This document shows, piece after piece, positions 1 through 64,000 of a stretch of DNA of 64,000 nucleotides (within the stretch, counting starts at the first letter, position 1; each line of letters opens with the position of its first letter). The stretch is from Scyliorhinus canicula (taxonomy: Eukaryota). The notes under the pieces were generated by a model. That model saw nothing but the letters and a program-made list of their open reading frames with translations. It was not told where the DNA came from and searched no databases. The position numbers were made by a program, and so were the translations under genes. The stretch is from the NCBI RefSeq assembly GCF_902713615.1, contig NC_052156.1, positions 165,970,789 to 166,034,788 of the forward strand, read 5' to 3'.

Positions 1-420
1 GGACAATTATGATTACTATTGACTTCACTGAGGGTGGAGATGTGCTTAGTTTCACTCTCCATGGATTCAAATCAAGAACGATTCAGATAGAGCCGATGGA
101 AATAAACTATTTCCAATGGCTGAAGAGTTGATCACGAGGAGACCCAGATGTAAGGGGATTGGCTAATGAACCAGAAGTAAAGAAACACCTCTTTAACATG
201 TCAGTTAGGGAGGATTCAGAAGTGCCGGAGAGGATGCCGATTCAATTGTAGCCTTTGTTCATGCTCAAATCCTGTTACAATGAAGTGTAGGCTCCAGTTG
301 TAAGTGAGAGCAGCTATTACTAATTGGGGGAAGTTTTGGGCATTATTTTTTGGTGTATAATAATAACCTTGCCCCTCCCTTGAGGTGAGGTGATCCTCAG
401 GTTAAATCAGCGCCAGTCAG

Positions 421-648
421 GCGGCACAGTGGCGCAGTGGTTAGCACTGCTGCCTCATGGCACTGAGGACCCGGGTTCGATCCCGGCCCCGGGTCACTGT
501 CCGTGTGGAGTTTGCACATTCTCAAAGTGTCTGCGCGGGTTTCACCCCCACAACCTAAAGATGTGCAGGCTGGGTGGACTGGCCACGCTAAATTGCTCCT
601 TAATTGGAAAAAAGTAATAATAATTTGGTACTTGAAATTGAAAAACAA
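421..648 (+). mobile_element. tRNA-derived V-SINE, short A-tailed type
   Basis: A/B boxes, V-domain; 17-bp TSD AAATCAGC(G/A)CCAGTCAG at 404-420 and 649-665. Confidence 0.9.
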
Positions 649-726
649 AAATCAGCACCAGTCAGCTCTCCCTCTGAAAGGGGAAAGCAGCCTGTGGTCA
701 TCTGGGTTGATGCCGACTTTATTTAC

Positions 727-894
727 TTTATTAGTCGTTGATTCTATAACCACAATCTGCGGATTCAGTGCAATCATTTCTTGAGATAAGAAGGTCGAAG
801 GAGGAGGTGCTGTTTCATTCACTTTCCTCCTTGACTGCTCCTCTTCTCCCACATTCGCTACTGATGTATGTGAAATGAGAATAACTGCTTTCCT
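727..894 (-). CDS. Possible FAM107B downstream exon (RKAVILISH...IESTTNK)
   Basis: Open 56-codon phase-0/0 frame between ttgcacAG and GTAAAT. No recognised homology, and the donor overlaps a SINE tail. Confidence 0.2.
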
Positions 895-1127
895 CTGTGC
901 AACTAGAATAAAATTCCTTTGACTTTCCTTTAAACATGACCCACTACACCAATGCCTGGTCTACTTATTATAAAACAGTCCAAATCTGACAATTCAGGAA
1001 AGTGAATATTTTATATTATGATTCCATTGATTTTGACTGAGGATAATTATAAAAACAGGAAATCAAATTGAAATGCTCGACTTGGGGTATCAATAAAAGC
1101 GCTGAATGTTTCCCAATCAAATACATA

Positions 1128-1786
1128 GGATGGCATGTTAGCATAGTGGTTAGCACTGTTGCATCATAGCGCCAGGGACCTGAGTTCGATTCCCGGTTTG
1201 GGTCACTGTCTGTCTGGAGTCTGCACATTCTCCTCGTGTCTGCGTGTGTTTCCTCCGGGTGCTCCGGTTTCATTGAACATAGAACAGTACAGCACAGAAC
1301 AGGCCCTTCGGCCCTCGATGTTGTGCCGAGCAATGATCACCCTACTCAAACCCACGTATCCACCCTATACCCGTAACCCAACAACACCCCCCTTAACCTT
1401 ACTTTTTAGGACACTACGGGCAATTTAGCCTGGCCAATCCACCTAACCCGCACATCTTTGGACTGTGGGAGGAAACCGGAGCACCCGGAGGAAACCCACG
1501 CACACACGGGGAGGACGTGCAGACTCTGCACAGACAGTGACCCAGCCGGGAATCGAACCTGGGACCCTGGAGCTGTGAAGCATTTATGCTAACCACCATG
1601 CTACCGTGCTGCCCGTTTCCTCCCACAAATCCCGAAAGACGTGCTGTTAGATAATTTGGACATTCTGAATTCTCCCTCCGTGTACCCGATCAGGTGCCGG
1701 AATGCAGCGACTCGGGGCTTTTCACAGTAACTTAATTGCAGTGTCAATGTAATCCTATTTGTGACATGAATAAAGATTATTATTAT
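1128..1786 (+). mobile_element. V-SINE interrupted by an antisense HE1-like V-SINE (1272-1613)
   Basis: Host resumes at GTTTCCTCCCACAAATCC after the insert; GTTTC duplicated. Confidence 0.88.
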
Positions 1787-2162
1787 TTGGATTGGGTGAC
1801 ACAATGGACTCGTTACTGGCTCTTACATTCTGATGAGGCATTAACTGGAGCTGCTTCCTGTGAACTGTGTTTGAGAAGCTCCAATACTGCTCTGATTGGG
1901 GAGTTTCCTCCGGCTACATTTCACCTGGTGCTGATGAAGGATTCGCAAACTCATTCAGACAATCTGGGATAGTCGGTGTGGGAGATGGTGCAAAGGGAGC
2001 AGCTACCTGAGCTACCAAGATGGGAGAGAGGGAGCGTGAGAGTGCACAGAGATTGAGAATAAACCCATGGTTGTTTCAAGGGTGAAAGTGTCCTAACCTC
2101 CAGCAGGAACGAAGTGCATTTAGCCTGTAACTAAGCACGGGTTAAATGGATGATATACTCAC

Positions 2163-2474
2163 CGTAGTTTGTGTCGGCCTTATGGCTTGCAGCTGGAGTT
2201 GCTTGGGTTCGGTTTCTCCATTGCTTGAGACCGGTTCCAGACTCTCGAGTTTGTCGCCATTAGTACCATTGCTGATATCATTGGAGGTGATATTAGGAAT
2301 ATCAAACTCTGTTGGCTTCACACCAGGTTGCACACGGATGGTTTCTGGTTGAATACAAACACATTCCCATTGTTCCCCACTGGCTCTGCACTTGCAGCCA
2401 GGCTGATCGGGAGGAACGTTCTCCCCGCCGTTTCCAAAACAGTGGAATAAGCTGGAGCAGGGGAAAGGATGCAT
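2163..2474 (-). CDS. FAM107B: FAM107B long isoform, first coding exon (104 codons, phase-0 donor)
   Basis: ATG at 2474 gives MHPFPCSSLFHCFGN...TIRVQP..., matching the remembered human long-isoform N-terminus (MHPFPCSALLACFGN...TVRVQP). Ends at donor ACG|GTGAGT (2162). Syntenic with CDNF/HSPA14. Confidence 0.8.
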
Positions 2475-3039
2475 TCTCCCGCAGTTAATAAGACAGAGCT
2501 CCTCAGCAATGTGAGGACATCTTTCGGACAAGGAAACTTGTTTGGCTCATTAGATCCACCCACTGCAGAGTAAATAGAAGGCTTTACAGAAACTTATAGG
2601 ATGTTCCGCACAAAGGTGTTCCCCTGTCCAGCCTGAGGGTATCAGCTGTAGGAGAAGCAACAGGAGATTACCGATCTGAACGAACATGATAGTCTCAAGT
2701 GTATCTGATCTGTCAAGTCATTAAACCCAACAATATCAGATCAGTGATATTATTCCTGAAAAACAATTCTCGGATTACAGACTTTAAATATTTAATTTCT
2801 AAAATAAAGAAAACATTTATCTATCATTCACACGGATCTAAAAGTTACTTTCAAGTTTGGGCAGGTCATTTATATTTAATGGTGACAATGACCAGCTGAG
2901 GAATGCATTGTGTTGATAGAGAAACACACGATATAACAGCATAGTTTGGCCTTGTTCATTTTCTTCCCTCTCTGTCCAACTATACAACTTAGAAATCCAT
3001 TTATTTAGCACCTTTTGGAGCTCAGACAGTGAAGCGCTT

Positions 3040-3115
3040 CTGAAGTTTTGACATTGTTGTAATGTAGGAAATGCTGCAGCCAATTTCTGCACAGCAAGCT
3101 CCCAAAAACAGTAAT
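3040..3115 (-). mobile_element. Deu-SINE (SacSINE1/AmnSINE-like) fragment
   Basis: TGTAATGTAGGAAATGCTGCAGCCAATTT...CACAGCAAGCTCCCA, Deu-domain-like. Confidence 0.6.
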
Positions 3116-3144
3116 ACCATAATGGTCCTGTGTTTTATTGCTGA

Positions 3145-3650
3145 ATAAAGTGGCCTGCTGTCAAAGCTTGTCGACTACCACTCATCAGGTCAGCTCGCAA
3201 GGCATTTCCAACAGTGACAGGGCACAACAATATATAACAGTTGAGAGGAGGGTGCTGATTGGTTGCTAAGTGCACTCTGATTTGTGGAGGCATTGAAATG
3301 GAGAAGGCAGCATGGAACAGTTAACTGCCCAGCTTTGTTCAAATTCAAACCTGGCAGGTCGACTCTAACTGGTTAAGGCATTGCTCTGAGGAATGAACCA
3401 GGGAATGGCTGACCCCTAAACAATTGTTTCGTTGGAAAGGACGCAATGTGCAGACATGTTCTTTCTGTGTGCAAAGGGTAGGGCCCCCTTGTAGGAATGC
3501 ATGTGGCTTCCAGCGTATGGAAACGGGCCACACTGCGAGCCCAACTGAGTGTAACTGTTAGTGTAATTTTTAGTACAGCAAATGCTGCCCAATTGTGCAG
3601 TCACATCTAATGTTGGTCAATGTGTTTTGAATTTTGCAAGTACGGCTGTT
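3145..3650 (-). mobile_element. Penelope-like element 3' fragment (decayed GIY-YIG C-terminus plus hammerhead remnant)
   Basis: Frameshifted IGQHLL...ARSVA..LEA..PxLCTQKEHV; CTGATGA...AAGCTT remnant near 3160-3190. Confidence 0.65.
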
Positions 3651-3939
3651 TGGGTGCGGTCAGTACATTTCCTGTTGCAAACAGCTAAATGGATGTGACG
3701 TTTGATATGATCTGCCAATCATTGGGATGTATGGTCTACATACCTGACATCATACAGGCATTGAAATTCATATACCACGTTATTAATTTGTACAGTCGGC
3801 AGAACATCTTCTTGGCACTCTCAGCACTGGCCAGCTTTAATGTTTTGCCACAGGAAAGTGCTTTAGGAATAAATCTTAGTGCAGCCTAAAATAGTCTTGT
3901 GACTAATGCATGCATATAAAAGCTTGATTTTAATCTTGG

Positions 3940-4188
3940 ATTCATAGAATACCAACAGTATTGTATTGGAGGCCATTCAGTCCATTTAGTCTGCACTAGC
4001 CCGTGGGAAGAACCACCACACCCCCATCCTGTTCCCATAACCCAGTAACCCCACCTAATCTTCTGGACACTAGTGGGCAATTTATCATGGCCAATCCAAC
4101 TAACCTGCACATCTTTGGACCGTGGGAGGAAACCGGAGTACCCGGAGGGAACGCACGCACACACGGGGAGAAAATGCAAGCTCCACAT
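3940..4188 (-). mobile_element. V-SINE, 5'-truncated
   Basis: V-domain and CR1-like tail. Confidence 0.8.
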
Positions 4189-4762
4189 GGTGTTTAATAT
4201 TAAAATGAAAACGAACACCATGAGAATGAGTGTGATTTGCTGTTCCCTTACATACTGCGTTTGCCCACATAAAATGCCCAATTGAACTGAATCGAGAGGC
4301 AGACTTTCAGCAAGAGATGCCTTTAAAGGTGATCAGCTTGATCCTTCACAAGGATATTCTTGATTCTGAAATTATCAAGCATCATGGACTCTTATCTTCC
4401 AGGGAAGGTGCCCTGGACGCCGACCATATTATCTTTCTTCTCACCTAACCTCATACTGCTCCTTCCATCTTGGCACCACAGGGACTTTGGTTGCCAGAAT
4501 CTTCTTTCACTTCCACAGAGATTCTCTTCCCTGCCATTACATTTAACATGCTTTTCTCCCTATACAGTTAGGAAAATTGGGAATCATTTAAACTCCCTTC
4601 CCTCAAACCCCACGGAGATGCTTACAGGAAGATCTGGCCTGCCTTCCTTTCCATCCGCCTGTGCATTCAAACCACTCCACCCTCTGTTTGTCAAACTCCT
4701 CATCTCAGTCCCAGCAGAGGCTGTGAATACAAAGTGAAGGAGGTCTGGGAACCTCAGTGATG

Positions 4763-5090
4763 TCAGGTTTATTGAACTAATAGCACAGTTAGCACAGTTC
4801 TCTGTGAGTTTGACTCTCTGCTAACTGATGTGTGGTTACTCTGTCTGATTGAACCAGACTAGCTCTTAGCCACGTGGTGGAGGTGTCAGATTGTAACAAC
4901 ACCCTTGACTGACTCTCTAGGTGTTCATCAGTGGAAAGAGGCGGAGTGTGAGTGCCTCGTGTCTTTTATAGTCAGATCCCACCCCTGAGTGTCCTGCCTG
5001 CTTATTGGTCATGTCCTGTTCTCTGTGTCCATTAGCTGCTTGTCTGTGCCTGTCTCTATATCATTATGTGTGTGTCAGCACATCATGGCA
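4763..5090 (-). mobile_element. Partial LTR, same family as 18137-18526
   Basis: High identity to the solo LTR at 18137-18526. Confidence 0.85.
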
Positions 5091-6090
5091 GACAGAACCT
5101 CTCCACTGACCCCTGGTGGTGAATTTGACTTTCTCCAAGTGTCGGAATGACATTAAGTTACCCAACCAGGCAGAGGCATTGGGCAGAACGGACAATCTCC
5201 AAACAAGCAGCATTCGCCTCCGGACTATCAGTGGGGCAAAGGCAAAACCATTCGCCATTCGCCTCTACCCCAGACTCAATCGCCAGCAAATCTGACACCC
5301 CAAATATGGTGACCAGCGGACACGGGTCTAGGTTCACAGGGAGTATCTCCAACATGGTTTAAAGAATGAAGCCCAGAAGACCATGGTTTGGGGCAGGATC
5401 AGAAAATATGCGTGTGACTATCCAGGCCAAGAGAACGGCGATCACACCGATCCTCAACATTTGGGGGAAACCCACTCATCCTTGCCCTAGTCAAGTCCGT
5501 CCTGTATAGTACCTTAAACTTAATTAGGCTTAACCAAACACATGATGACGTGGTGTTGACCCTGTGAAGGGTCTTGCTCCAATCCTCACCAGTAAGAATA
5601 AGGCTCAATTCACTTTCCCATTTCATCCTCACACTGCTTAAGGGAGCAGAATCCGATGAGAGAATATGGCCGTATAGATCCAAAACAGACCCCTCGCCTG
5701 GCCAAACCAGGGAGAGAACCCTCTTCATTAAGGAAGAAGATGAAGCCAAAGGAAAGGAAGGAGACGTTGTGAACTTGAAAATACCGAAAAAGGCTGGAGT
5801 TGGGTAGTTGGTTTATCAGCTGACTCCCTAGAAATGGCAAACCTCCCCTCCACGAAACGCTCCAGACCCTTCACTCTCCACGATTGTTGGGTCCAGACCA
5901 GACGGTAGGAAAAGGTGATTATTACAAATAGGGGCAATGGGAGACGGGGAAAGGAGATTAAAGAGCTGTCTAAACTGCTTCCAAACCCGAAGAAAAAATG
6001 GTGCAGTAACTATGGCAAGAAGAGTAGAAGTGGTCCGGGGGCAGGACTCCAAATAGGACTGCCTGAAGAGCCTCACACTGTATGGAAGGG
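5091..6090 (-). mobile_element. L1/Tx1-like LINE ORF2 3' fragment, decayed
   Basis: KWE.EL...W...SSC..LSLI.FKVL.R and zf-RVT-like motifs; related to 24101-25778. Confidence 0.8.
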
Positions 6091-6110
6091 CTATGATGTG
6101 GAGATGACAG

Positions 6111-6139
6111 CCTAACCCTAACCCTAACCCTAACCCTAA
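6111..6139 (-). repeat. Interstitial telomeric repeat, about five TTAGGG units
   Basis: CCTAA(CCCTAA)4 on the plus strand. Confidence 0.9.
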
Positions 6140-6164
6140 TCTTTCGACGCACTGCTCCTAAGGA

Positions 6165-7086
6165 AGGAGAAGGATGGGTGAGTAAATTTGCAGACGACAC
6201 TAAAGTCGGTGGAGTTGTAGACAGTGCGGAAGGATGTTGCAGGTTACAGAGGGACATAGATAAGCTGCAGAGCTGGGCTGAGAGGTGGCAAATGGAGTTT
6301 AATGTGGAGAAGTGTGAGGTGATTCACTTTGGAAAGAATAACAGGAATGCGGAATATTTGGCTAATGGTAAAATTCTTGGTAGTGTGGATGAGCAGAGGG
6401 ATCTCGGTGTCCATGTACATAGATCCCTGAAAGTTGCCACCCAGGTTGATAGGGTTGTGAAGAAGGCCTATGGTGTGTTGGCCTTTATTGGTAGAGGGAT
6501 TGAGTTCCGGAGCCATGAGGTCATGATGCAGCTGTACCAAACTCTGGTACGGCCGCATTTGGAGTATTGCGTACAGTTCTGGTCGCCTCATTATAGGAAG
6601 GACGTGGAAGCTTTGGAACGGGTGCAGAGGAGATTTACCAGGATGTTGCCTGGTATGGAGGGAAAATCTTATGAGGAAAGGCTGATGGACTTGAGGTTGT
6701 TTTCGTTAGAGAGAAGAAGGTTAAGAGGTGACTTAATAGAGGCATACAAAATGATCAGAGGGTTAGATAGGGTGGACAGCGAGAGCCTTCTCCCGCGGAT
6801 GGAGGTGGTTAGCACGAGGGGACATAGCCTTAAATTGAGGGGTAATAGATATAGGACAGAGGTCAGAGGTGGGTTTTTTACGCAAAGAGTGGTGAGGCCG
6901 TGGAATGCCCTACCTGCAACAGTAGTGAACTCGCCAACATTGAGGGCATTTAAAAATTTATTGGATAAGCATATGGATGATAAGGGCATAGTGTAGTTAG
7001 ATGGCCTTTAGTTTTTTTTTTTCCATGTCGGTGCAACATCGAGGGCCGAAGGGCCTGTACTGCGCTGTATCGTTCTATGTTCTATG
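6165..7086 (+). mobile_element. CR1/HER1-like LINE 3' end with intact RT C-terminal ORF (6178-6996)
   Basis: SKFADDTK, RPHLEYCVQFWSP, RRLRGDLIE motifs; (GTTCTAT) tail; 6-bp TSD TAAGGA at 6159-6164 and 7087-7092. Confidence 0.93.
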
Positions 7087-7199
7087 TAAGGAGCTGCGCT
7101 CCAAAAGCCAGTGATTCGAAACAAACCTGTTGGACTTTAACCTGGTGTTGTAAGACTTCTTACTGTATGGAAGGGGAGATTGATTTGGACCGATTTGAT

Positions 7200-9000
7200 T
7201 GCATATTGTCGTCTATGGAGAAATGCCGGCCCGTAGACATATGGGTGGAATTTCTTCACCCCAAAAATAACAGACAATCCTTCTCTTTTGATCTGAGAAG
7301 TATCTTTCCGCATCTGCCAAAGTTCTGGATGCATCTGCTATAGGTCCCTCTGTGCCATTGATAGGTAAGGACAACCCCGACTCCAGATGGAGAGGCATCA
7401 CACGTTAATACCAGTTCCCTATTGGGGTCGTAATGAGCCAGGATGTTTGATGATAGTAACTGCGGCTTCACTTCCACAAAGGCTTCAGTCTGCGACACCT
7501 GCCATGCCCATTTCTGGTGTGTTTTTAACAGTGTGTGTAGGGCTGACAATAAAATGGCCAAGTTTCGGATAAATTTCCCATAGTAGTTTACGAGGCATGG
7601 GAAAGATTTTAATTATGTTGTATTTTGCCGGATCGAGGCCTTAACTTTATCCTTCACAGTGTTGGCCCTTTTTTATCAACTTGGTATCCTGGGTAGATCA
7701 CTTGGCCTGCCTGGAACAGACACTTTTCTGATTCGAGACAGAAAATCATCTCAAAACCGCCTCCATCTTCACTGGGTGCTCTTGTTTCGTGGCCCATGTG
7801 ATTAGTGCGTCATCTAAGTATTCTGCCACCTTAGGCAGTCCTTGGAGAATGTTCTACATCAGGCGTTGACAAATGGTGATGTCAATGATTCTCTAAAGGG
7901 CAGGCGTGTATATTCATATAAACCCTTATCGGTGTTAATTATTGTGTACTTTCTGGATGACTCATTTAATTCTAGCTGGAGATAGGCATGGGTCATATCT
8001 AGTTTGGTGAAAGCTCCCCCCTGCCAGTTTGACATGTAGATTTCCTATGCATGGCATGCGGCACCAATCTAAATGTGAGGCTTTATTAACCGTTAGTTTA
8101 TGGCCCCCACAAAAGTGGACCGACTTGTCGGGCTTGATGACAGGGACTACTAGTGCAACCCACTCTGTAAACTACACTGGTCGTATTATCATGAGGGTCT
8201 CTAACGGCTTGCGTTCAGTCTCTACTTTGTTAAGTAAAGCATATGGGACTGGCCGTGCCTTGAAATATTTGGGTCGGGTGCAGGGTCCACATAAATCTTT
8301 GCCCTTGAACCCTTTATTCCACCAAAGTCTTCTTGGAATGCCTCAGGATAGTTGCCAATAACCTCGTAGAGTCCACCGGTTCATAGTTTAAAAATCTGTA
8401 GCCAGTCCAAATGGATCCTTTGGAGCCAGTCCCTGCCCAAGAGCCTGGGTCCTGATCCTGGAACAACTATGAGCGGCAGTCGGGCCATCTGCTGCCCAGA
8501 AGTAACCGGGGTCATCGTGGTCCCCACAATCTTCAAATGTTCCCCTGTATATGTGGCCAACCTGGCCCCTGTGTCTCTCAGGCCGAGGGGCAAGATTCCC
8601 ATCTGGAGAAGCCGGAAGGTCTATTCCCCGATGTTGGGGACCGCAATTCCCGTATCCACCTCCGTTCCTGGGAATTGGCTGTTGACCAAATGTTATCTTT
8701 ATCGGGGCAACCTCCGGGGTGATAATACAGTTTACTTGCATCCTTTCGTCCTCTACAGGCTGATAGACTTGCAAGGCCCAGGCCTGAGGTGGCTTTGGCT
8801 TCCGGCCTGGGCGACACGCGTACTGCCAATTCTGGCACACTGGCACAAGTTCTGGCCACACTTATAGCAGCAGCCTTGCGGCTGACACACGTAATCCTCT
8901 GGGGAGGCTTCCCTGGTTATCCGGCGTTCCTTTGAGATGCCAGAATATCCTGGCTGAATGCTGAGTTGGTGATGGGTGAGGTACCCAAAACCCTGACAAG
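7200..9000 (-). mobile_element. Gypsy-like LTR retrotransposon internal fragment (gag knuckle, protease, RT, RNase H), decayed
   Basis: CYKCG, EVDTG, LLGRDWL, YLDD (~7815), TCDAS..GVG.VL and FGVKKFH motifs in gag-pol order. Confidence 0.88.
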
Positions 9001-9225
9001 CTGCAGCTGGGCCCAAGCTAAGCTACACGCTCACGTCTTAGGCTGTGAGATTTAAATCCACAGATTTCTAATTCGCAGGAAAATGTACAATTAACTGTGG
9101 CAAATCGCTGTTGCCCACCACACCAAATAATCTTATGCATCCAATCTTCTTCAGACAACACAATAGGACACAGCCAGAGATACATCCAATGTGGACAGGC
9201 TTCTCCTGACTTCGATCCAGGCAGG

Positions 9226-9414
9226 TGAAAATGAAATGAAATGAAAATTGCTTATTGTCACGAGTAGGCTTCAATGAAGTTACTGTGAAAAGCCCCTAGT
9301 CGACACATTCCGGCGCCTGTCCGGGGAGGCTGGTACGGGAATTGAACCGTGCTGCTGGCCTGCTTGGTCTGCTTTAAAAGCCAGCGATTTAGCCGAGTGA
9401 GCTAAACCAGCCCC
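9226..9414 (-). mobile_element. Short tRNA-derived SINE without V-domain, (TTTCA)n tail
   Basis: GGGGCTGGTTTAGCTCA...GGTTCAATTCC head plus CAGGCGCCGGAATGTG...GACAATAAG tail. Confidence 0.85.
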
Positions 9415-9514
9415 TGTTAAAACTCAATATCAGGAGTGGGACTCAATATCAGGTGCAGGGAACATGCCAGAACCTTGGAGAAGTGTGTGTCGAGGGATAG
9501 CAACAGAAAAGTCA

Positions 9515-9688
9515 ATTCCAGAATTCTCCATTGGGATTCTCTGTTCCTGCCGGCAGTGCACCCCCACCCCAGGAATATCCCGGCGGTGTGGGGTGGCTAC
9601 AATGGGAAATCCCATTGACAGAGAATCCCGCTGCCAGCGAATGGAGCACCATCGAGAAACACGGCTGGGGGACCGGGGAATCCAGCCC
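9515..9688. mobile_element. Harbinger-type MITE fragment
   Basis: GAATTCTCC...GGGGAATCCAGCCC ends resembling 23188-23777. Confidence 0.55.
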
Positions 9689-10493
9689 AATGATTATCTG
9701 TGAGCCACACAGATATCAGAAGGTTTCTGCCCCTGGTTATGGTCTATTCTTTATTCAGTGCATCAAGCTTGAAGCAAAATCTCTTTCTGAAATAATGAAT
9801 AAAAAATGCAATAAACAGAGACTCCCTTGTATTTGTCTCCCCTCTTTCCCATTCCCCGGACAGGCGCCGGAATGTGGCGATTAGGGGCTTTTCACAGTAA
9901 CTTCATTGAAGCCTACTCGTGACAATAAGCGATTATCATTATCATTGATTCTGATCATTTCCCAGCCTCAGCCAATTTGTGAATGTGGTATTCCCCAACA
10001 GGCCAGCTAGCTCCAGTTTATGTTTGAAAAGATATAAACCAGTGTGACATTTTCCATTTCCTGCACCAGCCGTTCTGTGAGATTGCCAATTTAATACCGG
10101 TCTTGGGACCTCAGGGACTACACTGGGGATCTATGAAACTATTTTCAGGCTGAGCCTCTGCCGAAAGCAGACAGGAGACTTTCATTTCATCTTTCTGAAT
10201 TGGACTCAAGCCCAGAACCAAGGGTCAAAGGCCACAGCCTAACCCACTGCTCCACCCAGCATTCATCTTTAATCAAAGTTTCCACCGCTTGAACTTACTT
10301 CTTGACCCCTTGGCATTACAGTTAGCTTGTTAAAGATAGAGCACTGTGGTTGAAATTTAAATATAAATATTGGCTGTTTTATATGAAGGCAAAGACTGCC
10401 TTGCTGTAAAATTTATTATGAATTACCTGGCTTCTCTAACATGCTGTGATGCATCAGAATGTAATGATCTATAGACTGACGTGATCATCATCT

Positions 10494-11803
10494 TGTCACA
10501 ACCCCCTGGGTTAGTGTGTGGTTTATTCCAGCTCCACTTGACCCAGAGTCGCAACACAAGTGAAATAAGGTTTTATTTAAAATACTCAAGGTCCTTGGCT
10601 GAGCCAATAAACTACAGTTTGTAACTTCAACACATAAGTAACCTTGTACTCTGTAGGTATTATAACCAACAGAATGTAACTGGCTACCTCTTTTCCAAAC
10701 CCCGCCTTCATTAACTCACCCCACTCTTTACACAGACACACACAGGCAAACAACAGAAGGGAACGAATGATTGAGAGGTGAAGAACGTATTCATAAAATA
10801 AAAGGCTAAGGATCTTTGATGCACTGGGATGATTTCCGGTTAATGTCTTTCTGAAGTTCAGCTTTCTTTTTAGTGCTTCTTCCTTCTCGGCTGGAGATGG
10901 TTTTCTCCAGCACGGTTGTCTACATTTGCTGCAGACTCAGCATCATCCCACTGCTTTGGGAATCTCCAATCAGTCTCTCACTTCAGCCAGCAGGAGAGAG
11001 AGAGAAAGAGATTGCGTTCCTTCTCCTTCCAGGCTCAGTCCACTCAGAAGCCGGGGCAGCGCGGTAGCATTGTGGTTAGCACAATTGCTTCACAGCGCCA
11101 GGGTCCCAAGTTCGATTCCCGGCTCGGGTCACTGTCTGTGCGGAGTCTGCACGTTCTCCCCGTGGGTTTCCTCCGGGTGCTCTGGTTTCCTCCCACAGTC
11201 TAAAGAAATGAAATGAAATGAAAATCGCTTATTGTCACAAGTAGGCTTCAAATGAAGTTACTGTGAAAAGCCCCCTAGTCGCCACATTCCGGCGCCTGTT
11301 CGGGGAGGCTGTTACGGGAATCGAACCGTGCTGCTGGCCTGCCTTGGTCTGCTTTCAAAGCCACGATTTAGCCCAGTGCTACGTGCAGGTTAGGTGGACT
11401 GGCCATGCTAAATTGCCCTTAGTGTTGGCTGGGGTTACAGGGATAGGGTGGAGGTGTGGACCTTGGGTAGGATGCTCTTTCCAAGAGCCGGTGCAGATTC
11501 GATAGGCCGAATGGCCTCCTTCTGCACTGTAAATTCTATGATAATAAAGCGTCACGCAGGAACCAATCACTGATCGTTGTCGGGCAGAACACTGTCCCTT
11601 CCCAACCCAACGGTTGCCAGTTAGCCAATTGAACCGGCTTCCTTTCAGATTCAGATTCCTTTCTCCAAAAACGAAACCTTGGAACACAGGGTCCTGGCCA
11701 GCAGGCTGTTTCAACTGAGTCTCCTGCTTAAAGGCACATGGATCCAAAAATAATAAAATAAAATAAATAGGAACAAAGGAAATAAACAGAAAGGACTCTT
11801 ACA
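10494..11803 (-). mobile_element. Solo LTR (TG...CA) containing nested SINEs
   Basis: Both ends match, in reverse complement, those of 37682-39023. Confidence 0.75.
11054..11541 (+). mobile_element. V-SINE interrupted by an antisense short tRNA SINE (11204-11379)
   Basis: Host resumes at CGTGCAGGTTAGGTGG. Confidence 0.85.
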
Positions 11804-12544
11804 ATTTTGAGGATAAACCTCAAATGTTGAGCCAAGAAAGCCCCCAGATAATAAGAGTAAAACTGAATCCCTAAAATTGACAATGGTCTATTCCCTAGTC
11901 ACACTCGCCATAATAAGAACAGGCATTCACCTATAAAATGACAAAGGCACAAGATCGAAGATGGGAGTAAAAGAGGTTAATGTTTCGGGACTTTACATCA
12001 GAGCCATCTTTCTAGTTAACCTGCACGTGAGCCGATCAGTTACCTCCTCAAGCCCGTGTGAAATTGTGACATTATTATTATTTGAAAATGTCTTCATTGA
12101 TTTTCATCCAAATGCATCCAAACTATTATCTAAGCCTCTATATTTTGGGGAGTTCTTCATCTTTATTCAGAGATGACAGTTTTATTTTTAATCCTTTGAT
12201 GGCTCAAACACTAATGTTTCATTAATGATATGTGGGGATCCTGTAGCATGCTCAGGAAACTAGCAGCTGCTTATTTTTTCTTTTAAATCATGACTGCATT
12301 AAAAGAACATGAAGCTGCCTTTGAGGAGCGAATGCTAATTATTATTCTCTCCACTGTAGATTTGCATCATAAAAGGTATAACTCTGTGTCGCAGATGCTC
12401 ATTAAACTCAGATTAACACAGCTAAACAGTGTGGAGTGTGGTGTGTTTACCCAATGTTTCTGTGAAAACTACGCTCGCTGGTTTAACCAATCAAATACGG
12501 CAGTACTCCCAGATACTCTGTTTCATACTGTCTTATCTGAATGA

Positions 12545-12721
12545 ATGAAAATGAAATGAAAATCACTTATTGTCACAAGTAGGCTTCAAATGAAGTTACT
12601 GTGAAAAGCCACATTCCGGCGCCTGTTCGGGGAGGCTGGTACAGGAATTGAACCATGCTGCTGGCCTGCCTTGGTCTGCTTTAAAAGCCAGCGATTTAAC
12701 CCAGTGTGCTAAACCAGCCCC
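12545..12721 (-). mobile_element. Short tRNA SINE
   Basis: Same family as 9226-9414. Confidence 0.85.
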
Positions 12722-13237
12722 TATCGCAGCGATGGAATTAGGTTGCTGAAAGTGGCCTGGAAATACCCCGAGACTGTACAGGAGGGGAAATCACCCACAG
12801 CCCCTACACCTTATCACCATTCAGTGGCCCGTAGTGGAAATTCCTGGTCGGAGGGGAGTAGATATGGAGAAGGTACATCTGCTGACTGCCAGGCCCTAAC
12901 CCCTCAGTGCAATAACCTGCTGATGTTCACTCTTTAGGCTCACAGAGGAAGGATGGCCATGAGAATTGTAGAATGGTTACCGGACAGAAGGAGTCCATTC
13001 AGCCCATTGTGTTAGTACCGTGCTGTGCCATTGGATGATCCTCTTCCATTAGCTCAGGAAGGCTGGACAACATGGATCCAGAGAGTGATAATTGCTCGCT
13101 AGTATATGAGGAGAGGATCCAGTCTAGCACAACATTCAGTCAGTCACTTTCAGACTCACACATCATTAAGAGCCACTTGGGGAAGCCCCTTATGGAAACA
13201 TACACTAACCAGGTGGCAGCAACTTCTGCAGATGGAG

Positions 13238-13537
13238 CTAGCAGAGTGATTAGCACTGTTGCTTCACAGCACCATTGTCCCAGGTTCGATTCCCGCTTGG
13301 GTCACTGCCTGTGCGGAGTCTGCACGTTCTCCCCGTGTCTGTGTGGGTTTCCCCCGGGTGCTCCGGTTTCCTCCCACAAGTCCTGAAAGACGTGCTTGTT
13401 AGGTAATTTGGACATTCTGAATTCTCCCTCTGTGTACCCAAACAGGCGCCGGAATGTGGCGACTAGGAGATTTTCACAGTAACTTCATTGCAGTGTTAAT
13501 GTAAGCCTACTTGTGACAATAATAAAGATTATTATTA
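13238..13537 (+). mobile_element. V-SINE with (ATT)n-ending tail
   Basis: B box, V-domain, ...GACAATAATAAAGATTATTATT. Confidence 0.88.
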
Positions 13538-14511
13538 AGGGGAAAGTGGGGAAGGAAACTGCTGAGAAGCGGAGAAACGACCATCGCAAGTCATACAATG
13601 CATTCTTTCGCCATCTTTTCAGTGCAATGTGTAATTTACACCAACAGCCTTCAGTCTTGTCCATTCAATTTGAGGCATTTCGAAATGGTTTAAAGGCGTT
13701 GGGGGACAGCTTTAGTTCTCACATTTGAAAGGGTATTGCACCTTAAAAGATCATTTGCAATTGTTTAGCACAGAGGGCTAAATAGCTGGCTTGTAATGCA
13801 CCAAACAGGTGCCGGAATGTGGCAACTAGGGGCTTTTCACAGTAACTTCATTGACGCCTATTTGTGACAATAAGCTATTAAGTATCCTACTGCCTCTGTC
13901 AGATGTCACTGTGTTACAGAGACCAGCCCCATTTCAATGTTTCGATGTTCATATTACAATGACATTATTGCCTCAGCGTCAATTTCAGCATGAGTGGAAA
14001 CAGACGTGCTATCGAGGCAGACAGAATCATGTATTTTGGATGTTAAAGCATAGGTCGAGGGACGTATGGATGCCAGTTCGGTCGAATGGCCTGTTTCAAT
14101 GCTGTGTATTCTATCCAACTCTATATAATTTTATTGTAGATCAGGTAACCTTTCGCTGCCGATCTCTCCAGAACTTCCCTAGTTATCAGGGAAGGTACAG
14201 CAGCCAAAATCATAGGTACACATTATTAATGATTCAGATAGACCAGCGATACAGAGTCTGCTCTCAGGAGTTGCACTCGTAACAGTTGATTGCTGATTAC
14301 CTGCATGAGGGAAATTTAGTAGCTTAAAGGCCGGCAGCTTGTTTAGAAATTCCAGTCTTCGGCAATGTAAACTGGGACAGCGCAACATGAAAATTGCTTC
14401 GAAAATATCTGCCCTTGTACAAACTGGTGTTCGGGCAGCCTTGAACTCCACAAAAAGACATTTGGGAGTGTTAATAGTGTTAGAAATTTGAGCCAGCATC
14501 TGTTTGAGCCA

Positions 14512-14675
14512 GGGCTGTTTAGCACAGGGCTAATTTGCTGGCTTTGAAAGCAGGCTAGCAGCACGGTTCGATTCCTGTAACAGCCTCCCCGAACAGGCGC
14601 CGGAATGTGGCGACTAGGGGCTTTTCACAGTAACTTCATTGAAGCCTACTCGTGACGATAAGCGATTTTCATTTC
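14512..14675 (+). mobile_element. Short tRNA SINE
   Basis: Same family as 9226-9414. Confidence 0.82.
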
Positions 14676-15689
14676 AAGAGCTCCTTTGAGTCTGCTGTGT
14701 CAATGCTATCTCGTTCAGGAAGTAGTACGTGTTGCTCCTTCATAGAAAGAATTTGGACTCACGCTGAGTTGGAGAATTGTTATTAGGACACATTCCTTGT
14801 ATGAAGAAGCACAATTTCCAGGTCTTTAGGTAAAGGCCTAAGTCAGACCTCTTTATATGTCATCTCTTGCACCATGTGGTAACGGCAACTAATGCACGAG
14901 GAGAAAAGTACTCAAAATGCTGACTCTCTCGCCTCAATTGAGGAAGGCAAGAAGAGGCATTGAAAACCCCCGCAGGCGTCAACTGGGAAAAACATATAAC
15001 CTGAAGAAAGTGAATTCTATCTGTACCTGAGGTTAAATTAAGCTTTTCCCTGTCTGGAGTGTGAAAAACAATTTTAACGAATACTTATAGACAAATTTTG
15101 CGGCAAACGGTAGATCACTGGGAATGGAGGACAAACTCTGCCAGCTAAATATATTTATTTTGTTGTGCTTCTGATGTTGAATTTAAATGCTGCACATAAT
15201 TAATTGCGTGAGTGCTTTGACATGGTAATAAATTAATGCTTAAATACCAGCATCTATTTACAAATGCTGAAAAGATTGCCCGCCACTATAAAGCACAATC
15301 AAATTTCAAGATAATAAGAGTTATTGAATTATAAAACAGCTACACCATTACCAGCCAGGCATCTGCCAATATATTGATGTAACCGGCTGGCACTGTAGCC
15401 GAGTATCTGTTTTCTGTTAATGCTGTAATTTCCCATTGTAACGGAGATTAATCACTGATTGGGCACCACACATTCTGCATTTACTTCCACAACTGGCTGT
15501 TGGCTTCTGATAGTACACTTAGATAAGAATACCATCTTGAACTGAAAGTACAAGACCAACAACAATTTGGTTCTGTTTCGAACTTCATGGACAGATTTAT
15601 TTCTATCTATTTTTATGCCACTCATTTATCAAATGATAAATTTTGATCATGACACACACGTCCCTGATTTCATATTCTTTTTATCAGTT

Positions 15690-16940
15690 ATAGACGGTGG
15701 GCTCGCTGGCTAGGCCAGCATTTATAGCCCAGCTCTAGTTGCCCTTGAGAAGGTGGTGGTGAACTGCCTTTTGATCTGCTGCAGTCCATGTGGTGTAGGT
15801 ACACCTACTCTGCTGTTAGGGATGAAATGCTGGGATTTTTGACCCAGCGACAGTGAAGGAACGGCTCAGGATGATGAATGATTTGGAGGGGAACCTCCAG
15901 GTGGTGGGGTTCCCAGGTATCTGCTGCCCTTCCAGATGGCAGAGGTGTGGGTTTGAAAGGTGCTGCTGAAGGAACGTTGGTGAGTTCCTGCAGTGCATCT
16001 TGCAGATGGTACATACGGCTGCCACTGTTTGTCAGTGGTGGAGGGTTTGAATGTTTGTGGAATGGGGAGCAATCAAGTGAGCTGGTTTGTCCTGAATGGT
16101 GTTGAGCTTCTTGAGTGTTGTTGGAGCTGTATTTATCCAAGCAAGTGGAGGGTATTCCATTACAGTCCTGACTTGTGCCTTGTAGATGGTGGACAGGCTT
16201 TGGGGAGCCAGGAGGCCAGTGACTCACCACTGGATTGCTAGTTTCTGACCTGCTCTTATAGCCACAGTGTTTATATGGATGGTCCAGTTCAGTTTCTGGT
16301 CAATGGTAACCCCTCCCAGAATGTTAGCAGTGGGGGATTCAGCAATGGTAATTCCATTGATAATCAAAGGGCTAGTTAGATCCTCTCTTGTTGTCTGGCA
16401 CTTGTGTGTTGTCAATATTACTTACCGCTTGTCAGCCGAAACCTGGATATTGTCCACATCTTGTTGCATTTGGACATGGACTGCTTTAGTGTATGAGGAG
16501 TCCCAAATGGTGCTCAACAGTGTGCAATCATTAGCGTACATCCCCAATTCTGACCTGACGACGGGCGGCATGGTAGCACAGTGGTTAGCACTGTTGCTTC
16601 ATAGCGCCAGGGTCCCAGGTTCGACTCCCAGCTTGGGTCACTGTCTGTGCAGAGTCTGCACGTTCTCCCCGTGTCTGCGTGGGTTTCCTCCGGGTGATCC
16701 AGTTTCCTCGCACAAATCCCGAAAAATGTGCTTGTTAGGTGAATTGGACATTCTGAATTCTCCCTCTGTGACCCGAACAGGCGGCGGAGTGTGGTGACTA
16801 GGGGCTGTTCACAGTAACTCCACTGCAGTGTTAATATAAGCCGACTTGTGACATTAATAAAGATTGTTATTAGTTGAAGGAAGGTCATTGATGAAGCAGC
16901 TGAAGTTGGTTGGGCCTCGGACACTACCCTGAGGCACCCC
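15690..16940 (-). mobile_element. CR1/L2-superfamily LINE 3' fragment, with a V-SINE inserted at 16563-16872 (+)
   Basis: ILGVTIDQKLNW..HIN and PQGSV-like RT remnants; related fragment at 58170-58385. Confidence 0.75.
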
Positions 16941-18136
16941 CTTCACACAATTAGTTGCTTCTCAATGGTGAAGTCAATTTAATTTAGTCAAAATTAAGTG
17001 CGAGAGGTGTGTGTACTTAGACTGCTTAAAAGTAAGATGCCAGTCAATAGATCGAACTGATAAAATCAAAGAATGTTCAAGTCTAGCAGAGTGATGGAGA
17101 AGCAGAGAGAGCATTAACAAGCTAATGCCAATTCTCAATCCATAACCATCAACTATCCTTTATCTTCAGTGCCTTGTACTAAATCCTGGTTGAAAGTTTC
17201 ATTGCCGGCTAAAATATTCTATAAGCCATCAGCATGAAGTTAAAGGTAAATGATATCAGTGCTGGGATTTGGAATAATTATGTAATCGCCTGTTGAATCA
17301 ATGGATGAAATTTAGTCGTCATGAGAGAGGAGGCTAATCCTGTACATAGATTTATAGCTGTAAATGGCACTTTGAAAGACAAGAGAAGCTTATTTGATAA
17401 AGTAAAAGCAAAAAAACCTAAATGACCCAAAGTTCCTTTAACTCGCTGCAGTGTGTCTGCGGCGCTAGTTGAATGCAAGAAGCCTAGGGGAGGCAAGGCC
17501 TCCTCTCAGAATCCTACATCCCAAATTGTGCAGGGAGCCCCCCAAGTGAGCAGAACTTCATCCCAAACATGGAGATGGAGGTTTGAGGATATCAGAAATA
17601 AGGAAAATGTTTGTTGCGCGCATCCCATCGTCAACAATTGCCAAGTCTGACAGTTAAGGCTTCAAGTAAAACCCAATTGCGAATGAAGCTTTGTTTACAG
17701 AGCTATGATATGGTAGGTGACAGACGTCATGACTTCTTGGAAAGGACAATAGTTAAATTAACTATCCAGTTTGATTTTGCAAATTGTTTACGAATTCTAC
17801 ACTAGCATCGTGTTAAAAAGTGGCCTGCCAATATCGTATTCTCAAGTTTGGGTTCTTAACGCAACCTAGAAACCAATTTGTGCAAAGCTAAATTTTGTCA
17901 ATTACATGAAAAGCTTTCTTAATGTTAGTGTTGTTCCAGGTGTTATATCAACTTCCCAGCATCACCCTCTTTTGTTACATCTCTGCTCAGTGCTGTTCTC
18001 CAGCAAGGAGCCAGACAGAAGTAGGATTGATAAATCTGATCACAGCTCATCAATTCTTTGAGAAGACGATGGGAGTCTGGCTCTGTAGCGATAGGAAGAA
18101 CTACTTGCTTTATATTGTAACTACAACTGACAATAC

Positions 18137-18526
18137 TGTCGTGTTAGGTACACTGGTCTAACACTGGCTGCAATTGGATGCAACTAGATCAGAAAGATAC
18201 TCCAGACATTGAATTAGTTCAATCAGGTTTATTGAATTGATAGCACAGTTCTCTGTGAGTTCGACTCTCTGCTAATTTAAGTTACTCTGTCTGACTGAAC
18301 CAGACTAGCTGTTAGCCACGTGGTGGCGGTGTGGGATTGTAACAACACCCTTGACTGACTCTCTAGATGTTCATCAGTGGAAAGAGTTGGAGTGTGAGTG
18401 CCTCGTGTCTTTTATAGTCAGATCCCACCCCTGAGTGTCCTGCTTGATAATTGGTCATGTCCTGTTCTCTGTGTCCATTAGCTGCTTGTCTGTATATCAT
18501 TATGTGTGTGTCTGCATATCATGACA
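18137..18526 (-). mobile_element. Solo LTR, 390 bp
   Basis: TGTCGTG...CATGACA termini; perfect 5-bp TSD AATAC (18132-18136 and 18527-18531); AATAAA on minus strand. Confidence 0.92.
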
Positions 18527-19571
18527 AATACTTGTTCCCAAAGGCAACTTGTCAGGTGATGTTGTGAGATACTGCCTCGCCTTGAACGTCTCATACCCAG
18601 AGGCTGTCAATGTCATGGTTGGCACAGGGATCTTTTACACTCCATATTCATTTGTGATTGTGAGGGGTTGGATTATATTTAGTAAATTACAAGGCGAGGA
18701 TTAATCAGACTTTCCTGGAATTTAGAAATGTTAAACTGCTATAAATTTCTCTCAATCGTGTCGTCCTGTTAACCTTTAGCCTTTGCTTGGTAAACAGGAA
18801 AACAAAGGTCAATTTTAAGTATCGTTAGACTATTGAGCCAAAGCTGACCCTGCAGCAATGGTCAATTTGAGGATGAAGTAGGAAGAGGTTTAATGAAAAA
18901 CCTGCCATTGAATCATTAGGTAACAGGCTGGAAAAATATCTGGTCATAAATCATCAATTTTAACTTGAGTTTCTGTAAAAGCAGGAGATTGACGGGCGTG
19001 TAATGGTATGGAGTCAAATGCAGACTTTTAATTAATGTTTCACTTGGTGGAGTAGCAATCAAACGTAACAAGAATGAAACTATCTGTACAACTCCAGTTC
19101 TGGTCTACAGAAAAAGAAGAACCATTCAAGCAAATAAAACTGAAGAGGCAGATATCAGATAAGTCCATAAAATTCTCCTTATCATGAATTTAGCAATTAT
19201 ACATTAGCAGAATTCACAATGATATGGTTTGTGACAGGATGGGAGGGGGAAATTGTACAAGACTGATTACTGGCAAGTGTTCTTGGATTCGCAAAAGCTG
19301 AAGCTTCTGAGCTCAGATGTACAACGTGCAGGAGCACCTCAGCTACAGCAGCAAGCTATTGCAGGCATCACTTTTAACTGCACTATGACAGGCTCGGTGT
19401 ACTTCATATTATCTGTGACACCTGATATTCAACATGTTAAAGCTTTATTGATTTGAGGAGCAACTTACAATCAAAATCCTCATCTAACAAAATTGGGGAG
19501 GATTTGTTGCCAGAAGATAATATTTCTACTCTGAACCCTCTGTCAACATATACCTAGCTGCAAATAACACT

Positions 19572-22500
19572 GAGCGCGATCTAACGGGAGAAGCACTCAG
19601 TGCCGTAGCGGGCACGGTATCCCAGGGAAACCACAGCTGGTATCTAACGGCGATTAGTGCCGGGACTTATCCTCCACGTCCTTCGTTGCCAAAATGGCTG
19701 TCCCGTCAACTGATTCGCCTGGACCGCACTTGGCAGTTCCCCGCGAAGGAGCCTCCGTTGATGGTACCGCTGCCTTCTCTGAGCTACCACCAGCATCGCG
19801 AGGGAAGCCGCTGTGGGTTCGCCAACACCATCCATATTATTATATCTGGAAGGAATTAGAGAGGGGGAGGGACCAATAACCTTTGGGGCTTCTACCCGGA
19901 GACCCTCCAATTCGTCAAGCCACCCCCACCCTTCCGTGTCCCGCCTTCTCTCAGGGAGCCAGTTGTGCTGGAAGACCCCACCCTGCACACTCACCCCTGG
20001 CTATAGCGGGGGCCTCTAGGCCCTGGACCCCAGGTCCCAGACCGTTGCTGGGAACATTCGGGGAGCTGAGCTCAGGAACCATCCCCTGATCCACATACTC
20101 ACCCTCTGGATGCAGGGATATCCCCGGTGCTGAAGCCCAGCTTTAGGGTGTTTGATTATTGGCTGCTGCCTCTGTGGTCCAGACGCCCCCCCAGGGTTCA
20201 GCCAAAGTGTCCAGACCTAGGCAGTAACGCTCACCTCAGACACGGCATGTGTACCCATGGGAATGCACTTGAGAATAATTTGTTTATTAAACGATCAACA
20301 GAACCTTTGTACAAAAAGATGAAAACAAACTACATAACAGCCCAATACAAGGACGTCACGCTCACGCAGTGGTTAGCACTGCTGCCTCACGATGCTGAGG
20401 ACCAAGGTTTGAGTTGTCACGCTCTCCCTGTGTCTGCGTGAGTCTCACCCCCAGGGTAGGTGGATTGGCCATGCTAAATTGCCCCTTAATTGAAAATCTT
20501 TTTAAAAAGTAACAGTCCACACTGACCATTAACCAACAGAGAAAAGGCACCGTGCCAGACACACGAGCATGTTTTCACCAAAGAATATCGGTACAAATAC
20601 CACGATACAACATTAAACAGTCAACAGTACAATTGGATCCCCATCAATCTGCAAAAGCATTTCTTCAACACCTTTATCAAGTTGCTCATTCGGATCAACC
20701 CGCCTCTCTCTCCCCTTCTCGCACCTCCCAGAGGTAGACTCTCAAAAAACACACAGCCTTCACACATTTGGACCTACCAGCAGCAGCAATCAACAAACAC
20801 ACCCTGCAGTTAGACTTGAGAATATTTTCTTTATTAAATGTCAACAGGAACAAAGATTTGAAAAGCAAACTGTGTAACATTCCACATATCACACTGACCA
20901 TTAAACAACAAGGAAATGTCACCCTACCATATTGATACCAATACAAAGCTCATTTTCACCAAAAAAAAGCCAAACACACGGTAACGTCCCTCGCAGGTTC
21001 CTCAGCAGTAACAGAGGATAAGCCTGAGAATGTGTTATTATGTCCAGAACTTTGTCGTAGAAATGATCTGTCCCTCAATGTGTGACTTGTTCTACGTATC
21101 AGAGCCATTCTCTGCCCAGAAGCCACAGCTGTGCAGGCCCCTCCCACACGGCCCAATCTCACCGCAACCAAATCCTGGCATCCACATATTCCACTGACAC
21201 TCAAGATGTAGTTGAACATCCGTGACTTCCAGCGTGTTTAACCCACGGTGACATGCCAGTTACATGCAGCACTCACCACATCAGCAATCTGTGAAAGCAT
21301 TTCTTCAGTAGTGTCATCAGGTGGCCCATTGACTGATTGATTGATATTTATTGTCACGTGAACCGAAGTACAGTGAAATATATTTTTTTGCGGCCAAGGG
21401 AACATACACAGTACGTACATAGTAGACAAAAGAAAAATCGACAGAGTGCATTGCCAAATGGTACATCAACAAATAGTGATTGGTTACAGTGTGGAACAAG
21501 GGGCCAAACAAGAGCAGCATAGGGTGTTGTGAATAGTGTTCTGACAGGGAACAGATCAGTCCGAGGGAGAGTCGTTGAGAAGTCTTGTAGCTGTGGGGAA
21601 GAAGCTGTTCCTATGTCTGGATGTGCGAGTCTTCAGACTTCTGTACCTTCTGCATGATGGAAGGGTCTGGAAGAAGGCAATGCCTGGGTGTGAGGGGGTC
21701 TCTAACAATGCTGTCTGTCTTCCTGAGGCAGTGGGAGGTGTAGACAGAATCAATGTGGGGGTGGCAAGCTTGTGTGATGCATTGGGCTGAGTTCACCACC
21801 CTCTGCAGTTTCATGCGATCTTGGGCGGAGTAGTTGCCATACCAGGCTGTGATGCAGCCGGATAGGATGCTCTCTATCGCACATCTGTAGAAGTTTGTGA
21901 GAGTCGATGCAGACATGCCGAATTTCTTTTGGATCAATGTCACACACCAGGTCCCACAGTGTCTTCTTGCTTCAAACTGGATTGCCTTCTGGACTCATAG
22001 GTCCCCCGAGCCCAGCCTTCCAGGACCCCGGTATCTTAGAAAGAATTGTCTTTCTTTCCGGCTACAGGAAAGGAAGGAAACAGCAGCAGCAGCTTCCAGG
22101 CATCTGCAGCCACCAGCAGGAGCAAGCAGCAAACACAACCTGCAGCTGGGGAGTGCTCTCACATCGAACAATGCCAATTTCCTATTAGTAATGGTCTTCA
22201 GCTGTGAAGCCAGAGGCTGCTTACAGTCCACTATCAGAGGGAGGTAAAGTGACCGCACCATCTTACCATGCTCGTGACTCTGTCCTGGAGCTGTTTGGTG
22301 GGACAGGCAGTATAGTTGCCTGTTATAGGCATACACAATTTGGAGGACGGTAGGACCCGTAGGTGCTGAGCCTCTCAAGCCCCTAGTCCCGGGGCGACCT
22401 CTGACCTATGGCTCCAAGCCCCCTGAACAGGCCCGACCTCCCCATGGGACCTCCACCAGCATCAAACACCCCCCCCCCCCCCCAACCGAGTACCAGGGAA

Positions 22501-22857
22501 GTGGCTCCCGTGCCCCTGGACTGCTTGCCTGACAATAAAATCACTATTCACCTCCTCCGATCCTCTCAGCAGCCATTACCCAAGATTCCCGGTTTTTAGT
22601 AGGAATGCTAAAGCATCCACATGATCTCCTGCTGGGGAGCTGGTTAGATCCCAAGAGGCCGTTACGCTAGGGCGTCCGTCTCGTTAATGTGATGGGCAAT
22701 TGCCCTTAATTGGTTTCTCGTCATATCCAGGTGTGATCCAGAAGCTGCTAACAGGCGGGAATCGATTGCTGCCCGGCGCAGGTCCTGAATTCAGCCTCTC
22801 CTGTAATCTTAACGCCTGGAGCCGTGCTGGTCGCAATGCTGCCATTAAATTGCGCCC
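19572..22857 (-). mobile_element. PIF/Harbinger DNA transposon relic with decayed Myb/SANT ORF
   Basis: 16-bp imperfect TIRs GAGCGCGATCTAACGG and GGGCGCAATTTAATGG; 3-bp TSD ACT; Myb-like remnant ...SQIADVVSA...TRWK. Confidence 0.7.
21330..21928 (-). mobile_element. Rex1/Babar-like LINE 3' fragment nested in the Harbinger relic
   Basis: KKFGMS..TLTNFYRCAIESILSGCITAWYGN; (AATC)n tail. Confidence 0.85.
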
Positions 22858-23187
22858 ACTATCGTTAACATTAAGAGTTCATGGGAAGCATGACTAAACA
22901 CAGAAGTCATTTCATTCATCCTTTGAAAAACTCACTCACTTGGCTGATTTCAAACGTATATAATGATTTAAAAAGATGATGTTGGTAGTGGAATTCTACA
23001 GAGAGGGTCCATTGCCATGGTTAAGATACTCAACGCGAGTCTTGTTTAGCTGTCTAACCTATCCTAAAGGCTTTCACATCAACCACAGCCTCCAAAATGT
23101 ATTTGTCTTTATAGAGGTGAGGATTGACTGATCACTATGCATATTTCCCAATTTTCTAATTGTCTGATTCTAGTTTAGAAAGAAAAG

Positions 23188-23777
23188 GGGCGATATCGTA
23201 ATCAGCGATGGGGCGGAGAATCCGTTTACGACTGAATCAGGTGCGGCACCTCTTTTCGGAGGTTCCGCCCCCTCCAAAACGGCATCATCAAGGAGCACAC
23301 CGCACGGACGACCTCAGGGGGGTTACCGGAACGTCCTCCCATGATGCTCCGCCCCCAATGGGCCGCGTTCCCGATGGCAGGGGGCATGTGTGCTCTCAGT
23401 TTTCAGAACCCAGCGTGGCAGCTGCGTACTGTGTCCAGAGCCGCCACAGTCGGTGAAGGGTTAGAGGAACCGTGCTGCTGGCCAGGGGGGCTTCGGCGAG
23501 CGCTGGAGGGACGACTCGGGGTTGTCCAGGGGGGGGCACTATCTGGCCTGCACCATGTTGGATGGGGCGACTGCTGCAGGTCATCGCTGTGCGCATGTGC
23601 GGTCACAGACCTGGCAATTCTCCAGCCGTTTATATCGGGAAGGCCGTGCGTGTTTATGTGGCGCAGCTGCAAGCCCCTCACTAGTCGGAGCATTGCGCTG
23701 GGGCCTCACCGATTTTTTTTGGGCATAAAACTAGACACTTCCTCTGGACATAGCTTCAAAATCAGAGAATGCAGCCC
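23188..23777. mobile_element. Harbinger-type MITE
   Basis: GGGC...GCCC termini, 3-bp TSD AAG, GC-rich body. Confidence 0.72.
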
Positions 23778-24100
23778 AAGATCTGAAATCGGAGAATGAT
23801 GAGAACTTGACCATAATGCAGCACTGCCCAAATAACACAGAAATACAAGTCAAACTGTGGCCATTGATATTGCTTTCTAGGGCAATAGGAAAGTTAGCAA
23901 GTATAACCCCACTATTTAAGGGAGGGAGGGAGAGACAAAACAGACAGCTACAGACCTGTTCATTTGACATCAGTGATAGGGAAAAGATAGATGTGGTCAA
24001 TTGTTTTTTACCTTTCTGAATTTGTAAGAAGTAGCTAGGATGAAGGAATAGTGAATATGTGAATCATTTTCTTGTGTGTATATTGAGATCTTTCGAACCT

Positions 24101-25778
24101 AAACTTAGGCAAGTGTGAGGTGTTTGTGGTGCACCCTGGAGACCAGGAGGAAGGAATTGGTAGGCTCCCACTTAGGCGGGCAGGGGAGAGTTTTAGGTAC
24201 CTGGGGGTGCAGGTGGCCAGGGACTGGGGGACTCTTCACAAACATAATTTCACCAGACTCAAATGGAGGAGTGCAAGAGGTGGGACATGCTGCCATTGTC
24301 ATTGGCGGGGAGGGTACAGTCCGTCAAAATGACAGTGCTTCAGAGGTTCTTGTTCCTCTTTCAGTGCCTGCCCATCTTTATCCCCAGGGCCTTCTTTAGG
24401 AGAGTGACTAGCAGTATTCTGAGTTTTGTGTGGGCACATGGGACTCAGAGAGTGAAGAGGGTTTTCCTGGAGCAAGGGAGGGATAGAGGGGGGCTGGCGC
24501 TGCCCAACCTTTTGGGGTACTATTGGGCGGCCAATGTGTCAATGGTGCGTAAATGGGTGATGGAGGGGGGAAGGGCGGCGTGGAAAAGAATGGAGATGGC
24601 GTCATGTAGAGGTACGAGCCTGGGTGCCATGGTAACAGCGCAGTTGCCGCTCTCCCCTAAGAGGTTTACCACGAGCCCGGTGGTGGCGGCGACCCTGAGA
24701 ATCTGGGGACAGTGGAGACGGCATAGGGGGGAAACAGGGGGCCCGATGGAGGCTCCACTGGGTGGCAACCATCGGTTCATCCCGGGGAACAAGGATGGGG
24801 GATTTAGGGGGTGGCAAAGGGGGACGATGGACAGAGTGCTTTCGGGGGTGTGAATCGGAGAGGGGAAGGTGTCAAGACATCTATAAGGTAATGCAGGAGG
24901 TGGAGTCGTCGTCAGTGGAGGAGCTGAAGGCTAAATGGGAGGGTGAACTTGGGGAGCAGATAGAGGACAGGACTTGGGCGGATGCCTTGGAGAGAGTCAA
25001 CTCTTCCTCTTCATGTGTGAGGCTTAGCCTCATCCAATTTAAGGTGCTGCACCGGGCCCACATGTCCGGGACTAGGATGAGTAGGTTCTATGGGGGTGAG
25101 GACAGGTGCACCAGGTGTTCAGGGAGTCCAGCGAATCATGCCCATATGTTCTGGGCATGCCCGGCACTGGAAAAATTCTGGAAGGGGGTGGCGGGGACGG
25201 TGTCGAGGGTGGTTGGATCCAGGGTCAAACCAGGGTGGGGACTCGCGATTTTTGGAGTTGCGGTGGAGCTGGGAGTGCAGGAGGTGAAAGAGGCCGGTGT
25301 CCTGGCCTTTGCGTCCCTAGTAGCCCGGCGGAGGATCTTGCTGCAGTGGAAGGATGCGAAGCCCCCAAATGTGGAGACCTGGGTCAATGACATGGCGGGA
25401 TTTATAAAGTTGGAAAGGGTTAAATTTGCCCTGAGAGGATCAATACAAGGGTTCTATAAACGGTGGCAGCCTTTTCTGGACTTCCTGGCTCAAAGATAGG
25501 CATCTTGGTCAATAGCAGCAGCAACCCGGGGTGGGGGGGGGAGGTGGGGTGGGCGGGGGGGGGGGGGTTCCTAACTATAGTTTCTATATTTTTTTTCGCT
25601 ACGGTTATGTAACTTAACACTGGGTTAACTTAAGTTGTTGTTAATATGTTGGGTTGTTCATTGAGGAGGGGCAAAGGTTTATGATTGTTGTCATTACTGT
25701 TATCGTTGGTATTTTAGTATGGTTTGATGTTGTTGCGTAAATTCAAAATTTTTCAATAAAAATTATTTTTTAAAAAAA
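24101..25778 (+). mobile_element. 5'-truncated L1-like LINE with internal deletion
   Basis: 16-bp TSD GAGATCTTTCGAACCT (24085-24100 and 25779-25794); AATAAA plus A-rich tail; PLSLAGRVQSVKM and HMFWACP motifs. Confidence 0.93.
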
Positions 25779-25899
25779 GAGATCTTTCGAACCTTTTTGT
25801 CTGGTCTAATACAACTTATTTTTCTTGTTTAATATTTTATTTGTGTTAAAAGTTCACCTGTGAATTTGTTCAATAAGTTACCGCAACGGTTTCTAAGAG

Positions 25900-26236
25900 A
25901 ATGGTGTATTGGGATTTTCAGAAGGCTTTGATAAGGTTCCACAGAGGATGTGAGTAAACAAAATTAGGAATTGGGTTAATGTGCTGATGTGGATTGAGAA
26001 TTGGTTAACAGACAGAAATAAGTGGGCCATTCTCAGGTGGCAGGTTGTTACTAATCAGCTACCGCAAAGATCAGTTCCTGGTCATTTCTTCACCCAAAGA
26101 GCCTGTGGCCTGTGGAATTCATTACCACAGGAAGTAGTTGATGCTAAAACATTGAATATATTCAAGAGGCGGCTGGATATAGCACTTGGGGTGAATGGGA
26201 TCAAAGGTTATGGGGAGAAAGCAGGATTAGGCTATT
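25900..26236 (+). mobile_element. Decayed CR1 fragments
   Basis: DF.KAFDKVPH, FFTQR..LWNSLP remnants. Confidence 0.7.
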
Positions 26237-26575
26237 AGAACATAGAACAGTACAGCACAGAACAGGCCCTTCGGCCCTCGATGTTGTGCCGAGCAATGAT
26301 CACCCCACTCAAACCCACGTATCCACCCTATACCCAACAACCCCCCCCCCCCCCAAAACCTTACTTTGAGGACACTACGGGCAATTTAGCATGGCCAATC
26401 CACCTAATCCGCACATCTTTGGACTGTGGGAGGAAACCGGAGCACCCGGAGGAAACCCACGCACACACGGGGAGGACGTGCAGACTCCGCACAGGCAGTG
26501 ACCCAGCCGGGAACCGAACCTGGGACCCTGGAGCTGTGAAGCATTTATGCTAACCACCATGCTACCGTGCTGCCC
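26237..26575 (-). mobile_element. Full HE1-like V-SINE with CR1-type tail
   Basis: Near-identical to 1272-1613. Confidence 0.92.
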
Positions 26576-26761
26576 ATATTGAGTTGGATGATCTATGTAC
26601 CCGAACAGGCGACGGAGTGTGGCGACAAGGGGATTTTCACATTAACTTCCTTGCAGTGTTAATTTAAACCTACTTGCGACACTAAGAAAGATAATTATTA
26701 TTGTAGAACAGACATGGGCTCTTCCTGCACTGCAACCAGTCTTGTTTAATAAGTTGCCCAG

Positions 26762-26780
26762 GAGCCCCCTCTAGTGGCCA
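26762..26780 (-). promoter_or_regulatory. CTCF motif downstream of the CDNF stop codon
   Basis: Minus strand TGGCCACTAGAGGGGGCTC; one mismatch to CCASYAGRKGGCRS. Confidence 0.55.
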
Positions 26781-26948
26781 GTCAATCTTCTAAATGTTCA
26801 AAAACACTGAAAGAACACAAAGAACTGAGAAGACCATTTGAAGTGGTAAATTTATCTTTATGGTATACCATATCCATGGCATGCACCATACATATACTGC
26901 ATAACATCGCTGAGGTCCAGTTTTCCTTTTAAAAATGTAGGTAATTCT

Positions 26949-27133
26949 TTATGGTTCACAATTGACATCTAGTTCATCAATGTGATCTTTCCGCGCTAAT
27001 TCCAAGATTAAATTGATTAACTCCACTTTCTCCACACACGCTATGCATTTCTCTCCCCAGTCATCGAGAATCCTCTTCAGCTCTGCCACTCGCAGTCTGC
27101 TCAGTTCAACTTTATTCAATTTCAATTTCTTAG
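26949..27133 (-). CDS. CDNF: CDNF exon 4 (SAP-like domain, ...RVAELKRILDDWGEKCIACVEK...HIDELDVNCEP*)
   Basis: cctatAG acceptor, in frame with exon 3, CxxC (CIAC), TAA at 26949-26951; total CDS 537 nt = 178 aa. Confidence 0.94.
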
Positions 27134-27406
27134 CTATAGGAACACAGAGAAAATCTATTTTAATAGTTACGCCACAATGTTGTTAATGAAATGTCAGGCA
27201 GTCTAATACACTATTACTTTTGCTAAATATTTACTTTTGCTAAATATTCAAGTGTCTAATGACACCCCACCAATGGGTGACACATGCAAAACATTCCAGA
27301 AATTCCATCATTGACAAATTATCTTCTGTTCAACTACAAAACTTATTATTTTCACAGGGAAATTTTGACCAAGGTTTACAAGTTTTTTGTATCTCAAAAA
27401 TTACTA

Positions 27407-27530
27407 CAGTAAGAAGTCTTACAACACCAGCTCCGAAAGCTCGTGTTTGAAACAAACCTGTTGGACTTTAACCTGCTGTTGTAAGACTTCTTACTGTGCT
27501 CACCCCAGTCCAACGCCGGCATCTCCACAT
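27407..27530 (+). mobile_element. Penelope-derived mini-element with 5' inversion
   Basis: 13-bp TSD TCAAAAATTACTA; 25-bp inverted repeat at 27406-27430 and 27473-27497. Confidence 0.85.
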
Positions 27531-29284
27531 CAAAAATTACTAAGCAGCCTATTCTCCCACCATATTCTTAAAGTTAACTGCAACTTCAGTGTCAGGCATG
27601 GCTGAGTGAAGCATTCTTGTTTCTGGGTCAGATGTTGTAGGTTCAAGTTCCATTCCGCCCTGTCTGCCCTCCCAGGTGGACATGAGCTTTCTTGACACTA
27701 ATTGTGAAGAGGAGGGAGGCTCCCACTGAATATTTAGCCCTCAAATCAAGATCACGGAAACAGATCATCGCTGAGTAAATTCTATGTCATGTTTCTTTTA
27801 TTATAACAGTGACTACACTTCAACAACTAAATTGGCCGTGAGGTTCTTTGCGACATCCCTGGGTCATGTAAGGCACTATGCAAATGCACTATGTTTCGCC
27901 GTTCAAAAGGCGTCTCGACAAATACATGGATAGGATGGGTATAGAGGGATACGGCACAAGGAAGTGCTGAGGGTTTTGGGCCAAGGGTGGTATCATGACC
28001 AGTACAGGCTTGGAGGGCCGAAGGGCCTGTTACTGTGCTGTATTGTTCTTTGTTCAAATACAGGCCTGTCTTTCAATAAGGAAGAAAAAAGTCACGAGTT
28101 GGATGCTGCGTACATTTGGATTACACTATTATCTTAACATAGAGCATCCATAATTATGGGATGTCAGCCATATCCTTGGCACCCACCAATGCCTTTAGCA
28201 GAGATGGTAAGGAGCCACTTATATATGAAGTGCATGGCAGCAGCACCAATATTCACTGTGTATATTGTACCTCAAGATGGGTTTGGGGGGTGGTTTCGCT
28301 CACTTCGTGATGAAGAGCAAGGCCAGCAGCACGGGTTCAATTCCTGAACCAGCTGGGTTCATTCATGAAGGCGCTACCTTCTCAATCTCAGGCAACACAC
28401 ACACACCATACCTGCATCTACACACTAAATGGAGCATTAGACGCTGCAGATCCTCACAGATGGAGGACACAGTCTGCAATTCGGAACTATTGGATAACAA
28501 CTCTAACTACTCCTGAACTTAGTGTTCTTCTGTACCCTCTGTGCTGCACCTTGGCGTGACTAAGTGACTTGTTAAACATTTGTGCATTTTGCTTAAAAGG
28601 CCAAATTCATACTGTCCCTTGCTAAAATGCTTCACCTGCTTTTAGATGTCTTGGGTACGTTGCGCAAACTGTTCTTCCTGCTTCTGTTTTGGGGGGATTC
28701 AGGATCGGAGGCAAAATTGGCCAAATGCATTTTTTAATCCGTCAATTTTAGTGAAATACACAATGTTCTGCTTCCTGTCAGCCAATGTTATTTTTTTCAG
28801 GCCCATTTATTTTCCTGTGGGCAGTTGCACTTTCTTCCCCCCCCCCCCACCCTCACAATGTTGCTCCTTTTTAAATGCCGTCCATCTGCAACCTTTTCCA
28901 TCTGACAAGTCCACAGCTTAATGGTAACTATCTGTTCTCTGCATAGCTACTGACTGTTAGGCACAATTCCAGCAGTTTCTGATTTCCTAAGTACAAAGTG
29001 GTCGCAGCTACCATGTTCCAATCTTTCTAGTTTGCAGCCTGTTCCATCACAGTTTGCACACATGCAACGAGCTGTACAGGCTTTGAAATTGAGGAGTATT
29101 GAAGTGGTGTTTGTAAATGAGAATTCACACCTGGCATCATATCAGAACAACAGGAATGCAGTTATATTCGGGACATAGAAAATAAACACAATAAGAAGAT
29201 ATGAAGCAGGGGAGCACTTTCTGCAGCCATGGAACCCCAAGACAGATAAAAAATGTAATTTGCACCTTGCACGTCCTCAATCAG

Positions 29285-31230
29285 TCCCCACCTTCCGACC
29301 CGAACACCATAACCCTTAATCCCTTTATTCTTCAAAAAACAATCTATCTTTACCTTAAAAACATTTAATGAAGGAGCCTCAACTGCTTCACTGGGCAAGG
29401 AATTACAGATTCACAACCCTTTGGGTGAAGAAGTTCCTCTAAACCCAGTCCTAAATCTACTTCCCCTTATTTTGAGGCTATGCCCCCTAGTTCTGCTTTC
29501 ACCCGCCAGTGGAAACAACCTGCCCGCATCTATCCTATCTACTCCCTTCAGAATTTTATACATTTCTATAAGATCCCCCCGCATTCTTCTAAATTCCAAC
29601 GAGTACAGTCCCAGTCTACTCAACCTCTCCTCGTAATCCACCCCCTTCAGCTCTGGGATTAACCTAGTGAATCTCCTCTGGACACCCTCCAGTGCCAGTA
29701 CGTCCTTTCTCAGGTAAGGAGACCAAAACTGAACACAATACTCCAGGTGTGGCCTCACTAACACCTTTACAATTGCAGCATAACCTCCCTACTCTTAAAC
29801 TCCATCACTCTAGCAACGAAGGACAAAACTCCATTAGCCTTCTTAAGCACCTCTAAACCAATTTTTTGTGACTCATGCACGAGCACACCCAGCACTGCAC
29901 AGCAGCATGTTTTAATATTTAATCATTTAAATAATAATCCCTTTTGCTATTATTCGTACAAAAATGGATAACCTCACATTTGTCAACATTGTATTCCATC
30001 TGCCAGACCCTAGCCCATTCACTTAACCTATCCAAATCCCTCTGCAGACTTCCAGTATCCTCTGCACTTTTTGGTTTACCAATCTTAGAGTCATCTGCAA
30101 ACTTGGACACATTGCACTTGGTCCCCAACTCCAAATCATCTATGTAAATTGTGAACAATTGTGGGCCCAACACTGATCCCTGAGGGACACCACTAGCTAC
30201 TGATTGCCAACCAGAGAAACACCCATTAATCCCCACTATTTGCTTTCTATTAATTAACCAATCCTCTATCCGTGCTACTACTTTACCCTTAATGCCATGC
30301 ATCTTTATCTTATGCAGCAACCTTTTGTGTGGCACCTTGTCAAAGGCTTTCTGGAAATCCAGATATACCACATCCATTGGCTCCCCATTATCTACTGCAC
30401 TGGTAATGCCCTCAAAAAATTCCACTAAATTAGTTAGGCACGACCTGCCCTTTATGAACCCATGCTGCGACTGCCCAATGGGACAATTTCCATCCAGATG
30501 CCTCGTTATTTCTTCCTTGATGATAGATTCCAGCATCTTCCCTACTATTGAAGTTAAGCTAACTGGCCTATAATTACCCGCTTTCTGTCTACCTCCTTTT
30601 TTAAACAGTGGTGTCACGTTTGCTAATTTCCAATCTGCCGGGACCACCCCAGAGTCTAGTGAATTTTGGTAAATTATCACTAGTGCATTTGCAATTTCCC
30701 TAGCCATCTCTCTTATCACTCTGGGATGCATTCCATCAGGGCCAGGAGACTTGTCTACCTTTAGCCCCATTAGCTTGCCCATCACTACTTCCTTAGTGAT
30801 AACAATCATCTCAAGGTCTTCAGCTGTCATAGCCTCATTTCCATCAGTCACTGTCATGTTATGTGTCTTCACTGTGAAGACCGACCCAAAAAACCTGTTC
30901 AGTTCCTCAGCCATTTCCTCATCTCCCATTGTTAAATCTCCCTTCTCATCCTCTAAAGGACCAATATTTACCTTAGCCACTCTTTTTTGTTTTATATATT
31001 TGTAGAAAATTTTACTGTTTTTATATTCTGAGCAAGTTTACTCTCATAATCTATCTTACTCTTCTTTATAGCTTTTTTAGTAGCTTTCTGTTGCCCCCTA
31101 AAGATTTCCCAGTCCTCTAGTCTCCCACTAATCTTTGCCACTTTGTATGCTTTTTCCTTCAATTTGATACTCTCCCTTATTTCCTTAGATAGATTTACCC
31201 TCTTTCTACCGTCCTTCCTTTATGTCGGTA
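29285..31230 (-). mobile_element. CR1 LINE ORF2 fragment (RT ORF 29919-30980) in CDNF intron 3
   Basis: KSPGPDG, NYRPVSLTS, QHGF, YLDFQKAFDKVPH, GVPQGSVLGP, FADD. Confidence 0.95.
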
Positions 31231-31805
31231 TAAAGTCTTGCAAGTCTTCGCCTATTACGTCCTAAATGTTAAGTATGTAGTTCGAGGTTCAATTAGCTAA
31301 CCGCTCAAGATGGCAGCCAAAAATATTTGTGCAACCTTATGGCTTTCTTTCTAAAACAATTACTAGACTTTACTGACCTCATACTTTTTCAAAATTGAAA
31401 TATGCCTACTTCGCTTACTTTTATACATTAACGGCGCCGTTCAAATGGCATCTCGACTAATACATGGATAGGATGGGTATAGAGGGATACGGCATAAGGA
31501 AGTGCTGAGGGTTTTGGCCAAAGTTAGTATCATGACCCGTACAGGCTTGAGAGGGCCGAAGGGCCTGTTCCTGTGCTGTATTGTTCTTTTGATTGGTGCA
31601 TTCATTAGTTGTTCAATTACAATTTGTTGGTTCTTATAAACATGAATTCTGAACCAATCACATGCAAATGACGCACACTTTGTAACGAGTATACTGCCGA
31701 GGGGTGATGGATACAGACACACTTGACACAAGGTGTATATTTGGAGAAGCAGACAGTTCAGACAAATTACACAGGATGATGCACAGGGTAGAGAAAGCGA
31801 GGTTA

Positions 31806-32050
31806 GGGCAGCATGGTGGTGCAGTGGGTTAGCCCTGTTTCTTCACGGCTCCAAGGTTCGATCCCGGCCCCGGGTCACTGTCCGTGTGGAGTTTGCACAT
31901 TCTGTCCGTGTGGAGTTTGCACGTTCTCCCCGTGTTTGCGTGGGTTTCACCCCCACAACCCAAAGATGTGCAGGTGCAGGTAGATTGGCCAGGCTAAATT
32001 GCCCCTTAATTGGAAAAAATGAATTGGGTACTCTAAATTTATTTTAAAAA
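31806..32050 (+). mobile_element. Short A-tailed V-SINE next to the CDNF exon 3 donor
   Basis: 16-bp TSD AGAGAAAG(C/T)GAGGTTA (31790-31805 and 32051-32066). Confidence 0.9.
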
Positions 32051-32073
32051 AGAGAAAGTGAGGTTATACGTAC

Positions 32074-32215
32074 CATATTTCAGCTCACAGATCTGCATGT
32101 CTTTCCGTTTCAGTTTTTCACAAATCTTCAGGACCGGTACATGTGCACTCATAGGACGGGCTATTTCATTCACAATTTTAGTTGCGGCATCACTTGTTGC
32201 TCCAACATAGTAGCA
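32074..32215 (-). CDS. CDNF: CDNF exon 3 ([27 protein letters not shown]...ICELKY)
   Basis: catAG acceptor, GTACGT donor, 142 nt; CYYxGATxDAATKI signature; MSAHVP is CDNF-like rather than MANF-like. Confidence 0.96.
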
Positions 32216-32586
32216 CTATGTGAAAGAAAAGTTAAATTACATTGTGTATCACACCCATAATCTTATAAATACAGCAAGCCAGAAAAACCTTTCACAAACA
32301 ATTACAACCTGCTGCTTACAAACTTACTTCTATGAAGAGTACTGATTCACAAAGGGCAAATTGTAATTAACAGAGTACATATTTTAGGGGCAAGTTGTTG
32401 ATATTTGAATTTTACATTTTTTTTAATGAATTTAAAAATTTTTTAATTTGTATTTTAACAATGAATCAGAGAAGGGAATTTTCCAAATCTTTTCCTGATT
32501 CCGTGTCTGTAATTTAAAAAAAATCTAATTTATTCAACACCAACATAATCCTACCTCAAGCTTGGGTATGTTGAAGTACATTTTGA

Positions 32587-33273
32587 ATTCATAGAATTTA
32601 CAGTGCAGAAGGAGGCCATTCGGCCCATCGAGTCGGCACCGGCTCCTGGAAAGAGCACCCTACCCAAGGTTAACACCTCCACCCTATCCCCATAACCCAG
32701 TAACCCCACCCAACACCAAGGGCAATTTTGGACACTAAGGGCAATTTATCATGTCCAACCCACCTACCTTGCCATCTTTGGACTGTGGGAGGAAACCGGA
32801 GCACCCGGAGGAAACCCACGCACACACGGGGAGGATGTGCAGACTCCGCACAGACAGTGACCCAAGACGGAATCGAACCTGGGATCCTGGAGCTGTAAAG
32901 CGACTGTGCTATCCACAATGCTACCGTGCTGCCCAAGTGAAAATCGCTTATTGTCACAAGTAGGCTTCAAATGAAGCTACTGTGAAAAGCCGCGAATCGC
33001 CACATTCCAGCACCTGTTCGGGGAGTCTGTTACGGGATTTGAACCATGCTGCTGGCCTGCCCTAGTCTGCTTTCAAAGCCAGTGATTTAGCCCTGTGCTA
33101 AACAGTCCCTCATTTCAGGACCTATGGGAGGAAACCGGAGCACCCGGAGGAAACCCACGCAGACACGGGGAGAACGTGCAGACTCTGCACAGACAGTGAC
33201 CCAAGCTGGGAATCGGACCCAGGTCCCTGGCGCTGTGAAGCAGTAGTGCTAACCACTGTGTTGCCGTGCCGCC
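32587..33273 (-). mobile_element. Cluster of three SINEs (V-SINE, short tRNA SINE, V-SINE head)
   Basis: Consecutive heads and tails recognisable. Confidence 0.85.
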
Positions 33274-34037
33274 GATGTTTCTTCAGTTTAAACAATATTT
33301 TAAACTGGTGAGAGAGGGTATTTCAACCCTAGGGTGATTTTCTCCAATTTACTGAATTTACCAAAGTATTTTTCCAATTTCATTTATTTGTGTCATGCAG
33401 ACATTATCAATACATGGACATATAGTAATCATTTACACACTTAATCTCACTGATTAATTAGTGCTTTCGTCTTCTTTCACTTAGCTGAATACTTAATATA
33501 ATTGCAATTGCTATAGAAACCAGTCAATGGTTTGTGTGAAGGAGTAGAGCTTGTCCTAATATATGGGAAATTCATCAATCACTTTCTACAAAAGAGAAGC
33601 AGCAAAAGAAAATAAACCAAACATAAATTTAAGCACAAGATGGATGTGGTAGTGGTAATAAAAGTAAGAATATATAACCATAAAAAGCCTTTTAAAAGAC
33701 AAATACACGTTAGTACGATATTCCTTTGCTTCAATACAATACAACCATCAAAAAAAGCTACTGTCAGATTGTGTGCGTCAGTAGCTTAGAGCATTGGCAA
33801 GAACTAACCCCCTGTATATAGGTACCTCGCCTCCACATGACAAATCCTGTGCAGCACTGGTAAACAAGTGGGACAATCAGGCAGCTTCCCACTGCGTGAC
33901 ATTGTCCAATGAAGGTTCAATATACAGCCACACTATATACATTACAAAGATATTATGCAATCATACAAATTACACTACAGGAGGCGGCCAATCAGCCACT
34001 GTGCCAGGTCCACATCAGAACTATCCCCTCCAAACAC

Positions 34038-34282
34038 TGCTTGGGTCACTATCTGTGTGGAGTCTGCACGTTCTCCCCATATCGGTGTGGGTTTCCTCCG
34101 GGTGCTCCGCTTTCCTCCCACAAATCCCAAAGACGTGCTGTTAGGCGAATTGGACATTCTGAATACTCACTTAGTGTACCCGAACAGGCGCTGGAGTGTG
34201 GCGACTAGGGGCTTTTCACGTAACTACATAGCAGTGTTAATATAAGTCTACTTGTGACAATAATAAAGAGTATTAGTATTAA
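34038..34282 (+). mobile_element. V-SINE, 5'-truncated
   Basis: V-domain and shared tail. Confidence 0.82.
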
Positions 34283-34805
34283 TCCCATTTTCATGCTCGG
34301 TCCCTCTACTCCAATGTAATTCCTAATCCAGGTCTATTCCTCCAAAATGCTAAATTGACTATTTCAATTGTGATAACGTAATCTATTTCTAATCCATTTG
34401 AACTTCTAACCTGGTCTTTCAGTTTGAAAAGCGGATGCTTTGGCACTTTCATTACCAATTCATCAGTGAGAACAATCTTTCATTCTTTACTTTCTTTGAA
34501 ACTTCTGAGGTTCTCAGAAGGTTAGATGGGGTACCTGCAATAGGGCAGGGGAGTGGGCTAGGTAGTGTGCTCTTTCAGAGGGTCAGAGCCGGCTCGATGG
34601 GCTGAATAGCCTCCTTTGTCACGGTCAGGAGTCTATAATAGGTTTTCCCATAACCTCCTCTGCTGAATGAAATCTTAGTGCTTAAAGAGTTTCCATTATT
34701 GACAAGTTCCTTCTGTTATTTTAATGAACCTACCTAGCCCCCATCCTTTATCACTGCAGCCAAATTAGCAATCGCACTTAAATCTTAACACGACAACATA
34801 CTTAC

Positions 34806-34933
34806 CAGGCGGTGCTCCTTTCCTTTGGTATGTTCACACATTAGCATCAGTTCATTTACTACCATTTCAAGTGTCAGCTCCACATCCTGCGCTTTCAAAT
34901 ATTTGTAAAATCTCTCCAGAAATCCAATGCATA
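34806..34933 (-). CDS. CDNF: CDNF exon 2 (VCIGFLERFYKYLK...CEHTKGKEHRL)
   Basis: catttAG acceptor, GTAAGT donor, 128 nt; ARMET saposin-like domain motifs. Confidence 0.95.
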
Positions 34934-35379
34934 CTAAATGGTTTTTAAAAAAGTGGGGGAAAAAAAAATCTCAAAAAGAAACATCCAAATTGAAAACATA
35001 ATTAATGGAAGTTTTTAAAACTAATTACTTTTAAATAACGTTTATATATCTTAATCTTCAATGATGTTATCCTCTTTACACTTTACCACAGAAAGATATC
35101 AGCTGTGAGGTTTCTGCTCTGTTTTCAACAACAGTGAACCGCACAATTTAGATTAACAGAAGAAAACACACTTCTTGGACAGCGTTTTAGATTAGCAACT
35201 CAAGTAGCAATGCTCATTTTTTTTGCCCATGTGCAAAATCTTACAACATAAAACCTGATCATTAAAACTCAACTATTTGTTTATGAAGCTCAAGTTTCAC
35301 TTTGTGAAATTTTGAACTGTAATATTGGATCAACATTTGAAGAGGTATCTGGAATGATTCCAAAGTATCTTTGGGGTTA

Positions 35380-36595
35380 TAAATTCTTTGAGGATGTAAC
35401 CAGCAAGGTGGATAATGGGGAACCTGTGGATGTGGTATATCTAGACTTCCAGAAGGCGCTTGATAAGGTGCCGCATAAAAGACTGATCCAGAAGGTGAGA
35501 TCGCAGGGGATTGGGCATAGAGTACTAGATTGGATTGAGGATTGGCTGACTGACAGAAAGCAGAGGGTCGGGATAGGCTGGCGAACTGTAACCAGCGAGC
35601 TGTCGCAGAGGTCAGTCCTCGGACCTCAACAGTTTATAATTTATATAAATAATCTGCAAGTAGAAACAAGAGTGTAACATAGCAAAATATGCGCATGATA
35701 AAATAGGTGAGAAAGCAGGCAGTGAAGAAGAGATAAAGATTTTACAGACAGACATAAATAGGCTAAGAGAATGGGTCAAAGTATGGCAGATGAAGTGAGA
35801 TTATCCATTTTGGCCAAAAGAATAAAGGCAAAGTATTATTTAAATGGAAAGCAAACTCAAGATGCGCCTGGGCAGAGGAATCTGGGTGTCTTTGTTCACG
35901 AATCGCAGAAAGTCTGTATGCAGCTACAGCATGTAACTAAAAAGGCAAATGGAATGTTAGTGTTTATTAAAAAAAGGACTGGAGTATAAAAGTAGAGAAG
36001 TGTTGTTGCAATTGTATAGGGTGTTGGTGAGACCACATCTGGAGCAGTGTGTCCAGATTTGAGCTCCTTATTTGAGGAAGGATGTGGTGGCATTGGGGGC
36101 AGTTCAGGGGAGGTTCACCAGATTGATTCCGGGGATGCAAGGGTTGATGTACGAGGAGAGATTAAACAGTTTAGGCTTATACTCGCTGGAGTTTAGAATG
36201 ATGAGAGGGGATCTAATCGAGATGTATTAAATACTAAAAGGGATTGATAAAGTAAACGTAGACCAAATGTTCCGCCTTGTGGGGAAATCTAGAACAGGAC
36301 GTCACAGATATAGGTTGAGAGGCGGTAGCTTTAAAACTGAGATGAGGAGGAACTACTTCTCGCAGAGGGCAGTGAATTTGTGGAACTCACTGCCCCATAG
36401 TGCGGTGGAATCGGAGTCATTAAACGGTTTCAAGGCGATAGATATATTTGATTTAAAAATCGGTTAAAAGGAAATGAGCAACAGGTGGGGAGGTGGATTT
36501 GAGAGCAGGAAGAGATCAGCCATGATCTGATAGAATGGCGGAGCAGGCTCGAAGGGCTGAATTGCCCACTTCTGCTCCTAATTCCTATGTTCCTA
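35380..36595 (+). mobile_element. Decayed CR1 LINE 3' part
   Basis: YLDFQKALDKVPH, RPHLE, LWNSLP; TTCCTATG tail. Confidence 0.9.
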
Positions 36596-37681
36596 CAAGT
36601 ATTGAACACAAATGGATTGGAAGGGCCAATTCTGTAATCTTTATATGAAGCCTTGGGAGATTTCAAAATTCCACAATTAATACTTTTATTGTATGGCTTT
36701 GAGAAAGACAAATCTGTTTTTTTTGCTTTAGGCTTAATAAAAATATTATACACATGAAGAGCCCCAATATCAATTTTTGTGACCCTTGATCCCCTGCTTC
36801 CTACACCCTCCTAACTCCTCTTACAGGAGCTGGTAATTTTCAGCATTCAGCCACTTTTATACCTCGAGCATCATGCAATTTGTTCTTCACTGACAACTGT
36901 CGAATATTTTGTGGAGTTAAGGTACCACACCATAGAATTTTCAACAAATCACTGAGATGCCACATCCCCAGAAATGTTCAGGAGTTTGGTCAAGTAGGAA
37001 TTTCGCCTTCCAAATCTCGGTTATTTCGTCATGATTAAGAAACACGCCAGATTATTCCGGATTGAAATAACACCAGGTAATAACAGGGCTTTTATCACCA
37101 GGCTCTGGTTTGCCTTAGAAAAATGGGACTGTGTAGGTGTGTTTTCAACCACCTCCCTGCATCTTTGAGAGAGACAATGCCCTCTCTCCCTAGAAAATAT
37201 GAGCCCCCCAAACCCATTTAGAAATGTATTCACATTTATATTGTCGTTATTCTTTGCAACATCAAAGCAAGTTCAACGGATACTGATAAGGTGGGGAAAT
37301 AGGTTAAGAAACAGCGGATTTTTAACAGCAGCAAACGAGATTATGCATTGTTAAAAAAACAAGAATTACGCTCTGAATGGAAGTACACTCAACTGGTGCG
37401 GAATTGAAGAGGGATTTGGAAGTACACATTCACAGGAGATTAAATTGCTTGAACAACAATGTTTAGGGGGCAACATGCTTGAAGTATTTAAAGGAGATGA
37501 GAAAATGGGACCTGGTCGATAGAAGCAGACCAGTAGTTGACGATCCAGAAAGAGGAGCCACAAATACAAAATAAATGCAAGAGGTGGAAAGAGAGTAAGG
37601 AAAACTTCTTTACAGAGTAATCAGGCCGTGGAATCCAGTTCCATGATTAATATTTCAAGTAGAAACTAAGTCAACATTATT

Positions 37682-39023
37682 TGTAAGACTCGTTCTTGTT
37701 TATTTCGGTTGTTCCCATATATTTAATTTAATTATTTTTGGTCCATGGACCCACATACGGAATGTGCCTTTTGAGCAGAGGACCCAAGCTGAAGCAGCCT
37801 GCTTGTCAGGACAGTGTGCACCAGGTTTTGTATTTTGAGGAGGAGAAACAGACTCGCTAGCTCCTGGTGAATCTTAAGAACCAGCTTTGGAGGAAGGCAG
37901 TTTGATTGGTTGGGAAGGCAGGCAGTGGGTTGGCCAGGGACAATGTTCTGTCTGACAACAGTCAGCAATTGGTTCCTGCATGATGCTTCTGAGAGCTGAT
38001 CAGAAGTGATTAGATCTTGGAAGGAGAAGAAACAGTTTCTCTCTCTCACTGAAATAACTGTTTTATTGTTCTAAAACCAGTGAACGCCTGGCACATCTTT
38101 CCTGTAAACTTGAAATGATCCTGAATTTACCGAAAAAGTAGGCAATCTTGCCAGAGAACCCGCCTGAAGTCTTTAGACCCTCTAAGGAAGAGGAGCCGTG
38201 TTTCTCCCTCTCTCGGCTGCTGATTGTCTGCTGTCTGTGTGAGTCTGCAGTGAAGATCATCACAGGCCAGGGTCCCAGGTTCGATTCCCCGCTGGGTCAT
38301 TGCCTGTGTGGAGTCTGCATGTTCTCTCCGTGTCTGTGTGGGTTTCCTCCGGGTGCTCCGGTTTCCTCCCACAGTCCAAAGACATGCAGGTTAGGTGGAT
38401 TAGCCGTGCTAAATTGCCCTTAGTGTCCAAAAAGGTTAGGAGGGGTTATTGGGTTACGGTGGAAGTGAGGGCTCAAGTGGGTCGGTGCAGAGTTGATGGG
38501 CCGAACGGCCTCCTTCTGCACTGTACGTTCTCTATTCTAAGCTGAAGGGAGCGAAAGAACCCAACTGAAGGCCTAACCTTCAAACAGAAACTAACTGGAA
38601 GATATTCACCAGAGTCAAATATCCTTATTCTTTTCTATTATCGTTACCTCTCAACTACCCCTTTCCCTCNNNNNNNNNNNNNNNNNNNNNNNNNNNNNNN
38701 NNNNNNNNNNNNNNNNNNNNNNNNNNNNNNNNNNNNNNNNNNNNNNNNNNNNNNNNNNNNNNNNNNNNNNNNNNNNNNNNNNNNNNNNNNNNNNNNNNNN
38801 NNNNNNNNNNNNNNNNNNNNNNGCCAGCTGTATTTTTTTGCCTGTTTAATTATACTTACTGTTAATAATAAAACGTTATTTATGTTTACAAACCCCGTAA
38901 CTGTGGTCAATTTAACTCAACCAAAGCCACGGGTATCGCTATAAAATCTTATTTCACCTGCGTTGCCATGCAGGGTCAAGTAGGGCTGGAATTGACCGCG
39001 CACTAAGCCCGGGTGTTGTAACA
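37682..39023 (+). mobile_element. Solo LTR (TGTAAG...GTAACA) containing a V-SINE (38266-38538) and the assembly gap
   Basis: Same family as 10494-11803, opposite orientation. Confidence 0.75.
38670..38822. other. Assembly gap (153 N)
   Basis: Run of n. Confidence 1.
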
Positions 39024-40930
39024 TTACCTCCAGAAGAGACTGGAGATAAAAGAATATCAGACCAGGAGGCTAAATGTGATTTAAAAATCTTTCCTTACAT
39101 GGAAGCTAAACAGCGACAGAGGCTGGCTGGGCCAAATGGCCTGTTACTGTATTGCAAATTCTTTATATTTGTAGGAGTCATTTATCAACACAGGTATTGG
39201 CTAAATCAAATAACTGTTCCTTCAATGTAATGTTTCAGCTAATGTGGCAGCGATTATGGTCATTCCACACACATTGTATTCAGCCTTTCCAGAATACAGT
39301 GAATGTTATAGAAAGATGGCATTTTAGGAATAAGTCAATAAAGGTGAAGACTGAACTGGAGAACTGCCATTTTGTGGTAATACCTGATAAATGGCATTTT
39401 TCAGATATTTCCTACTGGGAATGGCACACAAAACTGGCCATCCTTCAGACTAAATCAGGTAACATTACTAAATGGTCATAGAGGAAATGGGGACAGTGGG
39501 GGGCACAGGGATTCAGAAGGGAGCACTCATTTGAGCTTGATAGTGAAAGTACATTGTGAGCACAGAGTAACAGGAACTTCACTACACATTCACCCATTGC
39601 TCTATCCAGAAAGTGGATGTTGAAATAGAAGCGCTTCAAATCACCAGCATGCATGTGCCTTATTTTGGCAAGCACAAATAATATGTTACAACAGTTTATG
39701 TAAATTGAGGTACAGACTTTAAATCCGTCTGTAAACTTTAACACAAAAGTAATTATGCCGTACTTTCTGACCATAGTCATTCAAAATTTGACCTCCAATT
39801 CTTTTCTTACTATTAAGTTATGAACCCAAACTATTTTGGTGGCATTGGCAATGTGCGTGGCAGAAAGCCACTAAGAACACTCAGTGGTTGAACAGGCATA
39901 ACAAGACCAACAAAAACCACGATCAGATAGAGAAGCAGGGGCTGTAGCATGATGCTGCAAAAGAACATGCTTTGATAGCGAGGAAAACTGTGGTACTAAG
40001 AGGCACACTGCTACCTAATTAGGACTGCATTCAGTTCCAAACAGAACGTGGAATCACACACTATAGAGCAAGGATCTACTTTCCGGTTTAAAAAAAAGTC
40101 AAGACTTCAGAAGTGCACACTCACCATGTACAAAAAATGTTACAATGCACCACTTGCTGCATGCCAGTCTTCCATCATGAATTTCATTGCCTGTGTGCTA
40201 AACATGCTTACATAAAGTCAAACAAGTTTAGAACAGTTATTTGCACGGTACCGCAAGAAGTTAGCACACACATAGGGTTAGCACTAGCTTTATCTGATCG
40301 GTACAATTTAATGCTGTGCAGTGCACGTTCATTTGTCATTTCAAATTATTCCAACCACTGGGGAGGCCTATAACAACTGGTGTGGGGTTTTTTTTGATAT
40401 CGAGCATTTTTTAAACACGACCCAACTTTGGAAGGACAACACTCTATAATTGTGTGACTAAACATTTTCAGTTGATAAACAGACTGTACAGAAACTTTCT
40501 ATCACTGCTATTAAACCTTACCAAAAAGGTATAATGACAATATGACATTTTATAATTAGTAAAATCATGAATACTATTTCTAAAGTTCTATTTTCTGGAT
40601 GCCAACTGATTTCCACTGTTCAGATACCAGGCTGACTGCAAAAGTCGATGAGTAGCATCAACATTGTTGAATGATCAGTTCGCAGCATAGACCATTCCAG
40701 GAGAAACATAACTGCAGCGTTAGCAATTTTTGTTTCCCCATCAGTGTAAAAAAAAAAGAATTAAAGTTACAATTTTCCACATCAAAACTTTTGAGGATCA
40801 TAGAATGGTTACAGATAGGAGGAGGCCATTTGGCCCATCGAGCCCATCCGGTTTCTTGGCCTTTAGCTGCTCCCACTCCCAACCCTTTTCCTGAACCCCT
40901 GCAATTTTGTCCCCCCCCCCCTTACAGGTG

Positions 40931-42188
40931 TGTTAGGAAAACAAATGTTGTTTTCAGGGATTTATATTTATAATCTTTATTGTCACAAGGAGGCTTACAT
41001 TAACACTGCAATGAAGTTACTGTGAAAAGCCCCTAGTCGGGTACACAGAGGAAGAATTCAGAATGTCCAAATTACCTAACAGCACGTCTTTCCGGACTTC
41101 TCGGAGGAAACTGGTGCACCCGGAGGAAACCCACGCAGACACGGGGAGAATGTGCAGACTCCGCACAGACAGTGACACATGCCAGAAATGGAATCTGGGA
41201 TCCTGGCGGTGAAGCCATGGTGCTAACCACTGTGCTACCATGTATATTTGCATTAGTAAACATTAGAACTGAGGTTTGGTTTCTGTGGGATATTTGACGT
41301 TTCTGTGCTTGGAATGGTAAAACTTGTAGTTAGATTCATGCTGGACAACGGTGTTCGTGTGTGTGGGGTTGGTTTCAATTCCAACTGGGATTCTATTGTG
41401 ATAGAGAGCGTTACGGCTTGAAAAATCAATAGGCCAGCAGAGATACGTAGACGTTGCTTAACAACTAGAAGCCCTTGTAAGCTAAAACAAAAAAAATTCC
41501 TTTGTTCTTCATTTTTATTAAATGAAAACCAGAGCAGTTGCAGATAGACAACTGGAGAAGAAACATCTCTCAGCCCTGCCCGAGGCAAGATAAGCTGTGC
41601 AATGGAGTAATGTGTAACAAAGCAAGCTCCAGAGGAACTGAAGGACAGTTGGTTCTAGTAACTGGGAAGTAGAACAGGATACTGTCCACGTGTGCCCCAG
41701 GCAAAGTTGAGAAGGAATCGGCTGGTGAGAAGTTGGGTTTCTAAAGTAAGCTTAAAGTTTCCCTAAGTAATCCTAAAGTTTTTACTACAGTCTACGAAAT
41801 AAATTTTAAAGCAATTGAGAAGACAGTATTGGTTGGATATCAGTGTGTGGGGTTTCAAAGTGTACTTGACCACAGGCAACTATTGTGCGTCAAAGGGACT
41901 TTGTATATTAAATGAGGCCGTTACAGTTTAAGATGTACATTGTAATGTGTTAATCTTAAAACTGGTGTGCATTTGTTAAACTAAGGGGTGAGTAAAGGAA
42001 TATTGTATTGCAATCCAAATTTTCCATATTTAATAAATGTTTTTTTTCTTGTTGTTAGAACTAATTAACGGTCCTGCGACTCTCTTCCTCCACATTTGAT
42101 TTTAAAAAGGCAAAGGTGTGATATTTTGAGCCATGGTTCCATTCTGGCATTTTCCCATCCAGTTATAACATCAACTGGGATTGTAACA
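40931..42188 (+). mobile_element. LTR-like insertion (TGTTAG...GTAACA) splitting a CR1 tail, with nested V-SINE (40966-41241, -)
   Basis: TG/CA ends, near-TSD GGTG/GGTA; minus-strand CR1 3' region resumes after 42188. Confidence 0.6.
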
Positions 42189-43459
42189 GGTACTTATTTA
42201 ATTCTCTTTTGAAGGCCATGATTAAATCTGTCCCCAACACACCCTAGATTATAACTACAAGGAATGTAGGAGCAGGAGGAGGCCATTTGGCCCTTCCAGC
42301 TTGCTCCACCATCATGTGTGAAACAGCTGATCCTCACATTGCTTTTAGATCTTTTGCCAATACCTTAAATTAGCATCCTCTGCTTCTCAACCCTTCCACC
42401 TATGGGAACAATATGTCCTCATCGACTTTGACCAGACCCCTCATGATTTTGAACACCGTTGTCAAATTTCCTCTCAACCTTCCCGCCCAAGGAGAACAAC
42501 CCAGCTCCTCCAATCCAAGTGCCTGAAGTTCCTCATTCCTGGAACCATTCTCGTAATTCTCTTCTGCACCCTCTCTAAACCCATCCCATTCTTTGGTTGG
42601 GAAACTATGGGGAGGAATGAAGGGGTCAAGAGGGAGAAATAAATTTGTTCAGAAGCACGCGCCGAAGTGCGAAATAAAAACAGAACATTATGGGAATATT
42701 CAGCAGGTCAGGCAGTCCCTGTGGAGAAAAACAGTTAATGTTTCCAGTCGTTGTGCATCCAAATAGGAAAGGTTAGAGGTGTCAAGGAGGGAGGGAAGAA
42801 TAAAACAAATTATGTTGGAAGAGTTTACGAATGACAAAAGGATTGATGGTGCAAGGCAAAACAAAAGATGTGTCAAAAGAAATAAATCGCTGTGCATAAT
42901 CAGAAGCAAGTAGTTTTATCTTCAGCAGCTCTGGCAGCATCTGTAGAGAGAGAAACAGAGTTAATGTTCAAGGTCGATGACATTTCACTAGAACCGGGAA
43001 AAGGTGGGGTTGAGATATGTGTGGAGCACGATATTCTCGCGGCCATGTGACTGGACTTCTGATCTGGAAAGAGGAGCCCAAATTCCACAACAGCAGCAGG
43101 GAACTTAAATTCAGTTAGTTGAATAAATCTGGAATAAAAAGTTAGTATCAGTAATTGTAAAGCTGATACTACTGGATTGTCACCAAAATCCATCTGGTTC
43201 ACTAATGGTCTTCAGGGAAGGAAAGTCTGCCAATGTTGGTCTGGTCTATACGTGACTCCAATGTGTTTGTGTCATACCCGTCTTTTGAAACGGCCGAGCA
43301 ACTCACTCAGTTGTATTCAAGAAGGTGGCTCAGCTCCACCTACTCAGGGGCAATTAGAGAGGGGTAATATATGTTGGTTTAGCCAGAAATGCTCACCTCC
43401 ATGAATGAATTTTCAAAATGTTTTTACTGTGCAAGTTAAGCGAGTGGGGAAAGAACAAA

Positions 43460-43595
43460 GGGAAGGCCTGAGGAAAGGTCATTGACCTGAAACATAAACC
43501 TTTCTTCTCACACCATGCAGGCTGCCTGATCTGCCGAGTACTTCAAGAATTTGCTTTTCGTTTCAAATTTCCAGCATCCAATGTTTTGCTTTTTA
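43460..43595 (+). mobile_element. Penelope-derived repeat with degenerate hammerhead core
   Basis: CTGAGGA-A-AGGTC-ATT-GACCT-GAAAC at 43468-43493. Confidence 0.6.
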
Positions 43596-44439
43596 TTCTC
43601 ACCTCTACACCTCACTTTCTCTTTCCCCTCCTCTCTCTCCGTCCACAACATACACCTGTTCCTTCCCCAATCCCTCTATCTCTCTCCCCCTTCCTGTTCC
43701 CCTCTTCCCTCGACCCGTCCTCCCCATCCACTACCTCCCTCTCCCCACCTCCCACTCGCCCCCCCTTCCCCCCCCCCCCCTTGTCCTCTCCTCCTCTGTT
43801 GCCAACCTGTAACCCTCTCCTCCCCCACCCCATGTCTCTCCCTCCTTGACCCCCCCCCCCTTCTTAGTCTCACTCGCCCTTGCCCGTTCCCTTTCTCGCT
43901 CTCTGGGTTGGATTTTGCAGCCGCACATACAGGAAATATGGTACAATTATGTCATGTTGGCAATGCCATGTCACCATGCCAACCTTGAAAACCACGCAAG
44001 GGGAGCAACGATGGAAATCTGAAGCGTTCCCACCATTTTGCAATAAACAAAGAAGCAGCTATTGACCTTGTGAAAGAGATGCTTACACACGTTTCACTCA
44101 CCACTCCATGTTTACACCTGTTGGTTGGGAAGACGTTTGGAAATACTTCTCTCCAGGTACTTCTGATGGCGGAGGGTAAAGCTTGATACTGGCACCGTGT
44201 CTGCTACAGAGACAGCTGGTGAAGGTGGCAGCATCTGCATGATTTCTGACTTTGTTTAACTGACTGTTTTAAGCCCGTCATAAAGGTACAGGGAGCTTGA
44301 GAGGGAAAGAAACCTTTGAAATAGTCATAACTGACTTCCTGTTTATGGCAAAACCTCCCCATCTGCCCCCCACCCAAGACACGGCCTAGACTCCAAATAG
44401 ACGCACCGCTAATTGGCCACCTTCTTTCTGGGTGGCAGC

Positions 44440-45016
44440 TGTTATGGGAGAGGTGTTTTCAGAACCCCAAAATGTATCATAGAGTTCAACCAACCCTCAC
44501 CTTTAATGGATTGTTGCTTTTGAAGCACACGGCTTGTTCCCCAGGTGTAGGATTATAATTATGGACACGTGGTTTTTAAAACAAAACAATGTTTATTCCA
44601 TGAACTCAAATTAACCTTTTAAATAAACATTGGATCTCTTAACACCCCTTACTTCAAAGATAACCCCGAAAATAATACAACACTACCCAATCCTGCAAAC
44701 TGTTCCTTTACACATCCAAAAGACTTAACAAATCCTTCAAACAGAAAGACATTAGATTTATATTCAATACTGAGACCTTTTTACAATTCCGATTTCACCA
44801 AAGGATTAAGAGATAGTCCTTCATGGCAGAGATCACCAGCAATGCAGCTCACAGCCACACCCAAGCTTTCTTCAAACTGAAACTAAATCTCCCAAAAAGC
44901 AGAAGTGAGCTCAGCTCCGCCCCCCGTGACATCACTTCAGTAATATGATCCGCTTCATTTCTTAAAGATACATCATTTCTTAAACATCCAATTCTTAAAG
45001 GCACTCTCACATGACA
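44440..45016 (-). mobile_element. Solo-LTR-like repeat
   Basis: TGTTATG...CATGACA termini; no clean TSD. Confidence 0.55.
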
Positions 45017-45099
45017 GCCTAATACTGGATTTGCTGAATTGAAACAGCAAAGGGGGGGGGGGGGGGGGGGGGGGGAGCAGGAGTGAGAAAACCACTCCC

Positions 45100-45500
45100 T
45101 TCCCTTTTAGAAGGATGAGGGGGGAATTTTATTGAAACTTACAGGATACTGCGTGGCCTGGTAGAGTAGACATGGAGAGGATGTTTCCACTTGTAGGAAA
45201 ATCTAGAGGCAGAGGACACAATCTCAGACTAAAGGTACGATCCTTTAAAGCAGAGATGAGAAGGAATTTCTTCAACCGGAGGGTGGTGAATCTGTGGAAC
45301 TCTTTGGAGAGTTGTGAAGGTTGTGGAGGGCAAATCACTGAATGTCTTTAAGATAGAGAAAGATAGGTTCTCGATTAATAAGTGGATCAGGGTTTATGGG
45401 GAGAAGGCAGGAGAATGGGAATGAGAAAAATATCAGCCATGGTTGAATGGCGGAGCAGACTCGATGTACCGAGTGGCCTAATTCTGCTCTTATGTCTTAC
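45100..45500 (+). mobile_element. CR1 3' end fragment
   Basis: RRNFFN.RVVNLWNSL remnant plus tail. Confidence 0.8.
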
Positions 45501-45756
45501 GGTCTTCCCAAACTGCCCCCTCACAATGCCAAGAACCGTCCACTTCTATCCCTCCACCCCCCCCCCCCACCACCAATCCCATCTCCCCCCCATCTGCACT
45601 ATTCACTCCACTCCTCTCCCCCCCCCTCACCATATCCTAACACCCATCTCTCCACCCTGCCTCCCTTTCTAGACACTCCTTGTCACCACTCCCTCCCCTC
45701 TCCACGCACTTTCACCCACACCGTCTCCCACATGTCTCTACCTCTCCCTCTCATGG

Positions 45757-47127
45757 ATTAATCAAGGTTAGTTAGCATGGATTTGTTAAGGAAAGGTTGT
45801 GTCTGACTAACGTGAGTGAATTCTTTGAACTGGTAAAAGGGAGGATTGATGAAGGTAATGCAGTTGATGTAGTCTACCTGGATTTTAGCAAGACTTTTGA
45901 CAAGGTCCCACAAGGCAGACTGGCTCAAAAAAATAGAATCCTTTGGGATCCAGGGGAATGTAGCAAGTTGGATACAAAACTGGTTCAGTGGCAGGAAACA
46001 AAATGATCATTATTGATGGAGGTTTTTGTGGCTGGTAGGCTGTTTTCAGTGGGGTTCCGTAGGGCTCAGTACTCAATCCCCAGCTTTTACATGTGTTGAG
46101 TGTTTCAGCCTCAACCACTGACTTAGGCAGTGAATTCCAGACGCTCACCACCCTTTGAGTGAAAAGGTTTTTCCTCATGTCCACTCTAATCCTTCTACCA
46201 ATCACCTTAAATCTCTGCCCCCTGGTAATTGAGTCCTCAGCTAGGGGAAGCAAGTCTTTCCTATCTCGGTCTCTGATAATTTTGTACACCTCAATTAGGT
46301 CACCACTCGGGTAGCACAGTGGTGCTGTGGCTAGCACTGCTGCCTCACGGCACCGAGGTCCCAGGTTCGATTCCGGCTCTGGGTCAGTGTGGAGTTTGCA
46401 CATTCTCCCCGTGTGTGCGTGGGTTTCACCCCCTCAACCCAAAGATGTGCAGGGTAGGTGGATTGGCCACGCTAAATTGCCCCTTAATTGGAAAACATGA
46501 ATTGGGTACTCTAAATTTTTTTAAAAATAGATCACCACTCAGCCTCCGAAAACAACCCCAGCCTAACCAATCTCTTCTCTTGGCCCCACTTTTCTAAGCC
46601 CTGGCAAAGTTATTGTAATCTCTGTACTCTCTCCTGAGAAGTGATGTCCTTCTTGTGATGTGGTGACTAGAACTGTACACAGAACTCCAGATGTGGCCTA
46701 AGCAACGTTTCTATCCAGTTCCAGCGTTACACCCCTGCTTTTGTATTCAATACCTCACCCAATAAAAGGCATTACATGTGCATTATCGCCTTATCCAGCT
46801 GTCCTACCACCCTCAAAAACCTGTGGAGATGCACATCAAGCTCTCACTTACAGTAACTTCATTGCAGTGTTAATGTAAACCTACTTGTGACAATAAAATG
46901 ATTATTATTCCTCAACCCCTTTTAATATTTTCCCATTTATTAAGTATTCCCTTTTCTGCCCTCGCCAAATACATTACCTCACATTTTTCTGGACGGAATT
47001 CCATTTCTCTGCCCACACCAAACTATTGATCTCATTCTGTAGTCCAGAAGTGTTCTCTTCACTATCACCTGGTCAGACTTTGGTGTCATCTGCAAATTTC
47101 CCAATCATGCCACCCACACTGAAGTCT
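45757..47127. mobile_element. CR1 RT fragment with internal inversion (+ 45757-46090; - 46095-47127) and nested V-SINE (46309-46527)
   Basis: Plus part ends at P.GSVL; minus part starts at the following ...GKFADDTK motif. Confidence 0.75.
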
Positions 47128-47129
47128 AA

Positions 47130-48062
47130 GCGGGCTGGGTCCCCCGGGGCTGTGGGTCCCCGGGGCCGGGCTGGTACCCCGTGGCTGTGGGTCCCCGGGT
47201 CTGGGCTGGGTCCCCGGGGCCGGGCTGGTACCCAGTGGCTCTGGGTCCCCGGGTCTGGGCTGGGTCCCCGGGGCCGGTCGGTCCGGGCTGGGTCCCCGGG
47301 GCTGGGTCCCCCGGGGCTGTGGGTCCCCGGGTCCGGGCTGGGTACCCGGGGCCGGTCGGTCCGGGCTGGGTCCCCGGGGCTGGGGGTCCCCAGGGCCAGG
47401 CTGGGTCCCCGGGTCCCCAGGGCCGGGCTGGGTCCCCTGGGCTCTGGGTACCCGAGGCCGGGCTGGTCCCCCGGGGCTGTGGGTCCCCGGGGCCAGACTG
47501 GGTGGCCGGGCTGTATGGCCGGGCTGGGTCCCCAGGGCTGAGGGTCCCCGGGGGCCGGGCTGGGTCCCCCGGGGCTGTGGGTCCCCGGGGCCGGGCTGGG
47601 TCCCCGGCTACCCGAGGCCGGGCTGGGTCCCCAGGGCTGTGGGTCCCCGGGGCCGGGCTGGGTCCCCGGGGGGCCGGGCTGGGTCCCCGGGGGGCCGGGC
47701 CGGGCTGGGTCCCCGGGGGGCCGGGCCGGGCTGGGTCCCCGGGGGGCCGGGCCGGGCTGGGTCCCCCGGGGGCCGGGCCGGGCTGGGTCCCCCGGGGGCC
47801 GGGCCGGGCTGGGTCCCCCGGGGGCCGGGCCGGGCTGGGTCCCCCGGGGGCCGGGCCGGGCTGGGTCCCCCGGGGGCCGGGCTGGGTCCCCCGGGGGCCG
47901 GGCCGGGCTGGGTCCCCCGGGGGCCGGGCCGGGCTGGGTCCCCCGGGGGCCGGGCTGGGTCCCCCGGGGCTGTGGGTCCCCAGGGCCGGGCTGGGTCCCC
48001 GGCTACCCGAGGCCGGGCTGGGTCCCCCGGGGCTGTGGGTTCCCGGGACCAGGCTGGGTCCC
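47130..48062. repeat. GC-rich minisatellite (GGGCCGGGCTGGGTCCCC(C)GG variants) in CDNF intron 1
   Basis: Directly visible tandem array. Confidence 0.95.
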
Positions 48063-48092
48063 ACTGACTCTACCCCGGGTCAGGCCGCTCAC

Positions 48093-48174
48093 CTTCACAT
48101 TCCCCGGGCTGGAGGGGCTGCCCGCCCTGGGCCAGCCACAGCAGCAGCAGCGGCACCGGGAGCAGCCGCTTCAT
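48093..48174 (-). CDS. CDNF: CDNF exon 1 (signal peptide MKRLLPVPLLLLWLAQGG-QPLQPGECE)
   Basis: gacATG start, hydrophobic leader, ...CE motif, donor G|GTGAGC; 82 nt, phase 1. Confidence 0.92.
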
Positions 48175-48766
48175 GTCGGGCCTGCAAACTGCCTCACAAC
48201 CGAAAGTAAACAGCGGCCGCCATTGCGGACTCCATTGGGCAGGCGCTGCTCCAATCAGCGCGCCGCTCTCCCGTCCCGCAATCCCATTGGGCAGTGTCTC
48301 TCCAATCAGCGCACGGCTCTCCCATCCCGCAATCGCATTGGGCAGAACCTCGCCAATCAGCGCACGGCTCTCCCATCCCGCAATCGCATTGGGCAGGCGC
48401 TGCTCCAATCAGCGCGCCGCTGTCCCGTCCCGCAATCCCATTGGGCAGAGCATCTCCAGTCAGCGCGCCGCTCTCCCATCCCGCAATTCCATTGGGTAGA
48501 ACCTCGCCAATCAGCGCGCGGCTCTCCCATCCCACAATCCCATTGGGCAGGCACTACTCCAATCAGCGTGCTCTAGTCCTACCCACAATCCCATTGGGCA
48601 GAGATTCTCCAATCAGCGTGTTATTTTCCCATACCACATTCCCATTGGGCAGACGCTGCTCCAATCAGCGCGCTGCTCGCCCATCCCGCAATCCCATTGG
48701 GCAGACACTGCCAGACACTCCCATTGGTCAGTTGCAGTATCTCTGGGCGGTTGTATAGTAACAACA
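48175..48766. promoter_or_regulatory. Bidirectional CDNF/HSPA14 promoter within a CpG-rich island
   Basis: Divergent ATGs separated by 592 bp; CpG-rich; many CCAAT boxes; YY1-like ATGGCGG at both ends. Confidence 0.85.
48230..48710. repeat. ~51-bp tandem repeat (about 9.3 units), each unit with ATTGG and CCAAT
   Basis: ATTGG at 48234, 48286, 48337, 48388, 48440, 48491, 48542, 48593, 48644, 48696; CCAAT at 48251, 48302, 48353, 48405, 48507, 48559, 48609, 48661 (CCAGT at 48456). Confidence 0.95.
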
Positions 48767-48823
48767 ATGGCGGCGATTGGAGTCCATCTCGGCGGCACGT
48801 GCAGCTGTGTGGCCGTCTACAAG
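48767..48823 (+). CDS. HSPA14: HSPA14 exon 1 (MAAIGVHLGGTCSCVAVYK)
   Basis: acaATGG Kozak context, HSPA14 N-terminus, AAG|GTGGGA. Confidence 0.95.
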
Positions 48824-48885
48824 GTGGGAGCCGGGCCCGTTCCATCCGGGGGGGAGTCCAGCCCGGTTCAGTCCGGCCCTGCTTC

Positions 48886-49335
48886 CTGGGGGCTGTATGT
48901 GGGCACTGGGTGGGTGTGGGCACTGGGGTGTGGGTACGGGGTGGGTGTGGGCAGTGGGGGTTGGGCACTGGGCTGTGGGGCCACTGGGGGGTGGGGGTTG
49001 GGCACTGGGGGGTGGGGCTGTATGTGGGCACTGGGGGGTGTGGGCAGTGGGGGGTTGGGCACTGGGGTGTGGGCAGTGGGGGTTGGGCACTGGGCTGTGG
49101 GGGCACTGGGTGGGGGTTGGGCACTGGGATGTGGGGCTGTATGTGGGCACTGGGGGGTGTGGGTACTGGGTGGGTGTGGGGGTTGGGCACTGGGATGTGG
49201 GGCTGTATGTGGGCACTGGGGGGTGTTTGTACTGGGTGGGTGTGGGCAGTGGGGGTTGGGCACTGGGATGTGGGGCTGTATGTGGGCACTGTGGGGGTGC
49301 TGGTGGGTGGGGTGTATCTGGGCACTGGGGGGTAT
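48886..49335. repeat. G-rich minisatellite (GGGCACTGGG / GGGGCTGTATGT variants) in HSPA14 intron 1
   Basis: Directly visible tandem array. Confidence 0.93.
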
Positions 49336-50032
49336 GTTGACGAGAGATACTAGTGAGTTTTGTTGAGAAAAATGAAGTGTAAGGGAAGCTGACCTGAAGG
49401 CTGCGAAGGTCCAGTCTGCCGTGCTTAACTAGAGACCTCAGTTCTGTATGTTAGAAAGGAAAAGGGGGCATTCTGGAGAATCGGGTAGGACCAAGTAAAC
49501 CGGTAAAGAGAGAAGTTCAGCAAGAAATAAATAGCAAGGGTTTTGGTGTGTGAGTTAGTGACACACGTACTGGGACCAGGAGGTCGATTTGGTAGGGATA
49601 CTTGAGCTGTGACCTGTGCGGCCTTGCCCAGAGGAATAGGATAATAAAAGCAAAATACTGCTGATGCTGGAAATTTGAAATAGAAACAGAAAATGCCAGA
49701 AATATTCCAGTCTGGCAGCATCTGTATAAGAAAACCAAAAGTTTTTTATTTTTCCAATCAAGCGGCAATTTAGCATAGCCAATCCACCTACCCTGCACAT
49801 CTCTCCCCCTCTCTGTTCTATCTTTTACAACTATCTGACCAAGGCAAGAGTGCTACTGACTGAGCCACGGTTCTCATACAAAGGCTGAAAGTTGGTTTGA
49901 TGATCCACTGCACCATCCCATTACTTTCATATTCTTTGAATGCAGTTTTGTTCATGGTTTCTGGCAAGCAGTAACAAAACATTTCTAATGTATTTCTCCT
50001 GTGATATAAAACTTGGATTTGCTTCCTCCTAG

Positions 50033-50113
50033 GATGGTCGAGCAGATGTTGTGGCAAATGATGCAGGTGACCGTGTTACCCCAGCAGTTGTTGCTTACAG
50101 AGAAAATGAGAAG
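50033..50113 (+). CDS. HSPA14: HSPA14 exon 2 ([22 protein letters not shown]...)
   Basis: AG/GT bounded, 81 nt, Hsp70 NBD motif. Confidence 0.96.
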
Positions 50114-50191
50114 GTAATTGAAACCATTTTATATCTTTGACATTGTACACATGGTTGAATTTTGAGTGTCATTATTTGCTTTATTTATTAG

Positions 50192-50274
50192 ATTGTTGGC
50201 TTGGCAGCAAAACATGGTAGAATCAGAAATGCTTCAAACACTATCCTGAAAGTGAAGCAGATTCTTGGCAGACG
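50192..50274 (+). CDS. HSPA14: HSPA14 exon 3 (IVGLAAKHGRIRNASNTILKVKQILGR)
   Basis: AG/GT bounded, 83 nt, frame continuous. Confidence 0.95.
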
Positions 50275-50847
50275 GTAAGAACTGAAATCTTTGTAACTAG
50301 AACTATGTAAATATATCTTTGCTGCCTCGGTGGCAATTGCAGTTCAGATTGTACTGGGAGAAGATGAATTATTTGATGATTTTATACACACTTTATAGTA
50401 AAATGCAACGGCTGCACATTAGCTGGAACTCTCCGGCCGTTGGGATCCTCGTTTCCCGCTGGTAGCGCACCCCCACCTGCGAGCTTCCCGGCAGCCCTAC
50501 CTAACCTGAACATCTTTTGACTGGGAGGAAACCGGAGCACCCGGATCAACCCATGCAGACACAGGGAGAACTCCACATTAACAGTCACCCAAGGCCAGAA
50601 TTGAACCTAGGTTCCTGGTGTTGTGAAGCAGCAGTGCTAACCACTGCCGCCATGCTGCCACACAAATGGACTGAAATCTTAATTAAAAATAAATTATTTG
50701 TCTCTCTAGTAGATGTTTTATATAAATGTTATAATCAGGGGGCACATAATGGCATTTTTTGAAAGTATTTTGCAATTTTATGCATTGACAATCCTTCAAT
50801 TAAATTGTGTCCTTCCATTTCCAAAATTGTTCCTAACTTTTTCCTAG

Positions 50848-50896
50848 TTTTGATGATCCTCAAGTTCAGAAGCATGTGGCTGAAAGTAAATGTTCT
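50848..50896 (+). CDS. HSPA14: HSPA14 exon 4 (FDDPQVQKHVAESKCS)
   Basis: AG/GT bounded, 49 nt, frame continuous. Confidence 0.93.
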
Positions 50897-51156
50897 GTAA
50901 GTATTGACATAAAGTTGGAGATGGCCTACTTTAAAAAGTTCTTTTCATGCTCTAAAGCCCGCTTTCTTAAAAACAAAACCTGAAAATAATTGTATGCTGA
51001 TATTATACTACTAGCTAATTGTTCTTCATTCTTGTCAGTCACCTTGAATACTGATGAGAGAGCATTAATGTGAGCGCAAAATACACTTCTGAAATTAATC
51101 TGCTCCATGAACACTTTGCCTTTATGACATCTAATATCAAGGCTTTGAAATAGTAA

Positions 51157-51240
51157 CAGTAAGAAGTCTTACAACACCAGGTTAAAGTCCAACAGGTTTG
51201 TTTCAAACACGAGCTTTCGGAGCACGGCTCCTTCTTCAGG
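51157..51240 (-). mobile_element. 84-bp Penelope-derived insertion carrying a minimal type I hammerhead core
   Basis: 11-bp TSD TGAAATAGTAA (51146-51156 and 51241-51251). Confidence 0.85.
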
Positions 51241-51242
51241 TG
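51208..51242 (-). ncRNA. Putative minimal hammerhead ribozyme
   Basis: Minus strand CAC-CUGAAGA-A-GGAGC-cgu-GCUCC-GAAA-GCUC/GUG: core boxes, stem II, palindromic AGCU stem III, short stem I. Confidence 0.65.
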
Positions 51243-51565
51243 AAATAGTAAGGCAGCAAAGTTCCAGGACAGAAGTGAGGTCCTATAATTTTTCTGCTGG
51301 AAAGCTGTTACGACTTTATTCAGTGGCTCATAGCAAATATATTTTGATCACTAAAAGATGGCCTTGACGATGCCGTAAATGAAAAAGCATGCCACATTGT
51401 TTTATAAAACCAAAATGCTGGGCGTACTCATCGGGTCAGGCAGCATCCATGGAGAGAATTAACATTTCAGGTGTGTGACCGTTTCACCAGAACAAATCAG
51501 CATTTTGTATTCGGGAGGACAAACCGAGCAATGGTAAAAAGAAAACATTGAGAGTATTCACTGTA

Positions 51566-51740
51566 AATAATAATAATCGCTTATTGTCACAAGTAGGCTT
51601 CAATGAAGTTACTGTGAAAAGCCCCTAGTCGCCACATTCCGGCGCCTGTTCGGGGAGGTTGGTACGGGAATTGAACCTGCGCTGCTAGCCTTGTTCTGCA
51701 TTACAAGTCAGCTGTTTAGCCCACTGTGCTAAACCAGCCC
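51566..51740 (-). mobile_element. Short tRNA SINE
   Basis: Same family as 9226-9414. Confidence 0.85.
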
Positions 51741-52040
51741 TGTTAATAGATAACTGTTCAGAACACAACCTAGCTAAAGTGTTGGTGGGGTCACATTGCA
51801 GGGGATATGTCCCTCCCCTTTGCAGCACCATACAATGGCTTTAGAGCATTTATGCTCAAATGGAAACAATAATAATTGCACTGACTGTGATACTTGCATA
51901 TACAGGAAGTACCTGCTGGTGATGACTTTACTAAAATATTATTTTTCATACCAGTACCTTAGCCAAAGGGAGGAGTAAAAGACTAGACTTTCAACTTAAC
52001 ATTACAAGAGTGACCAGGGAAGTCATGCTTGTACTGTAGT

Positions 52041-52349
52041 GGGCAGCATGGTAGCACAGTGATTAGCACTGTTGCTTCACAGCGCCAGTGTCCCAGGTTC
52101 GATTCCTGGCTTGGGTCACTGTCTGTGTGGAGTCTGCGCGTTCTCCCTGTGTCTGCGTGGGTTTCCTCCGGGTGCTCCGGTTTCCTCTCTCAAGTCCTGA
52201 AAGACGTGCTGTTAGATGAATTGGACATTCTGAATTCTTCCTCTCTGTACCCGAACAGGGACTGGAATGTAGTGACTAGGGGGTTTTCACAGTAGCTTCA
52301 TCGCAGTGTTAATGTAAGCCTGCTTGTGACAATAATGAAGATTACTATT
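52041..52349 (+). mobile_element. Full V-SINE
   Basis: A/B boxes, V-domain, shared tail. Confidence 0.9.
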
Positions 52350-52496
52350 GAAAAATTAGTCTGCTAAACATACAGGATTTGTCATGGAACATCAAAAATG
52401 TTTACAGCTTGCAGCTGTTGCAATCGTTCTGTTGCTCAGAATTAATGATGTTGTAATTGGACCCTGGCTGCGTTGTCTTTTTCAATGTTTAAACAG

Positions 52497-52602
52497 GTTA
52501 TTGATAAGGATGGCAAACCCACTTACGAGATTGATACTGGGGAAGAGCTCAAGATTGTCCCTCCAGAAGAAGTAATGAAGTTGATTTTTGAAAAAACGAA
52601 AG
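52497..52602 (+). CDS. HSPA14: HSPA14 exon 5 (VIDKDGKPTYEIDTGEE...KTK), GC donor
   Basis: aacAG acceptor; AAG|GCGAGT donor gives 106 nt and keeps frame with exon 6. Confidence 0.9.
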
Positions 52603-53419
52603 GCGAGTATGATTCTGCTTTCAGAGGGGAAATGTGTCTTAAATTTTGCTTACATTCAAAAATGACCAGGCTTCAACAGAGACTTAATCGTGGCTCGAGG
52701 GAAGGGTCTGTCTTGGCCATACAGCATTGAGTAGTAAAGGAGGCCTATACCATGGCAATGGGTGTGTTATGTAAATTGTGTTTGTGTGAGTTCAAGCTAC
52801 TTCACTAGGAAGTAGACAAACGCTTAGGAACAGCTGAAATGTTTTTAGGAACTAACTTGCAACGTTGCTAGGAACATAAAGTGGCATCCGTATAATGAGC
52901 ATTGTGATTTTAATCTGAGAATTAGGAGACCTGTTGCCTACAGCATCAAGACGGTATTCAACAGAATATGGCACCAAAGAGCCCCAATAAAATTCAAGTT
53001 CCTGGGTGTCATATCAAAGCCTATCTACTAGCTAAAATCATAACTGACGTAAAGGAAGATTATCCCAGTTGTCAGAAACCACTCGCCATCCTGACTTGAG
53101 CATCTATTGTTCTTCCGTCACCATGTCTGGGACAGAATTCTGGAGTTCCCGATCAGAACACTGCAGAGGGAGCCATCATCACAACAATGGCTCCTGAGGA
53201 AGAGACTCTGCACAATAAGTCAGCCTTTGCAAGCACTGCCCACATCTGGAGAACAAATATAAATTAAACCCCCAAAATTCAGGAACCTGAACTGTTGTGA
53301 AGTGGAACAGTGATGATCGCACTGCAATGGGCATTCTAAAAGGTTTTGATCCTGTGATGTCTGTATTCTAGTCTGGCAGGAGAAAAAAGAGCGACTTCTT
53401 GTGTATCATAACCATGGGA

Positions 53420-53800
53420 CTTTACAGCCAATGAAATACTTTTGAAATGTTGTCATTGTTGTAGAGTAGGAAATGCATCAGCCAATTTGCACACAAGCAG
53501 CTGCCACAGACAGCAATGTGATATTCACCAGATTCTTGTTTCTGTGATATAGATTAAGGGACAAACATTGATGGGACGCCAGGGATAACTCCCTTGTTCT
53601 TTTGAATTAGTGCCAAGGGATCTTTTACGTTCACCTGAGATTTCAGACAGCAACTCAGTTTAACTCCTCATTCAAATGACAGGACCTCCAACAGTGTAGC
53701 ACTCCCTCACTACTTCGCTAGAGCAATAGCCCAGATCTTTGTCCTACTGTGGGGCTTGAACCCATAACCTTCTGTCTTGGGTGAGACTGAGTCACGACAG
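53420..53800 (-). mobile_element. Deu-SINE (SacSINE1-like) in HSPA14 intron 5
   Basis: Deu-domain-like core plus tRNA-like head (GGTTCAAGCCCCAC). Confidence 0.7.
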
Positions 53801-53985
53801 ATATTCGTATTCAAGGCTGAAGTTAAAGTAAATAAACAAAGGATGGAACCTATGGTAGCCAGCATGACAGTCGTTGTGGGATGCAGGGTTAATAAGGGAT
53901 ATATTTTGAGATTCAATAACTTGGTTTTCAGCATTTTCAAGTTTATATTTCTGTTGCTAAATTGAATTTATTTTTATGTTAACAG

Positions 53986-54076
53986 AAACAGCACAATCCG
54001 CATTGGGCTCTGCTGTAAATGATGTTGTCATAACCGTCCCACTGGACTTTGGAAAGAACCAGAAAAATGTTCTGAG
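53986..54076 (+). CDS. HSPA14: HSPA14 exon 6 ([23 protein letters not shown]...)
   Basis: AG/GT bounded, 91 nt, VVITVP motif. Confidence 0.95.
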
Positions 54077-54327
54077 GTAAATGAGGTAGACCTTCATCTG
54101 TCCAGCCGCAAAAGGTTCAAACTGATCGACCTACTTTCCATTAGTCAGTGCGTTTAAACACTTGCCACCTTTTTGTTGGTTCACATCTTTACATTTCATT
54201 CATTTCTGATTTCTTTTATGTGACATTCTCCCAGGTTAAATGAGTGTTTTTTATTTTCTCCCTGTGTACTGCAGTGAATAGTTGGCTAACGTTGACCAGT
54301 TTAATGTGATATGCTCTGTTTGTGTAG

Positions 54328-54432
54328 ACAGGCAGCCCAGGCGGCTGGTTTCAATGTTTTGCGGTTGATTCACGAACCTGCAGCAGCTCTTCTTGCATTT
54401 GGAGTTGGACAGGAGTCACCTGCTGAGAAAAG
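54328..54432 (+). CDS. HSPA14: HSPA14 exon 7 ([24 protein letters not shown]...)
   Basis: AG/GT bounded, 105 nt, Hsp70 EPxAA motif. Confidence 0.96.
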
Positions 54433-54849
54433 GTAGTTTATTGTAACAGTCCAAACAAGAGAAGAATTTTGACATTTGCTTGTCTCTAAGCTGTCCCTTT
54501 ATGATCAATATTCAAAACACTTAAGTAGAACGTCATGGAATCTTTATATTTAGTTGTAGTTATATAAATATTTGCATATAATTTTGTTACTTCCAGTCTT
54601 GTGAATTGAGATGGGACTTTATTATTTTTAGAAATTGACTGTCTTACGAGATGATTCATGTACAAATCAAATCTATTACAGTCTGTTTAGCTTTATTCAT
54701 TTGCATACTTCAAAGCAATATTATTTGCACTTAATATTGCTGATTATCCCAACTTAATGTGGTTTTCAGTTATGTAAGTGTGTTTTGAGCAAGCTAAGCT
54801 GGAAAACCTGACTATTTTGTATGATATATTTTTTTCTATCCATTTATAG

Positions 54850-55011
54850 TAATGCACTGGTTTATAAACTTGGTGGATCATCACTGTCTGTTACAATAGC
54901 AGAGGTAAATAGTGGCATGTACAGAGTCCTTGCCTCTCATACCAATGACAACATAGGAGGAGAGTGTTTCACAGACGCCTTGGCACAGTATTTAGCTTCG
55001 GAATTTCAGAG
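54850..55011 (+). CDS. HSPA14: HSPA14 exon 8 ([14 protein letters not shown]...[20 protein letters not shown])
   Basis: AG/GT bounded, 162 nt. Confidence 0.96.
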
Positions 55012-55107
55012 GTAAGAGTTTGCATAGCAGGAATACAGAACACGATGGATCACTTTCAACACTTTCGATATTCCTGCAAGATTAAAACTGTAAACTTTTT
55101 TTAATAG

Positions 55108-55263
55108 GTTGTTGAGGCACGATATAAAGAACAACACGAGAGCCATGATGAAGCTTGTTAATAGTGCTGACGTTGCAAAACATACATTGTCAACTCTGGA
55201 AAGTTCAAACTGTTTTGTAGATTCACTTCATGAAGGCTTAGACTTTGATTGCAGTGTCTCCAG
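55108..55263 (+). CDS. HSPA14: HSPA14 exon 9 ([20 protein letters not shown]...[15 protein letters not shown])
   Basis: AG/GT bounded, 156 nt. Confidence 0.96.
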
Positions 55264-56475
55264 GTATGTATATAGTTAGTTGTATTAGGCCAAGAGATAT
55301 GTTGGTGTTGAATGTTGGCTCTGACTATAGTTTAGGCCTCCCTAAAGGCTGCTTTCTAGCCTTATGGCATCAGGCCCAAAGACAAAAGGAGTGAATGACC
55401 TCTTCTTACATCATGATTCTATATCCACATTTGACTTTCCTTGGTGCCTGCATTTTGCTAGTTATGTATTTCCTAGGTTTGCCTCCATTTTGAGGTGGTG
55501 AGGAAGAGGGACTCCCACTTTCCACCATTGATCATGGGACGATGTTGAGTTAGTTGGAGTAGTCTGTGCCCCCGTTACCAAATCCACTATCGACGGTAAA
55601 GCGCAAAAGTCTTCTCCCCCCCAACCATGCCAGGACGAATCTCCTGGATTCCCTAGTTGGCTAAAGGATGTGTCTCTTCAACCAGAGTCTGTCTTCTCTC
55701 CCACATTGTGCTTCGGAAGCTTGCAGAGAGCTTGCAGCTTCTCCCTGCTGACCAAACTAACTGCAATATTTTCCCCTCTCTCTCAATCTCTCTCTCTCTC
55801 TCTCTCTCTCCCTCTCTCTGCTGCCATAAAAGTCTATTTGTTGTCAGCATAACTGCCCTTGCCTTTTTTTCCAGGTGTGAGAATTTTGAACCTTGCTCAG
55901 CGAGTCTTTTGACTTGGGGGACCCTCTTGGTCCCTGTAGCAATCGAATGCCCAGGCTTCTTGTTGGGCAGAATTCTAAGCATGTATCATAACCCCTCCCC
56001 CCTCACTGTTGCATTATACCATAAACAGATTGTTCAAAACAACAATCTTTTGTAACCTCCCAATCCTAATAATTCCCCATGGTTGGTGACAACACTGCTA
56101 TGGAAAATAGGTCCTTCCTGTCCACTCCAGGTCGGCCCTCGATAAATCTTCCCTCCATATCCCCCATCCTAATAGGCCAATGAAAGACCATGGTGTTTCT
56201 ACTGTTAATTTTGGCACTAATGTTCTGTTCTGGATTTTCTGATTGCAACAATTCGATATTTCCTCATCCTGTACCATGAAGTCATTTTGGAACTGTCTTC
56301 GTAGTTAACATTAAGAAATTGCGACCTTAAAATAGAAACACAGTTAACGACCTGGATGAAATGTGTTATACTGACTATTCCGTTCATGTACAACAGATCT
56401 AGAAGCTATCTAACCTCTACAGCATTAGAAATTGAAATCTTTTGTGAAAAGTAGACATGTGTATCTTGATTTTAG

Positions 56476-56578
56476 AGCAAGATTCGAATCGGTATGCTCT
56501 GCGTTGTTCAATCAAAGTGTCCAACCTATTCGGAAGCTTGTGGAAGAAGCTGGACTTTCCAGCAGCGACATCTCAAAG
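56476..56578 (+). CDS. HSPA14: HSPA14 exon 10 (ARFESVCSALFNQSVQPIRKLVEEAGLSSSDISK)
   Basis: AG/GT bounded, 103 nt. Confidence 0.95.
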
Positions 56579-57162
56579 GTTTGTGCAGAGATGTTGAAAC
56601 ATAACGTTGACCTGAACCTGTGATCATCAAACTTTTTTTTTGTCTGTGGGCCACTTAAGCAGGGCAAAAAACCTGATGGACCACTGACTGGTCCTTCACT
56701 TGCCAGCACACAAATAATGAGAGCTTATGGAAGTGATAGATATTTTGTTGCTTTTTTGCTACTGAAGGTGATTTAATTTTTATTAAATATCATAAGTAAA
56801 TTATGTCAGAACTGATGGACATTTTCAAATCCACATTAAGATTGCAAGAGAAGCAGTTTATTTGAAGAATTCTAATATGTTATAAAATCGTCATCTGAGA
56901 AACAATAACATCTTGCATATAGATCTATGTTGATGTTTTCTGCACTTGTGACGGTTCGTGCTGTGTGTATGGGAGAACCGATGTTGTTTGACATTGCGAT
57001 GGATGTTAATGCTGAGAAATGGTGCACATTTCCTTGGACAACATAAAGCACTCACAATATAGCCATAGGGCCAATTCAGAGTAACTGTTATTTACTTTGC
57101 TCCAGCAAGTGACAGAAGAGCCACCCCAATTGCCCCAGTACCGTATTTTTCAATGTCTTTGA

Positions 57163-57497
57163 CAGCTAGCATAGTGGTTAGCACAGTTGCTTCACAGCTC
57201 CAGGGTCCCAGGTTCGATTCCCAGCTTGGGTCACTGTCTGTGCGGAGTCTGCACGTCCTCCCCGTGTGTGCGTGGGTTTCGTCCGGGTGCTGCGGTTTCC
57301 TCCCACAGTCCGAAGATGTGCAGGTTGGGTGGATTGGCCATGCTAAATTGCCCTTAGTGTCCAAAAAATGTTAAGTGGGGGTTACTGGGTTACGGGGGTA
57401 GGGTAGATACGTGGGCTTCAGTAGGGTGCTCTTTGTAAGCTCTGGTGCAGACTCGATGGGCCCAATGGCCTCTTTCTGCACTGTAAATTTTATGATT
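57163..57497 (+). mobile_element. HE1-like V-SINE with CR1-type tail
   Basis: Full head, V-domain, ...CTGCACTGTAAATT(T)TATG. Confidence 0.9.
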
Positions 57498-58403
57498 CTT
57501 GTGGGCGCAGTGTGTGATTGGCATTCGGAGTGGTTTTTGTCTAAATGCAAACCGTGACACTGTCAGCAGGATATTTGACTGCAGGAAGCGTCACATCCGA
57601 GCTGTTCCAGTGTGCTTCCCTGGCTGTTAGCACCAACCTCATCAGTAAAGACTGGCGACACACTTTCAATGGAAAATGGGAGGAAATTAGACAATTGGGC
57701 CCCTGCTTATGTGGCACTCTCTGACTGTGTTGATGGCAGTATAAAAATGACAAGGCCTCTCTTCCCCTCTCCTCCGAAAACAAATTGCGAGACTGAGGGT
57801 GGGGGAAAAGACAGTAACGGCCAACAAAGAAAGCTTTTCAGCACAACATCCTGAGATGAAAATAATCCAGGTCCAAGCGGTAAAAAGATTTGAACTATAG
57901 TCAATTTGTGATATAATTGTAAAGATAGAGTTTAACCTGTACCCTGTCAACAGGTGGGATATCTGATTAACAGATCATATACTGGTGCAAGCAATCCTCT
58001 TTCTGATGTTGGTTTAAGCACTATTGATATTCTTCAGAAAAAACTAGAAAATAGAACTGGGAGTAGTTTACTTGGCCCTTAGAACCTGCTCCATCATTCA
58101 CTATGATCGTGGCCGATCCTCTATCTCAAAAAGTTGTTTTGCCATACGCTCCCCGTACCCTGTGGTGTCAAAGAATGTGAATGGGATGGAATACTCTCCA
58201 CTTGTTTGGATGAGTGCAGCTCCAACAACACGCAAGAAGCTCAACGCCATCCAGGACCAAGTAGCCTGTTTGATTGGCATCCCATTCATTATCATGAATG
58301 TTCATTCCTCCACCACCAACACACAGTGACAGCCGTGTGTACCATCTACAAGATGCACTGCAGCAACTCACCAAGGCTCCTTGGGAGAGGTGGTGGTGGT
58401 GGT

Positions 58404-58436
<33 letters not shown>

Positions 58437-58982
58437 ACCTGGACTTAATAATGGCCCCTCCCGACTCAAAGTTAAATTTAAACATTGTTTAAAACATACA
58501 TGCCAGTGTTTGCATGCTGCAGTTCTGGTGTGGAGGTTTGACCTTTTTGTTGCATTAACAGGCAGCATTGCAGTATTTTATGCATTTATGGCAGATTGCT
58601 GAGGATTCTGGGGGAGTACACACCCACCTCAGTTTAGTATTTGTTTTAGAATTATATTTATTCAAATATTTTGCTGAACAAATTAGATTAAAGCTGATTT
58701 TCGGATTACAAATACTCAATTTTATTTTGACCCAAAAGTGCACATTTAGCTGGGATTAATTTTACCAATTTTTTGGCGGGAGAGAGACGGGACAGAATCG
58801 GAGACAGAATATTTGTTTCAAAAATTCATGATCTATTAAATGACTGCCTATCCTCCTTTACTTCTGTCTTATAAGTCGTTGTCTAACCCTGAAAACCAGA
58901 AACTTTATCTATTAGACTGGTTTAGTCTCTCCTAATTCTTCAAGTGTTTTAAGATCTATTTTCTTTCATTCGTTGCTTTTAG

Positions 58983-59198
58983 GTTGTACTTTGTGGGGGC
59001 TCTGCTCGTATTCCAAAATTGCAGCAAATGATTCGAGATCTGTTCCCAGATGTTGATTTGTTGAACTCCATCCCCGCCGATGAGGTGATAGCTGTTGGTG
59101 CAGCTATCGAGGCTGCACTGCTGTTGGGAAAGGAGAACAATTCATTAGAGGAAGCTTCTGTCATTGTGGAGTGCTCCGCACGAAACATTGTGGCTAAG
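58983..59198 (+). CDS. HSPA14: HSPA14 exon 11 ([22 protein letters not shown]...[12 protein letters not shown]...)
   Basis: AG/GT bounded, 216 nt, GGSxRIP motif. Confidence 0.97.
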
Positions 59199-59694
59199 GT
59201 ATTAAAATCTCTGATCCCAGAAAACCCCCAAAAAAAACCTATTAGAACATCTTGATATTGTTTTCATTTCTGTATTTTATTATCTAAATCACACATTTGT
59301 GCAATCAATGATTGACCAATAGTATTTTATTAAAACCAGTGCATCATGGGCTGTATTTATTTGTCACTTGCCTTTAGTTCTGCCCTTTGATTTGTTAACT
59401 GTGCTACCTTTCATGCTTCATTTACCATAATAAGATCCATGGAGCTTAATGCTATGCACAAGTCTCAGTTCCAAATGACTAACGTTCTGGCTTGTCAAAG
59501 TCAAATAACGTTGTTCTCAATGCTTTTATGAAGAATCCTCTATTGCTTTGGTGGGGAAATTGAAAATTGTTCTTTCTATCTGTTGATAAAAATGTTGAGA
59601 TAATTTACCTTTTCTACTACAGCATCTTCAGCATCTCCATGGACACGTTATAGGCAGTTCCTTCCATATTATTTTATCCTATGTTTTTCTGCAG

Positions 59695-59868
59695 GAGAGT
59701 AACGAGTCTGGATCTGACACCTACAAGGTAGTGTTTCCATCAGGTACTCCGCTACCAGCAAGAAAGCATCATGCATTTCAGGCGCCAGGAAATGCCTCCT
59801 CTGTCTGCCTCGAGCTGTACGAATCTGGTGAAAAAGGATGTGAACAAGAAAGAAACAAATTGGCGCAG
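59695..59868 (+). CDS. HSPA14: HSPA14 exon 12 (VFPSGTPLPARKHH...SSVCLELYE)
   Basis: AG/GT bounded, 174 nt. Confidence 0.95.

Positions 59869-64000: not shown

What the first reader, a model, noticed from the sequence alone, without database searches (positions are those of the whole stretch)
26949..26984. Shark CDNF with its ER-retention motif masked by a Cys-bearing C-terminal extension
Seen: the spliced ORF ends ...ARKDHIDEL-DVNCEP*, so the DEL motif (26970-26978) sits 6 residues before the stop, and the tail adds a ninth Cys to the eight conserved ones. The codons read GAA CTA GAT, with an out-of-frame TAG right after the Glu codon, as expected if a 2-nt loss removed an ancestral CTN TAG stop. 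Known: mammalian CDNF (KTEL) and MANF (RTDL) end in KDEL-receptor ligands, and these must be C-terminal to work. Inference: this protein may escape KDELR retrieval and be constitutively secreted, may form disulfide-linked dimers, or may use thiol-mediated (ERp44-type) retention instead.
Basis: partly seen in the sequence, partly recalled or inferred. Interest (0 to 1): 0.75.

Follow-up and report, generated by a model that had tools for sequence, protein, structure and literature searches.

The report
Catshark CDNF lost its ER-retrieval ending
The small-spotted catshark's CDNF gene really does end in ...DELDVNCEP, but the six-residue tail is ancient, and what changed is that the usual last residues (..NFDL, a KDEL-like ER-retrieval signal) mutated to ..NFDP in the genus and ..NCEP in this species, so the protein probably escapes KDEL-receptor retrieval.

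Summary
Window 26949-27133 (minus strand) is the last exon of Scyliorhinus canicula CDNF, RefSeq XP_038667885.1, 178 aa. It ends ...ARKDHIDELDVNCEP*. One DNA and three RNA-like contig sets from four studies show this stretch with no indel and no base difference. The RNA-like contigs are spliced to exon 3, and two of them are polyadenylated.

It proposed an ancestral ...HIDEL stop, lost by a 2-nt deletion and then masked by an extension. Twenty elasmobranch CDNFs align without gaps at the C-terminus. Seventeen of them end D[VL]N[FS][DE]L or a close variant. The internal DEL is a variable, non-terminal position.

The real change is at the last residue. The terminal Leu became Pro in Scyliorhinus: S. 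torazame has ..NFDP, the same in two assemblies. S. canicula then changed F to C and D to E, giving ..NCEP. Heterodontus independently lacks the last two residues.

The ninth Cys is therefore specific to S. canicula and recent. Loss of KDEL-receptor retrieval is inferred from published motif rules and KTEL-deletion data, not shown here. This is a modest, testable, lineage-specific variant of a known protein.

The parts
48093..48174 (-). CDNF exon 1 coding part: ATG at 48174, a signal-peptide-like N-terminus MKRLLPVPLLLLWLAQGG..., ending ..GECE with G as the first base of the Val codon. Donor is GTGAGC.
   Evidence: Peptide mapping of P0249 and the splice flanks.
34806..34933 (-). CDNF exon 2 (VCIGFLERFY...KGKEHRL). 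Acceptor AG, donor GTAAGT.
32074..32215 (-). CDNF exon 3 ([13 protein letters not shown]...QICELKY plus G). Acceptor AG, donor GTACGT.
   Evidence: The RNA contigs' loose end at 27134 is the reverse complement of the end of this exon.
26949..27133 (-). CDNF exon 4 coding part: the SAP-like ARMET_C domain with CIAC (the CXXC motif), the tail ...ARKDHIDELDVNCEP, and the TAA stop at 26951-26949.
   Evidence: Pfam ARMET_C at 63.5 bits against a cut-off of 23.5. Sequence. Contig support.
26952..26963 (-). Terminal tetrapeptide N-C-E-P. It is homologous to N-F-D-L or N-S-D-L of other elasmobranchs and to N-F-D-P of S. torazame.
   Evidence: Alignment A1 and the C-terminus list.
26958..26960 (-). TGT, the ninth cysteine (Cys176). 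It is specific to S. canicula; relatives have Phe or Ser here.
   Evidence: The tail 167-178 has pLDDT below 50 in a low-confidence AF2 model.
26970..26978 (-). Internal D-E-L, at positions -9 to -7. This is a variable position in a non-terminal stretch, not an ancestral C-terminus.
   Evidence: Alignment A1.
26837..26948 (-). Short 3'UTR up to the proximal poly(A) site at about 26837-26840. A longer 3'UTR form also exists: the X8 contig runs on to 26600 or beyond.
   Evidence: Poly(T) loose ends at 26837 in X14 and X15, and X8 record 25.

Best explanation
This is the genuine, intact and expressed CDNF orthologue of the small-spotted catshark. Its C-terminal tail is homologous, residue for residue, to the ancestral elasmobranch tail ...D[VL]-N-[FS]-[DE]-L. 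The last four residues of that tail (NFDL, NSDL or NSEL) form a KDEL-like ending, as RSDL, RFDL and STDL do in bony fishes and KTEL does in human. In the Scyliorhinus lineage the terminal Leu codon changed to Pro, giving ..NFDP, which S. torazame still has. After that, S. canicula also changed Phe to Cys and Asp to Glu, giving ..NCEP. All three changes can be made by single-base substitutions in frame (TTT to TGT, GAT to GAA, CTA to CCA), with the stop codon in the same place. Up to here the account is shown. What follows is inferred. The KDEL receptor captures a free C-terminus ending in L, or F, with E or D at -2. The catshark protein therefore no longer offers a receptor ligand. It should be retrieved less and secreted more than the ancestral form, with any residual ER residence depending on binding to BiP/GRP78 and other chaperones. 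The extra changes at -3 and -2 fit relaxed constraint on a tail that had already lost its function. The new Cys sits in a flexible tail and is probably a by-product, although it could form mixed disulfides.
For: The sequence and its expression are supported. Identity with S. canicula RefSeq CDNF X3 and the two 5' isoforms comes. Alignment A1 of 20 elasmobranch and 5 bony-vertebrate CDNFs is gapless at the C-terminus: 17 of 20 elasmobranchs end [FS][DE]L, S. torazame ends FDP, S. canicula ends CEP, and Heterodontus stops 2 residues early. The S. torazame protein is encoded identically in two assemblies. In the tree the two Scyliorhinus are sisters (100/99) next to Mustelus (NFDL), and Heterodontus sits elsewhere, so there are two independent losses. 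Orthology is supported by head-to-head synteny with HSPA14 in the window and in S. torazame, Mustelus and Heterodontus. Substitutions cluster in the tail: 2 of the 6 S. canicula versus S. torazame differences over 153 mature residues fall in the last 3 (hypergeometric P = 0.004, a post hoc test), and 3 of 21 do so against Mustelus (P = 0.002). Such losses are rare: 124 of 132 fetched vertebrate CDNF/MANF sequences end DL or EL. From the literature: position -1 accepts L or F, less well M or I; -2 accepts E, less well D; -4 accepts N; -3 accepts anything except Pro (PMC2140024). The receptor captures the free carboxyl terminus (PMC8248988). Deleting KTEL from human CDNF raises the secreted share from 8% to 48% (PMC6628564).
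Against: No functional data exist for any shark CDNF. NFDL and NSDL have not been tested as KDELR ligands. The closest tested motif, NEDL, gave mixed ER-Golgi localisation on a reporter. In mouse, secretion of CDNF lacking QTEL was still lowered by GRP78 or KDELR1 overexpression, and the authors doubted direct recognition of the motif (PMC4731063). The loss may therefore change little. No DNA of other sharks could be fetched, so the single-base paths are inferred from the protein alignment and the catshark codons only. The clustering P-values are post hoc.
Confidence: 0.8

Rival explanations
1. The ancestor ended ...HIDEL-stop. A 2-nt deletion removed the stop and added a six-residue Cys-bearing extension that masks the motif.
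For: Only the local pattern supports it: DEL lies six residues from the end, and an out-of-frame TAG follows the Glu codon.
Against: The six-residue tail is present, with the same length, in sharks, rays and skates, and its end is the conserved part (..N[FS][DE]L). The DEL position is variable. No elasmobranch CDNF ends at that position.
Confidence: 0.02
2. An artefact. An assembly or sequencing indel or base error created the odd ending, and the real protein ends in a KDEL-like motif.
For: One low-depth RNA contig (X15 record 12, depth 15.5) has a 1-nt gap somewhere in 26960-27017.
Against: Contigs from four studies (one DNA, three RNA-like) agree with the window over 26949-26984 without gaps, at depths up to about 1300-3400. 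Two of them carry SNPs elsewhere and so are independent alleles. The congener S. torazame shares the terminal Pro in two assemblies.
Confidence: 0.01
3. Neutral drift with no consequence. The elasmobranch ..N[FS]DL ending is already a poor KDELR ligand, or none. CDNF is kept in the ER mainly by binding BiP/GRP78. Losing the Leu then changed nothing, and the Cys is a harmless polymorphism-turned-fixation.
For: Mouse CDNF lacking its motif is still held back by GRP78 and KDELR1 overexpression (PMC4731063). Many proteins stay in the ER without their KDEL-like motif, and NEDL is only partly effective on a reporter (PMC2140024). Heterodontus has also lost the ending.
Against: The [DE]L ending is kept in 17 of 20 elasmobranch CDNFs and in 124 of 132 vertebrate CDNF/MANF sequences across very long times. 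That argues for selection on it. Human KTEL deletion clearly raises secretion.
Confidence: 0.2
4. Compensation through the new cysteine. Cys176 in the flexible tail replaces KDELR retrieval by thiol-mediated (ERp44-type) retention, or makes disulfide-linked dimers.
For: The ninth Cys lies three residues from the end in a low-confidence, probably disordered tail. A penultimate tailpiece Cys mediates free-thiol retention of IgM heavy chains (PMC11161108). The role of ERp44 rests on general knowledge and was not tested here.
Against: S. torazame lost the Leu but has no Cys, so the Cys is not needed to live without the motif. The F to C change sits beside a D to E change in the same three residues, which looks like relaxed constraint. 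No experiment exists.
Confidence: 0.1

Closest known systems
Human and mouse CDNF (C-terminus KTEL / QTEL)
   Same: Same family and orthologue. It has ARMET_N and ARMET_C domains, eight conserved Cys including the CXXC (CIAC here), four coding exons, and the HSPA14 neighbour.
   Different: The mammalian proteins end in a KDEL-like tetrapeptide whose deletion raises secretion. The catshark protein ends NCEP, with Pro at -1 and an extra Cys at -3.
Scyliorhinus torazame CDNF (XP_072327057.1 / GCB62061.1), ending ..DVNFDP
   Same: It is 96% identical and shares the terminal Leu to Pro change.
   Different: It keeps Phe and Asp at -3 and -2 and has only eight Cys. It therefore shows the intermediate state.
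Other elasmobranch CDNFs (for example Mustelus asterias ..DVNFDL, Carcharodon ..DVNSDL, Mobula ..DLNSDL, Leucoraja ..DLNSEL)
   Same: Same tail length, and in many of them the same internal DEL-like position.
   Different: They retain the terminal [DE]L.
Heterodontus francisci CDNF (XP_067915682.1), ending ..DVNF
   Same: A second, independent natural loss of the terminal motif in a shark.
   Different: The loss is by truncation of the last two residues, not by substitution. It could not be verified at DNA level here.
MANF of the same genome (ends ..KSRSEL)
   Same: The paralogue, with the same domains.
   Different: It keeps a canonical KDEL-like ending. The intact copy found is an intronless retrocopy on another chromosome.

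Membership tests
MANF/CDNF (ARMET) family | C-terminal SAP-like ARMET_C domain containing the CXXC motif | tested here: met
   Pfam PF10208 scores 63.5 bits (cut-off 23.5) on the exon 4 peptide. C147 and C150 (CIAC) are invariant in A1.
MANF/CDNF (ARMET) family | N-terminal saposin-like ARMET_N domain with six conserved Cys | tested here: met
   PF20145 is precomputed for the S. canicula protein P0139. C60, C71, C102 and C113 are invariant and C26 and C29 nearly invariant in A1.
MANF/CDNF (ARMET) family | N-terminal signal peptide (a secretory-pathway protein) | not tested
   Exon 1 encodes MKRLLPVPLLLLWLAQGG..., which is hydrophobic and signal-like by eye. No signal-peptide predictor was available. 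RefSeq isoforms X1 and X2 have other 5' exons without such a segment.
CDNF orthologue (as opposed to MANF) | Groups with CDNFs, and a separate MANF exists in the same genome | tested here: met
   The best hits are all named CDNF. The tree recovers the taxonomy of elasmobranch CDNFs. MANF copies lie elsewhere, on C4 and at C11:87.0 Mb.
CDNF orthologue (as opposed to MANF) | Conserved head-to-head neighbour HSPA14 | tested here: met
   HSPA14-like exons lie on the + strand at about 48.8, 50.03 and 50.19 kb. An HSP70-family gene of 509-545 aa sits on the opposite strand just upstream of CDNF in S. torazame, Mustelus and Heterodontus.
CDNF orthologue (as opposed to MANF) | C-terminal KDEL-like tetrapeptide ending in [DE]L | tested here: not met
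   It ends NCEP, whereas 124 of 132 relatives end DL or EL. This is the point of interest. It does not affect family membership, which rests on the domains.
KDEL-receptor ligands (soluble ER residents) | A free C-terminus with L or F (weakly M or I) at -1 and E or D at -2 | tested here: not met
   Pro is at -1. The rules come from PMC2140024 and PMC8248988. The internal DEL is not at a free C-terminus.
Clients of thiol-mediated (ERp44-type) retention | An exposed unpaired Cys that forms mixed disulfides with ERp44 or the ER matrix | not testable with these tools
   There is an odd Cys in a low-pLDDT tail. No binding or redox data exist.

The most novel reading that the evidence does not exclude
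Catsharks of the genus Scyliorhinus carry a natural CDNF without a retrieval motif. It would be constitutively secreted, acting as a true extracellular factor rather than a mainly ER-resident one. In S. canicula, retention or dimerisation would have been partly re-invented through a tail cysteine. This would be a natural experiment, in an embryologically tractable shark, on whether CDNF needs ER residence.
Probability: 0.25. Interest if true: 0.5.

Novelty: new variant of a known kind. Interest (0 to 1): 0.3.

Why it matters
Whether CDNF and MANF act mainly inside the ER or as secreted factors is debated, and so is the role of their KDEL-like endings. Published results on motif deletion conflict. 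This finding adds a lineage in which evolution removed the motif: two Scyliorhinus species, plus an independent truncation in the horn shark. The rest of the protein stays under evident constraint and is expressed. That offers ready-made natural variants (..NFDL..NFDP..NCEP..NF) for testing what the ending does. It is a modest point for specialists. The gene itself is ordinary and already annotated.

Tried and rejected
1. The assembly-error explanation was rejected by laying contigs of four runs on the stretch.
2. The 2-nt-deletion, masked-HIDEL explanation was rejected by the alignment.
3. The search for homologous proteins with the 61-aa exon 4 peptide found nothing. This reflects the word and length limits of the tool, not absence. 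The representative search and the search with the Mobula protein supplied the relatives instead.
No codon-level alignment, dN/dS test or check of the Heterodontus stop was therefore possible.
5. The AlphaFold2 model of the 178-aa protein with the 25-row alignment was poor (mean pLDDT 59.9). I used it only for the low confidence of the tail and ran no fold search.
6. No paper in the library links CDNF with Scyliorhinus in this sense; the one hit is unrelated.
7. No complex prediction was run, because no binding claim is made.
8. Alternative splicing inside exon 4 that would give another C-terminus was rejected: no joints appear in any contig set, and the RNA contigs run straight through the stop to the poly(A) site.

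Full report
**What is there**

The finding lies on the minus strand. The sequence at 26984-26949 reads CAC ATT GAT GAA CTA GAT GTC AAT TGT GAA CCA TAA, which is H-I-D-E-L-D-V-N-C-E-P-stop. The open frame 26949-27134 matches Pfam ARMET_C at 63.5 bits, against a cut-off of 23.5.

Stop-to-stop frames and peptide mapping give a four-exon gene with GT-AG introns. The coding parts are 48174-48093, 34933-34806, 32215-32074 and 27133-26949, which is 537 nt or 178 codons plus the stop. The product is identical to RefSeq XP_038667885.1, 'cerebral dopamine neurotrophic factor isoform X3 [Scyliorhinus canicula]'. Isoforms X1 and X2 differ only in their 5' exons.

The window is C11:165970789-166034788 of a 4.2-Gb genome. 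C11 is 169,802,008 bases long, the same length as the contig on record for the S. canicula protein.

**Is the sequence real and expressed?**

Contigs of four public runs from four studies were laid on 26600-27400.

- The DNA run X3 has a contig covering 26935-27350 with no difference.
- The RNA-like sets X8, X14 and X15 cover 26837-27134 with no gaps and no differing letter inside 26949-26984.
- All three RNA-like sets stop matching at 27134 and continue with the same 30 letters. Those letters are the reverse complement of the codons for [10 protein letters not shown], the end of exon 3, so the contigs are spliced.
- X14 and X15 carry a run of T before 26837, which is a poly(A) tail on the minus strand. 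X8 has a longer 3'UTR.
- X15 is heterozygous for a synonymous C/T at 27024, and X8 has A>G at 26919 in the 3'UTR. These are therefore not copies of the reference individual.
- One X15 contig with a 1-nt gap has about 1% of the depth of its gapless twin, which is error level.

The ending is genuine.

**What the relatives show**

A profile-free search of 1.8 billion representatives with the exon 4 peptide found a ray CDNF as best hit, 76% identical and ending ...SDELDLNSDL. A search with that protein, followed by cluster look-ups, gave CDNFs of 20 elasmobranch species.

These 20 align at the C-terminus without a single gap (A1):

| Group or species | C-terminal ending |
|---|---|
| Orectolobiform sharks and Mustelus | ..DVNFDL |
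| Heptranchias | ..DLNFDL |
| Pristiophorus | ..VFNFDL |
| Lamniform sharks | ..DVNSDL |
| Rays | ..DLNSDL |
| Skates | ..DLNSEL |
| Lungfish, coelacanth, gar, bowfin | RFDL, RSDL, RSDL, STDL |
| The mammalian representative (P0008) | KPEL |
| S. torazame | ..DVNFDP |
| S. canicula | ..DVNCEP |
| Heterodontus francisci | ..DVNF (two residues short) |

The S. torazame sequence is encoded identically in two assemblies.

In a maximum-likelihood tree the two Scyliorhinus are sisters (100/99) beside Mustelus, and Heterodontus branches elsewhere. Orthology is backed by the head-to-head HSPA14 neighbour in the window. It is also backed by an HSP70-family gene of 509-545 aa on the opposite strand just upstream of CDNF in S. 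torazame, Mustelus and Heterodontus.

**Consequence for the interpretation**

The six-residue 'extension' is ancestral. No elasmobranch CDNF ends at the DEL position, so there was no 2-nt deletion, and the out-of-frame TAG is a coincidence.

The homologous KDEL-like signal is the true C-terminus, N[FS][DE]L. It was lost in steps:

1. Leu became Pro on the branch leading to Scyliorhinus.
2. Phe became Cys and Asp became Glu in S. canicula.

With the catshark codons TGT GAA CCA, each step is one base away from TTT, GAT and CTA. The DNA of the other species could not be fetched, so this part is inference.

The differences cluster in the tail. Of the six differences between the two Scyliorhinus proteins over 153 mature residues, two fall in the last three (hypergeometric P = 0.004). 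Against Mustelus, three of 21 do (P = 0.002). These tests are post hoc, but they fit relaxed constraint on a tail whose function had gone.

Among 132 vertebrate CDNF/MANF sequences fetched, 124 end in DL or EL. The exceptions are the Scyliorhinus entries, Heterodontus, and three isoforms or doubtful predictions.

**How it most likely works (inferred)**

- Published reporter screens show that position -1 of a KDEL-like signal accepts L or F, weakly M or I. Position -2 prefers E, then D. Position -4 accepts N as well as K, R and H. Position -3 accepts anything except Pro (PMC2140024).
- The receptor first captures the free carboxyl terminus (PMC8248988).
- NFDL, NSDL and NSEL therefore look like usable, if untested, signals. 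NFDP and NCEP do not, and an internal DEL cannot serve.
- Deleting KTEL from human CDNF raised the secreted share from 8% to 48% and shifted some protein to the Golgi (PMC6628564).
- My best reading is that Scyliorhinus CDNF is retrieved less and secreted more than the ancestral form.
- The strength of this effect is uncertain. In mouse, CDNF without QTEL was still held back by GRP78 or KDELR1 overexpression (PMC4731063), so chaperone binding may keep much of it in the ER.
- The paralogue MANF of the same genome keeps ..KSRSEL.

**The ninth cysteine**

The ninth Cys is absent from S. torazame, so it is recent and is not required for life without the motif. It lies in a tail that a poor AlphaFold2 model (mean pLDDT 59.9) leaves at pLDDT below 50. 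Thiol-mediated retention through a tail Cys is known for IgM heavy chains (PMC11161108). Whether anything similar happens here can only be tested at the bench. I give it about 10%.

**Comparison, novelty and verdict**

By domains, cysteines, exon structure, phylogeny and synteny this is a member of the CDNF orthologue group. The one family trait it fails is the KDEL-like ending.

The gene and protein are already annotated. I found no paper noting the loss of the motif in catsharks. It is a new variant of a known kind. It is of modest interest as a natural series of endings (NFDL, NFDP, NCEP, truncated NF) for testing what the CDNF C-terminus does.

Its mechanism is wrong. Its functional suggestion survives in altered form.

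Noticed in passing
L001:1045-1665 and L009:1412-3122 (G000:C4, about 232.727-232.729 Mb), compared with L010, L012 and L013 (G000:C11:87.003-87.022 Mb): There is an intronless, intact MANF copy on C4, annotated as XP_038652179.1 'MANF-like'. It is a processed retrocopy: it holds the whole mRNA including about 1.1 kb of 3'UTR, has a poly(A) tail, and is flanked by a 13-bp target-site duplication, CAACCCTCCACAC. The intron-bearing parent on C11 is 98-100% identical. Relative to the retrocopy it carries a 1-nt gap in exon 3 and 15 gapped positions in 1248 nt of exon 4 plus 3'UTR, which break the frame. This is either an unpolished assembly region or a decaying parent gene. Exon 2 of the parent was not located.
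   Followed up: partly
window 48500-50275, + strand: HSPA14 lies head-to-head with CDNF. Its exon 1 (MAAIGVHLGG...) starts roughly 0.6 kb from the CDNF ATG, and further exons lie at about 50033 and 50192. The same arrangement is annotated in S. torazame, Mustelus and Heterodontus.
   Followed up: partly
window 38066-38296, 40102-40197 and 46915-47022, minus strand: The alternative first exons of RefSeq CDNF isoforms X2 (MIFTADSHRQQ...) and X1 (MEFRPEKCE..., HTGNEIHDGRLACSKW...) lack a signal peptide. At least one looks like part of a retroelement ORF. These isoforms would not enter the ER and may be annotation artefacts.
   Followed up: no
window 29922-31037, minus strand (CDNF intron 3): A 372-aa open frame resembling a LINE reverse transcriptase, with further fragments at 29414-29788.
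   Followed up: no
window 26600-26705: This stretch draws thousands of short contigs at 90-95% identity in all four runs. It is a high-copy repeat just downstream of the proximal CDNF poly(A) site and lies inside the longer 3'UTR form seen in run X8.
   Followed up: no
window 27024 and 26919: There are two natural variants. C/T at 27024 is a synonymous GTG/GTA Val, at about 40% of depth in run X15. A>G at 26919 lies in the 3'UTR, in run X8.
   Followed up: yes
P0134 (Heterodontus francisci CDNF, XP_067915682.1): It ends ..DVNF, two residues short of the conserved ..DL. This is a second, independent loss of the ending in a shark. It could not be checked at DNA level.
   Followed up: partly
   Followed up: no

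What the first reader, a model, noticed from the sequence alone, without database searches (positions are those of the whole stretch)
48230..48727. Bidirectional promoter built from a ~51-bp tandem array of opposed CCAAT boxes
Seen: about 80% of the 592 bp between the CDNF and HSPA14 start codons is about nine tandem copies of CCCATTGGGCAG..N..CCAATCAGCGCG...TCCC(G/A)CAAT. This gives 8 intact CCAAT on + and 11 on -, with a 51-52 bp period (close to five helical turns). The boxes are conserved while the spacers drift. TCCC(A/G)CAATC(C/G)CATTG also resembles the ZNF143/Staf site, with one extra base. Known: NF-Y and ZNF143 sites are enriched in bidirectional promoters, usually in a few copies. 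Inference: a minisatellite-amplified, helically phased NF-Y platform whose copy number could tune two proteostasis genes together.
Basis: partly seen in the sequence, partly recalled or inferred. Interest (0 to 1): 0.7.

Follow-up and report, generated by a model that had tools for sequence, protein, structure and literature searches.

The report
Catshark promoter with amplified CCAAT boxes
In the small-spotted catshark, the short shared promoter between the back-to-back genes CDNF and HSPA14 has been copied about nine times in tandem, giving 19 CCAAT boxes; an electric ray amplified the same promoter piece independently, which makes this a natural test of how repeat number affects a two-way promoter.

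Summary
A 51-bp x 9.3 tandem array (48232-48706) fills 80% of the 592 bp between the CDNF (-) and HSPA14 (+) start codons. It carries 8 forward and 11 inverted CCAAT boxes.

- **Origin:** Each unit is an "everted" pair, ATTGG-N11/12-CCAAT. It matches a single-copy module next to CDNF in zebra shark and whale shark. So the array amplifies an old promoter element.
- **Conservation:** The head-to-head gene pair and several CCAAT boxes occur in all six other species read.
- **Copy number:** The sister species S. torazame has a gap of only 313 bp. The electric ray Narcine built its own 32-bp x 14.8 CCAAT array in the same gap.
- **Transcripts:** Spliced transcript contigs start at the two array edges (48206 and 48718). 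None lies inside the array.
- **Constraint and chromatin:** The boxes are much better kept than the spacers. The gap is a CpG island.
- **Not supported:** The ZNF143 resemblance fails a scan. Helical phasing holds only between neighbouring units.
- **Not tested:** NF-Y binding, exact start sites, and any effect of copy number on expression.
- **Rival:** Tandem repeats pile up around this promoter in general, so neutral instability is a serious alternative.

The scan has noted similar CCAAT arrays at other catshark promoters. I rate this a new variant of a known kind, of moderate interest.

The parts
48232..48706 (.). Tandem array, 51-52 bp x 9.3. Units: u1 48231-48282, u2 -48333, u3 -48384, u4 -48436, u5 -48487, u6 -48538, u7 -48589, u8 -48640, u9 -48692, and partial u10 from 48693. 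Three unit subtypes form an A-B-C order: A = u1, u4, u7, u9; B = u2, u5, u8; C = u3, u6.
   Evidence: TRF; unit alignment and identity matrix, lag-3 identity 0.84 against lag-1 0.80
48234..48665 (.). Eight everted CCAAT pairs (ATTGG-N11/12-CCAAT), starting at 48234, 48286, 48337, 48388, 48491, 48542, 48593 and 48644. The u5 pair is broken by CCAGT at 48456-48460.
   Evidence: Pattern search: 8 found against 0.69 expected. The same module lies in the orthologous promoters of Stegostoma, Rhincodon, Heptranchias and Narcine. The unit aligns to Stegostoma and Rhincodon pair 1 with 0 of 500 shuffles reaching the score.
48721..48729 (-). Conserved proximal inverted CCAAT box just outside the array. 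It is the only full RRCCAATSR match in the gap and lies 44 bp before the HSPA14 ATG.
   Evidence: The ATTGGTCAG box aligns across sharks.
48093..48206 (-). CDNF exon 1. The coding part runs from 48174 down to 48093 (27 codons plus 1 base, with a GT donor below). At least 32 nt of 5' UTR reach 48206, which is 25 bp from the array.
   Evidence: Sequence. RNA-like contig X13 record 10 covers 48093-48206; stranded reads of X22 lie on the strand expected for a minus-strand RNA. ARMET-family exons lie further down the minus strand.
48718..48823 (+). HSPA14 exon 1. The ATG is at 48767 and the coding part ends at 48823. The longest assembled 5' end is at 48718, which is 12 bp past the array.
   Evidence: Spliced contig X3 record 17 starts at 48718. 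The joint from 48821/48823 to 50031/50033 has GT..AG ends in X3, X13 and X22. The N-terminus is conserved in six species.
48175..48231 (.). Unique 57-bp stretch between the CDNF ATG and the first unit (CDNF 5' UTR plus about 25 bp).
47131..47985 (.). G+C-rich minisatellites (26-52 bp units, GC 0.8-0.9) in CDNF intron 1. They carry no CCAAT boxes. They are part of the tandem-repeat pile-up around this promoter.
48889..49299 (.). G-rich minisatellite (14-119 bp units) in HSPA14 intron 1, with GC skew up to +0.68 on the coding strand.

Best explanation
**What it is.** The array is a catshark-lineage minisatellite. It amplifies one pre-existing piece of an old, CpG-island, NF-Y-type bidirectional promoter. 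That piece is the CDNF-proximal everted CCAAT pair plus about 25 bp beside it.

**How it arose.** An ancestral promoter of about 250-350 bp with 3-8 scattered CCAAT boxes gained tandem copies of this module. At least one later step copied a 3-unit (154-bp) block. The region between the two transcript starts grew to about 510 bp.

**How it most likely works (inferred).** NF-Y binds many of the units. Probably one trimer sits per unit, in either orientation, because the two boxes of a pair are too close for comfortable double occupancy. This would keep the whole gap free of nucleosomes and methylation. CDNF and HSPA14 are then transcribed outward from its two edges.

**Why it exists (inferred).** The supply of new copies comes from a general tandem-repeat instability centred on this promoter. 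The boxes are kept by selection while the spacers decay.

**Shown:** the array, its orthology to a single-copy module, the transcript ends at its edges, CpG-island status, and better conservation of the boxes.

**Inferred:** NF-Y occupancy, nucleosome exclusion, and any effect of copy number.
For: - **Array and boxes:**
- **Orthology:** the unit aligns over about 43 bp to the single CDNF-proximal pair of Stegostoma (L002:3663-3706) and Rhincodon, and 0 of 500 shuffles reach the score. That pair lies 52-72 bp before the CDNF start in Stegostoma; unit 1 lies 60-81 bp before it in the catshark.
- **Module conservation:** 6 of the 8 everted pairs found in 172 kb of fetched loci fall in this promoter.
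- **Promoter conservation:** CDNF(-)/HSPA14(+) lie head to head, with several CCAAT boxes, in tortoise, three sharks and two rays.
- **Copy number change:** the gap is 592 bp here and 313 bp in S. torazame, where two assemblies agree. Identity is highest at lag 3.
- **Constraint:** 1 change in the boxes against 7.8 expected. Units u7 and u8 are 24-32% diverged outside the boxes but keep all four boxes.
- **Flanks:** 17 of 19 boxes fit CCAATSR (consensus from PMC11802806).
- **CpG island:** GC 0.60 and CpG observed/expected 0.85, against 0.28-0.48 in the flanks.
- **Transcripts:** 5' ends lie at 48206 and 48718, with no RNA contig depth in 48314-48627.
- **Parallel case:** Narcine has an independent 32-bp x 14.8 array whose unit resembles the same module.
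- **Precedent:** a bidirectional promoter run by an NF-Y-bound array of four CCAAT boxes (PMC1802594).
Against: - No binding, chromatin or reporter data exist for this locus.
- Array boxes lack the 5' RR of the NF-Y consensus; only the proximal box is a full match.
- Boxes within a unit are 16-17 bp apart (centre to centre). That is below the 19 bp minimum seen for double CCAAT in NF-Y-bound human regions (PMC4889920). Footprints of -7 to +17 (PMC4982600) would overlap by 2-3 bp.
- NF-Y boxes normally act at -60 to -100 from a start site (PMC11802806), so units u3-u7 are far from both starts.
- Flanking introns carry CCAAT-free minisatellites, and 84% of the window's tandem-repeat bases lie within 2 kb of the ATG. 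Amplification therefore needs no selection.
- Transcript ends come from contigs, which cannot fix a start site.
- Copy number was not confirmed in a second data set.
- The constraint statistics are modest and the units are not independent.
Confidence: 0.6

Rival explanations
1. Neutral promoter minisatellite. This promoter is a hot spot for tandem duplication. The CCAAT module was copied only because it was there. The outermost copies do the work of the ancestral boxes, and the inner copies are tolerated passengers whose number drifts.
For: - Tandem repeats are about 78-fold denser within 2 kb of the ATG than in the rest of the window.
- CCAAT-free arrays flank the promoter in catshark, Narcine and Leucoraja.
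- Copy number differs between sister species.
- The Narcine array is young (91-95% identity) and says nothing about constraint.
- Units u7 and u8 show CpG decay.
- A tandem duplication inside a two-way promoter leaves each start site with its own nearby boxes.
Against: - The boxes are kept far better than the spacers, including in the oldest inner units.
- The whole 592-bp gap keeps CpG-island composition.
- CCAAT arrays have been noted at several other catshark promoters; these notes are mostly unchecked.
- The same module expanded twice at this locus.
Confidence: 0.3
2. ZNF143/Staf (or THAP11) platform. The TCCC(A/G)CAAT...CATTG part of each unit is the functional site, and the CCAAT boxes are secondary.
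For: - ZNF143 sites are enriched in bidirectional promoters (PMC3082894).
- The unit shares TCCC(A) and CATTG with the 18-bp site.
Against: - A scan with the 14 specified positions shared by published SBS1 sequences (PMC3627581) finds no hit in the array at up to 3 mismatches, and only 3 in the window against 4.7 expected.
- The likeness needs an extra base, which a zinc-finger array should not tolerate.
- This segment varies more among units than the CCAAT boxes do.
Confidence: 0.03
3. Assembly artefact. The array is over-expanded or mis-assembled in this one assembly.
For: - Copy number rests on one assembly.
- The short-read DNA run laid gave only traces across 48314-48784.
Against: - The units differ from one another by 6-33%, so each is distinguishable, and 475 bp is far shorter than a long read.
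- The left junction plus unit 1 is confirmed by a DNA contig (48092-48263, 1 mismatch). The right junction is confirmed by RNA contigs from other samples.
- Shorter but similar promoter structure shows through the S. torazame gene models.
Confidence: 0.03

Closest known systems
Mouse/human Mrps12-Sarsm (Sars2) bidirectional promoter with an NF-Y-bound array of 4 CCAAT boxes (PMC1802594)
   Same: A TATA-less gap under 1 kb between divergent housekeeping-type genes, governed by several CCAAT boxes. NF-Y can act in both directions, and different boxes favour different directions.
   Different: It has four boxes, all on one strand, within 200 bp, and is not a tandem repeat. Here there are 19 boxes in 9.3 repeated units, arranged as everted pairs, and NF-Y binding is not shown.
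Human ABO upstream minisatellite enhancer carrying CBF/NF-Y motifs (Kominato 1997, Irshaid 1999, Yu 2000, as cited in PMC2988417)
   Same: A minisatellite whose unit carries an NF-Y site. The number of units differs between alleles, and more units gave higher reporter activity.
   Different: It is a distal enhancer about 4 kb upstream, with 1 or 4 units, serving one gene. Here the array is the core two-way promoter itself, and copy-number effects are untested.
LTR12/ERV9 repeats with closely packed CCAAT boxes bound by NF-Y (PMC4982600, PMC4889920, PMC12065363)
   Same: Tandemly repeated CCAAT boxes at near-minimal spacing that act as NF-Y landing platforms.
   Different: Those are carried by a retroelement, with direct repeats at 19-24 and 41 bp. 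Here the unit is orthologous to a single-copy host promoter module and the boxes alternate in orientation.
Cell-cycle promoters with 2-3 precisely spaced CCAAT boxes (cyclin B2, cdc25C, TOP2A/B; PMC1802594, PMC4982600)
   Same: Several NF-Y boxes at preferred distances. Peaks at 31, 41, 52 and 63 bp are reported. The 51-52 bp period here and the 32 bp period in Narcine fall on such peaks.
   Different: Those have few boxes, mostly direct repeats, and are not minisatellites.
Unstable tandem repeats in promoters as tuners of expression (Vinces 2009 as cited in PMC4203960; PMC4857002; PMC3899988)
   Same: Repeat number in a promoter changes quickly and can change output and chromatin.
   Different: The known cases are mostly short, low-complexity repeats. 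Here each 51-bp unit is a composite transcription-factor module.
Other CCAAT arrays noted by this scan in the same genome (CENPF-like, FAN1, NME4, TYSND1, HNRNPU and another two-way promoter)
   Same: Promoter-proximal tandem arrays of 8-30 CCAAT boxes. For the CENPF-like gene, a follow-up reported a single box in three other sharks and rays.
   Different: They have different units and periods (26-52 bp). Only this one has everted pairs between two genes. All but one of those notes are unchecked.

Membership tests
NF-Y (CCAAT-box) bidirectional promoter | Two divergent genes with starts less than 1 kb apart | tested here: met
   The ATG-ATG gap is 592 bp. Transcript contig ends lie at 48206 (-) and 48718 (+), 512 bp apart.
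NF-Y (CCAAT-box) bidirectional promoter | CCAAT pentamers with NF-Y-type flanks (RRCCAATSR; PMC11802806) | tested here: inconclusive
   All 19 pentamers are intact and 17 fit CCAATSR. Only the proximal box at 48721-48729 fits the full consensus; the array boxes have pyrimidines in place of RR.
NF-Y (CCAAT-box) bidirectional promoter | Boxes at about -60 to -100 from the start sites | tested here: inconclusive
   Counted from the contig 5' ends, the nearest boxes lie at about -28, -45 and -80 (CDNF) and -22 and -57 (HSPA14). Contigs cannot fix a start site.
NF-Y (CCAAT-box) bidirectional promoter | CCAAT boxes conserved at the orthologous promoter | tested here: met
   There are 3-8 boxes in the 207-347 bp gaps of five species and 17 in the 681-bp Narcine gap. 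The everted pair is conserved in sharks and Narcine, and the proximal ATTGGTCAG box in sharks.
NF-Y (CCAAT-box) bidirectional promoter | NF-Y occupancy and dependence (ChIP, EMSA, box mutation) | not testable with these tools
   No binding or reporter data are available.
Minisatellite / VNTR | Head-to-tail units of 10-100 bp | tested here: met
   51 bp x 9.3 at 81% identity.
Minisatellite / VNTR | Copy number varies between individuals or close species | tested here: inconclusive
   Between species, the S. torazame gap is 279 bp (about 5.4 units) shorter by gene tables in two assemblies, but its DNA could not be read. Within the species, the DNA run gave too little cover.
CpG-island promoter | GC at least 0.5, CpG observed/expected at least 0.6, length over 200 bp | tested here: met
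   GC 0.60 and observed/expected 0.85 over 592 bp; the flanks are at 0.28-0.48.
ZNF143/Staf binding site (SBS1) | 18-bp site TTCCCA-NN-ATGCA-NN-GCG (sequences printed in PMC3627581) | tested here: not met
   No match in the array at up to 3 mismatches of the 14 specified positions.
Transposon-borne CCAAT repeats (LTR12 type) | The array lies inside a mobile element and recurs elsewhere | tested here: not met
   The unit is orthologous to a single-copy promoter module in two sharks. The everted pattern occurs nowhere else in the window.

The most novel reading that the evidence does not exclude
In elasmobranchs, NF-Y-bound, nucleosome-free promoters may be preferred birthplaces of minisatellites. 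CCAAT modules would then be amplified again and again: twice at this one promoter, in a shark and a ray, and at several other catshark promoters. The resulting arrays would be kept because box number sets the width of the open region and the output or balance of the two genes. That would make CCAAT copy number a fast-evolving, heritable dial on promoters. The S. canicula (592 bp) and S. torazame (313 bp) pair would be a ready natural experiment.
Probability: 0.2. Interest if true: 0.75.

Novelty: new variant of a known kind. Interest (0 to 1): 0.5.

Why it matters
Multi-CCAAT promoters, NF-Y-binding minisatellites and promoter tandem repeats are each known. A core two-way promoter made almost wholly of about nine copies of a conserved everted CCAAT pair has not turned up in the papers searched. 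Neither has a second, independent amplification of the same module in a ray.

Three questions become testable:
- Can two NF-Y trimers share a pair only 16-17 bp apart?
- Do extra NF-Y sites widen the open region or change the balance between two divergent genes?
- Is promoter-centred repeat instability a regular source of regulatory change in sharks and rays?

The two genes serve protein folding at the ribosome (HSPA14) and in the ER (CDNF), so a shared dial on both would be of physiological interest. If the extra copies are neutral, the locus still shows how far a two-way promoter can be stretched without breaking.

Tried and rejected
- **ZNF143 site:** a scan found nothing in the array, so this reading is rejected.
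- **Hairpin or cruciform as a driver of instability:** four units folded as single-stranded DNA are no more stable than shuffles (z = -0.30), so this is rejected.
- **Independent check of copy number:** DNA run X1 covers only 48092-48263 plus traces, so this stays unresolved.
- **Exact start sites:** raw-read run X22 gave about one read over CDNF exon 1 and almost none over HSPA14 exon 1. Only contig ends are available.
- **First route to shark orthologues failed:** a search with the mammalian cluster representative P0008 listed only tetrapods. A hemichordate outgroup query (P0057) and then the Stegostoma protein worked.
- **DNA not served:** S. torazame (two assemblies), Mustelus, Carcharodon, Hemitrygon and the catshark's own record returned no DNA because the files are too large. 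Only gene-table gaps could be used.
- **Transposon origin:** rejected.
- **Strict helical phasing:** rejected, because 51.3 bp is about 4.9 turns and the offset accumulates.

Full report
**1. The observation**

Tandem Repeats Finder reports an array at 48232-48706 with period 51, 9.3 copies and 81% matches. It also reports a 154-bp period at 85%. The CDNF start codon lies at 48174-48172 on the minus strand and the HSPA14 ATG at 48767, so the gap is 592 bp. The public annotation gives the same gap. The array fills 80% of it.

Between 48230 and 48727 there are exactly 8 CCAAT on the plus strand and 11 on the minus strand, 50-52 bp apart. One forward box has mutated to CCAGT at 48456-48460. The two 500-bp bins over the array hold 10 boxes each, against a window mean of 1.4.

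**2. Anatomy of the array**

Cutting at the inverted boxes gives nine full units and a partial tenth. Each unit holds an inverted box, an 11-12 bp spacer, a forward box, and about 26 bp up to the next unit. The two boxes point away from each other, which I call an everted pair.

- This everted pattern occurs 8 times in the window, all in the array, against 0.69 expected by chance.
- The units fall into three subtypes in an A-B-C order. Identity peaks at lag 3 (0.84 against 0.80 at lag 1). Pairs u1/u4, u2/u5 and u3/u6 are 94%, 88% and 90% alike. At least one step therefore copied a 3-unit block.
- Units u7 and u8 are the most diverged (67-77% identity) and have lost CpGs.

**3. Are the boxes constrained?**

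- The ten box columns carry 1 difference in 90 cells. The other 41 columns carry 54 in 369.
- Counted as minimum changes, that is 1 against 7.8 expected (Poisson P = 0.004), or P = 0.014 when CpG columns are left out.
- Units u7 and u8 differ from the consensus at 13 and 10 of 41 non-box positions but at none of 20 box positions (P = 0.0013).
- The near-invariant blocks extend beyond the pentamers: ATTGGGCAG has 1 difference in 81 cells and CCAATCAGCG has 1 in 90.

The units are related to each other, so these figures are indicative and not exact.

**4. The genes and the RNA evidence**

Minus-strand exons match the MANF/CDNF family. Plus-strand exons match Hsp70 weakly. The best matches in two large protein searches are all HSPA14. 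The 90% cluster of the closest shark protein includes the entry named HSPA14 of Scyliorhinus canicula. I searched exons one at a time by reference and built no joined spliced model.

One reads call laid four public runs on 48000-52700.

- Two runs of unknown type (X3, X13) hold spliced contigs, with GT..AG joints at 48823/50033, 50111/50190, 50273/50847 and 50896/52497.
- The raw RNA run X22 shows the same joints, on the strand expected for a plus-strand gene.
- The longest HSPA14 contig starts at 48718, which is 12 bp past the array. A CDNF exon-1 contig spans 48093-48206 and ends 25 bp short of the array.
- None of the three RNA-type runs has depth in 48314-48627.
- The DNA run X1 confirms the left junction and first unit (48092-48263, one mismatch). 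It is too thin to confirm copy number.

Contigs cannot fix a start site, and an absence of contigs is weak evidence.

**5. Cross-species comparison**

I reached shark orthologues through an HSPA14 exon, then a cluster representative, then an outgroup query. I then fetched or tabulated eleven loci. CDNF and HSPA14 lie head to head in all of them.

| Species | ATG-to-ATG gap (bp) |
|---|---|
| S. canicula | 592 |
| S. torazame | 313 |
| Mustelus | 338 |
| Carcharodon | 345 |
| Stegostoma | 347 |
| Rhincodon | 264 |
| Heptranchias | 256 |
| Leucoraja | 207 |
| Narcine | 681 |
| Gopherus | 317 |

Some gene models start CDNF too far upstream, so their gaps are minimum values. For S. torazame the two assemblies agree, once the 35-residue N-terminal extension of the older HSPA14 model is allowed for.

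DNA could be read for six species.

- All six carry several CCAAT boxes in the gap: 3-8 in five of them, and 17 in Narcine. Only Narcine has a tandem array.
- The everted pair is conserved. Of the 8 matches in 172 kb of fetched loci, 6 lie in this promoter: Stegostoma 2, Rhincodon 2, Heptranchias 1 and Narcine 1.
- The catshark unit aligns over about 43 bp to the CDNF-proximal pair of Stegostoma and Rhincodon, and no shuffle in 500 reaches the score. That pair sits at the same distance from the CDNF start as catshark unit 1.
- A proximal inverted box (ATTGGTCAG) just before the HSPA14 ATG is conserved in sharks. In the catshark it is the only full RRCCAATSR match in the gap (48721-48729).

The array is therefore an amplification of an old host promoter module and not a transposon.

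The extended S. torazame model translates its last 105 bp of promoter. It shows three inverted boxes. The remaining 208 bp leave room for about three units, but that number is an inference.

**6. A parallel case and a hot spot**

Narcine bancroftii has its own array in the same gap: 32 bp x 14.8 at 91% identity, with a 63-bp higher order at 95% and one forward box per unit. Its unit resembles the forward-box half of the catshark unit (shuffle fraction 0.02).

Tandem repeats also cluster around this promoter.

- 1720 of the 2051 tandem-repeat bases in the 64-kb window lie within 2 kb of the HSPA14 ATG. They sit in both first introns as well as the gap.
- Narcine (1807 bases) and Leucoraja (1720 bases) show the same pile-up.
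- Stegostoma, Rhincodon and Gopherus have none, and Heptranchias has 93.

The flanking arrays carry no CCAAT boxes. The supply of duplications is therefore a property of the locus and does not depend on the motif.

**7. Likely mechanism**

The gap is a CpG island (GC 0.60, CpG observed/expected 0.85, flanks 0.28-0.48). Seventeen of the 19 boxes fit CCAATSR, but the array boxes lack the 5' purines (consensus from PMC11802806).

- **Footprint geometry.** NF-Y contacts run from -7 to +17 relative to the first C of the box (PMC4982600). On that footprint the two boxes of a unit overlap by 2-3 bp, and a 4-5 bp gap is left before the next unit. Two footprints would thus almost exactly tile each 51-bp unit.
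- **Pair spacing.** The centre-to-centre distance within a pair is 16-17 bp. That is below the 19 bp minimum seen for double CCAAT in NF-Y-bound human regions (PMC4889920). One trimer per unit, in either orientation, is the safer reading.
- **Period.** Same-strand boxes recur at 51-52 bp, one of the preferred NF-Y pair distances (31, 41, 52 and 63 bp; PMC4982600). However, 51.3 bp is about 4.9 turns, so phase drifts along the array.
- **Role of NF-Y.** NF-Y keeps the upstream edge of core promoters free of nucleosomes and acts in both directions (PMC11802806, PMC1802594).

My best account is an NF-Y-held open region of about 0.5 kb, with one gene leaving from each edge. I hold the functional part of this at about 0.6.

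**8. Rivals**

- **Neutral passenger copies (about 0.3).** This fits the hot spot and the fast change in copy number. It fits less well with intact boxes in the oldest units and an island-like composition throughout.
- **ZNF143 platform.** The array has no match to the 18-bp site at up to 3 mismatches (site from PMC3627581).
- **Hairpin-driven instability.** No support (z = -0.30).
- **Assembly artefact.** Unlikely, because the units are distinct and both junctions are seen in other data.

**9. What is known, and novelty**

- Arrays of a few CCAAT boxes run bidirectional and cell-cycle promoters (PMC1802594).
- An NF-Y-binding minisatellite enhancer whose repeat number affects activity is known at ABO (cited in PMC2988417).
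- LTR12 elements carry packed CCAAT repeats (PMC4982600).
- Promoter tandem repeats are known modifiers of expression (PMC4857002).
- This scan has noted CCAAT arrays at other catshark promoters. One was followed up and reported as a lineage-specific expansion of a single box.

What is new here is the scale, the everted-pair unit, the position as the entire core of a two-way promoter, and the independent second amplification in a ray. I class it as a new variant of a known kind, with interest 0.5.

Noticed in passing
L005:3353-3817 (Narcine bancroftii): An independent 32-bp x 14.8 tandem array with one forward CCAAT per unit (63-bp higher order, 95% identity). It lies in the same CDNF-HSPA14 gap and starts only 34 bp from the CDNF ATG.
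   Followed up: partly
window 47131-47985 and 48889-49299; L005:2001-2484 and 4245-4707; L006:2008-3425: Tandem repeats pile up around this promoter in catshark, Narcine and Leucoraja but not in Stegostoma, Rhincodon or Gopherus. In the window, 84% of all tandem-repeat bases lie within 2 kb of the HSPA14 ATG.
   Followed up: partly
window 48889-49299: The HSPA14 intron-1 minisatellite is strongly G-rich on the coding strand (GC skew up to +0.68) just downstream of the start. This composition is often linked to R-loop-prone CpG-island promoters.
   Followed up: no
P0394 (S. torazame, older assembly); L002 and L003 CDNF models: Some gene models read promoter DNA as protein. The S. torazame HSPA14 model has a 35-residue N-terminal extension that translates three inverted CCAAT boxes. 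The Rhincodon and Stegostoma CDNF models start upstream of the likely signal-peptide methionine and run through the everted pair.
   Followed up: partly
window 49727-49883, 50512-50668, 51140-51296, 51454-51767, 51925-52395: Contig depth of 1e5-1e6 in all runs, with many opposite-strand joints. These are high-copy interspersed repeats in the HSPA14 introns. The 51146-51251 stretch overlaps the hammerhead cassette noted by another reader (s1-243690).
   Followed up: no
window 48011-48122: An RNA-like contig (X13 record 9) runs unspliced across the CDNF exon 1/intron 1 border. It may be pre-mRNA, or may reflect copies of the intron minisatellite expressed elsewhere.
   Followed up: no
window 48093-48206 (X13 record 10): The 137-nt contig matches only over 114 nt. 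Its last 23 nt, beyond 48206 on the upstream side, fit nothing here. They could be a library adaptor marking a true 5' end, or an allele difference.
   Followed up: no
window 38670-38822: A run of 153 N (assembly gap or masked stretch) in CDNF intron 1. I left it as it is.
   Followed up: no
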